Below are positions 1 through 64,000 of a stretch of DNA of 64,000 nt, in pieces (within the stretch, counting starts at the first letter, position 1; each line of letters starts with the position of its first letter). The position numbers and the translations under genes were made by a program. Under the pieces are notes generated by a model. It searched no databases, was not told the origin of the DNA, and saw only the letters and a list, made by a program, of their open reading frames with translations. The stretch spans positions 3,291 through 67,290 of IMG/VR virus record IMGVR_UViG_2912865023_000006. One strand, given 5' to 3'. This DNA is from a virus.

Positions 1-618
1 TGCTTGTAACTTCGCCATACTGACGCCTGTTTTCACCGCAATTTCGGACAAAGTATCGCCGCTCTTTACGGTGTATGTCGACCCGGATGTTTTGGTTGGC
101 TTGTTTACGGAAGACTTACCGCCAAGTGCTTTAAGTTCCGCTGCGATTGCCGCTTTTACGGCTTCCCAACGGCCTTCCGCTAACACACGGTGCGGGCAGT
201 ATTTGCCGGACCAGTCTTGGTGTTTGCGCAGACGGTCAACGCCCCATCCGCGTTCCTTCAGCAATTGCGCAATAAATTTGATCGCCAGTTTTTCGGCTGC
301 TTCGTACTTGGCGCCGCCTGATTTCGAGTAGCATACCTCGACACCAATAGACGTCCGGTTTCCAGAGTTAGGACCACTTCCGTCTCCGCAGTGAAAAGCG
401 TTACGGTCTGTCGGGATGCCTTGAACAACCTCTTTGTCGTCTACCGCGAAATGATAACTCGTTGAACTTGTGTTACCGATCATATACCGGATCTCCGCAT
501 CCGCCGAAGCATCGTTGGCCGTATTATGGAACGTGATGTACTTCGCATCCATTGAATATGGGCACTTTAAATCGCACTCTCCGGATGAAACAAGATTCTT
601 ACGTACTGAAATCGCCAT
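1..618 (-). CDS. Endolysin, N-acetylmuramoyl-L-alanine amidase (CwlA/XlyA-like Amidase_2) with LysM; 3' end runs off the window
   Basis: Not in the ORF track. Manual translation from ATG at 618 gives MAISVRKNLVSS...YITFHNTANDASADAEIRYM...SYHFAVDDKEVVQGIP...SIGVEVCYS...KHQDWSGKYCPHRVL...TYTVKSGDTLSEIA. RBS GGGGA upstream. Confidence 0.95.
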   Translation of the reverse strand, partial: MAISVRKNLVSSGECDLKCPYSMDAKYITFHNTANDASADAEIRYMIGNTSSTSYHFAVDDKEVVQGIPTDRNAFHCGDGSGPNSGNRTSIGVEVCYSKSGGAKYEAAEKLAIKFIAQLLKERGWGVDRLRKHQDWSGKYCPHRVLAEGRWEAVKAAIAAELKALGGKSSVNKPTKTSGSTYTVKSGDTLSEIAVKTGVSMAKLQA

Positions 619-649
619 TAAATCGTCCCCTTTTCGTTTTTTTTGCGTT

Positions 650-683
650 AAAAAAGCCCGCCGGGACTCTCACCTGACGGGCG
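650..683 (-). terminator. Intrinsic terminator-like hairpin between holin and endolysin
   Basis: Minus strand GCCCGTCAGG-tgagagt-CCCGGCGGGC followed by TTTTTT. Confidence 0.6.
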
Positions 684-699
684 TGTTGCGTTAATTCGA

Positions 700-909
700 T
701 TATTCTCTTCCGCGAAATTTTTCTTCGAGCCTATCGATCTTGTCGATGATGACGTCGTACTTATCGCTAAATTTATCGAGTAGATCTTGTAGCCGCGATT
801 CACGCTCCCTGTTCGACTTCATTACGTAAATCAGCAGCCACGTAAAAAGGACCGCGAACGGTCCCTGCGTTAAAAAATATTTGAGTACGTCTAATTCGCC
901 GCCGTTCAA
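700..909 (-). CDS. bhlA: BhlA/UviB-family holin-like peptide
   Basis: 69 aa, single TM segment with QGPFAVLFTWLLIYV motif, directly upstream of the amidase. Confidence 0.85.
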   Translation of the reverse strand: MNGGELDVLKYFLTQGPFAVLFTWLLIYVMKSNRERESRLQDLLDKFSDKYDVIIDKIDRLEEKFRGRE

Positions 910-912
910 TAA

Positions 913-1101
913 CTACGCCCCCTGTCCGCCTGTTTCTTCCGAAGGTTCTTCGATAGGAGGCTTGTTTGGATCGTAAACATCCCCGGTGATTTTCTCGTAT
1001 TCTTCCGGTGTTATCCGGCCAGCTCCGACAGTATCGTGAACTTGCTTTTTCGTCCAGAGGCCGGCGTCATAAAGATTTTTGATACGGAGATACCAAGTCA
1101 T
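913..1101 (-). CDS. XkdX-family protein
   Basis: IKNLYDAGLWTKKQV...GRITPEEYEKITG pattern; position before the holin. Confidence 0.85.
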   Translation of the reverse strand: MTWYLRIKNLYDAGLWTKKQVHDTVGAGRITPEEYEKITGDVYDPNKPPIEEPSEETGGQGA

Positions 1102-1371
1102 TTAGTTTCCTCCCGTCGCGATAAGATAATATAAATCCGCTATCTGCTTTTGAAGATTCTCGATTTCATTCGGAGCCGGCGGATCGGGCTTAATGCTCTC
1201 TTTGTATTCCTCCGTCGCTGCCTCAACCCATACGTTTCTTTTCTTATCGAATCGCGGTGAGATAATCGACGGATCGGGTAATACGTCCGTACTGTTTGGC
1301 GGCAGCACTTCTACATCGATATCTTCTTCGCCGGCATAGTCGAAATTTTTGTCGTAGTATAAAACGTGCAT
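1102..1371 (-). CDS. Small tail-fibre-associated protein (XkdW-like position)
   Basis: ORF track 1102..1392; start moved to MHVLYYD behind a GGAGA RBS; synteny between fibre gene and xkdX. Confidence 0.6.
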   Translation of the reverse strand: MHVLYYDKNFDYAGEEDIDVEVLPPNSTDVLPDPSIISPRFDKKRNVWVEAATEEYKESIKPDPPAPNEIENLQKQIADLYYLIATGGN

Positions 1372-1385
1372 TCTGATTTCCTCCT

Positions 1386-2822
1386 TTACCATAATGGGAT
1401 ACCGATATTAAAGGACACACGCGTAACGCTAGCCGAGTCGGTTGCGGAAAGCCCATCGAACCGTAATTCGCCGTCCGTCGTAAATGCAAACCGCGCAGTC
1501 CCGTAAGACCCGATCGTAGGTACAACGAAATCTACGAGCTGCGTCGGCTTATACGTGAATTTCGCTACCGTCGTACCGGCGGCCGGGAGCGAGCCGAATG
1601 TGCCTCGCAGTTTAATTTCGTTATTCGCAACGGAAAACTTGAACGGATAGCTAGCGTTTTGCTGCGCGCCGTTGATCAAGGTAACGTTATTCCACGTCGC
1701 AACCCACGGACTATTCCACTTATCTTTATCCGCCTGTACGACGTGAATGTCCGTTCTGTTGGCGTGAGCATCTACCTTTGACTGCGCCCCCTCTACCGAT
1801 TCAAGCTCGCGCCATGACGTCCATGACTCCGAGCTCGCGACCTTATTACGCATAAATTTCCGCCGGCCCGAAGACGTCGAATCGTTACTGCTATAGGACG
1901 TGTATTCCTGATATGCGTACGTGCTGTAGTTATTGACGATAAGATATCCGTTGTTATTTATCGGGGCGTTTAATGCCGTCGTTGCACCGCTCATATAATA
2001 GAAGCCGGTATCTATCACCGTATTAAAATCGACGCCAGTCATGTACTTTGCCGCGCCAGTATCTTGCGTCAATTTAAACAACTGCGAACCGTTCCATTTG
2101 TCCTTCTCAACCTGCGAAGTATGACGGATGCTATCGGAATCATGGGCCCGGAATTGGTCGAGAGGCGCCTGCTTAACGTTGTCTACGTTATTAAGTCCGA
2201 TCTGATCCTTCGTCACTGAGTGCGGATTATCAGTCCGATCTGCGTGTTCGTCTGTGTACGCTTTACTGTCCATAAGAGCCTTATCGGCTTTTTCTTGCGC
2301 TCCTGCTTTCGTTTCAATATTTTCGAGGTCTTCGAATTTCTTGCGCAGCTCTTCGATGGTTTCAATGGCTTCGTCATACAGTTCGTTTACCTTTGCGATC
2401 AAAGCCTCGAAGTCATCGATATAATACTCCGCAATAGGAACAATATCCGTATCAATCAGTGCCTTGTCGATAGTGAACGAAAATTTATGAACGGAGAGCG
2501 CCTGTTTATTCGCGTAATAGAGATTAAGCTCTGCTCGCACGTCGCCGTAGTGGCGAATCTCCTCGGACGATAAAACGTGCTGCGCGATGCCTTCGACTTT
2601 ATCCACGATCTCTACGTTTTTTATAAACCGACTGCCGTCCGCCATGAACATAACGAGCTTCCCGGTAACAGCAGACAACGGTAACGGGACGCCGTCCTTT
2701 GTTAACGAGAAGATTAAACGCGCCGTATCGATGTCTTGCGTGCTGAACTGTATGGCAGTTTTAATATTCGTTTTTGTCCAGCTCGTTACCTCAAACGCAA
2801 GGGGTGCGTTATTGTATATCAC
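1386..2822 (-). CDS. BppU-family baseplate upper protein / tail fibre
   Basis: N-terminal DUF2479/BppU-like FSTQDIDTARLIF region, coiled coil, HxxxxDNPH repeats, fibre-like C-terminus. Confidence 0.8.
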   Translation of the reverse strand: MIYNNAPLAFEVTSWTKTNIKTAIQFSTQDIDTARLIFSLTKDGVPLPLSAVTGKLVMFMADGSRFIKNVEIVDKVEGIAQHVLSSEEIRHYGDVRAELNLYYANKQALSVHKFSFTIDKALIDTDIVPIAEYYIDDFEALIAKVNELYDEAIETIEELRKKFEDLENIETKAGAQEKADKALMDSKAYTDEHADRTDNPHSVTKDQIGLNNVDNVKQAPLDQFRAHDSDSIRHTSQVEKDKWNGSQLFKLTQDTGAAKYMTGVDFNTVIDTGFYYMSGATTALNAPINNNGYLIVNNYSTYAYQEYTSYSSNDSTSSGRRKFMRNKVASSESWTSWRELESVEGAQSKVDAHANRTDIHVVQADKDKWNSPWVATWNNVTLINGAQQNASYPFKFSVANNEIKLRGTFGSLPAAGTTVAKFTYKPTQLVDFVVPTIGSYGTARFAFTTDGELRFDGLSATDSASVTRVSFNIGIPLW

Positions 2823-2835
2823 TGCAAAACCTCCT

Positions 2836-5397
2836 TTACCGCATAAAAATAACGGCTACACCGTATCCCTTTTCGGAATCGTAAGCCGTCTCAATTCGCA
2901 TTACTTTAAAGCCGTCATTGTCCGCTGTTTTCGTTGCAATACCGTCGGCGCCCGCCGTAACTCTATCGCCTACTCTGACTGTGTCGTCAATGCGTACGTG
3001 TATTTGCCCGATAAGCCCGACGATATGCCATTCCATGCGTTCATCACGCGGAATATATTCGAGAGTCGGATCGTAGTTCGGATTCTCTTTCGGTACAGTC
3101 AGCTCGCGACCATTCTCGATGATTGTTTCGTAGATCATGCCGCCAAACTCGTTACGTAAGAACCGATCATTCCAGTAAAAACCCGCGCCTCCCAATACAA
3201 CGCCCGCAGTTTCAGATATAATGCCGTCCACGCTGTCTCCTGGCTGTGCTTTTCGGATTTTATCGCCTTCGAGCGTTACCATGAGACCGGAATCAATTCT
3301 ATGTCCGTCCAGTGACTCGAAGTATTCCGCGACGTCTTTAAAGTCTGAAACACTTTCGACCCGGCCGACGCCCTGAATGTTACCGTTCATGGAGTCGATC
3401 TTCCATTTGATGTTCCCTGCGGATGCTTCGCCAGAACCATATCCGCCTACAACCGTATAACCGTCATCGTTTATTACGGACTGTGACGATAAGATGGTCC
3501 GGGCCGGGCCGTCGCCCTTTGTATGAGAATTATTCGTTGCGAGAATAGCCTGTCGTGACCCTTCAGTCGATGAGCCTCCCGAAACGCCGCCCATAAAGTT
3601 TCTAGGCCCTTTCGCAACATTCGCTCCCGTAGCCGCAATGATCGCGCTCGTCGGATCTAAAGGTGATCCGCTTGTGGTGGCGCCTTTGAATCCACCTTTA
3701 AAATTCGTAGGGACAACGCTATACGAACGCCCTCCGAGATTTGCCGCAGATGCATACCCAACCGCGTTAATTGCTGCAAGTTCTACTTGGTTGTTCGGAG
3801 AATAAACGCCCATCTCACCACTATCCCCGATCAATGTGGCGCCAATCAGAGAAGCGTTATAAACCCCGCCACCGAACGAAACCCCGATAGGCGAAGATTC
3901 AGAAATTGTAACACCGGATAGCTGTACATAATCCGTTCTTTGCGCGCCGCCAAAAGCTCGTATGTCGTGGCTGGCCGTCTTAAAACCTCGAATCTTAATT
4001 CCATCAACGTTGATATAGCTAGATTTAAATTGAAACGCGACTACCGGGTTGGCCTTGTAATCGTATTGCGGATCGCCGATCGCAGTAAAATTAGAAATTT
4101 GAACGTGCTTATAGGCTGAGATAACCAGCGCTCTCGGAGAAATATCTGCGTATAAACTATTAAAGACGGGTTCAATTGACGTGCAATTTGCGAATGTCAC
4201 ATGATACGCAGATGTACTCTCAGGATCAGTCTCGCTATGATGGGCGATGTGTCTTGCATCGTAAGAACGAACGTCCCTATAAGAAACATGATTCGTCACA
4301 TGGATGTTTTGCGATGCCGGCCATTCTTTGTGCGCCTTTACTTCGACGCCTCGAATGTTTCCGCTCGTATAACAGCCGTCTACCCAAACATTTTTTGACC
4401 CGTCATCAATTTCGATCCCATTCGAATTAGCAGCACCTGCCGGGTGCGCCTTTCCGCTAGGGTTCATACAATGCGAATTTGAAATGAAAATGTATTCGCT
4501 ATAATGTGTCGTAATCCCATCGTCACCGTAACCGGACGCAACGCAGTTATCCAGCCAAACGTAATATGATCCGTCAGCCGTATAATTTTCCGCAGTATTG
4601 TCGTATGTCGGAGCCGTTATATCGAAGCCGTGTAGGCCGGGGTTTACCGCCTCTACGTCCTTAATCCAACCGAATTTTACTTTCGCGAAAGTTAAGCAGC
4701 TCGAATTTATACCGCCCGTCGCAGTCACGCCGCCTTGTCTATCCGGGTTCCAATCGAGCGTCATCCCCTCTACGTAGATATTGCGGTTTCCCCCGGCATG
4801 ATCAGCGTTCGTAATAACCCACTCGCTGGCCGGCGTATCTTCATGTAACTTCAGCGTGGTAACGCCTTTTCCTTGACCGATAAGATACGTCCATGATGGG
4901 AGTTTAGCGCCTTTGATGACGTATTCTCCCGCTGATAAATTAAGGCGCACCTTGCCATTACCGAGGGCCCTTACGAAAGCATCCGTACTATCCGTTTCAC
5001 CAGTAGGATCGGCGCCATAATCGTCCACGTTTACGTTGCGTTGGATCTTTCGGAGCAACTTGTAATACTCTTTATCGAGCCGCTCTTTTAATAGAGGTTC
5101 GATGTTACCTTCCGCATCGACGCGGGCGTCTACCACCTCTTTTACGTTCGTTCCGTCTGCGTTAAGAATCAAGTTTTTTATACGGTTATACAGACCGTCT
5201 ATATATGTGCGCAAAGAAAACCCGCTATGGTCAATCTGATCTGACGTATGGGCATGTTCTGCGGTCTTATGGCGGCTCAAATCGTTACTCAGATCGAGCA
5301 TGTCGTTGCCGATGTCTTCGAGGTTTTGGTTGTAGTTCTTGATATACTGACGGTCAAATCCGCTAGTATCAGCTTTCTTATATGAATATTTCCCCAT
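2836..5397 (-). CDS. Tail spike / pre-neck-appendage-like protein with beta-helix and peptidase G2 autocleaving chaperone domain
   Basis: VNVDDYGADPTG beta-helix start, C-terminal DVAEYFE motif and GLIGQIHVR as in phi29 gp12-type proteins. Confidence 0.85.
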   Translation of the reverse strand: MGKYSYKKADTSGFDRQYIKNYNQNLEDIGNDMLDLSNDLSRHKTAEHAHTSDQIDHSGFSLRTYIDGLYNRIKNLILNADGTNVKEVVDARVDAEGNIEPLLKERLDKEYYKLLRKIQRNVNVDDYGADPTGETDSTDAFVRALGNGKVRLNLSAGEYVIKGAKLPSWTYLIGQGKGVTTLKLHEDTPASEWVITNADHAGGNRNIYVEGMTLDWNPDRQGGVTATGGINSSCLTFAKVKFGWIKDVEAVNPGLHGFDITAPTYDNTAENYTADGSYYVWLDNCVASGYGDDGITTHYSEYIFISNSHCMNPSGKAHPAGAANSNGIEIDDGSKNVWVDGCYTSGNIRGVEVKAHKEWPASQNIHVTNHVSYRDVRSYDARHIAHHSETDPESTSAYHVTFANCTSIEPVFNSLYADISPRALVISAYKHVQISNFTAIGDPQYDYKANPVVAFQFKSSYINVDGIKIRGFKTASHDIRAFGGAQRTDYVQLSGVTISESSPIGVSFGGGVYNASLIGATLIGDSGEMGVYSPNNQVELAAINAVGYASAANLGGRSYSVVPTNFKGGFKGATTSGSPLDPTSAIIAATGANVAKGPRNFMGGVSGGSSTEGSRQAILATNNSHTKGDGPARTILSSQSVINDDGYTVVGGYGSGEASAGNIKWKIDSMNGNIQGVGRVESVSDFKDVAEYFESLDGHRIDSGLMVTLEGDKIRKAQPGDSVDGIISETAGVVLGGAGFYWNDRFLRNEFGGMIYETIIENGRELTVPKENPNYDPTLEYIPRDERMEWHIVGLIGQIHVRIDDTVRVGDRVTAGADGIATKTADNDGFKVMRIETAYDSEKGYGVAVIFMR

Positions 5398-5411
5398 GCG
5401 CTCACCTCCGT

Positions 5412-6941
5412 TTAGTTCGCTTTAAATTGTGTGTTGATTGCTATAAAAGCGTTCGCAGTTGTATTCGTGCTGCTTTCGATGCAAACATCGCCGTTCGTTT
5501 TTATAACACCGGTATAAATAAAACCAACGCCCGCCGATCCGGTAAAGTGATGCGGATAAGCTGGCCGAAAACCTGCCGGCAGTGTGTAAACCGGTGTTGT
5601 CAGTCCGAGGGTTCCGCCTTTTGCAACGCCCCGCAATACCACCGTTCCGACCATATCCTTACCGTACTGAACCGTATAACTTCCGGAAGCATCAGTGTAT
5701 TGCGTCCATCCATTTTTAAACGTCGGAGCCGTCCACGTTATATTCGTTAGTCGCGCTTCTAGTGCGGCCGCCGCTCCTCCGGCTTCCTTAGAGTCCCACG
5801 TTAATTTTTGCGCTGCAGTTACGTGTATGTCCGTGTTTTTTACGTGCGCATCTAAATCGCTCTTTAGCGCTAATCCTGCCGTATTAAGCGCGCTCGCCTT
5901 AATCGTACCTGTCGAAGGATCGATTACTTTATCAACCGTTTTCTTAGTCGTATCAAAGTCCGCGATTAAGTCCGAAGCCTTTTTCGTAACTGACCCGAAT
6001 GTAAATACCGGCGGCTTTTTATCGTTTGAATAGTCTTCGATAGTTAAGACACGCAGTTGAACGTTTATATCAAACGGTTCAATAACGCACCATAAATAAT
6101 CGCCTTTTCTTACGTCTGCAAAGCCCATGTTCGCGAGTTCAATAGCCGTGAATGTAAGCGATATTTCCATACTGTCGCCAAGTTTGCTTTTCATCTCCGC
6201 AAGTAACGAAGCTTTATCCGTAAATCTCTCGTCCTTTACCGGCTCAGCGTGCTTTATACCGTAGATCGATGCTAAGGGACTTGTATACTCCGCCTGGACA
6301 ACATAGGTGCCGTCATCTCTTTGCTTACCGTAGCCTCGAATATATGTCGCAAAGCTACTCGTATCTATTTCTTTCTCCGGTTGACTGACGTTAAATTTAT
6401 GACGCAGGAAAGGTTCGTCTTTTTTGCTTCCGATCTTTTTCGCAATATAAATACGCTTTCCGACATAATCAAATTCTGCGCCGAATTTTTCGAGAATGCT
6501 TCGCAGTAAAGCTAGCGAATTATCCCATCCGAAGTTCTGAACTTCGACTGATGTCGGTAAGTCCGTATTATCCACTTCGTACGTATAGCCGGTACCTTTT
6601 AACGCAAAATCGAGCATCGCATCTATTCGCAACGTGCCCGATTTCTCCTCGTAAATTCGATAGTTTATCAAGTCGTCAAATATCCGATGAAGCGCCGTCA
6701 CCTCGACACCTACACCGTTTTTAAACGTCTTCTCCTTGTGCGTTTTGATAATGTATTCTTCGTCTTTGTAAATAAGGATGTTTTCGTTTTTAACAAGTTT
6801 GTATCCGTATTGATTTAGCTCGGTTTTATATCCCGTTACGTTTAACGTTTTTTCGCCTTCGATTCCGTTACTACGCGTAGTAAAGAAGCTCGGCAAAGGT
6901 TCTGCGATTCCCGATATATCTTTTACTGCTAAAATAGCCAT
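5412..6941 (-). CDS. Tail-associated (Tal/prophage tail endopeptidase-like) protein
   Basis: Follows Dit; FATYIRGYGK and YGIKHAEPVKDERFT motifs; fibre-like C-terminal domain. Confidence 0.8.
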   Translation of the reverse strand: MAILAVKDISGIAEPLPSFFTTRSNGIEGEKTLNVTGYKTELNQYGYKLVKNENILIYKDEEYIIKTHKEKTFKNGVGVEVTALHRIFDDLINYRIYEEKSGTLRIDAMLDFALKGTGYTYEVDNTDLPTSVEVQNFGWDNSLALLRSILEKFGAEFDYVGKRIYIAKKIGSKKDEPFLRHKFNVSQPEKEIDTSSFATYIRGYGKQRDDGTYVVQAEYTSPLASIYGIKHAEPVKDERFTDKASLLAEMKSKLGDSMEISLTFTAIELANMGFADVRKGDYLWCVIEPFDINVQLRVLTIEDYSNDKKPPVFTFGSVTKKASDLIADFDTTKKTVDKVIDPSTGTIKASALNTAGLALKSDLDAHVKNTDIHVTAAQKLTWDSKEAGGAAAALEARLTNITWTAPTFKNGWTQYTDASGSYTVQYGKDMVGTVVLRGVAKGGTLGLTTPVYTLPAGFRPAYPHHFTGSAGVGFIYTGVIKTNGDVCIESSTNTTANAFIAINTQFKAN

Positions 6942-6952
6942 CGTCGCTGCAC

Positions 6953-7771
6953 CTACTTATACAAATAATGAAAATCGAAAGATATTTCGAAGCTTCCCAC
7001 CGTTCCGGAAAGTTCGATCTCGTTCCATCCGGGAGCAAGCGAAATGTAGCCTCGGTTCGTATTCGCGTATATGCTTGTGCCGTTCTTCAAATGCCGGAGG
7101 CCTTCGAGCTTCAGCACATCGGTTGATCCGGAGCTCCCTGAATAAGACACCGTTTGGGTAGTCGTTTTATTCGCGAGCTTAAAATTGGATGAAGCTCCTT
7201 CATAAACGATATCTAACGGTACGTCTTCGGCTGGATCAATTGTTACGTTGCCTGCGTTGTAAATTCGGAATCTGTTCGTTTTGTGTCGATACGATAAATC
7301 GTCCGAAGGTAGCAAACCTTGCGCGACTTGCCACTTATCGGAGTTAAATGTTAATGGGTCGAGCGTTGAACCTAAAGATGCCGCAAAAGGAAAAGCAGCC
7401 GTAAACTCAACCGTAAGTTTCCCGCTCCTAGGCGTGATGTCTTCCGGTTCGTACGTACTGCTTACTTTTACGGACCAAACCTTTCCGGGTTGGCGCGAAT
7501 CTATAATTTCCATTTCGTTCTGTGTCGCGAATAGATCGTATATCTCATCTAGTAACAAATGATAATCGAGATGATCCACGCCTTTAAAAAGAAAGACGGC
7601 CGTTAACTTCCGGATGTCGAATGTCGTACCTACATCGATTGATCCGTTGCGGCCGTCTATTTCCTGAAGATCTGTCCGATGGGTTAACGAGTCCTTTCGA
7701 AAACTAAGGAGCCGTAAACCGAAATTACGGTGATCGATCGTCTCACCGTTTTTTATAATTATCAGATGCAC
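6953..7771 (-). CDS. Distal tail protein (Dit)
   Basis: 272 aa directly after the tape measure; YISLAPGWNEI C-terminal motif. Confidence 0.85.
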   Translation of the reverse strand: MHLIIIKNGETIDHRNFGLRLLSFRKDSLTHRTDLQEIDGRNGSIDVGTTFDIRKLTAVFLFKGVDHLDYHLLLDEIYDLFATQNEMEIIDSRQPGKVWSVKVSSTYEPEDITPRSGKLTVEFTAAFPFAASLGSTLDPLTFNSDKWQVAQGLLPSDDLSYRHKTNRFRIYNAGNVTIDPAEDVPLDIVYEGASSNFKLANKTTTQTVSYSGSSGSTDVLKLEGLRHLKNGTSIYANTNRGYISLAPGWNEIELSGTVGSFEISFDFHYLYK

Positions 7772-10700
7772 TACCGATCACCCCTAAATAATCTTTTCAT
7801 CGTGGCTTGTTGCGCCTGAGAGCTGTCGACGTAGTTAGTTAAAGCATCCTTATCTACCCGTACGCTCGGATCTTTTTGCGCAATTATATTAAGCGTCGCT
7901 AAAGATCGTTGCTCCACGCTCACCAGCCGCTCAAGTAGATTCGCTACAACCGTCTGATCTGTTCCACTCTCTACGCCTAATTTCTTACCGGTTTCTTTAT
8001 AAAGTTGAAGCGCCCGCTGACGGTTATTCTTTAACGGGATGACTGCTTCCGGACCCTCTTCCGCAACCCAAGCGAGTTGCTTTTGCGTCACAATGTCGCC
8101 GATTTTGTAACCCTTGTAAGGGCCGCCGGCACGCATTGATTTAATTCCGGGTACATTGAAAACCGTTTTGTATCGTGAAATGATGTAGCGAATGGCTGCA
8201 ACCGCGTTGTGAACCGGATTCATGATGTCGCCCATGCCCTTCATTTTATACGCGTCAAACGTCGGTCTAATTGTCTGCATAAGACCCATCGACGGCGTTC
8301 CGCGCTTCCAGTTGCTATCCCATTTGTTGATCGTTGAAGGGCCGGTCCGTCCTCCGGATTCTTTCATTGCGATTGTTGTTAATGGGTTAAACCAACTACT
8401 CGGAACTTTTGTGACGGCCATCGCTTTACGAATCCACTGTTTTACGTTACCTGTCGCTTTTTCCCCACTTCCGAAGCCGCCGCCAAAATCATCGATCTGC
8501 TTCTTAACGAAACCGACCATTGACGATTTAATCTTTTCGTAAGACCCTTTCGCCAAACTGCCGAATGCCCCCGAAATTTCCGGAAGCTTTAGTCCGAGGC
8601 TGTTGACAACCTTCGAAACTAGCTTCTTCGGATCTGAAACGTAATCCCACACGTCAAATGCGAAGTCTTTGACTTTATTCACGGCGCCTTTCGCGACATT
8701 TACGACAGTGTCTTTTGCGCCCGAAACCGCATCAACCCCTCTTTCGAAAAGGTTTTTCTTTTTCGTCCCGTTCTTGAAGGCCGGAATGCCCTGCGCAATA
8801 AGCTTTTTCGTCATGCCGTGCGGAAGGACTTGAGTTCCTTTCGGTAAATTAAACAGCGTATCTCTGCCAGGACTTAGGCCGGTAAATCCGGAAGGTGTAC
8901 GGAATAATTCAGGGCCGCCGCCATCTCCGAGGATCGCTGGACCGCCAGGGTGTCCGCCTGATGCCGTACCTTTCGCATATCTAGGAATCTCTAATTTCGG
9001 GATGAAATACTTCTCATCGACGCCAATCAATCCGAGAACCTTATTGATACCTTCTTGCGTAAGTCCGTTTACGATACCTTCGATTCCGCCGATCATCTTA
9101 TTTCCGAGGGCTTTAACGCCATCTACCGCTTTGCCCGCCATGTTTTTAATTCCATCGCCTATCTTACCGGGAAGTTCTTTCGCATTTGTAACCATCTTGT
9201 CAAAAGTTTCAACCGCAAAATCTTTTATACGTTTAAAGAATTTTTTAGTATTTCCCCACAAAGAGTCCCAAGCATTTACCGCACCATCGACTACTTTTCC
9301 TGCCAGGTTTTTAACAGTTCCCCATATACTGTTCCATATACTCTTCAGAAATCCCCATATCGCATTAAAAACAGAAGAAGTTACAGACTTTATTAGGTTC
9401 CACGCAGTTGTAACAGCTAATAAAACTAAGTTAACGGCACCTTTTATAACAGAACCAATAATTGTCCACACGCTCTTCAGTATCCCTAAAACCGCATTCC
9501 AGACACCTTCCCAATCCCCTTTAAGTAAAGATGAGAACAGATTGATAATGTTTGTAACAATGCCCAGAGCGCCTTTTATTACACCAACAATAACAGGGAA
9601 TACTATCTGCACGACTTTGAGTATGAATTGTATTGCAGGTATCAAGACATTTTGAATTATAAAAGAAACAGTTTGAAGTATTGCTACAATAACTGGAACT
9701 GATGCTTGTATAACAGCCAAAACTATTGGAAATACTGCCTGCACTACACTAAGAATGAGTGGAAGTATATTAACTGCTAAATCATTTATTACTGAGGCGA
9801 ATAACTTAATTATCGTTAAGACAACTGGCATAACCGCTTGGATTATCGACAGAATAACTGGAAAAATCGTTTGAACTGCGCTCGATAGCAGTGGTAATAA
9901 AACGCTCGCAATTACTTGAATTACAGGAACAAGCGCTTTAATGATACTTAATATTGGTGGAAATACTGATTGAACAATGCTCAGTATCGGTGGAAGTAGT
10001 GACGTAAACCCTTGAACAAGTATCGGAATTACTGCCGTTACGATTTCTGTAACGACCTGTAACAACGTGCCTTGGACCTGCGCCCACACGCTTACTAGTC
10101 CACCAACCAAGCTTATGATTCCCGGAAGAACCTGCGCAAAAGCACCCGCCAATTCTCCGAGTAAAGGCGTAATTTGAACAACCGCATCCGAAAACGCAGC
10201 TCCTAAAGAACCCGCTAAGCTAACGAACGTCGTACCTAATTGCGCGAATGCTGGACCGAGCTCAGCCATTGCAGTACCTAAGTCCGCAAATGCCGGCTTT
10301 AACGTAGCAAGACTCGTAGCCATAACGTTCATTGTTTCCGCAAACTGTGGCGCTAGTTCAGCCGCGATCTCACCGAAGTATTGACTAAACGCGTCAAACA
10401 CCGGTTGCAACGCCGTCATTGCGCTACTAATAACGCTTGATACTTGCGTCCAAACAGTCGTAACCGAGTTGCGAAATTGTTCGTTCGATTGGTAAAGTCG
10501 GAACAAGAACCCGGTTAAGCTAACCAACGCTGTAATCGCAAATCCAATCGGTCCTGATACGCCCATTAACGCCAACCCAAACGCTGTGATCGTCGGCGCA
10601 ACGATAGAAATAACGCCGCTTACGCTTGAGAATGCTGTTTTAAGTTGCGCGAAGAAGATTCCGGCGGCTTCCGATACTTTAGCACCGACTCCTTGAGCGA

Positions 10701-13263
10701 AAGACTCCGATGCTTTCTGGCCGATTGAATAAAAGAACGATCCGATTGCGCTAATGGCCGCATTAAATCCGCTTTGTATTGCGGTTCCAATGTTAACCGC
10801 ACCGGCTGCAAAGCCGTTCCACATGGCCGGACCTTTTTCGAGCAAGTACGCTGACATACGATCTACAGCCGCAATGATTCCGTCAAATGCCACCTTCGCG
10901 CCGTTGTATGCGACTAAGGCACCGGATTTGATTGCGTTGAACACTACGCCGAGAAGTTTCTGTAACTGCTCCGAGTGTTTGTATACGAGAACAAAAACGG
11001 TAACTAATGCGACTATGCCCGCTATTGTTAACGAAATTGGACTCGTTAAGGCCGCTAATATCGACGTAAATATCCCCATCATGCCGCCTGCCGCCGCAAT
11101 CTGAACAGACAAAAGGCCCCACGCGATTTGTAACGAACCCAAACCGACGAGTGCGCCTCCGATTCCTGCTAACAAAACGCCTAGGACGGTGACGACGCCT
11201 AGAATAGCCGCTGTTACCGCTAGCGTGATGGCCACGAACTTCTGCATACCTGGCGATAAATTATTAAACGCGTCTACAACTTTTTGCAAAACGGCAACTA
11301 GCGCGGATACGGCCGGGGTTAACGCTTTACCGACATTTATTTGTGCCGTCTCGAATGCGCCTGAAAGCTCTTCGATTCGCCCTTTCAAGTTGTTCATACG
11401 CTCGGCCGCAACGTCCGCCGCTTTGATCTTATCCATCGCATTAGCCATCTCGGTAAAACCTTTAGCCCCGGACTTGCCGAGAATTAATGCTCCGCGGATA
11501 GCATCGGAGCCGAAGATTTTGTACAGTGCTTCCTGTTTATCTTTGGCGGACATACCATCCAAGGCCTTAGAGAGTTCTCCGGATATCTCGGTCATACTTT
11601 TAATGTTTCCTTGAGCATCGAAAAACTTATTGTCCATCACCCCAAGTGCAATCGATGCCTTAGAAAATGCTTTTTCAAATGAGGCCGTACCCTTCTTTAA
11701 GCCGGTTGTCTTGGTAACGTAAGCATCCATCGCTTTGTAAATATCTCCGAGATCTTGGCTAGCCGGTTTAAATCCCTGTTTAGCCAACTGCTCAAACGCT
11801 TTTTTCGTATCTAATGAAACAAGGCCGAGAGACTCCATTGTTGTATAAGCACCGTCTGTCATTGGCACTAAACGACTTAACATTGTTTTTAGTGATGTAC
11901 CAGCATCAGAACCCTTTAGTCCATTCTGCGCAAATACTGCGAGTGCGGTAGACGTGTCTTTGAAAGATAAACCCATGCCCGCGGCTACCGCTGAAGTCAT
12001 GGACAGTCCGTACTTCATTTCTCCGACAGAAGTAGCCGAAGCATTAGCCGCTCCTGCTAGAATGTCGGCAGCCTTGGCAACACTTAAATTATCGTCTTTG
12101 AACGCATTGAGCGCGGTAGAGGCGATTTCTGCAGCATCTGCCAGTTCAAGATCACCGGCTGTCGCTAATGAAAGTGCGCCGGAAAGGCCTCCGCCCATGA
12201 TGTCTTTGGTAGATACGCCTGCTTTAACGAGCTCTTCCATACCTTGCGCAGCCTCTAGCGCGCTGTATTTCGTATCCGCACCGAGTTTAACCGCCAAGTT
12301 CGTTAAAGCGTCGCTATATTTATTCGCCTCTGCCGGGTCCATTACCGATTTAACGTTCGACATTTGCTGCTCGAAGTCCATCGATTTCTTTGTCGCGAGT
12401 CCGAGGGCTCCGCTGATTGCTAACGTTGCAACGCCGAATGATGTCGCGATTTCGGAGCCAATCGACTGTAATTTTCCGCCAATTGTTCGAAGGTTTTCGC
12501 CGCTCTCTTGCGCTTGCGTTCCCATACGGTGCCACGCATTCGCTTGCTGTTCAATCTGCGTGTTAGTCGCTCTTAATTGCGCTTGCGTCTCACGGAGCTG
12601 TGCGGTAGCTTCGTTCATTCTTGCGCTAAGCTCTTGCGTCTCCTGAGCGTCTTCTCCTTTTGCGCGCTTGGCTTCGAGATATAGTCGGCGAAGATCTTTT
12701 AAGCGTTGTTGCTGAAGATCGATTGATTTAGTTAGGTGGTCGGCTTTCTGCCTCAGTTGATCCGAGGTCGATCCGAAGTTATCAATGCCGGCCGTTGTCG
12801 CTTTAAACGCCGCGTCAAGCGCACGCATTTTCGTCGTGATCGTATTGACGCTCGCATTTAGTTTTGCTCCTAGCTGTGCGAATCCCGTACTCTGCTCTCT
12901 AATCCGCTTATTAACGAGGTCGAGTTGATCCTCGGTTTTCCTCATGGCCGCTAATGCTTTGTTGTACTGCGTCAGTAACCGGACAGAGGCGTCATTGTCT
13001 TTTCCCTTTACTCGTACACTCTCTTCATACCGACGTTTAAGCTCGGACAGCTTCGATGTGTGTACCTGCATCGTACGATTAAGCACGTTCGCTTTCTGAT
13101 TAAGAGCGTCAAGACTGTTATCGAATCTACCGGCGCCAGCCATCGTTGCCTTGAATTCACTATTAACAGCCTCAAGTTTCTTGTTGATACCATCGAGGCC
13201 GCGAGTTAACTCAGCGCTATCTAGTCCGATACTGACCCGCAAAGAGCCGAGTGATTCCGCCAT
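7771..13263 (-). CDS. Tape measure protein with C-terminal lytic transglycosylase (SLT) domain
   Basis: 1830 aa helical repeats, TP901-type core, C-terminal MKESGG...SMGLMQTI...NAVAAIRY SLT motif. Confidence 0.95.
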   Translation of the reverse strand: MAESLGSLRVSIGLDSAELTRGLDGINKKLEAVNSEFKATMAGAGRFDNSLDALNQKANVLNRTMQVHTSKLSELKRRYEESVRVKGKDNDASVRLLTQYNKALAAMRKTEDQLDLVNKRIREQSTGFAQLGAKLNASVNTITTKMRALDAAFKATTAGIDNFGSTSDQLRQKADHLTKSIDLQQQRLKDLRRLYLEAKRAKGEDAQETQELSARMNEATAQLRETQAQLRATNTQIEQQANAWHRMGTQAQESGENLRTIGGKLQSIGSEIATSFGVATLAISGALGLATKKSMDFEQQMSNVKSVMDPAEANKYSDALTNLAVKLGADTKYSALEAAQGMEELVKAGVSTKDIMGGGLSGALSLATAGDLELADAAEIASTALNAFKDDNLSVAKAADILAGAANASATSVGEMKYGLSMTSAVAAGMGLSFKDTSTALAVFAQNGLKGSDAGTSLKTMLSRLVPMTDGAYTTMESLGLVSLDTKKAFEQLAKQGFKPASQDLGDIYKAMDAYVTKTTGLKKGTASFEKAFSKASIALGVMDNKFFDAQGNIKSMTEISGELSKALDGMSAKDKQEALYKIFGSDAIRGALILGKSGAKGFTEMANAMDKIKAADVAAERMNNLKGRIEELSGAFETAQINVGKALTPAVSALVAVLQKVVDAFNNLSPGMQKFVAITLAVTAAILGVVTVLGVLLAGIGGALVGLGSLQIAWGLLSVQIAAAGGMMGIFTSILAALTSPISLTIAGIVALVTVFVLVYKHSEQLQKLLGVVFNAIKSGALVAYNGAKVAFDGIIAAVDRMSAYLLEKGPAMWNGFAAGAVNIGTAIQSGFNAAISAIGSFFYSIGQKASESFAQGVGAKVSEAAGIFFAQLKTAFSSVSGVISIVAPTITAFGLALMGVSGPIGFAITALVSLTGFLFRLYQSNEQFRNSVTTVWTQVSSVISSAMTALQPVFDAFSQYFGEIAAELAPQFAETMNVMATSLATLKPAFADLGTAMAELGPAFAQLGTTFVSLAGSLGAAFSDAVVQITPLLGELAGAFAQVLPGIISLVGGLVSVWAQVQGTLLQVVTEIVTAVIPILVQGFTSLLPPILSIVQSVFPPILSIIKALVPVIQVIASVLLPLLSSAVQTIFPVILSIIQAVMPVVLTIIKLFASVINDLAVNILPLILSVVQAVFPIVLAVIQASVPVIVAILQTVSFIIQNVLIPAIQFILKVVQIVFPVIVGVIKGALGIVTNIINLFSSLLKGDWEGVWNAVLGILKSVWTIIGSVIKGAVNLVLLAVTTAWNLIKSVTSSVFNAIWGFLKSIWNSIWGTVKNLAGKVVDGAVNAWDSLWGNTKKFFKRIKDFAVETFDKMVTNAKELPGKIGDGIKNMAGKAVDGVKALGNKMIGGIEGIVNGLTQEGINKVLGLIGVDEKYFIPKLEIPRYAKGTASGGHPGGPAILGDGGGPELFRTPSGFTGLSPGRDTLFNLPKGTQVLPHGMTKKLIAQGIPAFKNGTKKKNLFERGVDAVSGAKDTVVNVAKGAVNKVKDFAFDVWDYVSDPKKLVSKVVNSLGLKLPEISGAFGSLAKGSYEKIKSSMVGFVKKQIDDFGGGFGSGEKATGNVKQWIRKAMAVTKVPSSWFNPLTTIAMKESGGRTGPSTINKWDSNWKRGTPSMGLMQTIRPTFDAYKMKGMGDIMNPVHNAVAAIRYIISRYKTVFNVPGIKSMRAGGPYKGYKIGDIVTQKQLAWVAEEGPEAVIPLKNNRQRALQLYKETGKKLGVESGTDQTVVANLLERLVSVEQRSLATLNIIAQKDPSVRVDKDALTNYVDSSQAQQATMKRLFRGDR

Positions 13264-13277
13264 GCTTTACCTCCTTT

Positions 13278-13843
13278 CTAAAAACCGAGTACCTGATCGA
13301 TATAGACTTCCTTCTTCCCACCGCTTGAATCGCTGCTCTTGTCTTTTCCGCCTCCGGAAAATTGCATAAGCTCGAAGAACCAACCTATGTCCATTTCGTC
13401 GAGATAATAGATATCTTGTGGGCGCTCCATGCTATCGAGATAAAGCTTTTTAAGGTCGTATTCAAGCTTTTCGAGGAAGTCTAACGGGAAAAGGTACCCT
13501 GGCTTTAGTTTTTTGCCGGAGTCTCCGCAGTGGCTTCGCCTTCATCTTTTGTAGCAGCAGTCTGCTCAACGCCCGCATTTACCGTCCCGACAACGCCTTG
13601 GACAGTGTCCGAGATTGTTGGGATCATTTTTTCAGAAGCAATTCCGTCGTAGAATTCATCAAGTGAGAATTGGTTGTCATAAACACGAACAACATAATCA
13701 ACGAGGTTATCGAGATCGCCGACGTCTAGTTCGTCAAAATTGCTTGTTTTCGATAGCTTGATAGCTTCGCGAAGCATTCTTCCTTTAATAAATGGCGCGT
13801 GAAATACCTTTTCTTCACCGTTGATAAGTAATGTAATTTGCAT
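13278..13843 (-). CDS. Tail assembly chaperone long form (gpGT-like) via -1 frameshift at A AAA AAC (13514-13508)
   Basis: The -1 frame is open from the slippery heptamer to TAG at 13278 (LKPGYLFPLDFLEKLEY...YIDQVLGF). Confidence 0.8.
13505..13843 (-). CDS. Tail assembly chaperone (gpG-like)
   Basis: 112 aa between MTP and tape measure, ending GCA AAA AAC TAA. Confidence 0.9.
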   Translation of the reverse strand: MQITLLINGEEKVFHAPFIKGRMLREAIKLSKTSNFDELDVGDLDNLVDYVVRVYDNQFSLDEFYDGIASEKMIPTISDTVQGVVGTVNAGVEQTAATKDEGEATAETPAKN

Positions 13844-13883
13844 GCAAACACTCTCCTAATTTTTGTTTTTTTGAGCGAACAAA

Positions 13884-13915
13884 TAAAAAGAGAGCCGGCC
13901 GCCACCGAACTCTCT
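13884..13915 (-). terminator. Terminator-like hairpin after the major tail gene
   Basis: AGAGAG-TTCGG-tggcgg-CCGG-CTCTCT followed by TTTTAT on the minus strand. Confidence 0.55.
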
Positions 13916-13926
13916 GATATGAATCT

Positions 13927-14529
13927 TTACTCGCCTGAAGGCGGTGTTTCGCCGCCGGTAGACGATGAAGGCTCGTAAACTTTCGTGAACCATTCGTTAA
14001 TAACCGTTTGATTAACGCCTTCACCTTTCGTGTAAACTGAACGGCCCCAAACACCGTCAAACTCACGACGCATGAATGTGCCGGAAATTGAATCCGTTTG
14101 GAATTCCGGACTATCCGTTTTAGTAGCGAACTCTTCTTCCTGCAGCTGGAATTTACCTTTATATAGCGCGTAGAGCTTATCGCCGCCACCCGATACTTGC
14201 GATTTAAAGAGTAACGCACCGTATGGCGCCAAATCAGTGTCTTTCTTCTCGAGCACGCCATCAGCATTAACCGTATGTCCGAGTAATAACGCCTGAATGT
14301 CGTGGGACAACTGGTCAACGCCGATTTCTACCTCGACGCCACCGAAAGCCGTTTCGATCTCAGACGGTCCATCATCCGCGTTCAAAGTTTCGCTGTTTGT
14401 GTTCGGTGAAATAGACGCCTCAATCGCCTTACCGATCTTAACCGGTTTATCGTAAGTGGCGCCCGCTTCATCGTCCTTAATCAATTTCGCAAAGTAAATA
14501 TCACGTAATCCCATGCGTGTTCCTGCCAA
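13927..14529 (-). CDS. Major tail protein (phi13 family)
   Basis: GLRDIYFAKL...YALYKGKF...TKTDSPEFQTDSISGTF pattern. Confidence 0.92.
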   Translation of the reverse strand: MAGTRMGLRDIYFAKLIKDDEAGATYDKPVKIGKAIEASISPNTNSETLNADDGPSEIETAFGGVEVEIGVDQLSHDIQALLLGHTVNADGVLEKKDTDLAPYGALLFKSQVSGGGDKLYALYKGKFQLQEEEFATKTDSPEFQTDSISGTFMRREFDGVWGRSVYTKGEGVNQTVINEWFTKVYEPSSSTGGETPPSGE

Positions 14530-14531
14530 AT

Positions 14532-14876
14532 TTACTCCTCCTCTGTATTTTGCGCATAATAAAAACGGAGCACCTTGTGGTAGATCTCCGTTTCGTTTTC
14601 GTATAGGTCGTACTGCCCTAAGCGACCAAAGCCCGCGTCAACGAGCTGTTTCTTAACGCCGGTTTCTAGCCGTGCGTATTCGCTAGGGTCCTTCGTATAA
14701 ATATCAACTTGAACGTAAAATCCCGTCGCTTCCTCGGCATCTTCCGCATTGAGTGCGCTCTTTTCGTCGTAGAAGAAAAACCGGAGATACGTTTCGTCCT
14801 CTCCGCGATATTTAAGAAAAACAACGGGTACGCCCAACGGTTTAAGCGCCGAATTAACGATTGCCCGCGCACTCAT
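14532..14876 (-). CDS. Tail terminator / completion protein
   Basis: 114 aa, VQVDIY motif, immediately upstream of MTP. Confidence 0.8.
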   Translation of the reverse strand: MSARAIVNSALKPLGVPVVFLKYRGEDETYLRFFFYDEKSALNAEDAEEATGFYVQVDIYTKDPSEYARLETGVKKQLVDAGFGRLGQYDLYENETEIYHKVLRFYYAQNTEEE

Positions 14877-15301
14877 CGAAATAACTCCCTTTCTAAATAG
14901 CGTCTGATCTCGCGCTGTGCTTCGTTCTTTTTCGCGTTGAAAGACGGTTCAATAAAAGGCATCGCTTGGTGTCCCGGGTGATCGACTTCTCTGCCGTAGA
15001 ATGTAGATCCATCGCTCATAACCTTTTTGTTCTTCGCTTTTTCTAAGTGCGGACTGGTACCGAACTCAGCGAATCGCGATATAAAATCAAGGTCGCTCGG
15101 TCCGATTTCGATAATGTCGTTCTTAACGTCGCTGACCAGGATCTTACTTTGTGCGCTAGGCTTCCGCGCTTCCATCTCTTCAAATACCGGCTTAGCGCCG
15201 GCCTCAAGCGCGCCTTTCTTAACGGACTGAGATTCCCGTCCCATCCGGTTTAGCCTCGCCATCAGCTCGCGCATGCCTTTAACGTTTGATCTTGAGCTCA
15301 C
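14873..15301 (-). CDS. HK97 gp10-family protein
   Basis: RFAEFGTS...AMPFIEPSF motifs. Confidence 0.88.
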   Translation of the reverse strand: MSSRSNVKGMRELMARLNRMGRESQSVKKGALEAGAKPVFEEMEARKPSAQSKILVSDVKNDIIEIGPSDLDFISRFAEFGTSPHLEKAKNKKVMSDGSTFYGREVDHPGHQAMPFIEPSFNAKKNEAQREIRRYLERELFR

Positions 15302-15648
15302 TTAACGTCGACCTCCTTCGCAATAATCGTGAAGGTAACGTTTGCTTCGTTATCGTTGATAATGCTTTCGATCTCGAACTCTCGTCCGTCATATTTAACG
15401 CGCATCTTGTTATTAAGCAGCGTCTTCATTCGCTTTGAATAACGAATGATAAAACGGGTCGTTCTCTCGGCCTGAATTGTGGCTGCCGCAATAAATTCTC
15501 GGCCCTGTAACGTCTTTACTGCCGACCAAACCGTGGCAACCGGCGTCCAGCCATCGATCTCAAACCCTTCGTCATTCGTTGTGTTTGCGTACTGCAAAAA
15601 CGTGATCCGCTTATTAAAACTTCCGATGTTTACCGCCATAGCGCTCAC
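15298..15648 (-). CDS. Head closure protein (SPP1 gp16-like)
   Basis: KRITFLQ...WTPVATVWSAV...RFIIRY...MRVKYDGREFEIESI. Confidence 0.88.
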   Translation of the reverse strand: MSAMAVNIGSFNKRITFLQYANTTNDEGFEIDGWTPVATVWSAVKTLQGREFIAAATIQAERTTRFIIRYSKRMKTLLNNKMRVKYDGREFEIESIINDNEANVTFTIIAKEVDVK

Positions 15649-15884
15649 CTCAATTGAAGGATCATACCGGCGATTTTTGTTCCGCTGTTAGCTGTCGTCC
15701 TGTTTTCGTAGGCGTCCGCAACAAAGATCAGCGCCGCCATCTTGTACAGGTCCGACATGGTGTCCGTTACGCCTGCGTTTTCCATATGCTTTTCTGCTGC
15801 GGAAATAAAAAAGGAGACGAGTTTATCCTCCTCATCTCCGTCAATCCGCAAGTATTCTTTTGCTTCCTCAAGCGTAAGAGCCAT
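15645..15884 (-). CDS. Head-tail connector (gp6/gp15-like)
   Basis: LTLEEAKEYLRIDGDEEDKLV...AYENR. Confidence 0.9.
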   Translation of the reverse strand: MALTLEEAKEYLRIDGDEEDKLVSFFISAAEKHMENAGVTDTMSDLYKMAALIFVADAYENRTTANSGTKIAGMILQLR

Positions 15885-15886
15885 CG

Positions 15887-16417
15887 TTATTCACCTGCCG
15901 GTGGTGTCGGTTCGTTAACGGTAAGTGCAACCGTCGTCTCAACCGAAGGTTTTACCTTAGACGCGACTGTGATCGTCGTTGTGCCGGCCGCTTTAGCCGT
16001 TACTAAGCCGGATCTTGATACGGTTGCTGTTGCGGTGCTACTAGACGTATAGGTCACGTTTTGGTCTGCGCCTGCTGGCGAAACTGTTGCGTTAATCTGG
16101 TACGTATCGCCGATCGTTAATGTCTTAGATGATTCCGTTACGTTAACGCTTGTAGGTTCGGTCGCTAACGTTGTAACTGAAAGCTCGGCGCTAAGTGGTG
16201 ACGGATCACCGACGTTAGGAATTGCGCGAACCTGGTATTTATACGTAGTTAATTGCGTCAAGCCGCTGTCTGCAAACGACGTTCCTACGCGTGTTCCGAT
16301 AGATACTCCGTCTCTATATACTTCGTATTCTTTAATGCCCCCGTTAATGGCTACGGCGTCCCAGCTAAGTGACACCGATGTGTCTTTAGGAGTCGCCGTT
16401 AACCCTTGGGGCGCATT
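15887..16417 (-). CDS. FN3 + Ig-like (Big_2) module, probably a C-terminal capsid extension made by +1 frameshift
   Basis: Frame is open upstream of the track GTG (16375) to give NAPQGLTATPKDTSVSLSWDAV, the start of an FN3 domain; no RBS before the GTG. Confidence 0.8.
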   Translation of the reverse strand, partial: NAPQGLTATPKDTSVSLSWDAVAINGGIKEYEVYRDGVSIGTRVGTSFADSGLTQLTTYKYQVRAIPNVGDPSPLSAELSVTTLATEPTSVNVTESSKTLTIGDTYQINATVSPAGADQNVTYTSSSTATATVSRSGLVTAKAAGTTTITVASKVKPSVETTVALTVNEPTPPAGE

Positions 16418-17570
16418 AGGGCGCAGTTACAACGGACGCGATACGGAAAGCAGATTTAAGTTTGATTTTGTGATCGAACCAAGCAGTCAGTACGAATAAG
16501 TTTTCGCCTGTGCTGATGTCTTTGTCGCTTTCGTAAGTGATCGCAGGATCGTAGTTAAAGTGAGAGTAACGGAAGTCACCGACGATTGGTTTAACCGCAG
16601 CATCAGAGAATACAACCGGTTTACCGATGATTTGCTCTGGCTGAGCGTTGTAAAGAGTTGCGCTGCCGTTCGCAAGAGTTTCGATCATTTCAAGGTAATC
16701 AGAATAGCGCATCATAACTTTTGCGTTATCACGGAAGTCTTCTGCAAGATCGGCGAGTGCCGCTTTGATTGCTTTATATGTGCTGTCTCCCTGAACTTCT
16801 TTGATTCCTGCACCGTAGAATGACATTTCTTCTTCGCCAGTTTTCGGAGTCACAGCGAAAGAAACTTTCTTTTCTTTTGCAGCCAAACCGGACTGAAGCG
16901 CTCTCTCAACAGTAGAAACCAAATCTGTATCAGTCGCAGCCAAAATAGTTTCAGAGATTTTAGCTTTAACTTTGAATTTACGACGGCCGAAAGTAACGAC
17001 TGAACCTTCAACTTCTAGTTCCTTAGCAGTCTGTGTATCTTGAATGAAATCGTCATCATCTAAAGAAAAGTCCACTTTTGGGATCTCAAGATTTGTAACG
17101 TTAGTGTAAGTTGATACATTGCGTAATGGGTTTGTTACAAAAGGCTCATGTAAAAGCTCTTGTGAAACTGTTTTAGGAAGGAGTTTTTCGCCGCCAGTTC
17201 CATTGTTGTCTCCTAAAACCGCTCTAACTTCTTGTGCAGGAACTTCTTTACGTACAGCTGCGCGAATGAATCCGGCTTTGGCTGAGATTTTTTGTACTTC
17301 AGGATCGTTACTGGATAGCCCCGCAGATACACCAGCTTTTGCTTTTTCTAAGCTCGCTTGGATTTTGGCTTTTTGCTCGCGCTCTAAAGAATCATGTTGG
17401 TTTTGAAGGATATCCATACGCTCTTTAAGGTCATCTTTCTTCTGTTTAAGGGCTCTTACATCTTCGATAGAAGCGTTCGGATCAGCAGCTTTGTTCATGA
17501 TTTCTTTTTCTACTGACGCCAATTGTGTACCTACAGTGTTTAAGTTAGCCTTCAGATCAAATAGTTCCAT
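16416..17570 (-). CDS. Major capsid protein (HK97 family, N-terminal delta domain)
   Basis: Coiled-coil N-terminus, GEKLLPKTVS, PEQIIGKPVVF, VGDFRY; ends CCC TAA. Confidence 0.95.
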   Translation of the reverse strand: MELFDLKANLNTVGTQLASVEKEIMNKAADPNASIEDVRALKQKKDDLKERMDILQNQHDSLEREQKAKIQASLEKAKAGVSAGLSSNDPEVQKISAKAGFIRAAVRKEVPAQEVRAVLGDNNGTGGEKLLPKTVSQELLHEPFVTNPLRNVSTYTNVTNLEIPKVDFSLDDDDFIQDTQTAKELEVEGSVVTFGRRKFKVKAKISETILAATDTDLVSTVERALQSGLAAKEKKVSFAVTPKTGEEEMSFYGAGIKEVQGDSTYKAIKAALADLAEDFRDNAKVMMRYSDYLEMIETLANGSATLYNAQPEQIIGKPVVFSDAAVKPIVGDFRYSHFNYDPAITYESDKDISTGENLFVLTAWFDHKIKLKSAFRIASVVTAP

Positions 17571-18340
17571 TAAATAATTCCCCCATTTTTGAGTTTTAGT
17601 AAGTTTGTTTGTGCTTCCGCGATCAATTGCTCGCGTTCCAAGTGCTCTCTTTCCGCCTGCTTTTCGTCTTCTTGCGTTTGATTAAGTAAAGCGTCCGGAG
17701 TATTCCGGTAACTCGCGAATAACTTCGTATCTACTTTCGCAGCCACTTGCTTAGGCGCTTCGATGCTGTCGCAAAGCCCTAATTCGAGGCATTCTTGCGC
17801 TGTAAGCCACGTTTCAGCGTCCAAAAGCGCGATTAAACGGTCACGATCAAGCTTTTCGCCTGCTTTTCCGAGATAAGCCTCGATAAGACTTTCGCGAATA
17901 CGGTCCATGTCATCGGCTTGCTTGCGGAGTTCGTCCGCATTGCCCTGCGCTAATGTCCACGGATTGTGAATCATCATCATCGCGTTTGCGGGCATAAAAA
18001 TAGCGTCACCGGACATTGCGATGACGCTTGCGATACTGGCCGCCAGCCCGTCGACGTAAACGTTAACGTGGGCTTTGTGCCGCTTTATGATGTTGTAGAT
18101 CGAATTTCCTTCGAAAACGGACCCGCCAGGCGAGTTAATATAGATATTCAGCGTTGAAACGTCGCCAAGTTCGTCTAAATCCGCCTTAAAAGTCTGCGCT
18201 GTTACTTCGTCGCCCCAAAATTGAGCCGAACTAATTTCGCTGTAAATGTAAACTTCGCCAGCCTTAGCGTCATTCTTCGCCGCTTTGATTTCCCAGAACT
18301 TCTTTATCGTCCTCACCTCCCTTCGAGTCTTCGTTATCAT
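17570..18340 (-). CDS. ClpP-family prohead protease (true start possibly ATA at 18307)
   Basis: INSPGGSVFEG, DGLAASIASVI, MMIHNP, ETWLTAQECLELGLCD. Confidence 0.93.
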   Translation of the reverse strand: MITKTRREVRTIKKFWEIKAAKNDAKAGEVYIYSEISSAQFWGDEVTAQTFKADLDELGDVSTLNIYINSPGGSVFEGNSIYNIIKRHKAHVNVYVDGLAASIASVIAMSGDAIFMPANAMMMIHNPWTLAQGNADELRKQADDMDRIRESLIEAYLGKAGEKLDRDRLIALLDAETWLTAQECLELGLCDSIEAPKQVAAKVDTKLFASYRNTPDALLNQTQEDEKQAEREHLEREQLIAEAQTNLLKLKNGGII

Positions 18341-19568
18341 CTTCGTTAGTCTTTAACGTTGGAGGCGTTGGCGCATCGGTGCTCGTGATTTTCTGCTGCG
18401 CGACTTGATCGATCGGGAATAAGTCTTTGCTTAAATAAAGCGTATCTCCGCCCTTTTCTGGCGGTAAATCCTCCCACGCACGCACCTCATTCGGCTTAAA
18501 CCAGCCGCTCCGGATGCCTTGTTGATAGAAATTACCGCGAGTCTGCATGTCCCCACGCAATAACGCGTTCATGCTGAACTTAAAATAATAACCGGCCTTG
18601 CGTTCCTGATCGGTCAGCAGCTTCCGGTTAAATTCCTTTTCGTATTGAGTTGCGATAGGCATCAGCGTGCCTTGCACATAATCGATGTAAAGTTGCTCCA
18701 TGTTCGATACGCTGCCTTGCGTTTCGCCGAGCATGTATAACGGTATGTTAAAAGCCTGCGCAACCCTTGAACGAGTCACCTTTTCGACTTCAAATGCCTT
18801 CGTATCGATGAATTCCTTCTTTAATTCGCGTATATTAACGCCTTGCTCCTGGATTAAGATACCGCCGTTATCTCTATAGAAGCTTTTAAAGTTCTCGAGC
18901 ATCTCCGCTTTCCGCTTATCGTCCAGTTGCGTTGCAAGTTCGAGAATAAACGATATCTTGGCGCCGTCCATCTGTTCGAGACTGAACGTCCTTACATCGC
19001 GATCAAAGTCGAGTGCATTCCGCAATACCTTTAACGGCGAGATTCCTTTCAGTCCGTCAACCGACGTATACTTAACGTGAATCATATCCATGTTGTGAAC
19101 GAAGTAGTTGCCGTTATCACCGAATACCTCGTACCAGAGCTCGCGAGACGTTTCTTCAATGACCGGCTGCACTCGTGAAGGATCTAGAACGTCCAATCCG
19201 ACGACTTCGTATCGCATTCCGTACCGTTTTATCGCGTAAGCATTACCGTAAACAGCTCGATGTGTCTCTAAAAGTCCGATAAGTTCACCGGAAGTCATGT
19301 TATGGTTCGGCGCGTACGTTAATAGTTCTGATGCCTGCGACTCGATTGGCTGATAGTTCTTGTACGCTTTGATCGGTAAACTTGCCATCGTATTTGACAG
19401 CCGAGATACAGCCGAAAAGACTGTTTCGTTATCTGCCAGCGTTGTCTCTCCGTAGTTGCCGAAAATACTGGCGCGAGGAATAAACCAATGCGGTAGGTCC
19501 TTTTTAACGGCCGCCTTTGCTTCGGATGCGCCTCCGAAAAAGCTTCGTACGTTGCTCCAAAAGCCCAT
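18270..19568 (-). CDS. Portal protein (HK97 family)
   Basis: GNAYA, DMIHVK, GISPL, VAQAFNIP, NEVRAWEDLPP. Confidence 0.95.
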   Translation of the reverse strand: MGFWSNVRSFFGGASEAKAAVKKDLPHWFIPRASIFGNYGETTLADNETVFSAVSRLSNTMASLPIKAYKNYQPIESQASELLTYAPNHNMTSGELIGLLETHRAVYGNAYAIKRYGMRYEVVGLDVLDPSRVQPVIEETSRELWYEVFGDNGNYFVHNMDMIHVKYTSVDGLKGISPLKVLRNALDFDRDVRTFSLEQMDGAKISFILELATQLDDKRKAEMLENFKSFYRDNGGILIQEQGVNIRELKKEFIDTKAFEVEKVTRSRVAQAFNIPLYMLGETQGSVSNMEQLYIDYVQGTLMPIATQYEKEFNRKLLTDQERKAGYYFKFSMNALLRGDMQTRGNFYQQGIRSGWFKPNEVRAWEDLPPEKGGDTLYLSKDLFPIDQVAQQKITSTDAPTPPTLKTNEDDNEDSKGGEDDKEVLGNQSGEE

Positions 19569-19579
19569 TTTCTCACCTC

Positions 19580-21361
19580 CTAACCGTTTAATAGATCGTT
19601 AATCGAGATAAATCCGACGCTTCCGCCTCCAACCGGCTTCGTCATGTCGAGATATACCTGCGAATGGGCGTTCAGGAACGCGGCAAAGCCGTCTATTTTT
19701 CGGTAGCGCGTCTGTTTGGTCGGCAGCCAGTTTCCGTTGCGATCTTCGACCAGCTTGACGTTGTTTAAGTACCACGTAAAGAGTTTGTTTTCGTTATACA
19801 CGACTCTTCCGTCGAGCAATAATTCTTTAACGTTCTTCAACGGATCGCTCAGCGTAATGTAACCCTGCCGCACGACCTCCGTTTGAAAGCCGTAGTTCTG
19901 CAGGTCTTGCACCAACCGCATCGCATTCGCAGGGTCAAACGTGATCTTTTCGATCTGATATTTGCGCGACATTTCCACGAACCAATCGTAAACGTACTCG
20001 TATTCAACGTATTCGCCCGGAATAATCGTCAAATAACCGTCGGCCTCAAACCCACGGTAGTCGATTTTTTCGTTATCTTTTTGTACTTTTGCCGCCGGGA
20101 CCCACGAATGAGACAAAACAAAAACGCGATTATCCGGCAAGATAAATTCCAGACACGCGCTCGTAAAGTCTTCCGTTTGTGATAAGTCGAAGCCGCCGAT
20201 GCATCTCATGCCACGCAACGATTCCGGATCGACCCGTCCGTTATTGCGCTTGATGACCTCGAAGTCGATAAAGCTTTCTTCGCCGTTGTCAACGAAGATA
20301 TTGAACCGCTTGACCAGCCAGTCGTTGTATTCGCGTGGGACGTGTCGGTCTGCGTTAAAGTCCTGAATCATCGACGGAATATCCATCGTTACGCCGATGT
20401 TTGGGTTCGCTTTGATCCACATTTCCGGGTTTTCGACCTCGGATATGTCGTCTAATTCCGCCATAAAGTAGAAATTTCGCTCCTGAACGTTGCTTCCGTC
20501 AAGAACATCGGAGGCAATTTCGTAATATTCGACTAAAGGACCGTCCAGCTGATAACCTGCCGTCGTAATGTAAATGATTAACGGCTGAGTCCGCGCAGCC
20601 CTTGAGTTCTTGATTACGCTGATAAGCTTCGAATCTTTGAATTCGTGGATCTCATCGAATATGCCGAGGTGCGTATTTAAGCCGTCCAACTTTTCGCTAT
20701 CTGACGCCCGCGCTTCGATTTGACTCATTGACGCGTCGTGATAAATGCCTTTCTGATTTTCGCGAATATGTTTACGAAGCTTTGGCGATTTTCTAATCAT
20801 GGCGCGACTCTCTTCGAAAAGCACGCCCGCCTGCTGCTTCGAGTTAGCTAAAACGTAGGCTCTGGCGCCAGGTTCGCCGTCTTTTGTTATCGCAAAGTTG
20901 GCCAATCCGCTGATTTTCGTTGTTTTTCCGTTCTTACGGCCAACGAATATAAGGCCTTCGCGGAAACGTCGCAGTCGAGTATCGCGATGAACCCAACCGT
21001 ACAGCGATCCGATTACGAAGTGCTGCCACGGCTGAAGCGTTAAGTTTGAATAACGGCCCTGTGACGGCTTGCAGTACCGCTCGATAAATTGGATCGGACG
21101 GTGTCCTTTTTCTTCGTCAAAGACGTAAGGGAATTCGTCAGTGCCGGCGCGTTCAAGATCGCGAAGGTGACGTTTGCAAGCGAGGATATTTTTCTTACTC
21201 GCGACTATTTCACCTGACGTTACCTTTTCCGCATACCAAGTCGTTAGCAACTTTTCGGCCGGGTTTTCACGTATAAATCCGGCTATTTTTTGCGTTTTTA
21301 GCCAGTTTTCGTACCATTTTTCGACCTCTGTAGCGTTAGAATTTACTGAAATCGTCGTCAT
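19580..21361 (-). CDS. Terminase large subunit
   Basis: GRKNGKT Walker A, IFDEIH Walker B, ITTAG, GGFDLSQTEDFT, KIDGFAA; the third in-frame Met is best spaced from the RBS. Confidence 0.95.
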   Translation of the reverse strand: MTTISVNSNATEVEKWYENWLKTQKIAGFIRENPAEKLLTTWYAEKVTSGEIVASKKNILACKRHLRDLERAGTDEFPYVFDEEKGHRPIQFIERYCKPSQGRYSNLTLQPWQHFVIGSLYGWVHRDTRLRRFREGLIFVGRKNGKTTKISGLANFAITKDGEPGARAYVLANSKQQAGVLFEESRAMIRKSPKLRKHIRENQKGIYHDASMSQIEARASDSEKLDGLNTHLGIFDEIHEFKDSKLISVIKNSRAARTQPLIIYITTAGYQLDGPLVEYYEIASDVLDGSNVQERNFYFMAELDDISEVENPEMWIKANPNIGVTMDIPSMIQDFNADRHVPREYNDWLVKRFNIFVDNGEESFIDFEVIKRNNGRVDPESLRGMRCIGGFDLSQTEDFTSACLEFILPDNRVFVLSHSWVPAAKVQKDNEKIDYRGFEADGYLTIIPGEYVEYEYVYDWFVEMSRKYQIEKITFDPANAMRLVQDLQNYGFQTEVVRQGYITLSDPLKNVKELLLDGRVVYNENKLFTWYLNNVKLVEDRNGNWLPTKQTRYRKIDGFAAFLNAHSQVYLDMTKPVGGGSVGFISINDLLNG

Positions 21362-21659
21362 CGTCATCACCGCCCGCGTTTAATTCTTTGCGCTGTGCCG
21401 GCGTTAGATCGAGCGATTTCAGAAGGTTATTTAATGTCGTAACCGTCTTCGTAAGCTCAATCGCTAACGGATTTTTGACGAGATTTTCCGCGCCTGCCTT
21501 GTTCGTATGCCGCATCATTAAAGGGTTTTCCGCCACTTCCTTTTTTAATCGGCGGTAGAACTTATGCGTATCGACGTAAAGATCGATAAGCTCTTCGTCC
21601 GATTCCGTATACCTGTCGCCAAGATATTCGCGCAGCCTTTTCGCAGTAGGTACCGCCAT
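21336..21659 (-). CDS. Terminase small subunit (P27 family)
   Basis: Start moved to MAVPTAK behind AAAGGAG; KNPLAIEL...LDLTPAQR motif. Confidence 0.85.
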   Translation of the reverse strand: MAVPTAKRLREYLGDRYTESDEELIDLYVDTHKFYRRLKKEVAENPLMMRHTNKAGAENLVKNPLAIELTKTVTTLNNLLKSLDLTPAQRKELNAGGDDDDDDFSKF

Positions 21660-21678
21660 ATGATCGCTCCTTTCGTCC

Positions 21679-21781
21679 GGGGGTTTTACCCCCTTTAATG
21701 TAAAATTTCCGGTTGCGCTACAAGCGAAGGGGCCTCGCCGGTCCTTACGTTTTTGCCTTCGAAATCCCAACGGTAGGGGGG
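21679..21781. other. Putative cos (packaging) region
   Basis: Non-coding gap between HNH and terS with a poly-C tract, GGACCGGCGAGGCCCC and GGGGGTAAAACCCCC on the minus strand; location typical of Firmicutes cos phages. Cut site not determinable by eye. Confidence 0.45.
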
Positions 21782-22117
21782 CTATAGATCAGGATTAGCC
21801 TTCGCCTTCACCACGTTAATCTTACGCTTCTTCTTCGCCTTTTCAGCCGGTCCAGCGCCTTTTTCCGGATGCCTTCGGTTGTGGCACGGATTGCATAAAC
21901 TTACGAGATTTTCGAGTGTTAGTGATAATTCCGGATGATCGCGGAGTTCTTTGATATGATGAACCGTCTGAGCCTTCGTTATCTTACGTTCTTTGAGACA
22001 GTCTTGGCATACGCCGTGGTCACGCGCAAGAGCCAACGCCCTGCACTCCGTCCATGCCTTCGACTTATAGAACGCTCGTGCTTCGGGATCGCGCTTGTGC
22101 TTGTCGTAGTAGTTCAA
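21782..22117 (-). CDS. Packaging-associated HNH endonuclease
   Basis: CQDC...VHHIKEL...NLVSLCNPCHNRRH immediately upstream of terS. Confidence 0.92.
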   Translation of the reverse strand: MNYYDKHKRDPEARAFYKSKAWTECRALALARDHGVCQDCLKERKITKAQTVHHIKELRDHPELSLTLENLVSLCNPCHNRRHPEKGAGPAEKAKKKRKINVVKAKANPDL

Positions 22118-22230
22118 GGCATCGCCTCCTTTCGTATACTAAAGCGTCAATCACTCTACAGTGACTAACCAATTCGACGCGCCCCACCAATACCGTTGCA
22201 CTTTGTCTTTATCTTTTATATAAGTTCTTT

Positions 22231-22425
22231 ATCGCGATAAGGTACTTAATAGATTACAATATCTGCGTATCGTATGAGCGCAGCGAATAGATCGCTATTA
22301 CTTGTTTCTTTTTTACCTATTGCTCTTTTACTTCTTTCTCTTTTTACAATGGGGTCAGAACACATTACCCGTAGTGTGGTCTAGCCCCATTACCGATAGT
22401 GTGGTCAGAACACATGAAGCGTCGT
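22231..22425. repeat. Origin-like cassette 1: three 25-bp tandem repeats, pyrimidine-rich tract and shared ~73-bp motif
   Basis: Units at 22351, 22376 and 22401 (GTGGTCAGAACACAT core); motif 22231-22303 is similar to 25687-25760. Confidence 0.75.
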
Positions 22426-22426
22426 A

Positions 22427-22966
22427 TCAACGTTTGCGCCGTCTCATCCGATACACATCGAAGTCCGGCACGATCTTCTCACCGTCTTCATTAACGATAT
22501 AACCATCGTCAGTTATGTGCGGACAGAATGACGGAAAGTACCACTTAAAGCGCTTCGTCCCTTCGTAGTGTCCGGTCGTCCGTATGATCCCGTTCGTCTC
22601 TAAGATCGCGGCCAGCAAATTGATTCGGTGCTTATCTATACGCAAGTGTTGCTGAATCGTATCGTAGTTTAAGAAGCATGCGCCGAACCTATCGTTTGTG
22701 CTACCGTCACTTCGCGTATGATTACCGTCAATATACGACTGCAGTAGAAAGTAAAACGCCACCACATCGCGTATCTCCGGCTTACGTTTGTAATCGGCAT
22801 AAGCTACGTCACAGGCTTCGTTAATCAATCGAGGAAATACCTTGCGCATGAGCTCGCGGCTGTATACCTCGAACCCTTGCGGACTGTCTAAGAGCGCGGC
22901 TTTATCATTCGGCATTGGCTTGCGTTCTGGTTGGTCGCCGCTGTTAAGCGCTACAACGTTAGTCAC
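22427..22966 (-). CDS. Winged-helix-like hypothetical protein (replication-initiator-like)
   Basis: CFLNYDTIQQHLRIDKHRINLLAAILETNGII resembles HTH_36-type initiator N-terminal domains; ends next to the repeat array. Confidence 0.5.
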   Translation of the reverse strand: MTNVVALNSGDQPERKPMPNDKAALLDSPQGFEVYSRELMRKVFPRLINEACDVAYADYKRKPEIRDVVAFYFLLQSYIDGNHTRSDGSTNDRFGACFLNYDTIQQHLRIDKHRINLLAAILETNGIIRTTGHYEGTKRFKWYFPSFCPHITDDGYIVNEDGEKIVPDFDVYRMRRRKR

Positions 22967-23238
22967 TCAGCGCCCAACTCCTTCCGAATCAATCGCTCGG
23001 CTTCTTCGAATGAAAGGTCGGAGGCATCCGGAAATTCAAATATAGCTTGCGCGCGATTACCGGATTCAAAATCGATAGTAGCTTCGACTTTTGTTCCTAT
23101 ACGGTGCCGCTGAGGTAATCCGCCCTTATCTTCGAAGAATATCAAGTCTCGCATACGCTCCATCTGATTAACTTTTATGTTCATTCTTCCGTCGCCTCCT
23201 CTACGTAAATCACTTCGGCTGCCAATTTGAAAAGCCAC
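22963..23238 (-). CDS. Hypothetical protein
   Basis: Operon-coupled ORF; start may be downstream (MNIKVNQ). Confidence 0.6.
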   Translation of the reverse strand: MAFQIGSRSDLRRGGDGRMNIKVNQMERMRDLIFFEDKGGLPQRHRIGTKVEATIDFESGNRAQAIFEFPDASDLSFEEAERLIRKELGAE

Positions 23239-23540
23239 TGAAAATGCGGATCTTTTACGATTGGGTTTTCGGCATAACCCGGCAGCATAAATAGCGTTGC
23301 ATTTTCCGCGTTGATGCCGTCAATTCCGCCAGGTCTACGCGATACAAATTGCGTGTACTTAAAGTTCGGATATTTCGTTTTCACACGTTTCCATACCGCC
23401 TGAGCTTCGTTAACGGTCCGTCCTACAACGAGAGCTGTGCGCCATTTCTCTTTCGGTGCGAAAAAGGCTCGGTGCAACGTATCGAGCTGTTCGTTGAATT
23501 CGTCGCTGGCGGTGAGTTTAACGGTTATCTTTTCGCTCAT
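23181..23540 (-). CDS. Hypothetical protein
   Basis: 119 aa, coupled start/stop with neighbours. Confidence 0.65.
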   Translation of the reverse strand: MSEKITVKLTASDEFNEQLDTLHRAFFAPKEKWRTALVVGRTVNEAQAVWKRVKTKYPNFKYTQFVSRRPGGIDGINAENATLFMLPGYAENPIVKDPHFQWLFKLAAEVIYVEEATEE

Positions 23541-23869
23541 TGGCGCTCAGCCCGTTTTATTTTCTCTTTACTAGCAGAAGCAAAATAGAAATCGAAAATG
23601 ATCGCAAGTGGAAACAGCGGTATCTTTATTAGCGTAATGACTAACGCAATCAGTAAAGTCGCGGCCGCCTTTTCTTTGTCGACCTGCTTTGTTCGTAATA
23701 GTTCACGTAGCTCATCGTCAGACGATCCGGATACATATAAAGACGCGATCGTAAATTTAAACATAAGGCCCGCGTAGATCATTCCGGCAATGAGGTAAAC
23801 CAATAGCGTCCCCATCAACGATCGCCCTTCCGGAAGCTTACTCGGCGAATTTCTTTCTCGTCGAGACAC
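23537..23869 (-). CDS. Hypothetical membrane protein (likely start MGTLLVY)
   Basis: Two hydrophobic segments. Confidence 0.6.
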   Translation of the reverse strand: MSRRERNSPSKLPEGRSLMGTLLVYLIAGMIYAGLMFKFTIASLYVSGSSDDELRELLRTKQVDKEKAAATLLIALVITLIKIPLFPLAIIFDFYFASASKEKIKRAERQ

Positions 23870-24108
23870 AATCCGGCATCATATACCGCCTGCTGCTCCT
23901 CCCGCAATTCAGCCAGCGCCTTAGTCGCCGCCTTTGCTTCGCGCTGTAGCGCTTTGAGTCCGGTTATTGCTTCGGATACCTCTACGTTTACTTTTACGTT
24001 GATGTCACCCGTTGCGTAGATATTTCCGGTTTTAGATTCTAGGCTGAATTTCGGAGTATCTACCCTCGCCATTTCTGAATTTCCTGTTGATTCGCGTTTG
24101 TCCGCCAT
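23815..24108 (-). CDS. Hypothetical protein
   Basis: 97 aa with AAAAGGAG RBS; coiled-coil ALQREAKAATKALAEL. Confidence 0.7.
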   Translation of the reverse strand: MADKRESTGNSEMARVDTPKFSLESKTGNIYATGDINVKVNVEVSEAITGLKALQREAKAATKALAELREEQQAVYDAGLCLDEKEIRRVSFRKGDR

Positions 24109-24155
24109 TCAATCGTCTCCTTTTCGTTTCTTATTCGCTCGCATAACGCAAGCAC

Positions 24156-24185
24156 AAAAAGACCTCCGCCGTGATGGCGGAAGCC
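24156..24185 (-). terminator. Intrinsic terminator downstream of the tRNA-like element
   Basis: GGCTTCCGCC-atcac-GGCGGAGGTC then TTTTT. Confidence 0.7.
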
Positions 24186-24257
24186 TCGTTCTGATTGCGT
24201 ATGTTGGCTTTTAGCAAGTTGCGATAACTTGACACGCCGCCTTGGCTATTCGTTTAT

Positions 24258-24336
24258 TATGCGGGCGAGGATTTGCACCTCGCATAAGTTTACGGCCCTC
24301 CGGCTTGTCTGCGTCTACCTATTCCGCCACCGCATT
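24258..24336 (-). ncRNA. tRNA-like RNA (D-arm and T-arm present, no assignable anticodon arm, no CCA)
   Basis: ATGCGG-TG-GCGGAATAGGTAGACGC...GCGAGG-TGCAAAT-CCTCGC-CCGCAT. Confidence 0.6.
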
Positions 24337-24606
24337 CGTGATTTGCCCGTATATTAACGAGCGAAACAAAAGACAAATTATCGTCTTCAGAAACGCCTTG
24401 TACATCTTGGTACATGCGCAAATGGGATCGGAAGGTAAGACCGAAAATAACCCTTCCGCGCGGATATGGGAGCGTTGATCAGGCGCTCAAAGACCATTCC
24501 GCTTATTTTACGAGTTAACCCGCCCGGAAAAATCACACGAAATTAGCGTTTCTAACGTTCACCCTACCGAATACCCTCCGGCTGGATTAAAACGGCTGCG
24601 ACGCGC

Positions 24607-24768
24607 TTATTTCGCTTTATATTCGTCAATAACTACGCAGAGGTACGCGTCAACACTGTTTTCGCTGCTGTCGTTAATACGATAGTTGTAATCTGCTAAC
24701 GCCTCTTCGTACGTATCAAACACGATTTGACCAGCGTCGCAATAGTCGCTAAATACTGCGTACTTCAT
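24607..24768 (-). CDS. Hypothetical 53-aa protein
   Basis: GGAGGTG RBS; MKYAVFSDYCDAGQIVF...EYKAK; below the ORF-track cutoff. Confidence 0.7.
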   Translation of the reverse strand: MKYAVFSDYCDAGQIVFDTYEEALADYNYRINDSSENSVDAYLCVVIDEYKAK

Positions 24769-24903
24769 CCGCGAACACCTCCGTTTGCGCTACCGCCGCA
24801 ATATGTATTAAAAGGACGCCAAGTTGCGGCTAGTGCCCGTTGTTATTCCGTAGGGGTGGCGTCCTTTACCGTACATACTGCGTGTTGTACGGTTGTTAAA
24901 TAA

Positions 24904-25488
24904 TTAAAGGCCTCGTCGTATCATGAGGCCCCGTTTCTTAGCGTATTGCTTTTTCAGTTCGTCTTTGAGTTCCTCTATCCTCCGATTTATATAAAGAACC
25001 TCACCGAGCTGCACTTCGTTTAATGGTTCGCAGTCAGCCGCAACCTTGTAATCGGTGATAAAATCGGTCTCTTCTGCTTCGTCATATGTCTCGGCAAGTT
25101 CCTCCTGTAATTCGTGTATTTCAGCGATTAAGTCCTCCGCACGAACCTCGATTTCTAGAAGCGCTTCTTCAACTTCTTTGCGTCTATGGTACATTTTCGC
25201 TTTGTTGTATAACGGGTCGAACTGGCGAATCATTTCCGTTTCATAAATATCGCGTTCATAATCGTTATCTACTTCGTAAAGTCTTACGTAACTAGCGAGA
25301 TAATAAAATTCGCTGTTGCGTGAATGGTCAATGAACCTACGTTTGAAACTGACGCTCTTACCTACGTATAAAGGCGTGTTATCTGCGTCAAAGAATACGT
25401 AAACACCTGCGCGGTCAAACTCTTTCTTGTTCTTTACTTCTCTAGGTCTAGCAGTCTTATAATTCTCAGGAATAGTAATTTGGATCAT
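24904..25488 (-). CDS. GIY-YIG nuclease-domain protein with acidic coiled-coil C-terminus
   Basis: GVYVFFD...LYVGKS...RRFIDH...YETEMI...PLYN. Confidence 0.85.
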   Translation of the reverse strand: MIQITIPENYKTARPREVKNKKEFDRAGVYVFFDADNTPLYVGKSVSFKRRFIDHSRNSEFYYLASYVRLYEVDNDYERDIYETEMIRQFDPLYNKAKMYHRRKEVEEALLEIEVRAEDLIAEIHELQEELAETYDEAEETDFITDYKVAADCEPLNEVQLGEVLYINRRIEELKDELKKQYAKKRGLMIRRGL

Positions 25489-25629
25489 ACGGTGCCCTCC
25501 TCGTTATTGATAGAGGTTGTTCGGAGCTTACCCGAATCTGTCATGATCCTCCACCGGGTTTCATAACGTAAGACAGCATATTGGACACTTTAACAAGTAT
25601 TTTTCAAATAAAAAATCAAATTATTTTCA

Positions 25630-25870
25630 TCCAGTAAAAATCACCGGACAATGTAATTTGGCTTCTCTTTGTATTATTAAAATCTAATCGCGATCAAGGT
25701 ACTAAGTAATTAATATCTGCGTCCGCTAATGAGCGTTAGCGAATAGTGGCGCTATTATTTAAGTAAGTCTTTATAAGTAAGTATATATAGTAAGTCTTTA
25801 TACGCAGTGAAAATCACTGGAACGTCCAGTAAAAATCGCTGTATGATCCAGTAAAAATCACCGGACAAAA
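25630..25870. repeat. Origin-like cassette 2: four copies of CAGT(A/G)AAAATCAC(C/T)GG-like unit (three at 22-bp period), AT-rich tract and shared motif
   Basis: CAGT cores at 25632, 25805, 25827 and 25849; shared motif 25687-25760. Confidence 0.8.
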
Positions 25871-25875
25871 TCCGC

Positions 25876-26898
25876 CTATGACCGCATCGACAGAATTTTC
25901 CCCGTCAGAAACAATCCAACGACCGCCTTCCGTTTCAGCATCGCCAAGTATAACCGCCTCGCCCAGCTCTCCTCGTGCTGCAGCGCTATCGCAACCGCCT
26001 TCCCTACGTTCGGATGTTCGACTATGCGCTTAATCAGCGTCAACTTTTCGCGCACTGTTTTACGGCAACCCGGCTTGAATTCGTTTTGTATGCAGCCGTT
26101 AACCGCGATATAACATTTCCTCCGCGCCAGATCTACCGCAACTTGCTCGCTGTATAAGCTCCACCGTTTCGCGTACCGTTCAAGCGTATCGCTATCGATG
26201 TACGAATCGAATAGCTCCGGATTATATTCGCGCATCAAACTCGCGTCATTGATCTGCCGGTAATGGTACAACGGCCTGTCGATATAGTATGCCGTCTGAC
26301 AATACGTAAATGCGTCCATGTTGAACAGCCAATCTTCGCCGAGGTACTTGCCGTCAGGAAACGTTATGTTATGCGTATCAAGCATGCTTCTGCGGATTAC
26401 TTTGCCGACGCCGCCGTACGATCCGTTGTATAAGAAGTCCGTTAATATAGTCGCCTTAATTTCGGCCCGTCCGATCGGCTCATTCGCTTTTGCGCTATAA
26501 CTTTTCGTGTAGCTTCTCGACGCGTCTTCGTAATCCCAACGCATGTCCGTAAACACAATATCTGCGTTGTTTTCACGGGCAGCTTCGTACATAATCTCGT
26601 AAGCTTCCGGCTCGACCCAGTCGTCCGAGTCGATAAACGCCACGTATTCGCCGCGCGCCTGCTTCAGCGCTGTATTACGCGCCGTCCCGGGCCCTTGATT
26701 CGCCTGATAAATCGGTTTGACTCGTTCATCTATCGTGGAATAGTACCGCAAAATATTGTGCGTCGCATCAGTCGAGCCGTCATCTACGACCAAAACCTCG
26801 ATATTTTTAAGCGTCTGTCCGAGCACGCTGTCGATGCAATCGCAAAGATACTTTTCGCCATTATATACCGGTATAATAACGCTCATTTTCGGAATCAT
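25876..26898 (-). CDS. Glycosyltransferase family 2
   Basis: SVIIPVYN, VVDDGSTD, ARNTAL, AFIDSDD, GED motifs. Confidence 0.95.
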   Translation of the reverse strand: MIPKMSVIIPVYNGEKYLCDCIDSVLGQTLKNIEVLVVDDGSTDATHNILRYYSTIDERVKPIYQANQGPGTARNTALKQARGEYVAFIDSDDWVEPEAYEIMYEAARENNADIVFTDMRWDYEDASRSYTKSYSAKANEPIGRAEIKATILTDFLYNGSYGGVGKVIRRSMLDTHNITFPDGKYLGEDWLFNMDAFTYCQTAYYIDRPLYHYRQINDASLMREYNPELFDSYIDSDTLERYAKRWSLYSEQVAVDLARRKCYIAVNGCIQNEFKPGCRKTVREKLTLIKRIVEHPNVGKAVAIALQHEESWARRLYLAMLKRKAVVGLFLTGKILSMRS

Positions 26899-26914
26899 TT
26901 ATAACCGTCCTTCC

Positions 26915-26970
26915 AGTTCGGGAATTCCCGAACTTTATTCGATAGGATAATTATACCAACGCGCGCTCGA
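26915..26970 (-). promoter_or_regulatory. sigmaA-like promoter of the GT2 gene with a downstream 20-bp perfect palindrome
   Basis: TTGAAA-16-TATAAT with TG extension; AGTTCGGGAATTCCCGAACT at 26915-26934. Confidence 0.55.
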
Positions 26971-26980
26971 ATTTCAACAC

Positions 26981-27008
26981 AAAAAAAGACGCCGATTTAC
27001 TCAGCGTC
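26981..27008 (-). terminator. Intrinsic terminator after xre
   Basis: GACGCTGA-gtaaa-TCGGCGTC then T7. Confidence 0.7.
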
Positions 27009-27221
27009 CTCTTCTGCGGCTTCTTCAATTTCAAATAGCTCATCGACTCTTACGCCGAGCGCCTTCGCTATTGAAAAAACGTGCCAATCTTCGTGGCGAC
27101 TATTCTTATCGAAGCGCGATATAGAACCTTGCGGGACGCCCGATGCTTTCGAAAGTCTTACTTGCGTCCACCCTTTCGCCTTCATAACGGCGTTTAGACG
27201 CGGCGTTGCGTTTAGTTTCAT
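26997..27221 (-). CDS. Xre/Cro-like HTH transcriptional regulator
   Basis: WTQVRLSKASGVPQGSISRFD HTH; start moved to MKLNATP behind GAGGTGG. Confidence 0.9.
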   Translation of the reverse strand: MKLNATPRLNAVMKAKGWTQVRLSKASGVPQGSISRFDKNSRHEDWHVFSIAKALGVRVDELFEIEEAAEEDAE

Positions 27222-27240
27222 TTCGACCACCTCTGCGACC

Positions 27241-27303
27241 ATTATACGATATCGAATAAATTTCTGCAAATCCGTTGACATACGTTATCGTATATAGTAT
27301 ATT
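27241..27303. promoter_or_regulatory. Divergent sigmaA promoters with two TATACGATATCGTATA-like operators
   Basis: Plus: TTGACA(27275)-17-TATATT. Minus: TTGCAG-17-TATAAT(27246-27241). Operator copies at 27243-27258 and 27279-27294. Confidence 0.8.
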
Positions 27304-27351
27304 TAAGACGACGAAGGGCCCTCGTTAATAAAATCCGAGAGGGGTAACAAA

Positions 27352-28149
27352 ATGATTAACGATCCACGAAAACTGAATAAGGCGATCAAAGAACGAAACG
27401 GAGGCGCAGCCCCACCGACCAAAGCAAAGCTGCACCGTCCGAATCGAACGAAGCACTTCCAGTATATCACAGCGTTTATTCTATGCGCAATGTTATTCGC
27501 ATTCACCGCAGTCACCGCACAAGCCACCGATGTTTACCGCAACTTTGCCGAACTCCAATCCAACGAACCCGATACGAACTACAACATTTTAGCAATCGAC
27601 CGCACTTCGCCCGTTTTGATACTCGCACCGCATGGCGGCAGTATTGAAGGTGGAACTAGCGAACTTGCTCGCGAACTCAGTAAAAACTATTCTACGTATC
27701 TATTCGAATCTCTTAAGACGCCGAACGGCTTCGACCTCCACATCACGAGTACCCATTTCGACGAACCGACTGCGCTTGACTTAGTTGCGCGGCACCAACG
27801 CGTTATATCGCTCCACGGTTACAGCGACAGCGCCGAGCATATTATCGTAGGCGGCACCGATCCTGTTCGTGGTCAGACGTTAGTAGATCGCTTGAACGCC
27901 GCCGGCTTTAGTGCCGAACTCGTAGGCGCCGGCCATCGATTTGCAGGCGCGAGTAGCGCGAACATAGCGAATAAGTGCATAACCGGCGAAAGCTTACAGA
28001 TCGAGCTGAGTACCGGTTTGCGTAAAAGCATGTTCGGTAAGTTCTCGCTTAACGGACGCGCCGGAACCGAAACCGAGACGTTCTATAAGTTTGCCGGGCT
28101 GCTGTCGGAGTTCATTAACGAAAACTATAACGTTGGAGGTAACGAATAA
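27352..28149 (+). CDS. Secreted poly-gamma-glutamate hydrolase (PghP family)
   Basis: ILAPHGGSIEGGTSELA, YLFES, LHITSTHFDEP, SLHG, QIELS motifs; hydrophobic stretch ending AQA. Confidence 0.88.
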   Translation: MINDPRKLNKAIKERNGGAAPPTKAKLHRPNRTKHFQYITAFILCAMLFAFTAVTAQATDVYRNFAELQSNEPDTNYNILAIDRTSPVLILAPHGGSIEGGTSELARELSKNYSTYLFESLKTPNGFDLHITSTHFDEPTALDLVARHQRVISLHGYSDSAEHIIVGGTDPVRGQTLVDRLNAAGFSAELVGAGHRFAGASSANIANKCITGESLQIELSTGLRKSMFGKFSLNGRAGTETETFYKFAGLLSEFINENYNVGGNE

Positions 28150-29912
28150 TGATGCGATATACATTGGAAGTCGAAAAGTACGATGTGCGCTGGGACGGGA
28201 CTGAGGCGGCTATGACTACACGAGGAATTAATCGCGCAATATACGAGGCGGCTGAGGCTGGGTACTCTGAGGTCGAAATCCCTAAAGGGAATTATCTTAT
28301 CGATGCAGTAAACCGCCTTGCAGTTAAACCGGAAGAAGGCGCAGGGATACGTGTACCGTCACACATGACCCTAATATTGCATCCAAAAGCAGAACTTATT
28401 GTAGAGCCAAACAGTTCTTACGGATATTCCTGCATCTACCTTGGAGAAGTCGAAAACGTGACGATAAAAGGCGGAAAGATACGCGGCGAACGTTATCAGC
28501 ACGACTTTACCGGGCACGGCAATCTAAAAAAGAAGGAAACTCACGAATGGGGTTACGGCATAAACGTACATGGCGCCAAAGATGTCGTGATCGAAGGCGT
28601 TGATATTGCGGATTGCACAGGTGATTGTATTATGGTGAACGCTCAAGGCATGCTAAACGTGCCGTGGACGACTTACCGGCCTGCCCGCAATATTACGATT
28701 GAGCGCTGTAAATTGGATGGTGCTCGTCGAAACAATATATCGGTCACTGGCGGCGAGGATGTGAAAATCGATAAAAACGTAATAACCAACGCTGGCATAA
28801 ACGATGGCTGCAAGCCTATGTTCGGCATTGATATCGAAGGTTACGGAGAAGGCAATATCGACTACGAAGAGCCTCGCAATGTGAGGATAACGAATAATAC
28901 GTTCAAAGGAAATATATTGCAGTCCGTTTGCAACTTCAGCGGATACGAGGTCGTCATTTCCGGAAACTATTCGGATAACTCGATCTCTTATGGATTCGGA
29001 ACCGACACTACTATCTCAAATAATACGTTAGTACGTACGGACAAGAAATATACCGCAATTACGAGCCTCGGCGTTTCTGCCGGCTTTACTGGAAATAACA
29101 CGACAATCACCGGAAATACGATAAAAGGCTTCAGCAGTGGTATTGACGTCCGGGGTGCAGACGTCTCAGTATCCGGAAATACAATTTCGGAGCTCAGCGC
29201 TGATGGCACCGCATTGGCCACCTTCGAAGCCAAGAACGTTAAGTTTTCGGATAACATCGTAAACCACTGTCCGGGTAAATTATGTAGCGCGCGTAACTCA
29301 AAAGATATAACGTTCGAAGGTAACGATCTCCACGATTCGGATATTACTGCGATAGAGATTGCCGATTCCATTAACGTTAAAGCGAAGTCGAACGACATTA
29401 AACGCAGTAAGCAAGGCGTCGTAGTTACTCGGTCTTCGGCGAAACTGATAGACAACGACATTGATCTTACCGACTACTCTGGCGCAACAGGATACGCTAT
29501 ATCTTTCGATAAGGGAAGCGACGTGGATATCAAATACAGCCGCATACCAAAACCGGCAAACATGGCTATTTACGGAGAAAGCGCCGAAGGTCGAACCGTT
29601 CGCATTAAGAACAACGACATCACTGACGCGAAATGCTTGATACCGATTTACGTCGTCGGTGGTAAAAACCCTGAAATATCCGGAAATGACATAACGTTTA
29701 ATCGGAAGGCTTCGGGCGGTTACGGAATTCAAACGAAAAACACCGACGGTGCCTTAGTAAAGGAAAACGTTGTGTATTCGTCCAACTCTTTCGGGCTGTA
29801 CAATCCGATAAAGACTTCCGATTCTATTAATTCGCGGGTCATCGGAAATAAGATAGCCGGAACCCTATCGCTTAACCAAACCGATATAGAAACGAATAAT
29901 ATTTCAATTTAA
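28149..29912 (+). CDS. Right-handed parallel beta-helix (pectin-lyase-like) protein
   Basis: IPKGNYLID, repeated ITGNTI / IEGVDI-type beta-helix repeats; no signal peptide. Confidence 0.85.
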   Translation: MMRYTLEVEKYDVRWDGTEAAMTTRGINRAIYEAAEAGYSEVEIPKGNYLIDAVNRLAVKPEEGAGIRVPSHMTLILHPKAELIVEPNSSYGYSCIYLGEVENVTIKGGKIRGERYQHDFTGHGNLKKKETHEWGYGINVHGAKDVVIEGVDIADCTGDCIMVNAQGMLNVPWTTYRPARNITIERCKLDGARRNNISVTGGEDVKIDKNVITNAGINDGCKPMFGIDIEGYGEGNIDYEEPRNVRITNNTFKGNILQSVCNFSGYEVVISGNYSDNSISYGFGTDTTISNNTLVRTDKKYTAITSLGVSAGFTGNNTTITGNTIKGFSSGIDVRGADVSVSGNTISELSADGTALATFEAKNVKFSDNIVNHCPGKLCSARNSKDITFEGNDLHDSDITAIEIADSINVKAKSNDIKRSKQGVVVTRSSAKLIDNDIDLTDYSGATGYAISFDKGSDVDIKYSRIPKPANMAIYGESAEGRTVRIKNNDITDAKCLIPIYVVGGKNPEISGNDITFNRKASGGYGIQTKNTDGALVKENVVYSSNSFGLYNPIKTSDSINSRVIGNKIAGTLSLNQTDIETNNISI

Positions 29913-29915
29913 TCG

Positions 29916-29944
29916 TTGACTTACGTTATACGATATCGTATAAT
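29916..29944 (+). promoter_or_regulatory. sigmaA promoter overlapped by perfect palindrome TATACGATATCGTATA
   Basis: TTGACT-17-TATAAT; palindrome at 29928-29943. Confidence 0.85.
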
Positions 29945-29972
29945 AGATTTATAGAGAGGAGGGGAAAAACGA

Positions 29973-30086
29973 TTGAACGCGGAAACGGTACTAATCATAA
30001 CGGCGATAGTAAACTTCGTCATTGCGGTAACGAATCTGGCAACCGCCTGTGTTAACGCAAAAAACGCTAATCGCAAAAACGACTAG
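29973..30086 (+). CDS. Small hydrophobic peptide (37 aa)
   Basis: GAGGAGGGG RBS, TTG start; MNAETVLIITAIVNFVIAVTNLATACVNAKNANRKND. Confidence 0.65.
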   Translation: MNAETVLIITAIVNFVIAVTNLATACVNAKNANRKND

Positions 30087-30180
30087 CGCCAGAACATTGA
30101 TACGGGGTTGATTGGAGAGTCCGCCCCGTGTCTCTTATAGTACCGTAACCAAAATGCAAACACAAGGAGGCGAGCGCGCC

Positions 30181-30270
30181 ATGTTAACGGGATTAACCAT
30201 CGGCATTACGGCGGCGGCCCTGATCGTAGCAATCGCGGGTCTTGTCGTAGCACTAAAACGGAGGCGATAA
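30181..30270 (+). CDS. Small hydrophobic peptide with basic tail (29 aa)
   Basis: AAGGAGG RBS; MLTGLTIGITAAALIVAIAGLVVALKRRR. Confidence 0.7.
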   Translation: MLTGLTIGITAAALIVAIAGLVVALKRRR

Positions 30271-30274
30271 CGGT

Positions 30275-30478
30275 ATGGAACAGCTTATGATTCGTAAAGT
30301 ATGGCCGGATGTACCGGCATTAACGCCGCAGCAGGAAGCGCAGATCCTCGAATTATACGTGCGCCCCGCCGCCAATTTCGGTCGATGCGGGCGCGCTTAC
30401 CAAATCGGGATTAATACGCTAATGCAATATTTCGGATATCGTATCGAAAAGGAAACGGAGAGCCATAACGATGATTGA
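30275..30478 (+). CDS. Hypothetical protein
   Basis: 67 aa, GGAGG RBS. Confidence 0.7.
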   Translation: MEQLMIRKVWPDVPALTPQQEAQILELYVRPAANFGRCGRAYQIGINTLMQYFGYRIEKETESHNDD

Positions 30479-30587
30479 ATACACTTGCCACGATTGCAAT
30501 TACGCTAAGTTAGATATCGAAATCAAGCCGGACGCGCGCTGCCCTACGTGTGGTACGCGGCTGGAAGTAGAGGAGGAAATCGTATGA
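30471..30587 (+). CDS. Small zinc-ribbon protein (38 aa)
   Basis: MIEYTCHDC...RCPTCG; coupled to both neighbours. Confidence 0.65.
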   Translation: MIEYTCHDCNYAKLDIEIKPDARCPTCGTRLEVEEEIV

Positions 30588-31021
30588 AACGTTTAGTTAA
30601 ATCGCTCGTAATCACCGCAACCTTATTAACCGGCACTATTGCGTTGGCTCCGCAAGCTGACGCGGCATGGTCGGGATGGCAGACGGAGAAGTTCGGACAC
30701 AAGGCGCGGGTATATACGAACGCAACCACGTACAGCAGTAGCGCAAGCACGGTCGACTGGAAAGCCGAAAAGAAAGACGGCGTCACACTGTATTATACGG
30801 CAGGCGTTTATAAAAAGCGCAGCGGCGGCGGTCTGACTGACACCGGCTTAGTACAGCGCGGAAGCTTCAAAACGGCAACGCCTCTGAAGTCGTTTAGTGC
30901 GAAGTCGATCCGCAGCAAGACCGGAAAAGGCACATACGTTATCCAGATCGACTGCTATTCGGATTCAGGCAAGCGCAAATACGTCGGTACGTTTGAGTCA
31001 GCGAAATTCAACGTTAAATAA
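30584..31021 (+). CDS. Secreted hypothetical protein
   Basis: Start moved to MKRLVKS (GAGGAGG RBS); Sec signal ending ADA-AWSG. Confidence 0.8.
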   Translation: MKRLVKSLVITATLLTGTIALAPQADAAWSGWQTEKFGHKARVYTNATTYSSSASTVDWKAEKKDGVTLYYTAGVYKKRSGGGLTDTGLVQRGSFKTATPLKSFSAKSIRSKTGKGTYVIQIDCYSDSGKRKYVGTFESAKFNVK

Positions 31022-31151
31022 TGAACGAAATGAGCCGTTTCAAGCTTTCGGATACCTGTCGTACCTGAACGCGTCTGAGGCGGCTCTCTCGTTGTAATTT
31101 CGTGATATAATCGTTCTATACAACGATGTAGGACACGGAGGTACAGCGAAA

Positions 31152-31331
31152 ATGGAGGAAAAATACGAGACTAACGGCCTTGATACGTCGATCACTTACG
31201 AATACAAGGAATTTCCGGACAAGCGCGCAGGACGATGCGACAATTGCGATTATACGCTGTTCAAAAGCTCGGTGAAGAGCGGGAAGTTTTTGCGCGAATG
31301 TAGAAGATGCGGTATGAAAAAGAATATTTAA
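31152..31331 (+). CDS. Small zinc-ribbon protein (59 aa)
   Basis: GGAGG RBS; MEEKYETNG...RCDNC...ECRRCGMKKNI; extended -10 TGATATAAT upstream. Confidence 0.75.
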   Translation: MEEKYETNGLDTSITYEYKEFPDKRAGRCDNCDYTLFKSSVKSGKFLRECRRCGMKKNI

Positions 31332-31335
31332 ACGC

Positions 31336-31369
31336 AAAAAGAAAGACGCCTTAATGGGCGTCCTTTTTC
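31336..31369. terminator. Bidirectional intrinsic terminator
   Basis: A-tract, GACGCC-ttaatg-GGCGTC stem, T-tract; lies between convergent genes. Confidence 0.85.
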
Positions 31370-31372
31370 GTT

Positions 31373-31426
31373 TTATGCTCCTCTAACGATACTTTCTAGC
31401 GGACTAGCTCCCCGTGGCATTCCCAT
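31373..31426 (-). CDS. 17-aa peptide MGMPRGASPLESIVRGA carrying two arbitrium-like hexapeptides (GMPRGA, SIVRGA)
   Basis: GGAGGTGA RBS (GGAGG 8 nt before ATG), TGGTATAAT extended -10 (TATAAT at 31460-31455), terminator immediately downstream. Confidence 0.8.
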   Translation of the reverse strand: MGMPRGASPLESIVRGA

Positions 31427-31455
31427 TCGCCTCACCTCCGACCTACATAGTAAAA

Positions 31456-31884
31456 TTATACCACGCGTGCTTTCCTTTTCGCACCTATATTCGACCATAT
31501 CGCGTCCTGCTTCCGTTTATTCTCGGCAGCTTCCGGAAACATACGAAAAAACTCGGCTTCGTCTTCGATGGGCTTGCGGAAATAATAGACGAGGTTCTTC
31601 GCGCCGCCTCCGTTCTCTACCGTTTGTATTAGCTGCGCCTGGACTAACGTTTTGACTGCGTTACGGTACGTTGAATCGCTCATGGCCAGCGCCCTAGCCG
31701 CCTGTTCTTGCGTTGGAAAGGCGTAACCGTAATCCGCATTATAAAACTTCAGCAGAAACGCGTATACCAACACGGCGTTACCGTTCAGCTTCGGAAAGTA
31801 TTGATAATGCGTTAGAATAACGTTAGGTATGCCCGTATAGCCCGCCGCATTATCAAACGGCAGGGCCTTCGCTTTATCGCTCAT
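31456..31884 (-). CDS. HTH_36-like winged-helix protein (initiator N-terminal-domain-like)
   Basis: YTGIPNVIL...LVYAFLL...YAFPTQEQAARALAMSDSTYRNAVKTL; start moved to MSDK. Confidence 0.8.
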   Translation of the reverse strand: MSDKAKALPFDNAAGYTGIPNVILTHYQYFPKLNGNAVLVYAFLLKFYNADYGYAFPTQEQAARALAMSDSTYRNAVKTLVQAQLIQTVENGGGAKNLVYYFRKPIEDEAEFFRMFPEAAENKRKQDAIWSNIGAKRKARVV

Positions 31885-31915
31885 ATAATCGTCCTCCACT
31901 TAAATAATATTCGAC

Positions 31916-32095
31916 TTAAGCCGGCTTACGGCGCTGCCACTCCGTCAACAAACGATCGAGTTCGGGCGTACGCGCATATTGCCAAAACTTCCGTAAAGTA
32001 TTTTCGTTCAAGCCTACGCAGATATATCGTTGGTCATGGTCGCGCAGGAATTCGTATAGATTCGCAGAATAGCAGTAATAATAACCGTTGTGCAT
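31916..32095 (-). CDS. Hypothetical 59-aa protein
   Basis: GGAGGTG RBS; MHNGYYYCYSANLYEFL...KFWQY...LLTEWQ. Confidence 0.7.
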   Translation of the reverse strand: MHNGYYYCYSANLYEFLRDHDQRYICVGLNENTLRKFWQYARTPELDRLLTEWQRRKPA

Positions 32096-32123
32096 CCGAT
32101 CGCACCTCCGTAAATAGATAAAT

Positions 32124-32142
32124 AAAAAGGCGCTTATGCGCC
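32124..32142 (-). terminator. Short intrinsic terminator
   Basis: GGCGC-ataa-GCGCC then TTTTT. Confidence 0.55.
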
Positions 32143-32763
32143 CGTATGCTCTACCCTTTCGCCCGTTGCGATATTAACCGTGAATTGGCCGTCTGTACGT
32201 CCGTTAACAAAGTCGTTATAGCGCTTGCGACGTTGCTTATTGAGCGACTTGGCGCGCGCATCAACGAAAATAGATTCGTAAGTTGATAGCGAACGGCGCG
32301 TAGGTTCGGCGCGATTACGGCCCGTTTGATCGTACTCTTCCGCCAGCTTGCCGGATCGCTCTCCGTTCTTGCGCGTCGTTTCCAGGCGTTCGCTCATGAT
32401 CGGATATTCCGCCTTCATTTTATTTTTATTCGTATCGGTTAATTCTTCGAAAAGTACGAGATCTGCCATGCGATCTAACGCGATGGAGTCTGGTTCTTTG
32501 TCCGTCGCGTCCACGTAAGCGTCCGTAAACGCCGTGATTCGTTCTATGCGCGCTACACGATCGGAGATATAAATGGACCGCAAGTCAAGACCGGCGTGCT
32601 CATCGGTCTTATACGCAACAATTTCACCATCAACCAACACGCGATCGCCTTCTTTCGGCCGGCCGGAAACACAGCGCCAAGCTAACGGACCGCCCGTCCT
32701 ATAATCGCGCCTGACTTCGAGCTGTAATTCCGTAATCATTTCGTGCAATAAAGCGTTATCCAT
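32134..32763 (-). CDS. Hypothetical protein
   Basis: 209-aa ORF coupled to the upstream sigma-like gene. Confidence 0.75.
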   Translation of the reverse strand: MDNALLHEMITELQLEVRRDYRTGGPLAWRCVSGRPKEGDRVLVDGEIVAYKTDEHAGLDLRSIYISDRVARIERITAFTDAYVDATDKEPDSIALDRMADLVLFEELTDTNKNKMKAEYPIMSERLETTRKNGERSGKLAEEYDQTGRNRAEPTRRSLSTYESIFVDARAKSLNKQRRKRYNDFVNGRTDGQFTVNIATGERVEHTGA

Positions 32764-33152
32764 TAATTCGTCCCCCTTATCGCGTAGCCTTCGCCGTGGC
32801 TCGCCCAGTAGTAATAAACATCCGTTAACCTATCGACAGCTGCGTTTAAGTGAAATACGACGGCTTGTTGCGTAATGCCTATCCGTTCGCCCGCATCGGT
32901 TTGCGTTAATTCGCCGAAGTAAACGAGCTCAATCGCCTGACGTTGCCGATCCGTTAAGCCGGCGAGTTCAATCGCTTTATGAATGTCGATTAGCACTTCT
33001 ACGGCCGCATAGTCGCCGCAACGCTTCCGGCTGACGAACTTCTGGTAATCGGCGAGTAATAGCTTGACGCCTTCTGCGTTATCTAGCGCATAGGCTGCGT
33101 TAAATTCGCGATCCTTTCGGTGTATGTCCACTCTGACTTTACCTATCTTCAC
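32763..33152 (-). CDS. Sigma-70 region 4-like HTH transcriptional regulator
   Basis: LTDRQRQAIELVYFGELTQTDAGERIGITQQAV; start uncertain (GTG 33152 or ATA 33146). Confidence 0.8.
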   Translation of the reverse strand: MKIGKVRVDIHRKDREFNAAYALDNAEGVKLLLADYQKFVSRKRCGDYAAVEVLIDIHKAIELAGLTDRQRQAIELVYFGELTQTDAGERIGITQQAVVFHLNAAVDRLTDVYYYWASHGEGYAIRGTN

Positions 33153-33705
33153 CAACCCCCTCTGACATGTCGGATGCAAATCTAAAATAAAAGTTTTTTG
33201 ATCTGGATTTTCTTCTCAAGATACACTGCTTAGAAATCGTGTCCCTCCTGACACCAGTCACTTTTGATGCTTCGGCACCACTTTCGTAAGTCGATATCAC
33301 GTGTCCATCGGAACTAATTTGAGAAACAGGCTTTGAGTGTAATTTTTTCATCAACTCTCTATGTCTTTGGGGATCGATTAATCCGGTGCGCCAAGCGTGA
33401 ATCTTATTTTCTCTAGGAGTAACCCACTCTAAGTTGGATACTTTATTATTCTTTTTATTCCCATCCTTATGGTTTACGTAATTTCTCTTCGTGTCTTTTT
33501 TAAGGAAAGCTAATGCAACCAACCTGTGAACACTGACATCTTTTCTGTTACCATTTAACCAGAGGACTACTTGCGAGTAACCATGTTTATCTCTCAGTTT
33601 TAGCTGCTTACCTGTGAGGTGGTTTCTAACATTACCTTGGTTGGAGACTTCGTAAGCGTCTCCACACTCCACCAATCCTTTCAATTTCCTCCACTCTTCT
33701 TTCAA
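33139..33705 (-). CDS. Free-standing NUMOD4-HNH homing endonuclease
   Basis: EEWRKL...YEVSNQGNVRN (NUMOD4), VHRLVA...VNHKDGNKKNNKVSNLEW (HNH), C-terminal NUMOD1-like; AT-rich. Confidence 0.92.
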   Translation of the reverse strand: MKEEWRKLKGLVECGDAYEVSNQGNVRNHLTGKQLKLRDKHGYSQVVLWLNGNRKDVSVHRLVALAFLKKDTKRNYVNHKDGNKKNNKVSNLEWVTPRENKIHAWRTGLIDPQRHRELMKKLHSKPVSQISSDGHVISTYESGAEASKVTGVRRDTISKQCILRRKSRSKNFYFRFASDMSEGVGEDR

Positions 33706-33724
33706 AGCTAACCGTCCCCTTTCG

Positions 33725-33753
33725 TTGACTCCTTCGTTAATTTCGTTTATGCT
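33725..33753 (+). promoter_or_regulatory. sigmaA promoter for the counter-oriented ORF
   Basis: TTGACT-17-TATGCT. Confidence 0.6.
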
Positions 33754-33785
33754 TAACGTAAACGCTTCCGAAAGGAGTTTCGTTT

Positions 33786-34184
33786 ATGGTTCTTACGTGG
33801 ATATCTAACGAATATGTTGAACGTAAACTTAAAGCTTACATAACTATCGAAAAACAGCGGCGCCTGTTTGTTTCGACTGGAGCGCGCCGTGTAATCGGCC
33901 TGCCTACGGACGGTCCGTTTTATCTTGTAGTCGCATATGAACCGGAGTCCCGGCGCATCGTGGTCGGCAAGCCCGAATTAGTAAACCAACCGGACGTTAA
34001 GCCGTTCAAGTTCGATAAGCGCGGCAACGTATCAGCCATTCCGTTCTTGCGTAAGGTCGGTATTGATTTCGACAGCCTACCGCAGCGCTATTACTTGATC
34101 GGCGATGGCGAGGCGTCCAAGCAGCCGTATTTGGCGTATCCTTCGCATACATACGCGTTTCAGTTAGACGCTGATGCCAATTGA
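33786..34184 (+). CDS. Hypothetical protein (counter-oriented moron)
   Basis: AAAGGAG RBS, own promoter, 132 aa. Confidence 0.75.
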   Translation: MVLTWISNEYVERKLKAYITIEKQRRLFVSTGARRVIGLPTDGPFYLVVAYEPESRRIVVGKPELVNQPDVKPFKFDKRGNVSAIPFLRKVGIDFDSLPQRYYLIGDGEASKQPYLAYPSHTYAFQLDADAN

Positions 34185-35377
34185 TCCGCAAGCGCCCGTC
34201 CGATATACCACGCAACACGCGAAGCAATTCCGTTACCGACAATCCGATACTGCGCCGATAAAGAAATATCGTCTGGCAGGACGTAAGTATCTGGCGCAGA
34301 TTGGATTCGGAGACATTCGCGAACGGTGAAACGGCGCGGCGCTTCCGTTGGGTGGATCGGCTGTCCACTGTTGTGATGCGCAGGAATTGTATTTGACGGC
34401 TTATCTAGCGATTGCACGCGATTGGCTTGATCGTATGTGTATTCGCTTTTTGGCGTCCAATACTTCCCGCAGTCTTGACGTTCGGGTTCCGGTAAATCTC
34501 CGATCACATCCCGCAATACTCGCGTCTGATAATCGCCTTCTAACGGCTTCGGAAACTCAAACGTAAATCCAAGATCCTTCCGCACACCAACGATAAACAC
34601 CCGCTCTCGCTTCTGTGCTACTCCGTAATGCCATGCATTTATTACCTGCCAACTAATCTCGTAACCTATTTCGTTAAACTTCTCGATAAGTGCGTCGAAT
34701 GTAGGGCGGTGGCGCTTCGTTATCAATCCCTTAACGTTTTCAAACACGAAGGCTTTCGGCTGCTTTCGTTCAATGATTTCGAGATACCGCCATACGAGTT
34801 TACCGCGTTCTCCGTCAGCGCCAGCGCCTTTGCCTGCGACCGAGAAGTCCTGGCACGGAGGTCCGCCGAAAATAACGTCTGTGTCCGGTAAGCTGTCGAT
34901 ATCTACTGCGTTTATATCCGCCTGCTCAACGTGATCTCCGAAGTTATGGCGGTAAGCTTTAACGGCGTTCTTATCGAAGTCTAACGCCTTCACAATGTCG
35001 TAGCCTGCCGCTTTGAATCCGATAGCTCCGAGTCCTCCTCCACAGAATAATTCAAGTACCGTAAATCCATTTGCCGACTGTTGCGGTGTTAAGTTAAAGT
35101 CGCCCATATATTCGCTCCTTTCGATTGGTTCATTCGGATGTAAGTGGCATGTAGCTTTCGCCATTACCGACGCCGTGATCGTCAAAGCCGGCTCATCCCA
35201 AGACATTTTACGAAGATATGTCGTTTGACCACCTCCGCTATAAAACGCCCCTCTCATAAACGCCTTCTGTTCTTCTTCCGGAAGATCGCGCCAGTTACCA
35301 CCATCCGGAATCTTGTGCGCATAGGGTTTCTCATCATTTCGTAACCCGTATCCGTAATGATTCGGAATATTCGTCAA
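34160..35377 (-). CDS. C5 DNA-cytosine methyltransferase with extra N-terminal TRD-like segment
   Basis: Motif I ELFCGGG, IV GGPPCQDFS, VI FENVKG, VIII QKRERV, IX RRFTVRE, X GNGI. Confidence 0.95.
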   Translation of the reverse strand: MTNIPNHYGYGLRNDEKPYAHKIPDGGNWRDLPEEEQKAFMRGAFYSGGGQTTYLRKMSWDEPALTITASVMAKATCHLHPNEPIERSEYMGDFNLTPQQSANGFTVLELFCGGGLGAIGFKAAGYDIVKALDFDKNAVKAYRHNFGDHVEQADINAVDIDSLPDTDVIFGGPPCQDFSVAGKGAGADGERGKLVWRYLEIIERKQPKAFVFENVKGLITKRHRPTFDALIEKFNEIGYEISWQVINAWHYGVAQKRERVFIVGVRKDLGFTFEFPKPLEGDYQTRVLRDVIGDLPEPERQDCGKYWTPKSEYTYDQANRVQSLDKPSNTIPAHHNSGQPIHPTEAPRRFTVRECLRIQSAPDTYVLPDDISLSAQYRIVGNGIASRVAWYIGRALADQLASASN

Positions 35378-35943
35378 ATCAACACCTCCGCCATCAACGC
35401 GTCCAGTTTCGCATATAATTCATCGATCGTTCCGTCGTTTGTAATTTCGTAATCAACTTCGAAATCTAACAACGCAAGCTCGGTCGGATGCTTCAACGCC
35501 GCCAAGTCGAAGTCATCACCGGCTTTTCTTGCGCGTTCAATCCGTAGGTCTTCAGGCGCCGTGATGCGTATTAACTTAAACCCTTCGGAGCGCAGTCGTG
35601 CGTATTCGTTTGGTTGCCGACAGTCTTCGACCAACACGCGGTTTTTAAGCATCGGCGCTAGGCCGCCACCGCAGTCGCAGGAATACCGCGTCAGGTAAGC
35701 GTCCACCTTCGTCATAGTTGCGTTAACCCAGACGTCCTCGCCGAAAGCTTCTCGCGCCCACTGTCCGAACTTTTGATAATACGCGCGCGGCTTCGGCTTT
35801 TCGGGTACGGAAGGGAATGCGCGATGGAAGGCGGCTTTGAGTTCGTCGCCGAATGCGAACGGGTGGAAATCGTAATGGAGCGCCAAGTACCCGGCGGCCT
35901 GCGACTTGCCTGCGCGTAACGGTGCGGTTAGGGCGAGCTTCAT
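35374..35943 (-). CDS. Deoxynucleoside monophosphate kinase-like P-loop protein
   Basis: APLRAGKS, FAFGDELK, YQKFGQWAR, EDCRQPNE, ITNDGTIDEL. Confidence 0.8.
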   Translation of the reverse strand: MKLALTAPLRAGKSQAAGYLALHYDFHPFAFGDELKAAFHRAFPSVPEKPKPRAYYQKFGQWAREAFGEDVWVNATMTKVDAYLTRYSCDCGGGLAPMLKNRVLVEDCRQPNEYARLRSEGFKLIRITAPEDLRIERARKAGDDFDLAALKHPTELALLDFEVDYEITNDGTIDELYAKLDALMAEVLI

Positions 35944-36794
35944 GGGCGCACACCAACATTATTAAATTCGAGGTCAATCGAACTGCCTATTCGAGAATCC
36001 GCCTCAATCTCCAAGCGTGAAATATTTTCGATCTTTTTTCCTCGCCGATAAACGTCGAACTCTCCTCGCCCTTCATGAATAACGAGTACAAACGGCGCGC
36101 TTTCGATAGTACTTTCGCTCTCAACCGGATTCTTCAACCGCGCTAGCTCTTCGCCGAGCGTCCGATTGTCTTTGTGGAGCGTGTCAATTTCGTCTCTATG
36201 GCGATCGACTGTCCGTTTTAAATACGCAACCTCCTGCGCTAAACTGGCGATAACGTCGATTGGATCGGCTGGCTGCGGTTCGTCTTCGGCAGATTCAACC
36301 GGGACGAGGACGCGATATTCTGTGCCAAGCACAAAGCCAAAATCTTTTACGCCTACGTCTCCGGCAGAATAGAGCGAACTAACTATACCTACGATACCGG
36401 CCTCCTTATCGTTCCCTAGACCTTCGTCAGGTCTAACAACGATAATCTTCTCGCCCACTTTCGCCTCACGTTCGACCATTTTGTAGCGCTCGCCGTCAAT
36501 ATGAACGATGTCGGTCGGATCGAGAAGTACAAATTCGTCTTCCGAATCAAACAGCATATTAACCAAATCTTCTCCGTTTATAGCGCGGTCAATCTGTAAA
36601 GTCTCGTAAGATGAGTCGCCAGCGAAATCATTATCGATAACTTTAGCGATTTGACAAACGTCTTTACCGTCCATTTTCGTTACAAGAACGGTATCGCCAT
36701 TTTCTACCTCCCGATCGACCTCTACGTATTCGCGCTTGATGCCGCCAAGTGTTTCGTCAGCCAGTACGTGGATTTTAGCGTTTGTTTCCGTCAT
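35940..36794 (-). CDS. Hypothetical multidomain protein
   Basis: 284 aa, repeated beta-rich units and coiled coil. Confidence 0.75.
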   Translation of the reverse strand: MTETNAKIHVLADETLGGIKREYVEVDREVENGDTVLVTKMDGKDVCQIAKVIDNDFAGDSSYETLQIDRAINGEDLVNMLFDSEDEFVLLDPTDIVHIDGERYKMVEREAKVGEKIIVVRPDEGLGNDKEAGIVGIVSSLYSAGDVGVKDFGFVLGTEYRVLVPVESAEDEPQPADPIDVIASLAQEVAYLKRTVDRHRDEIDTLHKDNRTLGEELARLKNPVESESTIESAPFVLVIHEGRGEFDVYRRGKKIENISRLEIEADSRIGSSIDLEFNNVGVRP

Positions 36795-36992
36795 TTATTC
36801 CGCCTCCCCAATTGTGAACTCAATTTTTTCGAGTTTTTTACCGATCCGAACGACTTCCGAACGTCTCTTTGCAATCTCCTGATCGACAATCCCCGCAGCA
36901 GGATCGTGATCTATAAACCTACGCACTTCCTCGAGCAGTTTCCACTCCCGTTTTAAAACCCCGTACAAGTGTGCGACTGTTCTTGCGTCCAT
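36795..36992 (-). CDS. Hypothetical protein
   Basis: 65 aa, GGGAGG RBS. Confidence 0.65.
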   Translation of the reverse strand: MDARTVAHLYGVLKREWKLLEEVRRFIDHDPAAGIVDQEIAKRRSEVVRIGKKLEKIEFTIGEAE

Positions 36993-37007
36993 GCACCAAC
37001 CCTCCCG

Positions 37008-37574
37008 TTAATTTATTATGCGAACCTGTACCGACTGCCGTCCGAACTGAACCGCGTCGTCTTCATTCGCAACTAATACGTCAATCTTAGCGCCCTTGAT
37101 CGCGCCTCCAACATCTTGCGTCACCGCTTCAAACGTCGTACCGTCTGCCTGCCGCACCTCAACCGCCGAGCCTAACGCAATAACTGACGGATCTGCCGCT
37201 ATAATGCGCTTGCCTGCGTGATAGATCGTACGGCTAACGTCTATGCCGGTCGCTGTGGTTCCGCTGCAACCTTCCGCGCAATAAGCCGTATACGCAGACG
37301 CCTCGAACGTTTGCCAGCCGGAAGGCTCTGCGTGCTTATGCGGCGATTTTACGTGCTTTTCGTTAGACTGCGCCTTGACTTCGTCTTTTACGGAAGCGAG
37401 TTCGGATTGGAGCGTCTTTATCTTCGCATCCTTGGCCGCCAGTTCAGCGTCCTTGCCATCGATAACGGCTTCCGCCTTTTGCAGCGCGGATTCTTCCTCG
37501 GTGATTCGCGGTGGGTCTGGCGGTGGTGGCTCCGGTGGCTTGGCGGTTGGACTCGTAAGTAATTGCGTTGACAT
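37008..37574 (-). CDS. 3D-domain protein (cell-wall binding / transglycosylase-like)
   Basis: FEASAYT...TATG...IAADPSVIALGS...DVGGAIKGAKIDVL. Confidence 0.9.
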   Translation of the reverse strand: MSTQLLTSPTAKPPEPPPPDPPRITEEESALQKAEAVIDGKDAELAAKDAKIKTLQSELASVKDEVKAQSNEKHVKSPHKHAEPSGWQTFEASAYTAYCAEGCSGTTATGIDVSRTIYHAGKRIIAADPSVIALGSAVEVRQADGTTFEAVTQDVGGAIKGAKIDVLVANEDDAVQFGRQSVQVRIIN

Positions 37575-37600
37575 CGCTAGATTCGTTAGTATACCGATGC

Positions 37601-38296
37601 TTACACCTCCGTTCTTGTTAACTCGTCAATGCTAATCGGAAATTTCGGTTTAACTAACGAGTAAACCGCTTTCGCGTATTCTTGGATTTCGACTTGACTA
37701 TCGTGTGCCAGACGTTGATTTAAGAAATGCACAACCGATTGAAGCGATGCCGTCCAGTAATAGCGTACGTACATGCCGTAAGCCGGAAGGAATAAACGCG
37801 CTTGTTCTGCGCAAACTCCCGAATTCGTAGCACGTTCATACAATCGCTCACCAAACGCAACGTAGTCGATCAAGTCTTGTGTGGCTATTTCGCCTTGTTG
37901 TTCCGGCAAACAATTACCGCTACCTTGCTTCGAATTCTCCGGTGCTGATCTCCATTCGTCTGCTTTCGGAATATAAAACGTAGGCTCCTCGGTAACATAG
38001 CGCCTGCTCGATTCGTTCCATGCGTCCATTGTGTGGTCGGAGCCTACGATGTACTTCCAATGCTGCCGCGCAACCATTAACGGCGCGTATACTTCGAACT
38101 GAAGCGTTGCATGTCGGAAAGGTGATGTGTGGCCTTCTCGCGCAAGAAATTTAATAAGCCGGATATCCTTTTCGTCTAGCTCGGTCGATTCCTTGTCGTA
38201 GGAAACGCGGGCTGAGTTAACAACTGAAAGGTCGGAACCCATTATGTTTGTTAATCGGACATAGCCGTTGTCGAGTACGTTAATCTTTTCGTTCAT
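37601..38296 (-). CDS. thyX: FAD-dependent thymidylate synthase
   Basis: VVNSARVSY, GHTSPFRH, WNESSRRY, QARLFLP, RLAHDSQVEI. Confidence 0.93.
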   Translation of the reverse strand: MNEKINVLDNGYVRLTNIMGSDLSVVNSARVSYDKESTELDEKDIRLIKFLAREGHTSPFRHATLQFEVYAPLMVARQHWKYIVGSDHTMDAWNESSRRYVTEEPTFYIPKADEWRSAPENSKQGSGNCLPEQQGEIATQDLIDYVAFGERLYERATNSGVCAEQARLFLPAYGMYVRYYWTASLQSVVHFLNQRLAHDSQVEIQEYAKAVYSLVKPKFPISIDELTRTEV

Positions 38297-38517
38297 CGTT
38301 CGTCCTCCAATCGTTTTAATGCTTCGCCGTTTTCGCGAATAGTTTCGTTAATCACTAATCTGCGAGCTTTCTCTTTCGTAGTTATTCGGAATGTACAATC
38401 GTCTTCCCCGTACATCTCGCAATAAACAACGTAATCGCGGAATAGGTCGTTCATGTACTCGATGTCGCCGCATCCATATAGCTTATCGTTCAAAAAGCAC
38501 GCATATATTTGCGTCAT
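38293..38517 (-). CDS. Hypothetical protein
   Basis: 74 aa, coupled to thyX. Confidence 0.65.
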   Translation of the reverse strand: MTQIYACFLNDKLYGCGDIEYMNDLFRDYVVYCEMYGEDDCTFRITTKEKARRLVINETIRENGEALKRLEDER

Positions 38518-39060
38518 CTAAGCGTCTTCCTTCGGCAAATCAAATGTCAGTCCGCTGGATTTTAAATGCGTTTCTTCCTTCTTCGCAGTAACCCCGCTAC
38601 TCCCGAAGCCGCCCGCACCACGATCGCTATCGCCGAGCGTATCAACTTCCGTAAACACCGCCTGCTCGACCGGCTTGATAACGGCTTGCGCCAGGCGATC
38701 GCCTTTGCGGATTTTATATGCGCCCCATTCGAAATTACATCCGTAAATTGAATAGTAATCGATACCCATTCCGCTCGGTGCTGTATTATCGACAATCACT
38801 CCGACCTCGCCCCGATATCCCGCGTCAACTGTTCCGAGCTGCACCCGCAATTTAGTCTTCAGCGTAATGCCGGATCGCGGTCGGATCTGCATTTCGTACC
38901 CTTTCGGAATCTCGAACGCCAAGCCCGTCGGCACACACGCCGTTCCGCCCGGTTCGATAATTACGTCGGACGCCGCGACTAGATCGAAGCCTGCGTCCGT
39001 TGCGTGTGCGTAGGCCGGTATTTGACCGTCCGGTGATAACCGCTTAATGTTTACGTTCAT
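38518..39060 (-). CDS. dut: Trimeric dUTPase
   Basis: AGFDL, IRPRSG, GTVDAGYRGEV, GDRLAQ, RGAGGFGSSG; start moved to MNVNIK. Confidence 0.95.
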   Translation of the reverse strand: MNVNIKRLSPDGQIPAYAHATDAGFDLVAASDVIIEPGGTACVPTGLAFEIPKGYEMQIRPRSGITLKTKLRVQLGTVDAGYRGEVGVIVDNTAPSGMGIDYYSIYGCNFEWGAYKIRKGDRLAQAVIKPVEQAVFTEVDTLGDSDRGAGGFGSSGVTAKKEETHLKSSGLTFDLPKEDA

Positions 39061-39203
39061 TTCGTTTCCTCCTTCGTTAATATCGCAATCAAGGCGAACA
39101 CGGCCACTATCGAAAACCACCGGAATCCTATCGTATGGATGTACGGCAGAACGAAAAGCAGTCCGGCGATGATCGTTGCCGTGGCGCTGATAAATCGTTT
39201 CAT
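39057..39203 (-). CDS. Small membrane protein (48 aa)
   Basis: GAGGAGG RBS; MKRFISATATIIAGLLFVLP...; stop overlaps the dut ATG. Confidence 0.6.
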   Translation of the reverse strand: MKRFISATATIIAGLLFVLPYIHTIGFRWFSIVAVFALIAILTKEETK

Positions 39204-39282
39204 AGGCGATGACCTCCTCGGCATGCGTACTTTTGCGACATCCTATGTGAAATAATATGCACCCAGTAGAAAAACCGCGCAA

Positions 39283-40266
39283 TTATCCCTCGAAATAAAA
39301 ATCCGAATCCTTTAGCGCTTCGACCGTCGCCTTCTTATAGCCGTTTCCTTTTTGAGAGAAGAAGTCGTGCGATTTCGTCTTCGTATTCAGTCCGTTCATG
39401 ACGATAGGGTTCGGCCTTTCCTCTTCGAAATACGGATCGAAGCCGAGGTTTTGTAGCGCCTTATTCGCGTTGTAACGAAGGAATCGTTTTACATCGTGTG
39501 TTAAGCCGACCGCATCGTATAGATCCTCGGTATATGCGACCTCATTATCGTACAATTCCGTCAGCAGCTCGACGGCAAAGTCGCGCATCTCAAGCTGGAC
39601 GCCCGGCTCTTGCTTTCCGTATATCTCTTGCGCCAATAAGCCGACGTACACGCCATGGATCGCCTCATCGCGAATAATAAGGTTAATGATCTCGCCGCTG
39701 CTCGTTAGCTTGCCTTGGCCCGCGAAATATAACGGATAATAAAAGCCGGAATAAAACAGGAAGCTTTCGAGGTAAACCGAAGCCACAAGCGCCTTATATA
39801 GCGAAATGGCATCGCCTTCTTTTATGTCGCGATATAAGCCGGTTATCAGAGCCGCCTTCCGTTGCAAATACGGATTCGTCTTAACCCATTCGAAAACTTC
39901 GTTAATTGTTTCGGTAGGCGCGAGCGTCATGAATATATTCGAATAGGACTTCGCATGGACTGCGTTTTCCATCATCGCCATGAAATTCAGGACGGCTTTA
40001 CGTTGGTGGCCGGCGATGTGCTGCGCGATGATAGGCATTCCGGTATTTCCCTGCTCCGTGTCTAATAGCGTCAGGCCCGCAAGTCCCCGCATGTAGGTCG
40101 CCTGCTCGGCCGGCCCCAACGCCTTCCACGAAAGGAGATCGCCATTAAGCGAAATCTCTTCCGGAAGCCAGAACTGCTTAACGTTCTGCGCGTAGAACAT
40201 TTGCGTGAAGTCGTCTTCGTGTCGCGACCAATCAGCCGCCGTATGGATTGCGTTTGCGTTCGTCAA
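39283..40266 (-). CDS. nrdF: Ribonucleotide reductase class Ib beta subunit
   Basis: [35 protein letters not shown]. Confidence 0.96.
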
Positions 40267-40449
40267 TTATTCGTCCTCCTTTTTATATCCGTCCAACAAT
40301 GCGATCAGAACTCCCGGCGGAATATTCGCGTAATTCATAAGATCACAACACCGACTTGCGTACCTTCTCAATTTCGCCAGATCTTCGTCCGATAGCCGTT
40401 GATTCACGAGCATAACCTCCTCTTCGTTTAAACGACGCAACTCAAGCAA
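40267..40449 (-). CDS. Hypothetical protein
   Basis: 60 aa between nrdE and nrdF. Confidence 0.55.
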   Translation of the reverse strand: MLELRRLNEEEVMLVNQRLSDEDLAKLRRYASRCCDLMNYANIPPGVLIALLDGYKKEDE

Positions 40450-43400
40450 CCCTCCTGCCCGGTATCCTTCGTCCGCGCGTAGTACAGCGTTTTGATGCCG
40501 CGATGGTGTGCGTATAAGTCAATCCGGTTCAGATCGCGCGTCGTCATCGTATCTTTCAAGAACAGCGTAAACGAAATACCTTGGTCGACGTGCTGCTGAA
40601 TCGTTGCGATCATATCGACGACTTTAAACATATCCATGTCGTACGCTTCCTTGTAGAAAAACCAATTCTGCGGTGATAACCCCGGCATAGGATAATACGT
40701 TTTCGAATTTCCGTACGTACGCTCCTCGATGCGCTCCATAATCGGCATGACTGACGCCGTAGCCGACTGCACGTACGAAATAGATCCCGTCGGTGCGATC
40801 GCAAGTCTATACGAATGATAGAGTCCGTGGAGCATAACGTTAACCTCCAAGCGAACCCAATCGATGCGCTTCGGAATTTCAACGCCTTCAATCAGCTTCG
40901 CGACCTTCTCCGTTTTAGGACGGAAGTCCTCTGCGATGTACTTATCGAAGTAGCTGCCGTCTGCATACGTTGATCCTTCGAATCCCTCGAACGTGCTTCC
41001 GGTTTCCTTCGCAAGCTCCATTGACCGCACCAGCGACCAATAATTGACGAGCGCAAAGAATACGTTAGCAAAGTCGCGCGCTTCCTCCGATTCATAAGCG
41101 ATACCATTTTGCGCTAAATAGCCGTGCAGATTCATCGCGCCGAGTCCGATCGACCGCATCTCCCGGTTAGCTCGCGCAACAGCAGGCGCATTCTTGATAT
41201 TCGAAGTTTCCGAGACTCGCGTTAGAGCATCAACGGACAGCTTAACGATCGTTTCGAAGTCTCCGTTTTTCATTACGTTCGCAACGTTGAGCGAGCCGAG
41301 GTTGCATGAAATATCGAGGCCGATTTCGTCTTCTTCGCCGTAGTCGGTGTATTCCGATACTTGCGACGCCTGAAGCACCTCCGAACACAGATTCGAAAAC
41401 TTAACCTTCGACACGTGACCGTTCGCGTGCTCTGCGTTTACGTTGCCTTCGAACATGATATACGGATAGCCCGATTCAGAACGCAACACGGCGAGCTTTT
41501 CGAGTAGCTTACGAGCGTCGATCTTGTCTTTACGGACGGCCGGATTATCGACGAGCTGATCGTACATCTCTTCGATATCCATTTCGTCTAAGTGTTGGCC
41601 ATACGCTTTGTAAACGGTGTGCGGATAGAATACGTAAGCCGGCCGATTCTCTCGCGCCAGTTCGATAAATTTATCCGGAAGGACAACGCCGATGGATAAC
41701 GTTTTGACACGTACGTCTTCATCTGCCGAGATTTTTTTGGTCAGTTACCCCTGTATTTCTACAAGGACTGGACTATATCTTCGTCTACGTGAGACGCCTT
41801 GCGCTTCAACCGGTGCTAATCTCCGGCTTACTATTAGTCTCTACACCTTCCGAGCACCTATAATAGTTTTCGAATCTTGGGTTGTTCACGCGACTTGTTA
41901 TAGTCGTTCGGCTTATTCCTAACTGCCGGCTAGCCTCTGACATTGAGTAATAAAAAACACCGTCTATATAAATTCCTGCTTTATTACCGTTGTTCAAACG
42001 TAGCTTTAAGCGCTCATCATCTGATTTTTTCCGCCCCTTGTGCGCCTCTGACATTTTTAGTCTCGTTTCTTTCGTGTGCTTTCGCCCATCAAAGCGTTTA
42101 GTTATTTTACTGCGCATCTTCTCCATGTGCTCCGCGTTGTTATACCATGGATTGTTTTCTCCTGAATTTATTTCAGATAGTTTTTTCTTTACACCCTCGC
42201 TATGCGTTCGGCCAAACATGGGATTCTTATCCCCTTCATAAGACATACCAAATGCATTGCAATATAAGTTGTATCTTAGAGATTCGTCGGACCTGTCTAT
42301 CCAATATTGCTCTGCTTCAAACAATTCATGGCGATCAATTTCCTCGAAGCTCTGTAGTACTTCAAACTCAAAAGCTTTTTCTCCGAACGAATTATATTCC
42401 TCTTGCAGAGGGCGGTTGTGGTGTACGCCTCTTCTGAGTAAGTTAAAATGATCCCTCTTTCTTTTGTCAGAATCGGAACTACTTCCGATATAAACCTTTC
42501 CATTCTTTACGTTCGTGATTTTATAAACAGCCTTCACTTTTTTCACCTCCTTTAGTGCTCGGCTTGGCACGGGATTGCCACCACCTTTACGTGCTGAGGT
42601 TCCCCCGTTAGCCCTCTAATGAGGACACCGCTTTTGCATGCGTTCACAAGGTTTTCACTACCCAATCGCTTGGATAGGCGACTACCATTTAATCGAGAAA
42701 ATCGTTAATGTCCGCATGGAATACGTTAAGGTACGCTGCGCCGGAGCCCTGCCGCTGACCCATCTGATCTGCGTAACGGAACGCATTATCGAGCAGCTTC
42801 ATAACGCCGACTACGCCCTTCGTCGCGTTCTCTACGTCTTTGATCGCCTCGCCTTTCGCACGGATCTTCGATAAATTCAACGACACGCCTCCGCCTACTT
42901 TCGATAGCTGCATCGAGATCCCGACGGCTCTTTCGATGTCATTCAACGAGTCGCCTACTTCGAGCAAAAAACACGAAACTAATTCGCCCCGACGTTTCCG
43001 GCCGGCATTTAAGAACGTCGGCGTTGACGGTTGATATTCCTGACGCATCATAAGATTTACGTACTCGATCGCCTTGGTTGCGTCTCCTCCCGCAAAGAAC
43101 AACGCAACAATAGAAGCGCGATCTTCGTAGCGTTCGAGAATCTTTTTGCCATCGTTCGTCTTAAGCGCATAGTCGTTGTAGAATTTGAACGCGCTCATGA
43201 ACGAAGGGAATCGGAATTTGTGCGCATAGGCCGCCTGATAGACCGCCTTGATTTCATCGAACGTATAGGCGTCGAGAAATTCGGTTTCGTAGTAATCGTT
43301 ATCGCGTAGGTAGTCGAGCTTTTCGCGAAGGTCGTGGAAAAATACGGTGTTTTGATTTACGTAGTCGATAAAATAAGCGCGGACGGCTTCGATATCCTTT

Positions 43401-43483
43401 TCGAATTGGAACCGGCCGTCCTTCTGTATCATAATTTCGTTATTAAGTTCGATATAGCTTGCATGTTTATTCGTCAAGCGCAT
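40428..43483 (-). CDS. nrdE: RNR class Ib alpha subunit, two exons (43483-42692 and 41741-40428), about 701 aa after splicing
   Basis: The join restores HADINDFLD|TKKISADEDVRVKTLSIGVV; SNLCSE active site and C-terminal CLSCVV. Confidence 0.95.
41742..42691 (-). mobile_element. Group I intron in nrdE (950 nt)
   Basis: 5' exon ends in U, intron ends in G; R element GTAGAGACTA and S element AAGATATAGTCC; in-frame exon join. Confidence 0.92.
41806..42537 (-). CDS. Intron-encoded GIY-YIG homing endonuclease with NUMOD3 repeats
   Basis: AVYKITN...VYIGSS, NPMFGRTHS, GRKHTKETRLKMSEA; GTG start behind AAGGAGGTG. Confidence 0.93.
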   Translation of the reverse strand: MKAVYKITNVKNGKVYIGSSSDSDKRKRDHFNLLRRGVHHNRPLQEEYNSFGEKAFEFEVLQSFEEIDRHELFEAEQYWIDRSDESLRYNLYCNAFGMSYEGDKNPMFGRTHSEGVKKKLSEINSGENNPWYNNAEHMEKMRSKITKRFDGRKHTKETRLKMSEAHKGRKKSDDERLKLRLNNGNKAGIYIDGVFYYSMSEASRQLGISRTTITSRVNNPRFENYYRCSEGVETNSKPEISTG

Positions 43484-43823
43484 TCACCCTCTCGATAAAT
43501 TGTCGTACATCTGCGTCCGTGCCCGCTAATTCAAAGCGCCCGACTATCGGCACGCCGTATTGCGCCTCAATCACATCGGCCGCCTTTGCGTAATTATCGC
43601 CCCAATTGCGGTTCCCCGACGCAGCCACGCCCGCAAGATAGTCGCTGTTATCCGCGAGGAAATCCGAAACCGTGCCGGCAACCTGACCGAAGCCGTACGT
43701 ACCGGTCACGCATACGAACGGCTCGGCGAGCATCAGGCCCGGCTTAATTTCGACGGCGGCCAGACCGGTCTTAGCGACGAATCGGCGGACGTTGCCTGTC
43801 AGCGAATAGTAAGCGATCAGCAT
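43467..43823 (-). CDS. nrdI: Flavodoxin-like RNR accessory protein
   Basis: YYSLTGNVRRFV, TYGFGQV, ASGNRNWG. Confidence 0.95.
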   Translation of the reverse strand: MLIAYYSLTGNVRRFVAKTGLAAVEIKPGLMLAEPFVCVTGTYGFGQVAGTVSDFLADNSDYLAGVAASGNRNWGDNYAKAADVIEAQYGVPIVGRFELAGTDADVRQFIERVNALDE

Positions 43824-43828
43824 CCGAT

Positions 43829-44014
43829 CTACCCCTTCCGTCTCTCAATTTCCGCCTCAACTTCGTCCAGACGCGCCTGTGTCCGTTCTCGCTCGATACG
43901 CTCCTCGATTAGTTTCCGGTCGTGGAAGCTGATGGCGGTATCACTTTCGATCAGTTTTTCGTTAAGCCAGCGTCTCATATTTCGCAAACCTTCGTCAGTT
44001 GCTCCGTGAATCAT
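43829..44014 (-). CDS. Hypothetical protein
   Basis: 61 aa, coupled. Confidence 0.6.
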   Translation of the reverse strand: MIHGATDEGLRNMRRWLNEKLIESDTAISFHDRKLIEERIERERTQARLDEVEAEIERRKG

Positions 44015-44265
44015 TCGGCCGTTCCCTCCGTTTCGCGCTCGCGTTTATATGCGCGGTATGGTTCGACGATCAGCCATAGGACAAAACGGACGATTCCGTA
44101 AAGCCCGACGAGAAGCAGGCCGAATACGGCCGCAATCGTAAAGATCGCTTTTGCTACGGGAGATTCTATCGCCCATATCAGAAATCTGACTAATAGAAAA
44201 AACGTTGCGATTGTAAGTATCCACGAAAGCGTTTCGATTAATCTCCGCTTAAACATTCGCATCAC
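44011..44265 (-). CDS. Hypothetical membrane protein
   Basis: Two TM segments. Confidence 0.65.
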   Translation of the reverse strand: MMRMFKRRLIETLSWILTIATFFLLVRFLIWAIESPVAKAIFTIAAVFGLLLVGLYGIVRFVLWLIVEPYRAYKRERETEGTAE

Positions 44266-44627
44266 TTCTCCTTTACCGTCATTATATTTTCGTAGCTCGA
44301 CATGAACGGAATACGGAAGCCGACCGTCTTGAATTCGTACGTCTTACCGATTTCGATCTCCGCGTACAGATCGCTGGAATTAAACTTCCGCGCAAATATC
44401 GCGTCGGTATTTTCGAACACTTTTGCGTTACCTTTCTCGTCATCTCCGAAAATCAGATACTTCGAGGAATCGTCAGACGTTTTCGTTTCTTTATCCGTCA
44501 CTTTTATTACGTAAGTGTTTTCGTTATGATAAGACGCAATCGTATACGCCGGCGCTGCTACCACGAAAACAAATACGAACAATGCGATTACCGCGATAGT
44601 TACCCATTTAATTAAGCGCTCCATCAT
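44262..44627 (-). CDS. Membrane-anchored conserved phage protein (DUF1523-like)
   Basis: N-terminal TM; VFENTD...KFNSSDLY...GFRIPFMSSYENI. Confidence 0.7.
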   Translation of the reverse strand: MMERLIKWVTIAVIALFVFVFVVAAPAYTIASYHNENTYVIKVTDKETKTSDDSSKYLIFGDDEKGNAKVFENTDAIFARKFNSSDLYAEIEIGKTYEFKTVGFRIPFMSSYENIMTVKEK

Positions 44628-45157
44628 TCCGCCTCCCCCGGTTTTATAATCTTCTCGCGGACAAGATACGAAAGCCCAATCGCCACCGCATCTGATTCGT
44701 CATCTGTCCGAAATGTAAAGTCGGCCGGGAGCGAAAGTATCCGCCGTACTCCCGCCTCTACTTCGTCTTTTGATGCGCTGCCTTTTCCGGTTACGTCCTT
44801 TTTAACCGTTGTCGGCGTGATCTCCACATCCGCCTTATAGCCGTATTTACCAAGCGCTAAGTCGATGACAGCCCACGCACCAAACACCGTTTGGGTCGAT
44901 CGCCTATTGCGCCCTTTCGTGTAATGCTCCCGGACAACAACGTCGAACGGTCCGTGTTCGTGCAGGACCATCGTTGCCGCTGCCTCGATATAGGAATACC
45001 GGTGACTGTCCGGCGACTGGCTCGTCGTGCTTACAGACGTTACGTGTACGAGATTCACACGCGGCCCTGACTTCAGCCGTTTGACTTCGAGGACGGCGAA
45101 GCCGGGATTAGTCGATATGTCTAACGCTAGGATGCGGATAGGCTTGGCGCTAGTCAT
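44624..45157 (-). CDS. RuvC-like Holliday junction resolvase
   Basis: ILALDIS, VVVREH, TTVKK, DESDAVAI. Confidence 0.88.
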   Translation of the reverse strand: MTSAKPIRILALDISTNPGFAVLEVKRLKSGPRVNLVHVTSVSTTSQSPDSHRYSYIEAAATMVLHEHGPFDVVVREHYTKGRNRRSTQTVFGAWAVIDLALGKYGYKADVEITPTTVKKDVTGKGSASKDEVEAGVRRILSLPADFTFRTDDESDAVAIGLSYLVREKIIKPGEAE

Positions 45158-45411
45158 CGGATCTCCTTTTCGAATACGTAAACGCTATTCTCTGTCTGGA
45201 CTATTAAACGATTCGCCGTTTTCCAATCGGAGTTATACGCCTCAACCTTAGTTGTAATTAAGCGCTTATTTCCATCGATAAAATCAAAAAGTAGTCGAGC
45301 ACCTAGGGATACGTTTGCAATGTACCCCGATTGACCTCCGTACTTAGCTTCGGAGTCTTTCGCAATACCGGTGTTCTTATCACGAGCTGTTGTAAATATA
45401 TACCGCATCAA
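45154..45411 (-). CDS. Hypothetical protein
   Basis: 85 aa, coupled. Confidence 0.65.
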   Translation of the reverse strand: MMRYIFTTARDKNTGIAKDSEAKYGGQSGYIANVSLGARLLFDFIDGNKRLITTKVEAYNSDWKTANRLIVQTENSVYVFEKEIR

Positions 45412-46466
45412 ACCGCCTCCCCTTTGCGTACTTTTTCGATAAACTCTAGCGCCCCGGCGTACTGCCTTTTCGTAGAATCAAAGACGTTCGACCGTTTGAC
45501 TCGCGAAACCTTATCGCGGATGGCTTCCAGCTCGGCCGCCGTAAGTGATTGCGCTATGGCCGTTTTATATCCGTTGAATGTCCAGCCGTTAAGGTCGACC
45601 GCCATTGGCTTTCCGTCGTCAATCGAATTCTGAATTTCTACGAATCTATCGAGCAGCACATCGATGTCTTCGCGTCCGATTTCGAGGCCGAACGCCCGGA
45701 TGTCCGGCGACTTTTCGAATTCGCCTTCTTCGTACTCCCACGCCTTCTTCGATGCGTTTACGTAGAGGATTACGTATAAGTCGACGCCATACATCTCCGC
45801 ATAAGCGACGCACTGCTTAACGTGCTTTTCATCCGGCTTCTTCAGCGAATAGAAAGACGTACGGGCTGCGCTCGTTTGCTTCGATTTGATTTCGAGGCCT
45901 ACGCGCAATACTTCGCCATCCTCGGTGACATAGCGCATGATGCCGTCGCATGTTCCATACAGATGAAACGTCTTGCCGGCGTGCTCGATCTTATGGTTCC
46001 GCTTGGCGAAGTCCTCGAACACCGGCGTACCGTCTTCGTTGCGTTCGAAGCTGAACGGGCAGGGCCGACCGACTTTCTTTTCGAAATGTTTTTCCATAAA
46101 GAGCAGATCACGCTGGATCATATCGCCGATTGCCGTTCCGATTCGGGTCCAACGACCCTGATACGGAGGTTTTCGCGTTTCGTCTTTCGGTGATCCGATC
46201 GCTTTGTGATAGAGCTCGCGCGGACATGCGTTTGCAGATGACGGTGAAAAATATGGCTTCTTCGGAAATACTTTCGGAGCGTCTGCGTACCATCGGTGTA
46301 TCTGCGCGTCCAGTGCGTTATCCCACGTTTCCGGAAGCGAGTGCCATTTGTTTAGATATTCGATGAGCTCATCCGCAATCTGCTGTGCATAGCCGGTCGG
46401 TTCGGGCGCCGGCGATAATTGAGCACGTAGTGAATTTGCGGCTGATCGTGCGTTTGCGTTCGTCAA
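45408..46466 (-). CDS. PD-(D/E)XK Cas4-like exonuclease
   Basis: FSPSS..CPRELY, GTAIGD, GTCDGI, LEIKS, QCVAY. Confidence 0.8.
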   Translation of the reverse strand: MTNANARSAANSLRAQLSPAPEPTGYAQQIADELIEYLNKWHSLPETWDNALDAQIHRWYADAPKVFPKKPYFSPSSANACPRELYHKAIGSPKDETRKPPYQGRWTRIGTAIGDMIQRDLLFMEKHFEKKVGRPCPFSFERNEDGTPVFEDFAKRNHKIEHAGKTFHLYGTCDGIMRYVTEDGEVLRVGLEIKSKQTSAARTSFYSLKKPDEKHVKQCVAYAEMYGVDLYVILYVNASKKAWEYEEGEFEKSPDIRAFGLEIGREDIDVLLDRFVEIQNSIDDGKPMAVDLNGWTFNGYKTAIAQSLTAAELEAIRDKVSRVKRSNVFDSTKRQYAGALEFIEKVRKGEAV

Positions 46467-47174
46467 TTAATCACGCCCCTTCATCACGCGATTGATAATC
46501 ATACCGATTTTATCGAACATGTAGTGATCTTCCGGAAATGCACGAACCAAACGAATTAAGTCCGTATTATCCAACGCGACCATATGAACGGTGCGCACAA
46601 TTGCGTTTTTTGGCTTAAACTTCAGCGGACGATCTGCGGAGTCTTGAACGATGTTTTCGAACTCGTTAAACTCCTCTCTTACATGCGGTAGATAGATCCG
46701 GAAAACTTTAATCGTCGCTTCTACGTCATTAAGCGCCCGATGATGTCCTTCAAGCGAAATATCGTGGCGGTTAACCACGTCCTTAAGGCTCGCAGACAAT
46801 TCCGGCTCAACAAAACGCGCCATAGCTCGCGTACAATAGAACCGTTCGGGCTCGATTCCTCCTCGACTGATAAACGACAGATCGAACGGAGCGTTTTGCG
46901 CAACTACAATCGAGTCGCCAATAAATTCGTTCAGCTTTTCGAGCGCTTCGACTTCAGCCGGCGCACCTTCGAGATCGGCCGCTTTGATGCCGGTCAGCTT
47001 CGTAATGAATTCCGGCAGCTCTCGCCCCTCTTCCAACGCAACCATCGTATGAAAACGATCAATTTCGTTAAAGCCTTCGTCGATCTTAATCGCGCCGATT
47101 TCCGTAATTTGTTCGGACTGATAATCGAGTCCTGTCGTTTCTAAGTCGAGTACAACGTATGTCTTTTTCATCAT
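46467..47174 (-). CDS. DnaQ/PolC-type 3'-5' exonuclease
   Basis: LDLETTG, AQNAPFD, HHRALNDV. Confidence 0.92.
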   Translation of the reverse strand: MMKKTYVVLDLETTGLDYQSEQITEIGAIKIDEGFNEIDRFHTMVALEEGRELPEFITKLTGIKAADLEGAPAEVEALEKLNEFIGDSIVVAQNAPFDLSFISRGGIEPERFYCTRAMARFVEPELSASLKDVVNRHDISLEGHHRALNDVEATIKVFRIYLPHVREEFNEFENIVQDSADRPLKFKPKNAIVRTVHMVALDNTDLIRLVRAFPEDHYMFDKIGMIINRVMKGRD

Positions 47175-49327
47175 TCCGCCTCCTTGTTTTTAAACCATTC
47201 ATCTACCGTAAATCCTTCGCCCCATCTTCGGCTGATTTCAATATCCGTCTTATTCGGCACATCTAGCCGCAATGTATTTAGCATCACCGCCTCGAAATCC
47301 GCTACATCATCACTCGTTAAAGTTTCCGGAGCATAAACGGCAACCTCGTCGTGTACCGAGAAGGCCATCGTCCATCCTTTTCGGCGGCATAATTTCTGTA
47401 GTTCGATCATCGTTAGCTTCGTCTGTATGGCTGCGCTGCCTTGGATAATCGCGTTTGTTGCCTGCCGCATTGCCCGGAACTGCGTAAATCGGTCGCGCGA
47501 CTTAGCTTCCGGAAGCCTACGTTTCCGCCCGTGAATCATCTGTACGAAGCCGTTACGCTTGGCAAACTGCTCGTTCCCATCGATCCACGCTTTTACCTTC
47601 GGATATTTTTCGTAGAACTGTGCGATAAAGTCCTTCGCTTCCTTCTCCGTTATGCCAAGCTGATCGGCAAGTGTTTTCGGGCCCGTTCCGTACATAACCG
47701 CGAGAATTCCTGTTTTCATCATCTTCCGGTACTTAGAACCGTCTCCGCATTCTTCGATTGGCAAGCCGAATAATTCGCTGGCAGCCGTTGAATAAAGATC
47801 GCGCCCTTCACGATAAGCACTTACGAGGACTTCCTCGCCTGTAAAATGTGATAAGAAGCGTGGTTCCTGTTGCGAGAAATCACCGGATAGGATTACTTGA
47901 CCCGGAGGAGAGACGAACAGCTTACGCGCAAAGTACGGCTGATTCTGTAGGTTCGGATTGTTCGAAGAAAAGCGCCCGGTCACGGTGCCCGTTTGATTGA
48001 AGTTCCCGTGAATGCGTCCGTCTGCCTTTACCTGTTGCGGCAAAGCTTCGATATACGTTCCGAGCAGCTTCGTCTTCTCGCGATAAGATAACAAGAGCTT
48101 AATTCCTTCGTGATGTGGCGCCAGTAATTTCAACGTCTTAACGTCAGTCGATTTCTTGAAACCCTTCGGCAAGTAACGGTCGAGCTCTAATTCATCGAAG
48201 AACTTTTCCGATAGTTGCGCCGGCGAATTGAAGTTAATCTCGCCGAAATGCTTACGTAAACCCTCTTCGATGTCAACCAGTTCCGCTTTCAGTTCGGCGC
48301 CCAACGTTTTGGCCTTCTCGATATCCAGTACGAAGCCAGCAGCCTCCATCTCGACCGAAACACTGATCGTCGGATTCTCGACTTGTTCGTAGTATTCGAG
48401 CAGTCCGATTTTTCGTAAGTGCTCGCGTTGGAAATTTCGCAATTTAAGCGTAACGTCACCGTCTTTTGCAGCATAAGCCAGCGCGACTCTTAAATCGGCG
48501 ACCTCGTGAAAGCCGGCCTTACCGAACAACTCATCGTATGTCTGCGAAGGAATGCCGAGATATTTCGTAACGAGATCCTTCAACCGGTAAGACCCACCCG
48601 TAACGCGCTCATTTTCGTTAAGAATATGCATAGCGAACTGCGTATCCCACGCCAAGCCACGCAATGTAACGCCTTCGTGCGATAACATGTGAATATCGAA
48701 TTTTCCGTTATGTGCGATCTTTTTAACGGAAGCATCTTCGTAAATCGGTTTTAGTTTCGCCATCACGTAATCATGCGGCAACTGCGGCGCCTCTGTAACG
48801 TGCTTGGTCGGAATGTAAGCGTGTATGTTCGCCTTGACTGCACTTATCACGTTACCTACAATCCTGTCTTCCCACGTATCAGCGCCCGTCGTCTCTACGT
48901 CAAATACGATTTCTTCTTCGTTACCCAGTAGCGTCAGGAATTCGTTGAAACGTTCGACATCCGTAATCAGCCAGTAATTATCCGGCGTGTTCTCGACCAT
49001 CTGCCGCAAGGTTTCTTCGCGCCGCGCCTCCTGAAGCGTCTTCCATAACCGGAGCGCCTCCGCCTTGCTGAACGCTTTAGGGTTACCGGCCTTGTTAACG
49101 CAGTCAGCCGGATCGCGCGCCAGCTTGCCCGCATCCATGGCCGCCTTGACTTCCGTTACCCTTTTGCGGTCGGCATCCGATAGCTTCATCGCGAATATCT
49201 TGCGCCAGCTTTCCTCGATCGACTCGGCGGTCTTGGCTTTCGCCTTCCGCTTGGCCGTCGCCTCTACTGCGTCCGATTTCGGTGGCGCCGGCTTCAGCGC
49301 GTTCAAGTTTAACCGTAAGCCTTCCAT
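47171..49327 (-). CDS. polA: DNA polymerase family A
   Basis: Exonuclease motifs FDVETTG, HNGKFD, YAAKD; polymerase motifs DFSQQEPR, KTGILAVMYG, VHDEV. Confidence 0.96.
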   Translation of the reverse strand: MEGLRLNLNALKPAPPKSDAVEATAKRKAKAKTAESIEESWRKIFAMKLSDADRKRVTEVKAAMDAGKLARDPADCVNKAGNPKAFSKAEALRLWKTLQEARREETLRQMVENTPDNYWLITDVERFNEFLTLLGNEEEIVFDVETTGADTWEDRIVGNVISAVKANIHAYIPTKHVTEAPQLPHDYVMAKLKPIYEDASVKKIAHNGKFDIHMLSHEGVTLRGLAWDTQFAMHILNENERVTGGSYRLKDLVTKYLGIPSQTYDELFGKAGFHEVADLRVALAYAAKDGDVTLKLRNFQREHLRKIGLLEYYEQVENPTISVSVEMEAAGFVLDIEKAKTLGAELKAELVDIEEGLRKHFGEINFNSPAQLSEKFFDELELDRYLPKGFKKSTDVKTLKLLAPHHEGIKLLLSYREKTKLLGTYIEALPQQVKADGRIHGNFNQTGTVTGRFSSNNPNLQNQPYFARKLFVSPPGQVILSGDFSQQEPRFLSHFTGEEVLVSAYREGRDLYSTAASELFGLPIEECGDGSKYRKMMKTGILAVMYGTGPKTLADQLGITEKEAKDFIAQFYEKYPKVKAWIDGNEQFAKRNGFVQMIHGRKRRLPEAKSRDRFTQFRAMRQATNAIIQGSAAIQTKLTMIELQKLCRRKGWTMAFSVHDEVAVYAPETLTSDDVADFEAVMLNTLRLDVPNKTDIEISRRWGEGFTVDEWFKNKEAE

Positions 49328-49361
49328 CCGTCGTCCTCCTTCCTCGCGAAGTAATTGCGGG

Positions 49362-49547
49362 TTACTTTTCGATTGTATCTGCTACGGTCATAATACCGAA
49401 CGCAATGACAGCGATAGCCGCGATAGGCAACGTTGCCCAAGGCGATTCATTTGCGCCATGACCCGCTGAGAATGCGATTGATATCCCGAGCGCATAAGAT
49501 AGCGCGCGTTCTTTTTTCCGATTCATAAATCGACCGCCTCCGTCCAT
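49362..49547 (-). CDS. Small membrane protein
   Basis: Two hydrophobic segments. Confidence 0.55.
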   Translation of the reverse strand: MDGGGRFMNRKKERALSYALGISIAFSAGHGANESPWATLPIAAIAVIAFGIMTVADTIEK

Positions 49548-49702
49548 CTTCGTTTATAGTCCGCTTCATTCCCCGCATACCATTCCGACCAGCAAGACGG
49601 CCCGCACGCATAAACCTCGAAGAGCGAATCGTAAATTGCGGATCGCCCTTCGTAAAGGTTAGCGTTACATGCGGCGCAGACGGAGGCCGGCTTAGCGGTC
49701 AA
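49523..49702 (-). CDS. Small Cys-rich (Zn-binding-like) protein
   Basis: Start moved to TTG 49702; CAAC...CGPSC. Confidence 0.55.
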   Translation of the reverse strand: MTAKPASVCAACNANLYEGRSAIYDSLFEVYACGPSCWSEWYAGNEADYKRRWTEAVDL

Positions 49703-50969
49703 AGCGCGCCTCGACTGGCGTAATGAGTTCGACTTTAAGAAAATATCCATGCACTGTATCCACGATGGACCCACCAGATGCTTGTTTGAGGACTTCGATA
49801 ATATCCCCGTTTGCCACACGTCCAGCACACTGATTGTCTACTACTCTCGCGATATCACCTTTCTTATACTCGCCAACCTTGCGTCCGATCTTCGCCCACT
49901 TCGCTTCTTCGACTTGCTGGCGTTCGATCTCGGCGACTTCCTCTTCGGATAAAATTTCGAGCTGATCCGGCGTTGCGACTCCGGTCTTGAAACCGTATCC
50001 CGCTCCCGTAATTTTAATTTTATTTCCGCCAGGATATCCGTACGAATCAACTCCGCTTTGAACAACCGTATATATTTTACCGTCATCAAATCCAAGCATA
50101 TTTTTCGACCAACCGCCCGAAAGCAACCGCACTTTAGCGCCTTCCTTAAATTTAGCGCGTGCTACTGCGTCTTTAGCTTCGGAAACTTCTTCGTCAGTGG
50201 CGCGTACAACTTCCGATGCAGCGACGTACCAAACTTCTCCGTCTAAGAGACGTCGCGCTTTAAAATTCGGGTTGTTTCCCGCCTCAATTAACTCGATTAT
50301 GTCATCGGTATCAAACAGGTGGCCGAATTCCTCACGGACCACCTTCGCATAATCACCGACCTTCAGGCGCTCAGGCTTCGGCTCAGCTTCTGCGGTTACG
50401 GCGCTTACTTTGCGGTAGAATACGAAGTCACGGTTACTAGCGTCATACTCGTCTCCATCATCGTCAGTGATCCAAGGATCTCTATAACTATCGAATCGAA
50501 CAATTTCGTAATATTCCTCATCGGTTAAGTAGTCCGGAGGATCATCGAACTTAACGTAATCGCCCACATTCGCCTCATCTGCGTCAATCCGTACGTACCC
50601 CGCTTCACCCTTCAACTTAGCCACGTCGGATTTTAACGATTCGATTTCGCCTTCCGCGGAGCTGACGCGTTCTTCTAAGGACGGATCGGTGCTAGCGGAT
50701 ACTTTGCAGAAGAGTACGTAATCGTCGTCATCTCTAAACCGCTCATCATCCACGTCGTCCAAGAATCTAACGTCGTCCGCATGGTCGGCATCCTCCGTAA
50801 TTTTGTAGAAAGCGCCATAGGTAATGTCGTAACCGCCTTTGTCGGCCAGTACCAAATCGCCCATCTTCGGTAAACCTTCCGCCTTCACATATTCCGCACC
50901 GCCATACGAAACCTTCGTAATTTCACCGTTCACCATATCGAGTGTCTTAACGCCGTTTAATTTCGCCAT
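49692..50969 (-). CDS. Hypothetical multidomain protein
   Basis: 425 aa with repeated GDYV/GDYA SH3-like modules. Confidence 0.75.
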   Translation of the reverse strand: MAKLNGVKTLDMVNGEITKVSYGGAEYVKAEGLPKMGDLVLADKGGYDITYGAFYKITEDADHADDVRFLDDVDDERFRDDDDYVLFCKVSASTDPSLEERVSSAEGEIESLKSDVAKLKGEAGYVRIDADEANVGDYVKFDDPPDYLTDEEYYEIVRFDSYRDPWITDDDGDEYDASNRDFVFYRKVSAVTAEAEPKPERLKVGDYAKVVREEFGHLFDTDDIIELIEAGNNPNFKARRLLDGEVWYVAASEVVRATDEEVSEAKDAVARAKFKEGAKVRLLSGGWSKNMLGFDDGKIYTVVQSGVDSYGYPGGNKIKITGAGYGFKTGVATPDQLEILSEEEVAEIERQQVEEAKWAKIGRKVGEYKKGDIARVVDNQCAGRVANGDIIEVLKQASGGSIVDTVHGYFLKVELITPVEARFDR

Positions 50970-51404
50970 TTATACCGCCTCCGATTCGTTAATTTTCGTA
51001 AGATCTACGTCTTCACGTCGAAAGTTCAAATCCATCCGTACCCACCGCTTGCCGTCCTTCGACTGCGGCCCCCAATACTCGGTAAGCTCGCGATTCTCGA
51101 ACATCCACACGGTAGGTACCGGACCACGGCCGATAAGCACGCCGATAAAGTAATCGACTTCATCGAGCTTATATGGTGTCCGGTCGCTTTTCCGCGCCTG
51201 AACGATGAGGCTGCCGCGCTTCTTTCGATCATAAATCGTCTTCACCTGAAACGTTTTCCACTCGCCACTCAACGGACACTTTGCGCTAATATCGAACGCT
51301 TCTTCCGTTTCGGACGTACTGACCGCCTGCCAGCCGCTAGCCAGCAGCGCAGCACGGGCGATCAGTTCCGAATACTTGCCGGTATCTTCTGCTTTATGCG
51401 CCAT
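50970..51404 (-). CDS. PD-(D/E)XK endonuclease-like protein
   Basis: GKYSELIA...FDISA...FQVKT; start moved to MAHKAED behind AAAAGGAGG. Confidence 0.7.
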   Translation of the reverse strand: MAHKAEDTGKYSELIARAALLASGWQAVSTSETEEAFDISAKCPLSGEWKTFQVKTIYDRKKRGSLIVQARKSDRTPYKLDEVDYFIGVLIGRGPVPTVWMFENRELTEYWGPQSKDGKRWVRMDLNFRREDVDLTKINESEAV

Positions 51405-51438
51405 ATAAGCGCCTCCTTTTCGTTTGGTTGGTACGTGA

Positions 51439-52194
51439 TTAGAACGGTAATTCTTCGGAAGTAGGTTCGTTAGAGTCTGTCGCACTGCCGCCCTCTAACG
51501 GAGGCAATACAGATTTCTTAACACCGTCTTTCGCTTCGTGTAGCAGCTTAACAATGTCGCTTTCTTCACGAAAGTTTGCGAGCTCTTCGTACTTGTAATC
51601 GATGCCGATAAATGCTTTTGCTTCTTCAATGACTTCGTCAGGGAGATCACCCGTTTCCAACGAGTACGTTTTATCTGCCTGTTTAAAGTGAACCGCCTGA
51701 CCTACGAGTGTGTAATCCGGAAGGATCTTCTTCGCAGGTTTCTCGGCCTTGTCATAGTCGTCGATTAAATTGTTCGCGTGGAACTCAGCGATATCAATTA
51801 CGCGATAGGTTTTATATTTCGGATCGTAGACCGGAATCATAAAAAACATCTTACGTTGCGCACCGGCTTTGCACGAAATGCATTCAGCCTTACCTGGACG
51901 GAAATACTGCTGTAATTCTTCCGTACCTACTTTATCGTGTGGAGAGTGCAGGCATGTGTGTTTGCGGAATTTGTGATCATAACCTTTCCCCGTGTATTCT
52001 TTATTTTCGTGAACAAAGTAGATGTACCAATCGTCAGGCTGCGCGAGAATGACTAAGTTGCGTCCGTCTTTGTTGATTTCTCCATAGCTTCCAACGCGAA
52101 CATATCGCGTAACACCTTCCGGGAATTCACTTTCGCCACTTGACGCTTTATCCCGTTCCTCTTCACGTTTCTTTAAGATATCTCGAATGCTCAT
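51439..52194 (-). CDS. Single-stranded DNA-binding protein (T4 gp32-like)
   Basis: YFVHE...KHTCLHS...CISC, acidic C-terminus ending ELPF; start moved to MSIRDIL. Confidence 0.7.
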   Translation of the reverse strand: MSIRDILKKREEERDKASSGESEFPEGVTRYVRVGSYGEINKDGRNLVILAQPDDWYIYFVHENKEYTGKGYDHKFRKHTCLHSPHDKVGTEELQQYFRPGKAECISCKAGAQRKMFFMIPVYDPKYKTYRVIDIAEFHANNLIDDYDKAEKPAKKILPDYTLVGQAVHFKQADKTYSLETGDLPDEVIEEAKAFIGIDYKYEELANFREESDIVKLLHEAKDGVKKSVLPPLEGGSATDSNEPTSEELPF

Positions 52195-52431
52195 TCGTTT
52201 TCCCCCTACGTTTTTATTAAGGCTTTTCGCCCTCGCAAAATGCCGGTATCTGCGCCCGAAACGCCGCCAGCGCTTGGCAGTAGCGACGCGACACGGATTA
52301 CCTAACGGCCGCCCCGACATTCTCCGAGGACGCGACGCGCCTATCATGCGTCGTCTTCGCCAATTTGCGTCCACATGCCGAAAAGTATTAATCCGATGAT
52401 GACGGCGGCAATCGGTCCCACCCACGAAAGA

Positions 52432-52950
52432 TCAGACATACGCCGCAACTCCTTTCGCCGCTTTTGTAAGCCTGCGTTTTAATTCGAAGGATTCGGCGGG
52501 TAATTCGTCAATCCGCATCTGAACCGCATTGATTCGCGCTTGGTACGCCATCTTCTTCGCTTTTGAACGCGTTCGTTTAAGCTCGGCCGTCAGGTGCGCT
52601 ATTTCTTCGTGAAGTTCCGCGGCATAATTTTCGTTATTTTGAACCGCAGCCTCTACGCTTTGTTTCATCGTGTAATACGCTTCGTTGATAAATCGGATCG
52701 CCGTATTCTTTTCGGGAGGATGAACGGTCAGTACATGATCGCTATTCAGCGCGAAGAGTATAATGACTCCTTTTCCGCCGTACATTCGCGCTTCCTTACC
52801 GTTAGAATCTACGGTGATCCCGAGATACTTTACGTGCTGAAGCTTTTGCGCAATCCATTTACGCGCTACGTGTAAATTCGTAATATTGTAACGTTCCTTC
52901 AGGCGCTTGCGTGCGTGGTGCGAAAACTTGACCTGACCGGCGGTAATCAT
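52432..52950 (-). CDS. Hypothetical protein
   Basis: N-terminal FSHHARKRLKER domain plus coiled coil. Confidence 0.7.
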   Translation of the reverse strand: MITAGQVKFSHHARKRLKERYNITNLHVARKWIAQKLQHVKYLGITVDSNGKEARMYGGKGVIILFALNSDHVLTVHPPEKNTAIRFINEAYYTMKQSVEAAVQNNENYAAELHEEIAHLTAELKRTRSKAKKMAYQARINAVQMRIDELPAESFELKRRLTKAAKGVAAYV

Positions 52951-53108
52951 CCGACGCGCACCGCCTTAATCGATGTAGCCGGGAAATAGTCGGCCGGATC
53001 TTCGTCGTGCGGCCATGCGCCTTGGTAAATGAAATCGGTTAGTTTGCGCTCATCTAGCGCTAAAAGCGTTTGAGATTCGTTAAATGTGGGTAAATTCGAT
53101 GTATGCAT
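52947..53108 (-). CDS. Hypothetical 53-aa protein
   Basis: GGAGG RBS; MHTSNLPTF...KAVRVG; coupled to the next gene. Confidence 0.6.
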   Translation of the reverse strand: MHTSNLPTFNESQTLLALDERKLTDFIYQGAWPHDEDPADYFPATSIKAVRVG

Positions 53109-53244
53109 AGTACGTTAGCCTCCGTTTTAATTGAGATTATCGCACTAGGCCGAGGACATGTTCGCATAATTGTTCTCTTGAATTCGTTGACAATATGCAA
53201 TACAATGAGGACGTAGCGAAAGTCCTTCGGGCCTAGCTGCGTAG

Positions 53245-53853
53245 TTATTGCGCGATCAAGTAGTCTCGGTAATCGCCGAACTGTTTGGTATCGAAATTGC
53301 GTGAGAGCTTTTCGAGTTTGCGTATGACTGTTGAGTGATGTAGACCCAACTTTTTTCCGATTGCCGTCGGAGTTGGCTTCTCACTCGAAAGATATGCTTC
53401 GGCGATTTGTATTGTCGTTGCGTCAGATGTAGTACCTAATAGGAAGTTGATCAGTTGCCGCTGGTCAACTTCTTTTTTTGTTGTCAAAAGTTCTTCCGGG
53501 GTTATCGTGCAGGGGACCTCGAATGTTGCCGCATCCTTATGGTCTCCTTTTGGTATAATTTCTCTTTTGTTTCTGTTTACCCGCCCCCTTAAAAAATAAC
53601 GCCTCTGTAACGGAACACTTGCATTAAATAACCTTTCAAAATCATGCTCTCCGTTGTACGACTCAATGCAAGAAAGTAAGGTATCTTCATAAATCGCTCT
53701 TGCCTCATAATAATCTGCACCAATTGATTTACCGATTGTTTTGAACTTTCGGTCATTTCTTGTTATGAAGTAATCGTAAACCATCCTAAAAGCAGATTCA
53801 CTTCTACTTTCTTGGTACTTTAATACTTCGCTATTCAATTGTTCTTTTCTCAA
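53245..53853 (-). CDS. Phage sigma-70-family / sigma-like factor
   Basis: Region 2-like AFRMVY...EARAIYEDTLLSC and C-terminal HTH TPTAIGKKLGLHHSTVIRKL; GGGAGG RBS. Confidence 0.75.
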   Translation of the reverse strand: MRKEQLNSEVLKYQESRSESAFRMVYDYFITRNDRKFKTIGKSIGADYYEARAIYEDTLLSCIESYNGEHDFERLFNASVPLQRRYFLRGRVNRNKREIIPKGDHKDAATFEVPCTITPEELLTTKKEVDQRQLINFLLGTTSDATTIQIAEAYLSSEKPTPTAIGKKLGLHHSTVIRKLEKLSRNFDTKQFGDYRDYLIAQ

Positions 53854-54052
53854 TTTTACGTCCTCCCTTTTGCTTACATACGACTATATGCACCTGCTTA
53901 CACAACCGCGCATTTTTTTGTTTGTTTTTTCTCTATGTGTAAATAATACCAAGTATTTTCTGCAATTATCTGAAAACGACACCCTATTTATATAAAAATA
54001 AGTAGCGCGGATACGACCTGAGTATCGTGTTTCGTAGAAGCTTTAGAAAATT

Positions 54053-54083
54053 AAAAAACCCCACAACGTAATGTTGTGGGGTT
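54053..54083 (-). terminator. Intrinsic terminator downstream of aimP
   Basis: AACCCCACAAC-attac-GTTGTGGGGTT then TTTT. Confidence 0.88.
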
Positions 54084-54092
54084 AATAAAAAA

Positions 54093-54224
54093 TTAAGCGC
54101 CAACCCGAATGTCGGCTACCTTATATCCTCCTTCGGTGCTAGCTTGATTCTGTTTATCATATTTAAATGCAAATCCTGCTGCCGCCATCACTACGATTAA
54201 AGTGGCTAATAATATCTTTTTCAA
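54093..54224 (-). CDS. aimP: Arbitrium peptide precursor (43 aa), predicted mature peptide DIRVGA
   Basis: AAAGGAGAGG RBS, TTG start; MKKILLATLIVVMAAAGFAF signal peptide, ends VA-DIRVGA; directly after aimR. Confidence 0.9.
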   Translation of the reverse strand: MKKILLATLIVVMAAAGFAFKYDKQNQASTEGGYKVADIRVGA

Positions 54225-55389
54225 TTAAAACCTCTCCTTTAATTAATTTTTTGAATTTTAGGAATGGTCTAAGCGCTCGTGAGTCAGCTCCTGCTTTCTC
54301 AAGCTCTTTCGCTACTAACCTTGCAAAAAAGAAGTTTTCTTGACAGAAAAAAGACTCTAGGCAATTATACATTACATCTATTGACTTTTCCGCTGTGTTT
54401 TCGAAAAATATTATAAAATTGTCTTTATCGCCCCTCTCTAATATCGTATGTAACTTCGCTAAAGAAATTTTCCCGTTTCTCGCTTTCTGATATGCTCTCA
54501 GCCTGAAGTTAGAATCTTCATCAAGCTCAACGCCGTGAAAGACTTTAGCGAAATCTAAATTGAATTTTGCCTCTTGGATATACTGCAAATCGCCCACTTC
54601 ACGCATTAACTCGTAGCTTTTCCGGAGGTTATACAAACAGACATTTTTATCATCCGGTAAGTACGACATCCCTATAACATAATATGCATCAGATTTCTTT
54701 TTCGCGGATATATTTGCATTAATAATGGATTCAGCAAAATCCCGAGCAGATTTTACATCATTAAGTTGCAAACTAATAGGCGCCAATAATTCACAGACCC
54801 TGAACGTTAAGCATTCTTTATAAAAGGTTTCTCGCGGCCCTAGGTTTGTTATATCCTTCTGGATTTCCGAGACTTCATTTATTATTTTTTGTATGTCACC
54901 TTCAAAATAGTTGTTATACTGTCGAATGATATTCATTAAGATCAAAAGTGGTTTACTTGTTATATTGTGGAGTCTTCCTATTGCATCCTTCAGTTCAAAA
55001 CCGCTCAACGTTCCTACCATATAGTTATAAACAATGCGGTACACTTCCACCGTCTGTTTAAGAACTCCGTCAGTATTTTGGTGAAGTAGTAATAATCTTT
55101 TTAAAAGGGGAGCGTTTGTAGTAATTGCGGAGTATTCAAATGCATTTTTTATTGTTTCTGTCCGTATGATATGCAAACACCATTCTGACAAAATTTCATG
55201 ACTTCCCTTTCCTGTTTCTCTTGAAATCAGTTGAGCGAATTTAATAAGTTTCTTGAAACTTATTTTGCCTTTCTTGAAAAAATCCCTATATGCACTTTCA
55301 CTCATTCCAACAAACTCCATAACATCCGTCTTTTTTATGTCATCGTGGTCTTCAATAAAATCATGCACCATTTTTGTGATGTATTCCAA
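54163..55389 (-). CDS. aimR: Arbitrium receptor AimR
   Basis: 408 aa, N-terminal HTH then TPR-like helices; AFEYSA, YVIGMSYL, AKFNLDFAK; followed by a peptide gene. Confidence 0.9.
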   Translation of the reverse strand: MEYITKMVHDFIEDHDDIKKTDVMEFVGMSESAYRDFFKKGKISFKKLIKFAQLISRETGKGSHEILSEWCLHIIRTETIKNAFEYSAITTNAPLLKRLLLLHQNTDGVLKQTVEVYRIVYNYMVGTLSGFELKDAIGRLHNITSKPLLILMNIIRQYNNYFEGDIQKIINEVSEIQKDITNLGPRETFYKECLTFRVCELLAPISLQLNDVKSARDFAESIINANISAKKKSDAYYVIGMSYLPDDKNVCLYNLRKSYELMREVGDLQYIQEAKFNLDFAKVFHGVELDEDSNFRLRAYQKARNGKISLAKLHTILERGDKDNFIIFFENTAEKSIDVMYNCLESFFCQENFFFARLVAKELEKAGADSRALRPFLKFKKLIKGEVLIEKDIISHFNRSDGGSRICI

Positions 55390-55447
55390 GTGAGCCTACC
55401 TCCTTGATTATCTATTTAAATTCGATCAGCAACTTTTAACTAACTCA

Positions 55448-55477
55448 ATTATAATTATTGCATTATCGATATGTCAA
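55448..55477 (-). promoter_or_regulatory. sigmaA promoter of aimR
   Basis: TTGACA-18-TATAAT. Confidence 0.7.
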
Positions 55478-55538
55478 TAATAATTTTCGGTAGTTTTTGT
55501 TAAAGCGATAATATAAAATATACTGGACACCTTTACGA

Positions 55539-55784
55539 ATGGAGGTGTTTATTACGTTTAAGGTCGGCAAATGTCGGATACCCGAACTATGCAAGAAACG
55601 CGGAATCAGTCTCAGTCAACTCGCAGCAATGGTCGGAGTATCAAAAACGCAAATGTCCGATTACGTCAGCCTTCGGAACCTGCCGAGCATCGAACGAACC
55701 TACAATATCGCAATGATGCTCGGTTGCGCGCCCGAAGATCTGTACGAATGGATTGAGGTATCCGACAGCAACACGGAGGGTTAA
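55539..55784 (+). CDS. Xre-family HTH regulator, divergent from aimR (start possibly ATT 55551)
   Basis: GISLSQLAAMVGVSKTQMSDYV...LPSIERTYNIAMMLGC. Confidence 0.9.
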   Translation: MEVFITFKVGKCRIPELCKKRGISLSQLAAMVGVSKTQMSDYVSLRNLPSIERTYNIAMMLGCAPEDLYEWIEVSDSNTEG

Positions 55785-55800
55785 TACAACCTCCGCCGAC

Positions 55801-56796
55801 CTAAAGTACGGGAATTCCCGAACCCAAACGTAAAGTATTTCTCACGACCTCCGCACGATCATACACGTCTCGCAACGCTTCTGTACCGCGCTTTATAAGT
55901 AGTTCATCAGCGTCTTTCACCTCCGTAATATAACCGTGCGCAAGCCGCACCTTTCCGCTCAAATAACGCTCAATCTCCCGCCGTAACTTTTCGCCAGCTT
56001 TGTCGTTATCTGTAACCACCGTTAAATATTCGATAGGTGACTGCGCAATTATGTCCGCCTTCTGTAAATTAAATGTGCTGCCGCCTGTTCCGATCGCCGG
56101 TATGTCCGCAGACCGCCACGCCATGGCATCGATTTCCGCCTCGCATATCACCGCGCTTTTAATCCGCTGCGCATATACGAGATCCATTCCGTAAACTAAA
56201 TACCGGATAGGCAAGCCGCCTTTTACGTACCAGAACGCCTTCCCCTTCGTTGCCCTATACTTAACGTTTGCCAGCCGGCCGTTAGGAAGCCGCCAAGGGA
56301 TCGCGACTGCGTTACCGGCAAGTGATACGCCGGCCTCTTCTTGTACTGCGGTCGCAATGCCCCGGCCCGTCAGGTAAGCGTTAGCCCCTGGCGCCGTGTC
56401 CGCGAGGACCGATTCCGCTAAAGGCTCCGGCTTCGTGACGGCTTTTAATTTCGGGAGCCGCAGCGCCATACGTCCGCCTTCAGCCGCCGGTGCATACGTT
56501 TCCAATAAGTAATCGATTGCGTCGTCTTCGGTTTCGCCGCGCAGGAAAGCGAGCAGTTTAACGAACCCGCCCCGCGCAAACTCTTCGTCATAGGCGCCTG
56601 AGTCGCCCCAATAGCCGGCTTTTGCCGACACTGTGTCTTCGAGGTATACGTAAAAGCTCGGAGTCCGATCGTATCTGAATGGACTGGCGGCCAGCAGGCG
56701 TTCGCCGCCCCACGTCGGCCGGGTCCAGTCGAATTGTTCGAGTTCATACCGAATGTCGACGTCTACAGAACGTCCACCCAAATTTAATATCGGCAA
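55801..56796 (-). CDS. DNA primase (Toprim)
   Basis: VICEAEIDAM, VVTDNDKAG, KDADELL. Confidence 0.9.
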   Translation of the reverse strand: MPILNLGGRSVDVDIRYELEQFDWTRPTWGGERLLAASPFRYDRTPSFYVYLEDTVSAKAGYWGDSGAYDEEFARGGFVKLLAFLRGETEDDAIDYLLETYAPAAEGGRMALRLPKLKAVTKPEPLAESVLADTAPGANAYLTGRGIATAVQEEAGVSLAGNAVAIPWRLPNGRLANVKYRATKGKAFWYVKGGLPIRYLVYGMDLVYAQRIKSAVICEAEIDAMAWRSADIPAIGTGGSTFNLQKADIIAQSPIEYLTVVTDNDKAGEKLRREIERYLSGKVRLAHGYITEVKDADELLIKRGTEALRDVYDRAEVVRNTLRLGSGIPVL

Positions 56797-56930
56797 TTCG
56801 AGACACTTCCTTTCGAGACTTGTAAATTATATTACGACATTGTTACGAAAATTACAGTCGCAATTTGTCGAAACTATTCAAAAATTTAGATGTAATTGTT
56901 GACAATATCATCCGGTAAATTCCAAACGAT

Positions 56931-58328
56931 CTAAAACTCGAACACGTCCGCAGCCCCGGCGCCCATTTCCGGCTGTTTTACTACGCCGATTTGCGGCAAA
57001 TAGATGATCTCTGCGACTTCCCCTTCGCCGCCGTCGCGCCCTTTGTTCAATCCGATCAAGCCGCGGCCTTCTTTCGCGTTCGTATCAACTGCGATCAATA
57101 ACGCAGCATCTTCGAGCAGGGCTTTCGTTTTCTTGACGTCCTTACGCTGCGGCAGCTTAAGCTCGCGCGCTCCGTCTTCCGTTTCTTTCTCGTCATCCTC
57201 ATCTGCCTGTGTGAGCGCAAAGATCGTCGTTTTCGTATGCCCGGCCAGACGGCGCAGTTTTTGCGAAGTATTAGCCGCGTCTCCGCCTGCCGTCTTTGAC
57301 GTATTGGCTTCGTAGTCGAGGTAATAAAACGGATCTACAAGCACGACGTCGGCTTTCGTTTCGATAATGTCCGATTTTAGATCGCGCAGGGTTCTTGAGC
57401 CGAAGTCTTCGTCGTCGACAGCTCGCACCGTAATGTTTCCCGGAATGATTTCGTTAAGACGATCAAGGAATTCCATAAAACCCGCCTCGAACTCGTCGGA
57501 TAGTTTGCCCTGACGTACGTCGCGAGAATTGAAGCCGGCTTCCATATCGACGCCGTCCAAAGTCGCAGTCGTAACGCCCATGGTTCCGGAAATCGATACG
57601 TACAGACGCACCAACACTTCGTACCAGCCCATTTCCATCGACCAAATCAGAACGTTCGCCCCCTGCATCGCACAGTTAGTGACCTCTTCTAACGATACGG
57701 CCGATTTACCCCGGCCCGACTTTCCGTAGATCACGTACACGTTCGACGAAACGTAGCCGCCCATTGCCTTATTAACAAAATCGAATTTGCTGCGCCAGAT
57801 CCGAAAGGACTCGCCGGCCTTACGGTTTTCATATTCCGCTTTAAACTTGTCGATGTCCCGTTTGATATCCGTCCCGACCGAATTTCGAACGTTTGTTCTC
57901 ATTTTAAGACTTTCGGCCTGCCCCGTCAACCACTCGAAGAATTTTCCCATATCTCCGCTTTTTTGCGCTTCAATAAATCGTTTTTCGAGCTGCGGCTCCT
58001 GAACTTGGCGATTGGTTTCCGGATCAATACGTCCGTTCATCAGCTCGATAAATTCGCGCTCGGCTGCCCGGTCCTTGAGGTTTTTCGCAAGGTAATCGTA
58101 ACTGGCTTCGATACTAAAATCCGGCTGGAATTCCGGTACCTCATTCGCAACCATCTCGGCAGTCGGCGCTTGGCCTCGGTGTTTCTCCGCGTAATCCATT
58201 ACGTACCGGAAGGCCTTGCGTTCGCCCTGCGTTTGGAAGTCGGCTTCAGAAACGTTGAAGCGCAGCAAGGCGTTCGGATCGTTCGCTTCGATGGCTTTCG
58301 ATATTAGAAAAGTTCCATACTGCATCAA
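56931..58328 (-). CDS. DnaB-like replicative helicase
   Basis: GKSGRGKS, IWSMEM, VLVDPFY, ALTQ, NKGRDG. Confidence 0.92.
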   Translation of the reverse strand: MMQYGTFLISKAIEANDPNALLRFNVSEADFQTQGERKAFRYVMDYAEKHRGQAPTAEMVANEVPEFQPDFSIEASYDYLAKNLKDRAAEREFIELMNGRIDPETNRQVQEPQLEKRFIEAQKSGDMGKFFEWLTGQAESLKMRTNVRNSVGTDIKRDIDKFKAEYENRKAGESFRIWRSKFDFVNKAMGGYVSSNVYVIYGKSGRGKSAVSLEEVTNCAMQGANVLIWSMEMGWYEVLVRLYVSISGTMGVTTATLDGVDMEAGFNSRDVRQGKLSDEFEAGFMEFLDRLNEIIPGNITVRAVDDEDFGSRTLRDLKSDIIETKADVVLVDPFYYLDYEANTSKTAGGDAANTSQKLRRLAGHTKTTIFALTQADEDDEKETEDGARELKLPQRKDVKKTKALLEDAALLIAVDTNAKEGRGLIGLNKGRDGGEGEVAEIIYLPQIGVVKQPEMGAGAADVFEF

Positions 58329-58369
58329 GATCTCCTCCGTTTCTTTTCTTGAATTTTGATGTTACGTTC

Positions 58370-59071
58370 TTATACAAACTTTGGAAGCGGAAACAGAAGT
58401 CCTGTTCTTTCTCTCCACAGTTCAATAGAACTTCTCTGGTCAGCCTTAACCTCTACTAAATCCCTTGGGTTTTCATAGCACCACGTCACGTACTTTTCGA
58501 ATTCACTAGGCGTTAAACCGTTTATTAATGCCAGATCACTGGCAACGTTATCGAATTTTTTCTGAGCCTCCTCACATAAAGATTTAGCCCACTCAAAAGG
58601 ATTAATAGCGCCTTTATAACTATTAAGATCTCTGCTCAGAAAGACTAAATTTCCAACATACGTTCCACCGTGCCCCACGCCTATCGCGATGAAGTGATCT
58701 ACGACAACATCTTCCTTAGTGCCGCTTATCTGACAGGATATAATTTTTTTCGATCTTTCTTCAAATGTTTTAACCCTAATCTTCATTGGCAGGGATCGCT
58801 CTAAGCCATTTCTTATTTCTCTTTTTCGGGCTATCACATTCTTATTTCTTCTGTAATGATCTTTTCGGTAGTTTGGATTACGTTTATAAAAAGCTCTTGA
58901 GATAGGTTTAATACATTCTTTGCACCTAGAGACCCTGCCCATAAAACCGTTATTCTGACGCGAAAAAGATTCAAGAGACTTCATCTCTTTACATGCGTTG
59001 CAAATCCTACAAACACAAGCGACTCCATCCGTGTCGACATAAATAATCACTTTAGGAGTCCTACCTCTCAT
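58370..59071 (-). CDS. Free-standing HNH endonuclease with N-terminal Cys-rich finger
   Basis: CNAC...CKEC; VVVDHFIAI...GNLVFLSRDLNSYK; AT-rich. Confidence 0.75.
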   Translation of the reverse strand: MRGRTPKVIIYVDTDGVACVCRICNACKEMKSLESFSRQNNGFMGRVSRCKECIKPISRAFYKRNPNYRKDHYRRNKNVIARKREIRNGLERSLPMKIRVKTFEERSKKIISCQISGTKEDVVVDHFIAIGVGHGGTYVGNLVFLSRDLNSYKGAINPFEWAKSLCEEAQKKFDNVASDLALINGLTPSEFEKYVTWCYENPRDLVEVKADQRSSIELWRERTGLLFPLPKFV

Positions 59072-59595
59072 TCGCTCGCCTCCCGTCTCAATTTCGCCAT
59101 TACACCGTCAGCCTTCGCTTTATACTCCGCATCCCCAAACGTCTCGTATAGGCGCATGTTATCGTTGTATTCGTCCAGCAACTCGTCAGTCTTCCGTTTG
59201 CGTTTCGCAACTTCCTGCGCACTTAATACCCGCGCCGTCTTCGGCGTTTCCTTCGGCCCTTTCGCCCTCCCAACCGCCTCCTTTTTCGCGTAGCCTATTC
59301 CGAAAGAATAATCATCCGCAAAATGAAACGCCGCGCCCGACGGCTCCGGATAATTCGTCTCGTCGTACTCTAAAAGGTAATCTTCCGCGAACTGTTTCCG
59401 ACATACTAGCCGCAGATCCGTTTCGAACGCGTCGAGGAATTCACCGTTTATGGCGTCGGTCAGCTCGAACTCGACGTATTCACTTACGCCCCACTCATCG
59501 GTTTCCTTTACTTCGCGCCAAGCCTCGACGTAGAATATCCGATTTTCGTACCCGGCAACCGAGACGATATCTCCGAAGGTGAATTCCGTTTTCAT
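59068..59595 (-). CDS. Hypothetical protein (SH3-like N-terminus, IDEAL-like C-terminus)
   Basis: FGDIVSV...; DELLDEYND...FGDAEY. Confidence 0.7.
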   Translation of the reverse strand: MKTEFTFGDIVSVAGYENRIFYVEAWREVKETDEWGVSEYVEFELTDAINGEFLDAFETDLRLVCRKQFAEDYLLEYDETNYPEPSGAAFHFADDYSFGIGYAKKEAVGRAKGPKETPKTARVLSAQEVAKRKRKTDELLDEYNDNMRLYETFGDAEYKAKADGVMAKLRREASE

Positions 59596-60371
59596 CTACG
59601 CATCCCCCTTTTCGATTCGCCTACGAATTCAATCTCGCGGCATAGGTCGCCCACCCGATCGGCAAGACGTCGCTCACCGAATACTTGCCAAAGCTGATCG
59701 AGCGCAATGTTGCTCGTGTAGATCGTCGGTAGCTGATTCGTTATTCTTGCGTTAATAACGGTATGCAAATCGCCGCGGAAGCCGTCCGTTGCATCGCGTA
59801 CCCCTATATCGTCCAGCACGGCAAATGGCGCCTTCTTTGCGGCCTCAAGCGCGCGATAGTACCGGGCCGCCGCCGGCTCTGCAACGGAATCCGGAACACG
59901 TGGACGGTTGAATTCGTTATAGTCGTTCTGCCACGCATTTACGTCGAGGAAATACGCCGGCCGCTGCAACGGATCGAGGCCACGCCGCAGGGAGCCGCTA
60001 TAATTGACGCGCAGCCATTCGTTAAGAAGTGCGGCGGCCGTCGTCGTCTTTCCGGTGCCCGGCGATTCGCTGAACAGATATAGGTCTTTGATGCGGTCGG
60101 CCGGCGCAACTGGTCCGCTCTGTTCGAACTGCCGCGCAAAGGATGCCGCATAAGTTTCGGCGGACTTATAAGCTTCGGCTTGGTCAGCGCGCGCCGGCGA
60201 ATTCTTCAGCGTGACAAGCCGGTACTCTTTCGGAAGCCCTGCCGCCGCTGATCGTCCTCCTCCGCCCGATGCGCCGTGCATCGCGATAAAATGCGTACAG
60301 TGCCGCGTACATGCGTCGGTCCCGGCCGCTTTACATCCGTCAGCGAGTACGCAAGTATTTTCGTTAGTCAT
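59592..60371 (-). CDS. DnaC/IstB-like helicase loader ATPase
   Basis: PGTGKT Walker A, AVLDDIG Walker B, TIYTSN; start moved to MTNENTC. Confidence 0.9.
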   Translation of the reverse strand: MTNENTCVLADGCKAAGTDACTRHCTHFIAMHGASGGGGRSAAAGLPKEYRLVTLKNSPARADQAEAYKSAETYAASFARQFEQSGPVAPADRIKDLYLFSESPGTGKTTTAAALLNEWLRVNYSGSLRRGLDPLQRPAYFLDVNAWQNDYNEFNRPRVPDSVAEPAAARYYRALEAAKKAPFAVLDDIGVRDATDGFRGDLHTVINARITNQLPTIYTSNIALDQLWQVFGERRLADRVGDLCREIEFVGESKRGMRR

Positions 60372-60543
60372 ATTCGCGGACCTCCTTCCGATCAATTCGT
60401 TTTCTTATCGTTCTCTCATGCTTCGTGCGCATCCGCTTATCCGCGCCCTTCACTCGGGGCTCCGGAAACATGGCGTCGTAAGTCCAATCGTACCCGCTAT
60501 ACTTTTTAAACACCGTTGTTTTCAAGCGTCTATGGTACGTCAC
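60364..60543 (-). CDS. Hypothetical basic 59-aa protein
   Basis: AAAGGAGG RBS, GTG start. Confidence 0.6.
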   Translation of the reverse strand: MTYHRRLKTTVFKKYSGYDWTYDAMFPEPRVKGADKRMRTKHERTIRKRIDRKEVREYD

Positions 60544-60560
60544 TCACGCGCCTCCTTTCG

Positions 60561-60713
60561 TTAATTCTTTCGCAGGGTAAACTCCGCTCTAACCTTCTGA
60601 TCCCACGAGTTACATATGAATTTTCCGCCAGTAGCCGTGTAACCCTTTCGATTTAACCACTCGACCATAGCTTCGACTATTTCCGCCTGACTCATCGTAT
60701 ATTTTACGTTCAT
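60561..60713 (-). CDS. Hypothetical 50-aa protein
   Basis: GAGGTG RBS; MNVKYTMSQAEIVEAM. Confidence 0.6.
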   Translation of the reverse strand: MNVKYTMSQAEIVEAMVEWLNRKGYTATGGKFICNSWDQKVRAEFTLRKN

Positions 60714-61765
60714 TCGCACACCTCTTCGCGTGAGTCGTCGATAATCGTTAGGTCAGCGTTATCTATAAAATCGTAACCTCCGCCGACATATCGGTATTTA
60801 CCATCCGCAATTTCTCTAATCTTTGCTTCGTAACTGTCATCGCCGAGTTCGCCTTCACGGCATAACTGGTAGTAGTAATCCGCGTACTTGCCGCGAACAA
60901 CGTCCCCCACACGAACCTCAGTCGGCTGCGGAGCGTTCAAGTATTCGTCTGGCACCGTCAGGCCTAGCGCACGTCTTAGCGCGATCGCACGACCAATATG
61001 AACGTTGAAGCAGTCGGACGGTGCGGCTTTGGCGATTCCTCGCGCTACGATTTGACCATCCGCTATCCACCGTAAAATTGTGACTACGGTTCTTTTCTCG
61101 CAATTTACGATAAATTCCGCTTTCGTATTCCGTCCATAAGCGTAGTAGTAACCGTATTTATTCGCCAGTTTCTCAACGTCCGCCTTCGCCTGCTCAACGA
61201 TTTCATCACGGCGGGCTTGGGTGCTCTTCTTGGAATTCATTCCCGCCAACTTTCGATGAGCTTGTTTAGCCGCTCGGAATCCTGCTTGGAACATACGCTT
61301 TTTTATCGCCTCCATAACTGCTTCTCCATGCGCGTATATCTCACGGTCCCCCATTGCGTTCAAATCGATTTTCATTTCGTCAGCCTCCTCGTTTTTAACT
61401 TCGCTATTGACGATGACTTCGTATTCGGTGTAGTCGATATATTCCGGCATTCCTAAAACTCGTACGCACTTATGGACCGGATCATTTGTGGATTCTGCTA
61501 CGAAAACATCCCCTTTTTCATACGCTTGTTCTTCAATCGGCGCAGCATACGTAATCAACACGCGCTCGCCGGCTTCGGCTGGTCGCTTTTCTGTGACGAT
61601 GATTTCAGCGTCTTCTCTGAGTACGGAATGACAGCCGATGCACTTTGTAAGTAGCGCAATGGAGTTTTCGTGTACAACTTCGAATATCTGACCAATCTTA
61701 TCCGCATACCAAACGCCGTCTACAGACGCTTTCTTAATCCGCGCATACTTTTTCGTTTCAGCCAT
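60710..61765 (-). CDS. Hypothetical multidomain protein
   Basis: Start moved to MAETKKY; GIAKAAPSDCFNVHIGRAIALRRAL motif. Confidence 0.75.
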   Translation of the reverse strand: MAETKKYARIKKASVDGVWYADKIGQIFEVVHENSIALLTKCIGCHSVLREDAEIIVTEKRPAEAGERVLITYAAPIEEQAYEKGDVFVAESTNDPVHKCVRVLGMPEYIDYTEYEVIVNSEVKNEEADEMKIDLNAMGDREIYAHGEAVMEAIKKRMFQAGFRAAKQAHRKLAGMNSKKSTQARRDEIVEQAKADVEKLANKYGYYYAYGRNTKAEFIVNCEKRTVVTILRWIADGQIVARGIAKAAPSDCFNVHIGRAIALRRALGLTVPDEYLNAPQPTEVRVGDVVRGKYADYYYQLCREGELGDDSYEAKIREIADGKYRYVGGGYDFIDNADLTIIDDSREEVCE

Positions 61766-61794
61766 TACGCAATCTCTCCTCGTTTTTGTTTTCG

Positions 61795-62145
61795 TTAGAA
61801 CCACGCATCATCCACGCCTTCATTGCGATCAGCCCGTTTCTGTTCGGCTTGGACTTCCGTAAGCACACGCGATAAGACACTTTCGCGCATATATGAAAAC
61901 ATGAACGCAAAGTTACAGCCCGGATACTTCAGCGTCGGCTTTTTCTCCGCGAAACATTTATCGATGAATCTCCGCGTAACCTCGGCGCCTTGCTCGTCGA
62001 TCATCAGCTTTAGGTTCTTCGCCTCCATGCCGCGATTGTTCGTTACGTAAGGAATTCCGTAAGTTTCTTTGTGCTTGGCGTGTAGGTAACCGATAAAATC
62101 GCGCGTATTCCACTTGGCGACCGGCTTCGTTTCATACGTTGTCAT
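61795..62145 (-). CDS. Hypothetical protein, possibly a replication-initiator C-terminal-domain-like protein
   Basis: Start moved to MTTYETK; helical WNTRDF...VTRRFIDKCF domain upstream of the loader and helicase. Confidence 0.6.
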   Translation of the reverse strand: MTTYETKPVAKWNTRDFIGYLHAKHKETYGIPYVTNNRGMEAKNLKLMIDEQGAEVTRRFIDKCFAEKKPTLKYPGCNFAFMFSYMRESVLSRVLTEVQAEQKRADRNEGVDDAWF

Positions 62146-62470
62146 CGCGCGTTCACTCCTTCGATTTTGATTCCGAGAAGATTGAGCGTGTTGATAACGC
62201 CCTCCCTTTCGCATTCAAGGCTGAACGTAACGCCCCGGGATTGCGCAGCCGTCGATTCATTACGTCGAGTACCGCGCGTTCGACCGTTGAGTGGTACGCT
62301 ACTTCGCGCCACTTTTCCTTTGGCGTCGGGTCGGCGTTCGGGTTCTCCGCAAGCTTCTTCGGCCAATTCGGCGCTTTCGTCGGGTCGGTGAAATAGCGTT
62401 CATTTACGATGATGTTAAGCGTATCGGACGTTAGTTTGTAATCGGGTGAGATCGGGATTTCAATGGCCAT
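62142..62470 (-). pseudogene. Probable out-of-frame fusion of two genes (deletion scar)
   Basis: MAIEIPISPDY frame changes character after about NRRLR, while another frame ends ...VINTLNLLGIKIEGVNAR coupled to the next ATG. Confidence 0.4.
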
Positions 62471-62624
62471 GGTTGGCGTCGCCTCCTTCGTTAATTAGTC
62501 GCTTAACTTTAGTGCGTAGTTCCGGAACGGAAACCGCTAATTCCTCTTGTACTAGCGCGCACGTTTCCGGCTTAATATCGATTAAGGCTTCGAAAATTGT
62601 AGCGAGCTCATAATTCGTAAACAT
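62460..62624 (-). CDS. Hypothetical 54-aa protein
   Basis: GGAAGG RBS; MFTNYELATIFEAL. Confidence 0.5.
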   Translation of the reverse strand: MFTNYELATIFEALIDIKPETCALVQEELAVSVPELRTKVKRLINEGGDANHGH

Positions 62625-62657
62625 ATCGCACATCCTTCCGTTTATTAATAAGACCTA

Positions 62658-62856
62658 GCAATCGTTCGCTTACGCTCACTCTTGCGGATGTTCCTTACCG
62701 CGATAGAATTATTATTTAATAAGTATCTGCGCGAAAAGGTTTTAATTGAGCGCTATTATTTATCTAGTTATTAATGGCTCTAGTTAAAAGATGGTTCTAG
62801 TTAGTGTAAAGTCGAGCCGTGTATGGGTCCGCCGTGTATGGCTCGGCGTCACATGG
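62658..62856. repeat. Origin-like cassette 3: GCCGTGTATGG repeats at 15-bp period, three CTAGTTA repeats and shared motif
   Basis: Repeats at 62816 and 62831, degenerate copy at 62846; motif 62698-62761; inverted TGAGCGTAAGCGAA within 62658-62695. Confidence 0.7.
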
Positions 62857-63276
62857 CTACGTTAATTCCTCCGTATCTCCATCGAATATCGCGAGCTGAC
62901 TGATCGGCATGATCGTATATCTTGCGTTATCCCATCGCTGCGTCTTCGGGTCCCGCGCCTTCTGCTTTACGACTAACGGCCGCTCTTGCCACCGATATTC
63001 GCACAGCGCTTTGATCCGCCTGTTCGCCGCAGCCCGACTGAGATTTAGCGCGCTGGCTATCTGATCTTGCGTCGGGTAACATTCGCCATTAGCGTTCATG
63101 AACGAAGACAGTACGCAAAGAGTCTGCCAACGCTCCGCACCGATGTCTGCGATAAGGCCTTTCTTGACGGCGTCAACGTACATCTTAACGAAGATACGCG
63201 TTTCGGCCTTGCCCGACGTGATGTTGTATTCGGATTGAGATTCGACGGATACGAGCCGCTGATGTTCGTCGGTCAT
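62857..63276 (-). CDS. HTH_36-like replication-initiator N-terminal-domain protein
   Basis: WQTLCVLSSFMNANGECYPTQDQIASALNLSRAAANRRIKAL. Confidence 0.85.
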   Translation of the reverse strand: MTDEHQRLVSVESQSEYNITSGKAETRIFVKMYVDAVKKGLIADIGAERWQTLCVLSSFMNANGECYPTQDQIASALNLSRAAANRRIKALCEYRWQERPLVVKQKARDPKTQRWDNARYTIMPISQLAIFDGDTEELT

Positions 63277-63998
63277 GCCACATCGACTCCTCTCTTCATT
63301 TTTATTTCCTCGGATTTTAGTTCCGATAGAAATGAGTTTACTCGGAAAGCCAACTCAGTGTTTCCGCTTTTCAAAAGCGATGGAACAAACTCGCTAATGT
63401 GTGTAAGAGTTACGCTAGGATGTTCGAAAGTACCTTCGGACTCTTTAGCGAAAATAATCGTAAGATGCTCCGTATGACGAAGATATTTATCGAACGTTTT
63501 GCAAGCACGATTAAATGAGGTATTTTCGCTTAGCTTAGCATCGACCCAATCAGTTTCATTAATAACGAAATCCGGGATGCAGTCATCAATTCGTTTTTGC
63601 TTCTCAACCGATCCGGGATGCAACGCATTAAGAACTTCACCAACAAGCAACTCAAATTCGCGCCCCTTCGTTATATAGAAAGCAGCATAGGATTCGTTAA
63701 CCAGTTCGTAGGGCAATCCCCATTCTCTGCACATTTTCTTTGCGCTATGATCGTAAAATTTACGCAAATAAGTTTCGACGTGCCAAAGCTTATTTGCGTA
63801 AATATACTCGCGTTTCAAACCATACGGAAACTTATCTCTAACGTAAGCATCCAGCGCTTCTTTTTCGATATCTTCAAGGACTTCTTTTCTGTATTCGCGA
63901 AACTTTGTATCCGAAATGTTGTACAACTCTTTTACTTCTCCGGAGATAAATTTGTTCTCGGAGACTTTATAATTGCCGTCGATGAAGAAACATCTTTC
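63273..63998 (-). CDS. PD-(D/E)XK nuclease-domain protein, 5'-truncated by the window edge
   Basis: Frame is open to the window end; GREFELLV...IPDFV...VDAKLS; AT-rich. Confidence 0.6.
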   Translation of the reverse strand, partial: ERCFFIDGNYKVSENKFISGEVKELYNISDTKFREYRKEVLEDIEKEALDAYVRDKFPYGLKREYIYANKLWHVETYLRKFYDHSAKKMCREWGLPYELVNESYAAFYITKGREFELLVGEVLNALHPGSVEKQKRIDDCIPDFVINETDWVDAKLSENTSFNRACKTFDKYLRHTEHLTIIFAKESEGTFEHPSVTLTHISEFVPSLLKSGNTELAFRVNSFLSELKSEEIKMKRGVDVA

Positions 63999-64000
63999 AA

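Follow-up and report, generated by a model that had tools for sequence, protein, structure and literature searches.

Arbitrium serves as a model system for virus-virus communication. In SPbeta-like and other Bacillus phages, genuine AimP precursors carry a Sec-type signal peptide, with a Lys-rich start and a hydrophobic core, their genes adjoin or overlap the cognate aimR, and the mature peptides described in the literature are 6 to 10 aa long. Of the arbitrium peptide sequences known in 2017, 80% are reported to fall into six families, and >65% of the clade-2 phages to use one of seven peptides. In the complex of SPbeta AimR, the N-terminal amine of the peptide is held by Q299, E300, and M296, its C-terminal carboxylate is held by R228, and Asp D360 forms a salt bridge with the Arg of the RGA motif; hexapeptide positions 1 to 3 set receptor specificity in the natural signals (PMC6458997).

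Recent studies (Manley et al. 2025, preprint 10.1101/2025.10.13.681967; Gallego-del-Sol et al., Cell 2026, PMC13220667) show that crosstalk of natural signals lets one phage manipulate another: the peptide of one phage represses the AimR of another, favors its lysogeny, and cuts its induction. A signal-emitting lysogen displays 10-fold higher lysogeny of a cross-talking superinfecting phage, with lytic infection deflected, and the authors argue that the emitter benefits; AimP peptides also lower the induction of noncognate prophages. B. subtilis genomes commonly harbor several prophages, with arbitrium systems of clades 1, 2, and 3 side by side.

Tandem RRNPP-type signal peptides in one small gene, either similar or different, are found in the multicopy Phr precursors of Rap-Phr systems (Even-Tov et al. 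2016, PMC5199041), which are secreted and act on their own receptor, the product of the adjacent cognate rap gene. Streptococcal ComS/XIP (Underhill et al. 2018, PMC6211226) is a 17-residue pro-peptide without a Sec signal that activates a cytosolic RRNPP-type receptor unexported; it is a single, self-directed bacterial peptide whose cognate receptor gene, comR, lies next to its own. Pseudomonas phage DMS3 disables a signal receptor for its own gain by means of a small product, Aqs1; as summarized in PMC13389391, this is a folded protein that binds the host receptor LasR, and it is neither a signal copy nor directed at other phages.

The mini-gene described here is found in a 64,000-nucleotide stretch of DNA (the window), which represents most of a 68.7-kb provirus. 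As in AimP, its family is built of modules identical to mature hexapeptides, the last of which is C-terminal. In contrast to AimP, the product has no signal peptide, is not encoded beside aimR, contains several different modules preceded by other residues, and never matches the carrier's own receptor. Thus, among four AimP features compared, only the C-terminal hexapeptide is shared; the signal peptide, the adjacency to aimR, and, as far as can be predicted, the cognate receptor are missing. A Phr-type secretion signal and an adjacent receptor are likewise absent, the neighbors being an HTH_36 gene and a terminator, and no Rgg/ComR-type receptor gene is found near the mini-gene. In natural crosstalk, the effect arises incidentally from the cognate signal that a phage secretes for itself; here, a separate gene encodes only the signals of others, several of them together. 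The product would work like AimP, as a supplier of AimR ligands, yet the likelihood is considerable that it stands for a new strategy, a dedicated forgery of the signals of rivals.

Genomic context of the mini-gene

The coordinates of the mini-gene and the surrounding features are listed in Table 1. The mini-ORF reads ATG GGA ATG CCA CGG GGA GCT AGT CCG CTA GAA AGT ATC GTT AGA GGA GCA TAA, with the two RGA motifs spelled by different codons (CGG GGA GCT versus AGA GGA GCA). The combination RGA-x7-RGA occurs in the window once, compared to 0.06 occurrences expected. The ATG, ribosome-binding site (RBS), TAA, and downstream terminator-like hairpin are all found where the preliminary description placed them. 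The Shine-Dalgarno sequence matches the Bacillus anti-Shine-Dalgarno sequence perfectly and is ideally spaced.

Table 1. Positions of the mini-gene, its neighbors, and the arbitrium genes in the window
Feature	Position	Strand	Description
Zn-ribbon gene	31152-31331		59 aa; just across the terminator; 81% amino acid identity to phi3T_82; also in SPbeta
Bidirectional intrinsic terminator	31333-31365	.	Stem 31342-31365; 9-pair hairpin and T runs; between convergent units
Cassette	31373-31455	minus	83-nt indel unit (alignments A1, A2, A3); short G[T/C]ATAA direct repeat at its bounds
Mini-ORF	31373-31426	minus	17 codons and stop
Initiator Met			First codon of the mini-ORF
GMPRGA	31423-31406	minus	First module
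SPLE	31405-31394	minus	Linker
SIVRGA	31393-31376	minus	Second module
TAA	31375-31373	minus	Stop codon of the mini-ORF
Shine-Dalgarno sequence	31432-31439	minus	GGAGGTGA; 5 nt from the mini-ORF ATG
-10-like box	31455-31463	minus	TGGTATAAT; contains TATAAT
HTH_36/DnaD_N-like gene	31456-31899	minus	147 aa; directly upstream of the mini-gene; stop codon 31458-31456
aimP	54093-54224	minus	43 aa; signal peptide; ends in KVA followed by DIRVGA
aimR	54163-55389	minus	Pfam PF22871, E = 4e-26; only AimR in the 68.7-kb provirus

A separate transcript of ~110 nt, expressed from an extended -10 promoter, had been proposed for this mini-gene. Scanning for promoter consensus sequences gives no call at the cassette. 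The -10-like box shares bases with the stop codon of the 147-aa gene and has no -35 element, and the TG that would make it an extended -10 varies among the relatives. Such a transcript is therefore unproven. The mini-ORF is the final frame of a ~32-kb minus-strand block of early and middle genes, which also includes aimR-aimP and ends at the terminator opposite a convergent plus-strand block, and it may perhaps simply be the last cistron of a long leftward operon. Contigs from RNA-seq libraries span the cassettes of relatives, although these contigs are strandless and might reflect DNA carryover. In one run (X17), the contig with the operon and the mini-gene has a depth of 54, compared to 170 for the convergent neighbor, and the break falls at the terminator; this fits convergent transcripts and is a weak hint that the mini-gene is transcribed. 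A search of the whole window against Rfam shows no match to RNA families.

Among published phages, those most closely related at this locus are 268TH007, 268TH002, and phi18-2, all temperate phages of B. subtilis (PMC9476937). These three phages and three further relatives (L003, L004, and L066) have no cassette. In phi18-2, 268TH007, and L066, the G[T/C]ATAA that includes the stop of the upstream gene is followed directly by AACGAAAAAGG. In 5 of these 6 relatives, all but L004, the terminator is kept and directly adjoins the upstream stop codon. Among the carriers, some have an unrelated DNA-binding gene of 268 to 285 aa in place of the 147-aa gene, and the cassette behind it is unchanged. 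The C-terminal IVRGA-stop was also considered as a remnant of the NVKKA-stop gene end of the sister phages; this reading was rejected because the same cassette follows an intact NVKKA-stop gene end in eight aligned carriers (alignment A4). The Zn-ribbon gene across the terminator is common to SPbeta-like phages, indicating that the two lineages exchange DNA. At the equivalent site of SPbeta, this shared gene is present and the mini-gene is absent.

Family members and coding constraint

Viral contigs in IMG/VR were searched with the upstream gene as a protein query, with a back-translated GMPRGA-SP pattern, with the RBS/start signature, and then with the shared terminator. The same cassette is found in 14 further proviruses of ~65 to 70 kb from isolate genomes, which brings the number of carriers to 15 with the window; the RBS/start signature scan finds 12 IMG/VR carriers. 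The members are leaderless chains of 17 to 39 aa that contain one to four hexapeptide modules (Table 2). Most have two to four, and L036 combines one known signal with an N-terminal module. A collection of 5.8 billion proteins yields 4 more entries, whose mini-peptide cores represent 3 further variants and are not named by any source; one of these entries sits on a 4.14-Mb NCBI chromosome. Scans of genome and metagenome contigs with the RBS signature give matches only in unrelated taxa, as chance predicts, so that the family is seen solely in isolate proviruses from IMG/VR and in these few protein entries. A search of genome contigs with the upstream 147-aa gene finds nothing, and the mini-proteins match no PHROGs family.

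Table 2. Hexapeptide modules of the mini-gene and C-terminal hexapeptide of the AimP encoded by the same carrier
Carrier	Mini-gene modules	Own AimP end
Window	GMPRGA + SIVRGA	DIRVGA
L015	GMPRGA + GIVRGA	ANQLGG
L033	GMPRGA + SIIRGA + GPVRGA	EIKVGG
L038	GMPRGA + SASRGA + SPSRGA	
L022	GMPRGA + SIIRGA + SASRGA	DIRVGA
L068, L069	GMPRGA + SAIRGA + SASRGA	
L005	ELNPGA + GMPRGA + GIVRGA	INAIGG
L006	ELNPGA + GMPRGA + GIVRGA	
L032	ELNPGA + GMPRGA + SIIRGA + SASRGA	DIRVGA
L007	ELKPGG + GMPRGA + SASRGA + GPVRGV	ANQLGG
L034	EIRPGA + SASRGA + SPSRGA	INAIGG
L036	EIKPGA + SPSRGA	ELRPGG
L035	EIKLGA + SAIRGA + SASRGA	DIRVGA
L037	EIKPGA + SIIRGA + SASRGA	

Alignment A4 contains 13 cassettes; synonymous and replacement changes were counted by eye in A3 and A4. 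The TATAAT of the -10-like box, the RBS, and the ATG show no variation across the 13 sequences. All indels within the ORF are multiples of three (36, 33, 30, 24, 18, and 12 nt), and the sole indel outside it, of 4 nt, lies between the -10-like box and the RBS. L068 and L069 differ by a single base just upstream of the RBS. The GMPRGA-SPLE segment has 5 synonymously polymorphic codons (GGA/GGG, CCA/CCG, CGG/CGA, CTA/TTA/TTG, and GAA/GAG) versus one or two replacements. Across the modules, the RGA motif is encoded by five Arg codons (CGG, CGA, CGC, AGA, and AGG), three Gly codons (GGA, GGC, and GGG), and four Ala codons (GCT, GCA, GCG, and GCC). The amino acid variation is mostly at hexapeptide positions 1 to 3. 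The in-frame upstream extension given by a mechanical ORF finder is broken in L006 and P0011, where the RBS-proximal ATG is kept, which identifies this ATG as the start.

These patterns bear out the earlier suggestion of selection at the peptide level: the indels stay in frame, the changes are mostly synonymous, and the RGA motif is kept through varied codons. DNA similarity to SPbeta aimP does not extend beyond six codons, which again points to peptide-level selection and not to a recent capture of aimP. On this comparative evidence, the mini-gene is established as a coding gene family under peptide-level constraint and not a chance ORF.

The preliminary description noted that the product has no signal sequence. 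The window mini-ORF product indeed has no hydrophobic segment at its N terminus, and the 17- to 39-aa family has no hydrophobic stretch. A start exactly at GMPRGA after Met removal, by contrast, turns out not to be a family trait: it results from a 36-nt in-frame deletion, and in the long forms GMPRGA is internal. The MGE[I/L]xxGA start of the long forms was also considered as a double-glycine (PCAT) leader; this reading was rejected because the spacing does not fit the consensus of such leaders and the short forms do not have this segment.

Modules as arbitrium signals

Six module sequences, GMPRGA, GIVRGA, SIIRGA, SAIRGA, SASRGA, and SPSRGA, are established clade-2 arbitrium signals. GMPRGA is the signal of SPbeta, as stated in the preliminary description and read directly in SPbeta aimP, and has also been reported as the signal of Goe12/13. 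SAIRGA is the signal of phi3T and GIVRGA is that of Goe11/14; SIIRGA, SASRGA, and SPSRGA belong to clade 2 and were employed in the crosstalk studies of 2025-26. The expectation that the hexapeptides of homologues would vary among known AimP peptides is thus strikingly borne out, with six known signals distributed across the carriers. SPbeta, phi3T, and the sister phages all infect B. subtilis. Comparison of host genome identifiers shows no overlap between the carriers and 16 proviruses in IMG/VR with SPbeta-type AimR; with less than one overlap expected, this result is uninformative.

The second module of the window, SIVRGA, and the modules GPVRGA and GPVRGV do not appear as signals in the arbitrium literature examined. 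SIVRGA is one residue away from GIVRGA and one from SIIRGA. In the long forms, the N-terminal module only approximates real signals, with no exact match found: ELKPGG shares 5 of 6 residues with ELRPGG, and EIKPGA and EIKLGA share 4 of 6 with EIKVGG. Tentatively, this module resembles the signals of the carriers' own sister phages. The C-terminal modules are SIVRGA in the window and GIVRGA, SASRGA, SPSRGA, or GPVRGA in the relatives, in agreement with the xxxxG[G/A] pattern of arbitrium hexapeptides, from which L007, ending in GPVRGV, departs.

Predicted function and alternatives

The mini-gene probably encodes a translated, leaderless "poly-arbitrium" precursor, whose modules would copy the mature signals of others, mainly SPbeta-like clade-2 phages of the same Bacillus hosts, and never that of the carrier. 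The precursor would be cut into hexapeptides or short extended forms, which would bind the AimR of rivals, removing it from DNA and shutting off aimX. A coinfecting or superinfecting rival would then be driven to lysogeny and a resident rival prophage held back from induction, without any effect on the AimR that the carrier itself uses, which is adapted to an Arg-less signal. That the hexapeptides inactivate clade-2 AimRs, and that the emitter gains from it, is taken from the literature. The site of action would be the interior of the expressing cell, either a lysogen or an infected cell. We consider it somewhat better than an even chance that the mini-gene product is such a leaderless precursor of forged signals that silences the AimR of rivals within the expressing cell. 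Intracellular action is favored by the missing export signal, the high concentration expected in the cytoplasm, and the precedent of unexported ComS; there, correct cleavage of a small fraction would already bring the peptides above the receptor affinity. The broader view, of a dedicated signal-forgery locus in which a fast-shuffling leaderless cassette concatenates the peptides of rivals that have been met and hijacks their lysis-lysogeny decision while the carrier stays on a private channel, appears to us evenly balanced.

The preliminary description had the intact 16- or 17-mer act through its exposed ends. This is unlikely, given that both ends of the hexapeptide are held in place by SPbeta AimR (PMC6458997); an intact 17- to 39-mer therefore cannot bind in the canonical way, and the product must be a precursor. 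For the same reason, internal modules need precise cuts on each side, which counts against the favored reading. The residues that follow G[A/G] are x-Pro (S-P, G-P, N-P, or F-P) at 28 of 29 internal boundaries, and the linkers, where present, have either 4 residues ending in Glu (SPLE, NPLE, SSLE, and GPAE) or 5 ending in Tyr (GPQLY and FPQRY). These x-Pro junctions and regular linkers suggest a defined processing. Cuts made only after each G-A would release exact GMPRGA from the short forms, after Met removal, and 6- to 11-mers ending in GA. Ala precedes the mature peptide in all 9 genuine AimP types read, whereas the mini-gene modules are preceded by E, Y, M, or GA, most of them by E, Y, or M; the usual route of AimP maturation may therefore not apply.

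The same product might instead reach the same targets from outside, being released at lysis, cut by extracellular host proteases, and imported through Opp into neighboring cells, where rival phages would "believe" that hosts are exhausted. This is how AimP and Phr are known to mature, and multicopy Phr precursors, too, are processed outside the cell; conditioned media of one phage change the behavior of another. A C-terminal module would require a single cut, as in genuine AimP, and the mini-gene is at the end of the early/middle block of lytic genes. However, the obvious means of export is a signal peptide, which every genuine AimP examined here possesses, the P1 residues are unlike those of natural AimP sites, and, by a rough estimate, dilution after lysis would leave a concentration far below that of cytoplasmic expression. 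The extracellular route is the main alternative, albeit a rather unlikely one.

The composition of the repertoires follows the phage signal set and varies at the specificity positions. This is not what would be expected of one host-active sequence, and it argues against the host as the target, with the peptides acting on arbitrium-peptide-sensing pathways, Rap-type receptors, or the Opp permease and changing sporulation or development to the benefit of the phage. According to a 2026 preprint (10.64898/2026.08.23.746533), SAIRGA itself does elicit a sequence-specific response of B. subtilis and promotes sporulation, but most module peptides have no known host receptor, and a host target appears improbable.

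The carriers also encode functional-looking arbitrium systems of their own, and ComS offers a precedent for intracellular signaling by an unexported pro-peptide, so the modules might be thought to act on the AimR of the carrier itself, or on another of its receptors, as additional ligands that give a private intracellular bias to lysogeny. The evidence from these systems makes this very improbable. The aimR gene of the window provirus has its own aimP attached and is 22.7 kb away from the mini-gene. A single AimR is encoded by each of 10 carriers, together with an AimP of the normal kind, signal peptide included (Table 2). The window phage's own signal is DIRVGA, as had been predicted, and this signal and the other four found in carriers, ANQLGG, INAIGG, EIKVGG, and ELRPGG, are present in none of the mini-genes: the encoded signals are foreign and not self. 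Four phages with the DIRVGA-type AimR, the receptors being 99% identical where measured, have four different repertoires, which indicates that the repertoire does not covary with the carrier's receptor, and the repertoires overlap across the five receptor types. At the position of D360 (alignment A5), Asp is found in SPbeta and phi3T, whereas all five carrier AimR types have Asn or Gln; the overall identity in A5 is low (17 to 19%), with local anchors F355, F362/L363, and G375 aligned. Having no Asp to pair with the RGA arginine, the carriers' own AimRs look blind to RGA signals.

Finally, the ORF is very short, an RGA followed by a stop is not rare alone in the window (3 observed versus 3.9 expected), and the cassette is at a recombination junction with a swapped upstream gene and a short direct repeat at its bounds, but a nonfunctional chance ORF in a spacer or a recombination remnant is hardly credible in view of the invariant RBS and ATG, the exclusively in-frame indels, the predominance of synonymous change, the exact identity of six different modules with known signals in the set of 15 carriers, and the retention of the cassette behind two unrelated upstream genes.

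Novelty and implications

No database source has a name for the mini-protein, and searches of open-access PMC and bioRxiv find no relevant full-text match to its distinctive peptide strings and no treatment of orphan, decoy, or mimic ideas in work on arbitrium. The text matches to GMPRGAS arise where GMPRGA^Spb^ has been run together with its superscript.

If rival phages are indeed silenced by forged signals, a gene that encodes only foreign signals and is reshuffled between near-identical phages would mean that the manipulation of one phage by another, as seen in natural crosstalk, has evolved as such and is not a side effect. Such manipulation would then explain, in part, what drives AimR-AimP pairs to diversify. 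The mini-gene would represent a communication-level weapon between viruses, with a logic like that of anti-CRISPRs, and its repertoire would record the rivals that each lineage has faced. It would also provide a natural, genetically encoded multisignal tool to control SPbeta-like lysogeny in B. subtilis. The family raises the biochemical question of how a leaderless polypeptide might be converted to exact hexapeptides, for which the recurrent G[A/G]-x-Pro junction offers a lead.

Gene exchange around the mini-gene

Directly upstream of the cassette lies a module swap, seen when window positions 31456-32095 are compared with the related loci L001 (3111-3965) and L002 (3295-4098). The window, L003 to L007, and L071 carry at this site a 147-aa HTH_36/DnaD_N-like gene, preceded in the window and L071 by an extra 59-aa ORF; in the sister phages and eight of the aligned carriers of the mini-gene, the same position is occupied by an unrelated DNA-binding gene of 268 to 285 aa. 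The swap junction coincides with the stop codon, within GGTATAA. Further upstream, the sister phages 268TH007 and phi18-2 differ from the window in encoding a DNA methyltransferase ahead of the sigma factor, in place of the homing endonuclease-like gene.

Across the bidirectional terminator, on the side opposite the mini-gene, the adjoining Zn-ribbon-like ORF shares 81% identity with phi3T_82; the interval separating yopD from yopE in SPBc2 also contains it, without annotation. The L071 homologue is assigned to DUF8096. In the region of the 157-aa ORF, positions 30749-31025 (+) show 79% nucleotide identity to Bacillus phage phi105 and ~67% to several B. licheniformis phages, matches that are a further sign of mosaic exchange near the convergent terminator.

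Genes flanking the mini-gene in the window
Feature	Position	Strand	Remarks
ORF of 157 aa	30548-31021	+	Possibly secreted
Zn-ribbon-like ORF, 59 aa	31152-31331	+	Four Cys as two CxxC pairs
Sigma-70 region-4 gene	32763-33179		Start overlapped by the NUMOD4/HNH_3 gene
NUMOD4/HNH_3 homing endonuclease-like gene	33139-33705	-	Same operon as the mini-gene

The first RGA module of the mini-gene is invariant save for a single replacement, found in a long-form variant from the Logan assemblies (P0012), where GMARGA takes the place of GMPRGA. This might represent a specificity variant.

Arbitrium locus

The arbitrium alleles were compared using window positions 53245-55784 and the related loci L039 to L042, L056 to L060, and L088 to L091. 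Although the phage backbones are almost the same, the AimR/AimP alleles on them number six or more, with the signals DIRVGA, DIRIGA, INAIGG, ANQLGG, EIKVGG, and ELRPGG.

Pairwise identity among the AimR alleles is just 27 to 32%, and the locus appears, by eye, AT-rich relative to the remaining phage sequence; the module looks to be frequently swapped horizontally between phages. The aimP gene is followed by a 202-aa HTH/sigma-like gene, and no obvious aimX-like small ORF was found at the arbitrium locus.

In the L032 carrier, which has an intact mini-gene, the DIRVGA-type AimR frame (L056:1450-2595, minus strand) ends early, at 381 rather than 408 aa. This removes ~27 C-terminal residues, and the carrier's own arbitrium receptor may be impaired.

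Follow-up and report, generated by a model that had tools for sequence, protein, structure and literature searches.

A leaderless mini-gene of a temperate Bacillus subtilis phage probably encodes concatenated mimics of rival arbitrium signals

The genome of a temperate Bacillus subtilis phage contains a 17-codon mini-ORF which, with a probability we put at roughly 0.7, is a real translated gene for a leaderless, receptor-less precursor of concatenated counterfeit clade-2 arbitrium signals, directed against SPbeta-like rivals. The window, by which we mean the whole stretch of DNA analysed, comprises 64,000 nt of the record IMGVR_UViG_2912865023_000006, with the features discussed here collected in Table 1. 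Judged from its sequence and that of its homologues, the mini-gene probably exists specifically to fake the communication of competitors, and we propose the name "poly-arbitrium mimics" for the family to which it belongs. A search of the accessible literature found no earlier description of such a mini-gene.

The mini-ORF reads ATG GGA ATG CCA CGG GGA GCT AGT CCG CTA GAA AGT ATC GTT AGA GGA GCA TAA, and it, its perfect Shine-Dalgarno sequence and the terminator that follows are present on the minus strand exactly as a sequence-only reading of this DNA had described them. Like an AimP arbitrium precursor, the mini-ORF places a 6-aa signal with a G-A or G-G ending at its extreme C-terminus (...SIVRGA*). 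The 17-aa product has no hydrophobic segment, and thus nothing resembling the Sec-type signal peptide of AimP, and the mini-ORF follows an HTH_36 gene at 31.4 kb, rather than lying directly downstream of a cognate aimR.

Table 1. Positions of the mini-ORF, its neighbours and the phage's own arbitrium genes within the window.
Feature	Position	Strand	Remarks
Mini-ORF, 17 codons + TAA	31426..31373	-	Product MGMPRGASPLESIVRGA = M-GMPRGA-SPLE-SIVRGA
GMPRGA module	31423..31406	-	
SPLE linker	31405..31394	-	
SIVRGA module	31393..31376	-	
Mini-ORF stop codon	31375..31373	-	
Shine-Dalgarno GGAGGTGA (perfect)	31439..31432	-	5 nt before ATG; GGAGGTGA kept in every family member
Extended -10-like box TGGTATAAT	31463..31455	-	Promoter function uncertain
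Intrinsic terminator	31332..31365 (hairpin 31365..31342)	-	9-bp stem, 6-nt loop, then T-run
Cassette as indel, ~83 nt	31373..31455	-	Spans upstream gene's ...GTATAA to terminator lead-in AACGAAAAAGGACGCC
147-aa HTH_36 / DnaD_N-like DNA-binding gene (upstream)	31899..31456	-	Last long gene of its operon; mini-ORF ends that operon
59-aa zinc-ribbon-like gene (convergent)	31152..31331	+	DUF8096 in homologous loci
Phage's own aimP	54224..54093	-	43-aa pre-pro-peptide with Sec-type leader, ends ...KVADIRVGA
DIRVGA, predicted mature own signal	54113..54096	-	
Phage's own aimR, 408 aa	54163..55389	-	PF22871, 92 bits; adjoins aimP

The further suggestion that the mini-ORF has a stand-alone transcript of ~110 nt needs qualifying. 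The box TGGTATAAT and the terminator are both present, but a promoter scan found no full sigma-70 site and no -35 at TGGTATAAT, and the TG extension of the box is restricted to the context of the 147-aa gene. Carriers with the other upstream gene show AGGTATAAT, which has no TG, and TG is missing from the -10-like box in most carriers. A transcript of its own is no more likely for the mini-ORF than co-transcription with the upstream operon. The TAA within TGGTATAAT (31458..31456) is moreover the stop codon of the upstream HTH gene, a detail absent from the sequence-only reading. The terminator is bidirectional, being used also by the convergent gene, to which SPbeta-like phages have a counterpart with 73–75% nucleotide identity, and it is older than the cassette, since in relatives without the cassette this terminator already follows the upstream stop directly. 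No record was found of a contig encoding exactly the 147-aa protein.

Two other ways of reading the frame were set aside. A 41-aa reading from the ATG at 31498 requires an upstream extension that exists only in the context of the 147-aa gene, whereas the Shine-Dalgarno-ATG arrangement is universal; behind the other upstream gene, the frame runs back only 18 codons before closing and offers no start codon. In one NCBI genome, gene callers picked the equivalent 53-aa form of this longer reading. A 3' remnant of a longer gene was also considered, with the 268–285-aa gene of phages 268TH007 and phi18-2 ending (..NVKKA*/..NVKKV*) exactly at the mini-ORF end, and was rejected because many carriers have an intact long gene with the cassette behind it.

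Homologous mini-ORFs, for which the sequence-only reading had suggested a search, do exist, with at least 19 distinct peptides of 17–39 aa found at the same site in related B. subtilis proviruses. None has a signal peptide, and all begin with M-G and contain two to five arbitrium-type modules within a constant layout of GGAGGTGA-N5-ATG in front and the terminator behind, and 18 end in RGA* and one (L008) in RGV*. The window has two modules and the longest cassette (L133/P0005) five, so that several copies are strung together as in the multi-copy propeptides of RRNPPA systems. Modules are separated by the linkers xPLE, GPAE, PQLY and KPKY, with the Ala of each RGA nearly always preceding x-Pro.

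The cassette is found behind two unrelated upstream genes, occurs in 18 of the 48 loci of the 268-aa-gene type (4 of these 48 being truncated ahead of the site), and is missing from phages 268TH007 and phi18-2 and from proviruses L004, L005 and L128. Some near-identical backbones carry it and others do not, with the cassette thus behaving as a moron-type element, a discrete insertion between conserved phage genes that is variably present in close relatives. Backbones that are 94–96% identical show swaps of whole modules, all length differences are in frame, and whole modules are gained or lost in all but one case (L122). The cassette family is conserved but rapidly reshuffled. A scan for the RBS-start junction across contigs of species-representative genomes returned only chance matches in unrelated taxa, these genomes evidently being without this prophage, and a first degenerate pattern scan (at least 80 loci) returned, among the matches listed, mostly a marine-phage protein that is unrelated but happens to contain MGMPRGAT internally.

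The modules correspond closely to the natural signals of SPbeta-like phages. Cognate signals read from phage records (arrows mark the cleavage site) include ..EVA↓GMPRGA of SPbeta, ..TVA↓SAIRGA of phi3T, ..QVA↓GIVRGA of Goe11, ..KVA↓SPSRGA of SPbetaL3 and ..TVA↓SASRGA of BUCT082, whilst 45 SPbeta-like proviruses have GMPRGA (17), SASRGA (9), SAIRGA (7), SIIRGA (6), SPSRGA (5) and GVVRGA (1), and the cassettes draw on this same set in roughly the same order of frequency. Six modules, namely GMPRGA, SAIRGA, GIVRGA, SIIRGA, SASRGA and SPSRGA, are identical to signals read from SPbeta-like phages, which answers in the affirmative the question, posed with the sequence-only reading, of whether the hexapeptides of homologues vary to match known AimP signals, and the module GFTVGA is listed in the literature as a natural clade-2 signal. 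For SIVRGA, GPVRGA, GFPRGA and the GE[IL]xPG[AG] modules, no natural cognate counterpart was found in the phage records or the 45 proviruses. The description of this mini-ORF as encoding foreign arbitrium peptides holds good for GMPRGA, the signal of SPbeta, but SIVRGA, which did not turn up among the natural cognate signals, differs by one substitution from GIVRGA and likewise from SIIRGA.

Peptides ending in -GA also resemble some Phr signals, and the modules might accordingly act on the host, with xxxRGA peptides engaging a Rap or other RRNPP receptor, or the host response to SAIRGA, and altering sporulation, biofilm formation or competence in favour of the phage, instead of targeting rival phages. 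A 2026 preprint describes a sequence-specific response of B. subtilis to SAIRGA. We nevertheless consider host manipulation quite unlikely, as the module repertoire follows the whole clade-2 signal set and its natural abundance, some cassettes also include modules resembling the signals of sibling phages (e.g. ELKPGG, EIKPGA), and such combinatorial diversity is not expected under selection by a single host receptor.

The sequence-only reading had also proposed selection at the level of the peptide, and the codons of the cassettes read at the DNA level agree. GMPRGA occurs in six synonymous DNA versions and SAIRGA in four, and the RGA cores use five Arg, two Gly and four Ala codons, with the RGV of L008 as the lone amino-acid change, whereas positions 1–3 change amino acid, those of slot 2 taking the five states SIV, GIV, SAI, SII and SAS. 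SASRGA is encoded as AGC GCG AGT AGA GGC GCG in slot 2 and as AGC GCA TCA CGC GGA GCA in slot 3, with no synonymous path linking the two. By this codon evidence, selection acts on the cassettes at the peptide level. Recent capture of module DNA from the aimP genes of SPbeta-like phages was considered as a source and rejected because natural signals encode their Arg as CGT, CGA or CGC, compared with AGA or AGG in slot 2; the GC content also differs, at 50% in the cassette and ~40% in the window's own aimP.

The mini-ORF is not a chance occurrence. In 300 Markov-shuffled windows, exact known clade-2 signals arose at 0.077 per window, and ORF tails ending in RGA* and holding another RGA no more than 20 aa away at 0.017 per window, whilst only two short ORFs in the real window are preceded by a Shine-Dalgarno sequence and end in G-A or G-G, namely the true aimP and the mini-ORF. 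That the frame is accidental or vestigial, lying in an intergenic or terminator-leader segment, or that this segment acts as RNA, is extremely unlikely. The ORF is tiny and without a name in databases, and its end, ..AGA GGA GCA TAA, resembles the long-gene end ..AAG AAG GCA TAA of relatives without the cassette, but an accidental frame does not account for a conserved Shine-Dalgarno sequence, exclusively in-frame indels, synonymous variation confined to the signal cores, convergent encoding of SASRGA, or at least 19 variants all built from arbitrium-type modules, to which the low chance expectation is added. The reading of the segment as an RNA element was dropped, with Rfam matches no better than noise and, the terminator apart, no significant folding (z = -0.23).

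The phage has an arbitrium system of its own, with the aimP predicted to yield DIRVGA indeed found, complete with a Sec-type leader, beside an AimR gene. This is the sole AimR in the window (54.2–55.4 kb), ~23 kb from the mini-ORF, and its gene lies within an island of 33–37% GC. The protein is 18% identical to SPbeta AimR, carrier AimRs in general being 17–18% identical to those of clade 2; a single-protein search for loci related to the AimRs reached only near-identical relatives, and an alignment query was used instead. Given this distant clade and the different signal, the carrier's own AimR is probably unaffected by the modules of the mini-ORF.

The modules are foreign to the phages that carry them, as had been claimed for this phage, with the carrier's own signal (DIRVGA, ELRPGG, NQLGG, INAIGG or EIKVGG) absent from the cassette in all 14 carriers in which a cognate AimP could be read; two more complete carriers (G016 and G017) have no detectable AimR. 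These observations bear directly on whether the cassette supplies extra ligands to the carrier's own AimR, for example as a fast intracellular pro-lysogeny input, which is suggested by carrier G012 (own signal ELRPGG), whose first module, GEIKPGA, is near-cognate. This appears very unlikely, given the consistent absence of the own signal, the two carriers without a detectable AimR, and the seven different cassettes of the seven carriers with a DIRVGA system, in which receptor and ligand consequently do not co-vary. Furthermore, the residues D360 and N206, which hold the Arg of xxxRGA signals, are replaced by N/Q and Q/K/H/F respectively in carrier AimRs, as far as an alignment at 17% identity can place them.

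Under our preferred reading of the mini-ORF as a precursor of counterfeit signals, transcription would occur at the end of a regulatory operon (a sigma-like gene, then the HTH gene), possibly also from a weak -10 of its own, and translation from the perfect Shine-Dalgarno sequence, both steps being suggested by anatomy and conservation. Methionine aminopeptidase, the specificity of which is established, would be expected to remove Met1 since residue 2 is always Gly, leaving the first signal (GMPRGA in this phage, GFTVGA in others) with its exact N-terminus, and with the stop codon supplying the exact free carboxylate of the last. Host peptidases would then release the hexapeptides, cutting after the Ala of RGA, the Glu of xPLE and GPAE, and the Tyr of PQLY and KPKY. 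This presumed release is the weakest step of the mechanism. Both ends of the hexapeptide are gripped by SPbeta AimR, the free N-amine by Q299, E300 and M296 and the free C-carboxylate by R228 (PMC6458997), so that activity of the unprocessed 16-mer as a ligand is unlikely and processing by proteases has to be assumed. Counting against the model, the junctions of the mini-ORF family (E↓S, Y↓G, A↓xP) are unlike the V/I-A↓ site shared by all the natural AimPs read.

These junctions, the missing export signal, and the possibility that extended peptides bind aberrantly to a receptor that clamps both ends would all suit an antagonist, in which an un- or part-processed polypeptide occupies rival AimR, Opp or maturation proteases without causing the inhibitory conformational change. 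Rival AimR would then stay active, leading to lysis or induction, or the import of rivals' signals would be jammed. We regard both this mode of action and its outcome as improbable: positions 1–3 of a blocker need not track natural signals so precisely, whereas the modules exactly match the six signals from phage records and the seventh, GFTVGA, from the literature, with an exact N-terminus on the first module and an exact C-terminus on the last. These exact termini and identities suggest selection for a product consisting of authentic agonist hexapeptides.

As agonists, the freed hexapeptides would bind AimR of clade-2 (SPbeta-like) phages in the same host and shut off aimX, with a co-resident or incoming rival pushed into, or kept in, lysogeny. 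Both the binding and the effect on lysogeny are suggested by the exact identity of modules to natural signals and by published experiments, in which clade-2 peptides, added or cross-talking, increased lysogeny and reduced induction of non-cognate phages to the benefit of the emitter (PMC13220667; 10.1101/2025.10.13.681967). The sequence-only interpretation, of decoy signals that force SPbeta-like phages into lysogeny or block their induction, is thereby supported, with the cytoplasm as a candidate site of action. The missing export signal is best explained by cell-autonomous action, as might occur when prophages of a polylysogen are co-induced or when a lysogen is superinfected; a second option is release at lysis, maturation by extracellular proteases and uptake by neighbours through Opp. 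B. subtilis genomes commonly hold arbitrium prophages of clades 1, 2 and 3 in combination. IMG genome 2860856459, the single genome allowing a check of co-residence, contains a carrier together with an SPbeta-like prophage, the signal of which (SIIRGA) is absent from the carrier's modules GMPRGA, SASRGA and SPSRGA.

Extending this reading to the phi18-2/268TH007 group of phages, we lean towards the view that they possess a dedicated, fast-evolving signal-forging gene, which would encode up to five rivals' signals, lock competing prophages dormant inside a shared cell or after lysis, and represent the first known gene devoted solely to counterfeiting another virus's communication. On that view the forged set would, somewhat more plausibly than not, comprise those SPbeta-type signals that are most common, joined in some versions by look-alikes of the signals of sibling phages. 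The first experiments on arbitrium cross-talk date from 2025–2026, and the cross-talk was put down to the similarity of cognate signals, as a side effect. If true, a separate gene that collects competitors' signals without any self-communication would mean that phages have evolved active signal forgery, would testify to an arms race in which viral signalling is contested, and would help to explain the diversification of clade-2 signals and receptors. A ready natural experiment is available, since cassettes differ between near-identical backbones, and the family raises the biochemical question of how internal hexapeptides are released from a leaderless precursor. It also touches on annotation, as ORFs of this kind, of 17–39 codons, are usually neither called nor named.

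Several known systems share part of this design. The inhibitor peptides iCF10 and iAD1 of enterococcal pheromone systems are plasmid-encoded; iCF10, as is proposed for the mini-ORF product, is a short peptide of a mobile element competing at an RRNPP-type receptor, but it is secreted and regulates the plasmid's own receptor. Yeast alpha-factor likewise strings mature peptides in tandem with short spacers that are removed by processing, but its repeats are identical self-signals behind a secretion leader. AimP itself (SPbeta YopL, phi3T_90, Goe11 AimP) is phage-encoded, shares the hexapeptides GMPRGA, SAIRGA, GIVRGA, SASRGA, SPSRGA and SIIRGA, and carries its last signal at the C-terminus directly before the stop. 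However, natural AimPs, which are of 41–43 aa in the records read (some other loci appear longer depending on the start called), begin with a Sec leader of KK plus a hydrophobic stretch and contain only one mature peptide, after V/I-A, compared with two to five different signals and no leader in the mini-ORF family, and they lie directly downstream of aimR and co-evolve with it, whereas the mini-ORF is distant from aimR and its family never encodes the carrier's own signal.

Multi-copy RRNPPA propeptides contain several mature peptides per precursor, so that an internal copy has to be cut free at both its N- and its C-terminus, and one copy of a pheromone has been speculated to address "other systems" (PMC9765709); these propeptides are exported, cognate and receptor-adjacent, in contrast to the mini-ORF with its different foreign signals and neither export signal nor receptor. 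Closest in outcome is the natural cross-talk of secreted AimP (Cell 2026, PMC13220667; bioRxiv 10.1101/2025.10.13.681967), in which non-cognate xxxRGA represses rival AimR, as we propose here. There the effect is a by-product of a phage's own signal, whereas the mini-ORF would be a separate gene bearing the signals of several rivals, with no communication role for its owner.

The mini-ORF encodes MGMPRGASPLESIVRGA (translated from the minus strand of the window), and its sequence, Shine-Dalgarno (SD) motif and terminator, all claimed in the sequence-only reading, were read at this site. The extended -10 element of that reading is likewise present, though its TAA doubles as the stop of the 147-aa gene lying upstream, and a promoter scan assigns the mini-ORF a weak promoter of its own at best; the mini-ORF is the last gene of an operon that also encodes the HTH protein and one with a sigma-70 region 4. 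A chance origin is very unlikely, with ORF tails bearing two RGA motifs arising 0.017 times per shuffled window, and with the true aimP and the mini-ORF the only SD-preceded short ORFs of the window ending in G-A or G-G. The segment matches no Rfam family and, apart from the terminator, shows no RNA structure (z = -0.23). Its GC content of 50% is similar to that of the carrier phage, a 68.7 kb provirus of 48% GC (IMG/VR) whose closest relatives among named phages, 268TH007, 268TH002 and phi18-2, are temperate and infect B. subtilis.

Features of the window
Feature	Position	Strand	Description
Mini-ORF	31426..31373	minus	ATG GGA ATG CCA CGG GGA GCT AGT CCG CTA GAA AGT ATC GTT AGA GGA GCA TAA
SD GGAGGTGA	31439..31432	minus	5 nt 5' of mini-ORF ATG
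Terminator	31365..31342	minus	9-bp hairpin and T-run, starting 7 nt past mini-ORF stop
-10-like TGGTATAAT	31463..31455	minus	
Upstream 147-aa gene	31899..31456	minus	Pfam HTH_36, more weakly DnaD_N
Convergent 59-aa gene	31152-31331	plus	Cys-rich; DUF8096 in homologous loci
Poly-gamma-glutamate hydrolase and beta-helix protein	27352-29912	plus	PF05908, 213 bits (hydrolase); between cassette and structural genes
HNH/NUMOD4 homing-endonuclease-like gene	33139-33705	minus	overlaps start of sigma-70-region-4 gene
aimR	54163..55389	minus	PF22871, 92 bits
aimP	54224..54093	minus	43 aa, Sec leader, ends ...KVADIRVGA, follows AimR
DIRVGA	54096-54113	minus	
aimR-aimP island	53500-55500		33-37% GC

Scans for the start of the peptide and for the RBS-start junction in the viral collection, with retrieval of relatives of both upstream genes, revealed homologous mini-ORFs at the identical position in many isolate-derived proviruses, and also in NCBI genomes of Bacillus size. 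The homologue search proposed in the sequence-only reading thus returned a family at one site with varying modules, and the mini-ORF very probably belongs to a real, peptide-selected gene family. All products listed begin with M-G, none has a hydrophobic leader, and all but one, which ends in RGV, carry RGA right before the stop. Public protein collections list the longer cassette ORFs, though only without a name.

Cassette products
Product	Remark
M-GMPRGA-SPLE-SIVRGA	window
M-GMPRGA-SPLE-GIVRGA	
M-GMPRGA-NPLE-SAIRGA-GPAE-SASRGA	
M-GMPRGA-SPLE-SIIRGA-GPAE-SASRGA	
M-GMPRGA-SSLE-SASRGA-SPSRGA	
M-GMPRGA-NPLE-SAIRGA-SPSRGA	
M-GMPRGA-SPLE-SIIRGA-GPVRGA	
M-GELNPGA-GPQLY-GMPRGA-SPLE-GIVRGA	
M-GELNPGA-GPQLY-GMPRGA-SPLE-SIIRGA-GPAE-SASRGA	39 aa
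M-GELKPGG-FPQRY-GMPRGA-SPLE-SASRGA-GPVRGV	
M-GEIRPGA-SPLE-SASRGA-SPSRGA	
M-GEIKPGA-NPLE-SAIRGA-SPSRGA	
M-GEIKPGA-NPLE-SIIRGA-GPAE-SASRGA	
M-GEIKLGA-NPLE-SAIRGA-GPAE-SASRGA	
M-GEIKPGA-NPLE-SASPSRGA	
M-GFTVGA-KELPKPKY-GFPRGA	
GPTE replacing GPAE; SPLQ-SIVRGA; GMARGA	three minor variants, protein collection

In 268TH007, phi18-2 and the loci L128 and L004, the terminator, AACGAAAAAGGACGCC, comes immediately after the upstream stop (..GTATAA); in carriers the two are separated by an insert of about 83-150 nt, made up of spacer, SD and ORF. Two unrelated genes precede the cassette, the 147-aa HTH_36 type of the window and a 266-285-aa type, the latter with the cassette in 18 of 48 loci, without it in 26, and ending before the site in 4. 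Backbones 94-96% identical across the flanking 800 nt show whole-module differences in the cassette, and GMPRGA and GEIKPGA each occur both with SIIRGA-GPAE-SASRGA and with SAIRGA-SPSRGA, a full set of four that points to recombination between modules. The GFTVGA-GFPRGA version has an unchanged architecture, with diverged RBS spacer, linker and terminator. The convergent 59-aa gene, which shares its terminator with the mini-ORF, has 73-75% nucleotide identity to a gene in SPbeta, phi3T and other SPbeta-like phages, which shows that carriers and the phages they presumably target have exchanged DNA; the SPbeta-like counterpart lies ~2.7 kb upstream of aimR. At the site of the HNH/NUMOD4 gene, 268TH007 and phi18-2 carry a DNA methylase, and the poly-gamma-glutamate hydrolase fits a host with a gamma-PGA capsule, such as B. 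subtilis.

Cassettes contain six synonymous DNA versions of GMPRGA and four of SAIRGA, and the second slot spells SASRGA as AGC GCG AGT AGA GGC GCG, the third as AGC GCA TCA CGC GGA GCA; because AGT to TCA and AGA to CGC are unreachable by synonymous steps, SASRGA arose independently in the two slots. Among cassettes read at the DNA level, the RGA cores use five Arg, two Gly and four Ala codons, the sole amino-acid change being the RGV of L008, with positions 1-3 of the second slot showing five amino-acid states. In natural arbitrium, positions 1-3 determine specificity and RGA touches conserved receptor residues. Cassette length differences are in-frame without exception, with whole modules gained or lost in all but one locus (L122). 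Judged by codon comparison, the cassette is demonstrably under peptide-level selection, with the synonymous versions and the SASRGA recoding agreeing with the suggestion made earlier from codons. Recent copying of modules from low-GC SPbeta-like genes is ruled out by the Arg codons, which are CGT, CGA or CGC in natural aimP genes, and by the 50% GC.

Natural aimP genes read straight from phage records end, with / marking the cleavage point, in ..YEVA/GMPRGA (SPbeta), ..VTVA/SAIRGA (phi3T), ..YQVA/GIVRGA (Goe11), ..IKVA/SPSRGA (SPbetaL3) and ..VTVA/SASRGA (BUCT082), bearing out the earlier assignment of GMPRGA to SPbeta and SAIRGA to phi3T and establishing the identity of cassette modules to proven ligands. 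An alignment-based harvest from 45 SPbeta-like proviruses gave the cognate signals GMPRGA (17), SASRGA (9), SAIRGA (7), SIIRGA (6), SPSRGA (5) and GVVRGA (1), each one signal per precursor, Sec-exported and cut after V/I-A; the cassettes therefore hold the commonest signals of clade 2, the AimR/AimP group of SPbeta-like phages, roughly in order of natural abundance. GFTVGA is also a clade-2 signal on record (PMC13220667). The claim that the window encodes foreign arbitrium peptides stands for GMPRGA; SIVRGA did not turn up as the cognate signal of any natural aimP gene compared, and is one substitution from both GIVRGA and SIIRGA, and recurs in the cassette of protein-collection entry P0008. 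First modules of the GE[IL]xPG[AG] type are similar to ELRPGG and EIKVGG, which serve sibling phages within the carrier family as cognate signals.

The phage's own predicted signal is DIRVGA, as in the sequence-only reading, encoded by a Sec-leader ORF beside a PF22871 AimR. Carriers' cognate signals are DIRVGA (7, window included), NQLGG (3), ELRPGG (2), INAIGG (2) and EIKVGG (1), and none of the 14 carriers with a cognate AimP readable beside their AimR has its own signal in its cassette, extending the mismatch first noticed in the window. No two of the seven DIRVGA carriers share a cassette, whereas in true AimR-AimP pairs signal and receptor co-vary tightly; cassette signals are foreign to their carriers. 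Two complete carriers, G016 and G017 (L141 and L143), gave no AimR match with the Pfam model and the window's AimR as queries, and would emit arbitrium-type signals without sensing any; theirs is the GFTVGA-GFPRGA version. Carrier and clade-2 AimRs share 17-18% identity, at which residue-by-residue comparison is only suggestive: the R228 position (carboxylate contact) appears to keep a basic residue in carriers, with N/Q and Q/K/H/F in place of D360 and N206, the two residues that grip the Arg of the signal.

The low GC of the aimR-aimP island in a 48% GC genome suggests that the arbitrium system was acquired horizontally, and sibling carriers have at least five cognate systems in the same place (DIRVGA, ELRPGG, NQLGG, INAIGG and EIKVGG). 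DIRVGA resembles the ICEBs1 PhrI pentapeptide, DRVGA, and if this likeness is right, cross-talk with the conjugative element is conceivable. Carrier record G009 (IMGVR_UViG_2925601445_000006, 53.5-55.9 kb; L114/L119) contains a broken SPbeta-type aimR (318 bits; one TGA and one TAG inside) ~3 kb from the mini-gene, and may be a hybrid or include an adjacent element. The 95 kb record of another carrier, G002, has a second arbitrium system (L109, 68.1-69.0 kb) with the signal GFGRGA, absent from that carrier's cassette modules; elements of some 30-60 kb (L173-L181) make up the family of this system, which is probably a mobile element next to the carrier.

SPbeta AimR holds its signal at either end, with Q299, E300 and M296 at the free amine and R228 at the free carboxylate (PMC6458997), and the full-length peptide is therefore an unlikely ligand, with cuts needed. 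Since residue 2 is always Gly, Met1 would be removed, exposing the exact N-terminus of the first signal, whilst the stop codon would set the exact C-terminus of the last; cuts would release signals recognised by AimR. The junctions are conserved: each internal core is nearly always followed by x-Pro (SP, NP, GP or FP), and the residue ahead of a signal is Glu (xPLE, GPAE), Tyr (PQLY, PQRY, KPKY) or the Ala that closes the previous signal, in contrast to the V/I-A site of natural AimPs. Clade-2 peptides, added or cross-talking, repress non-cognate AimRs, raising lysogeny and lowering induction to the emitter's gain (PMC13220667; 10.1101/2025.10.13.681967), and clade 1, 2 and 3 arbitrium prophages often occur together in B. 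subtilis genomes. The cassette's role would be to act on rival clade-2 AimRs (probability roughly 0.7), with the match of homologues' modules to AimP signals supporting the forging of rival signals proposed in the sequence-only reading. Cell-autonomous action, in polylysogens at co-induction or at superinfection, would best account for the absence of an export signal; alternatively, the peptide could be released by lysis, matured extracellularly and imported by Opp.

Cross-talk of ordinary AimPs was published in 2025-2026 (PMC13220667; 10.1101/2025.10.13.681967), with a receptor-less, leaderless, multi-signal gene unmentioned in these papers, a 2026 review and the full-text literature searched. 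The mini-ORF product may work like an AimP signal, whilst the mini-ORF fails four of the five AimP-defining features tested: it has no leader, does not adjoin a receptor gene, does not encode one signal behind a V/I-A site, and does not co-vary with the receptor. Multi-copy RRNPPA propeptides (PMC9765709) are exported, cognate and receptor-linked, and the mini-ORF is unlike them on these points.
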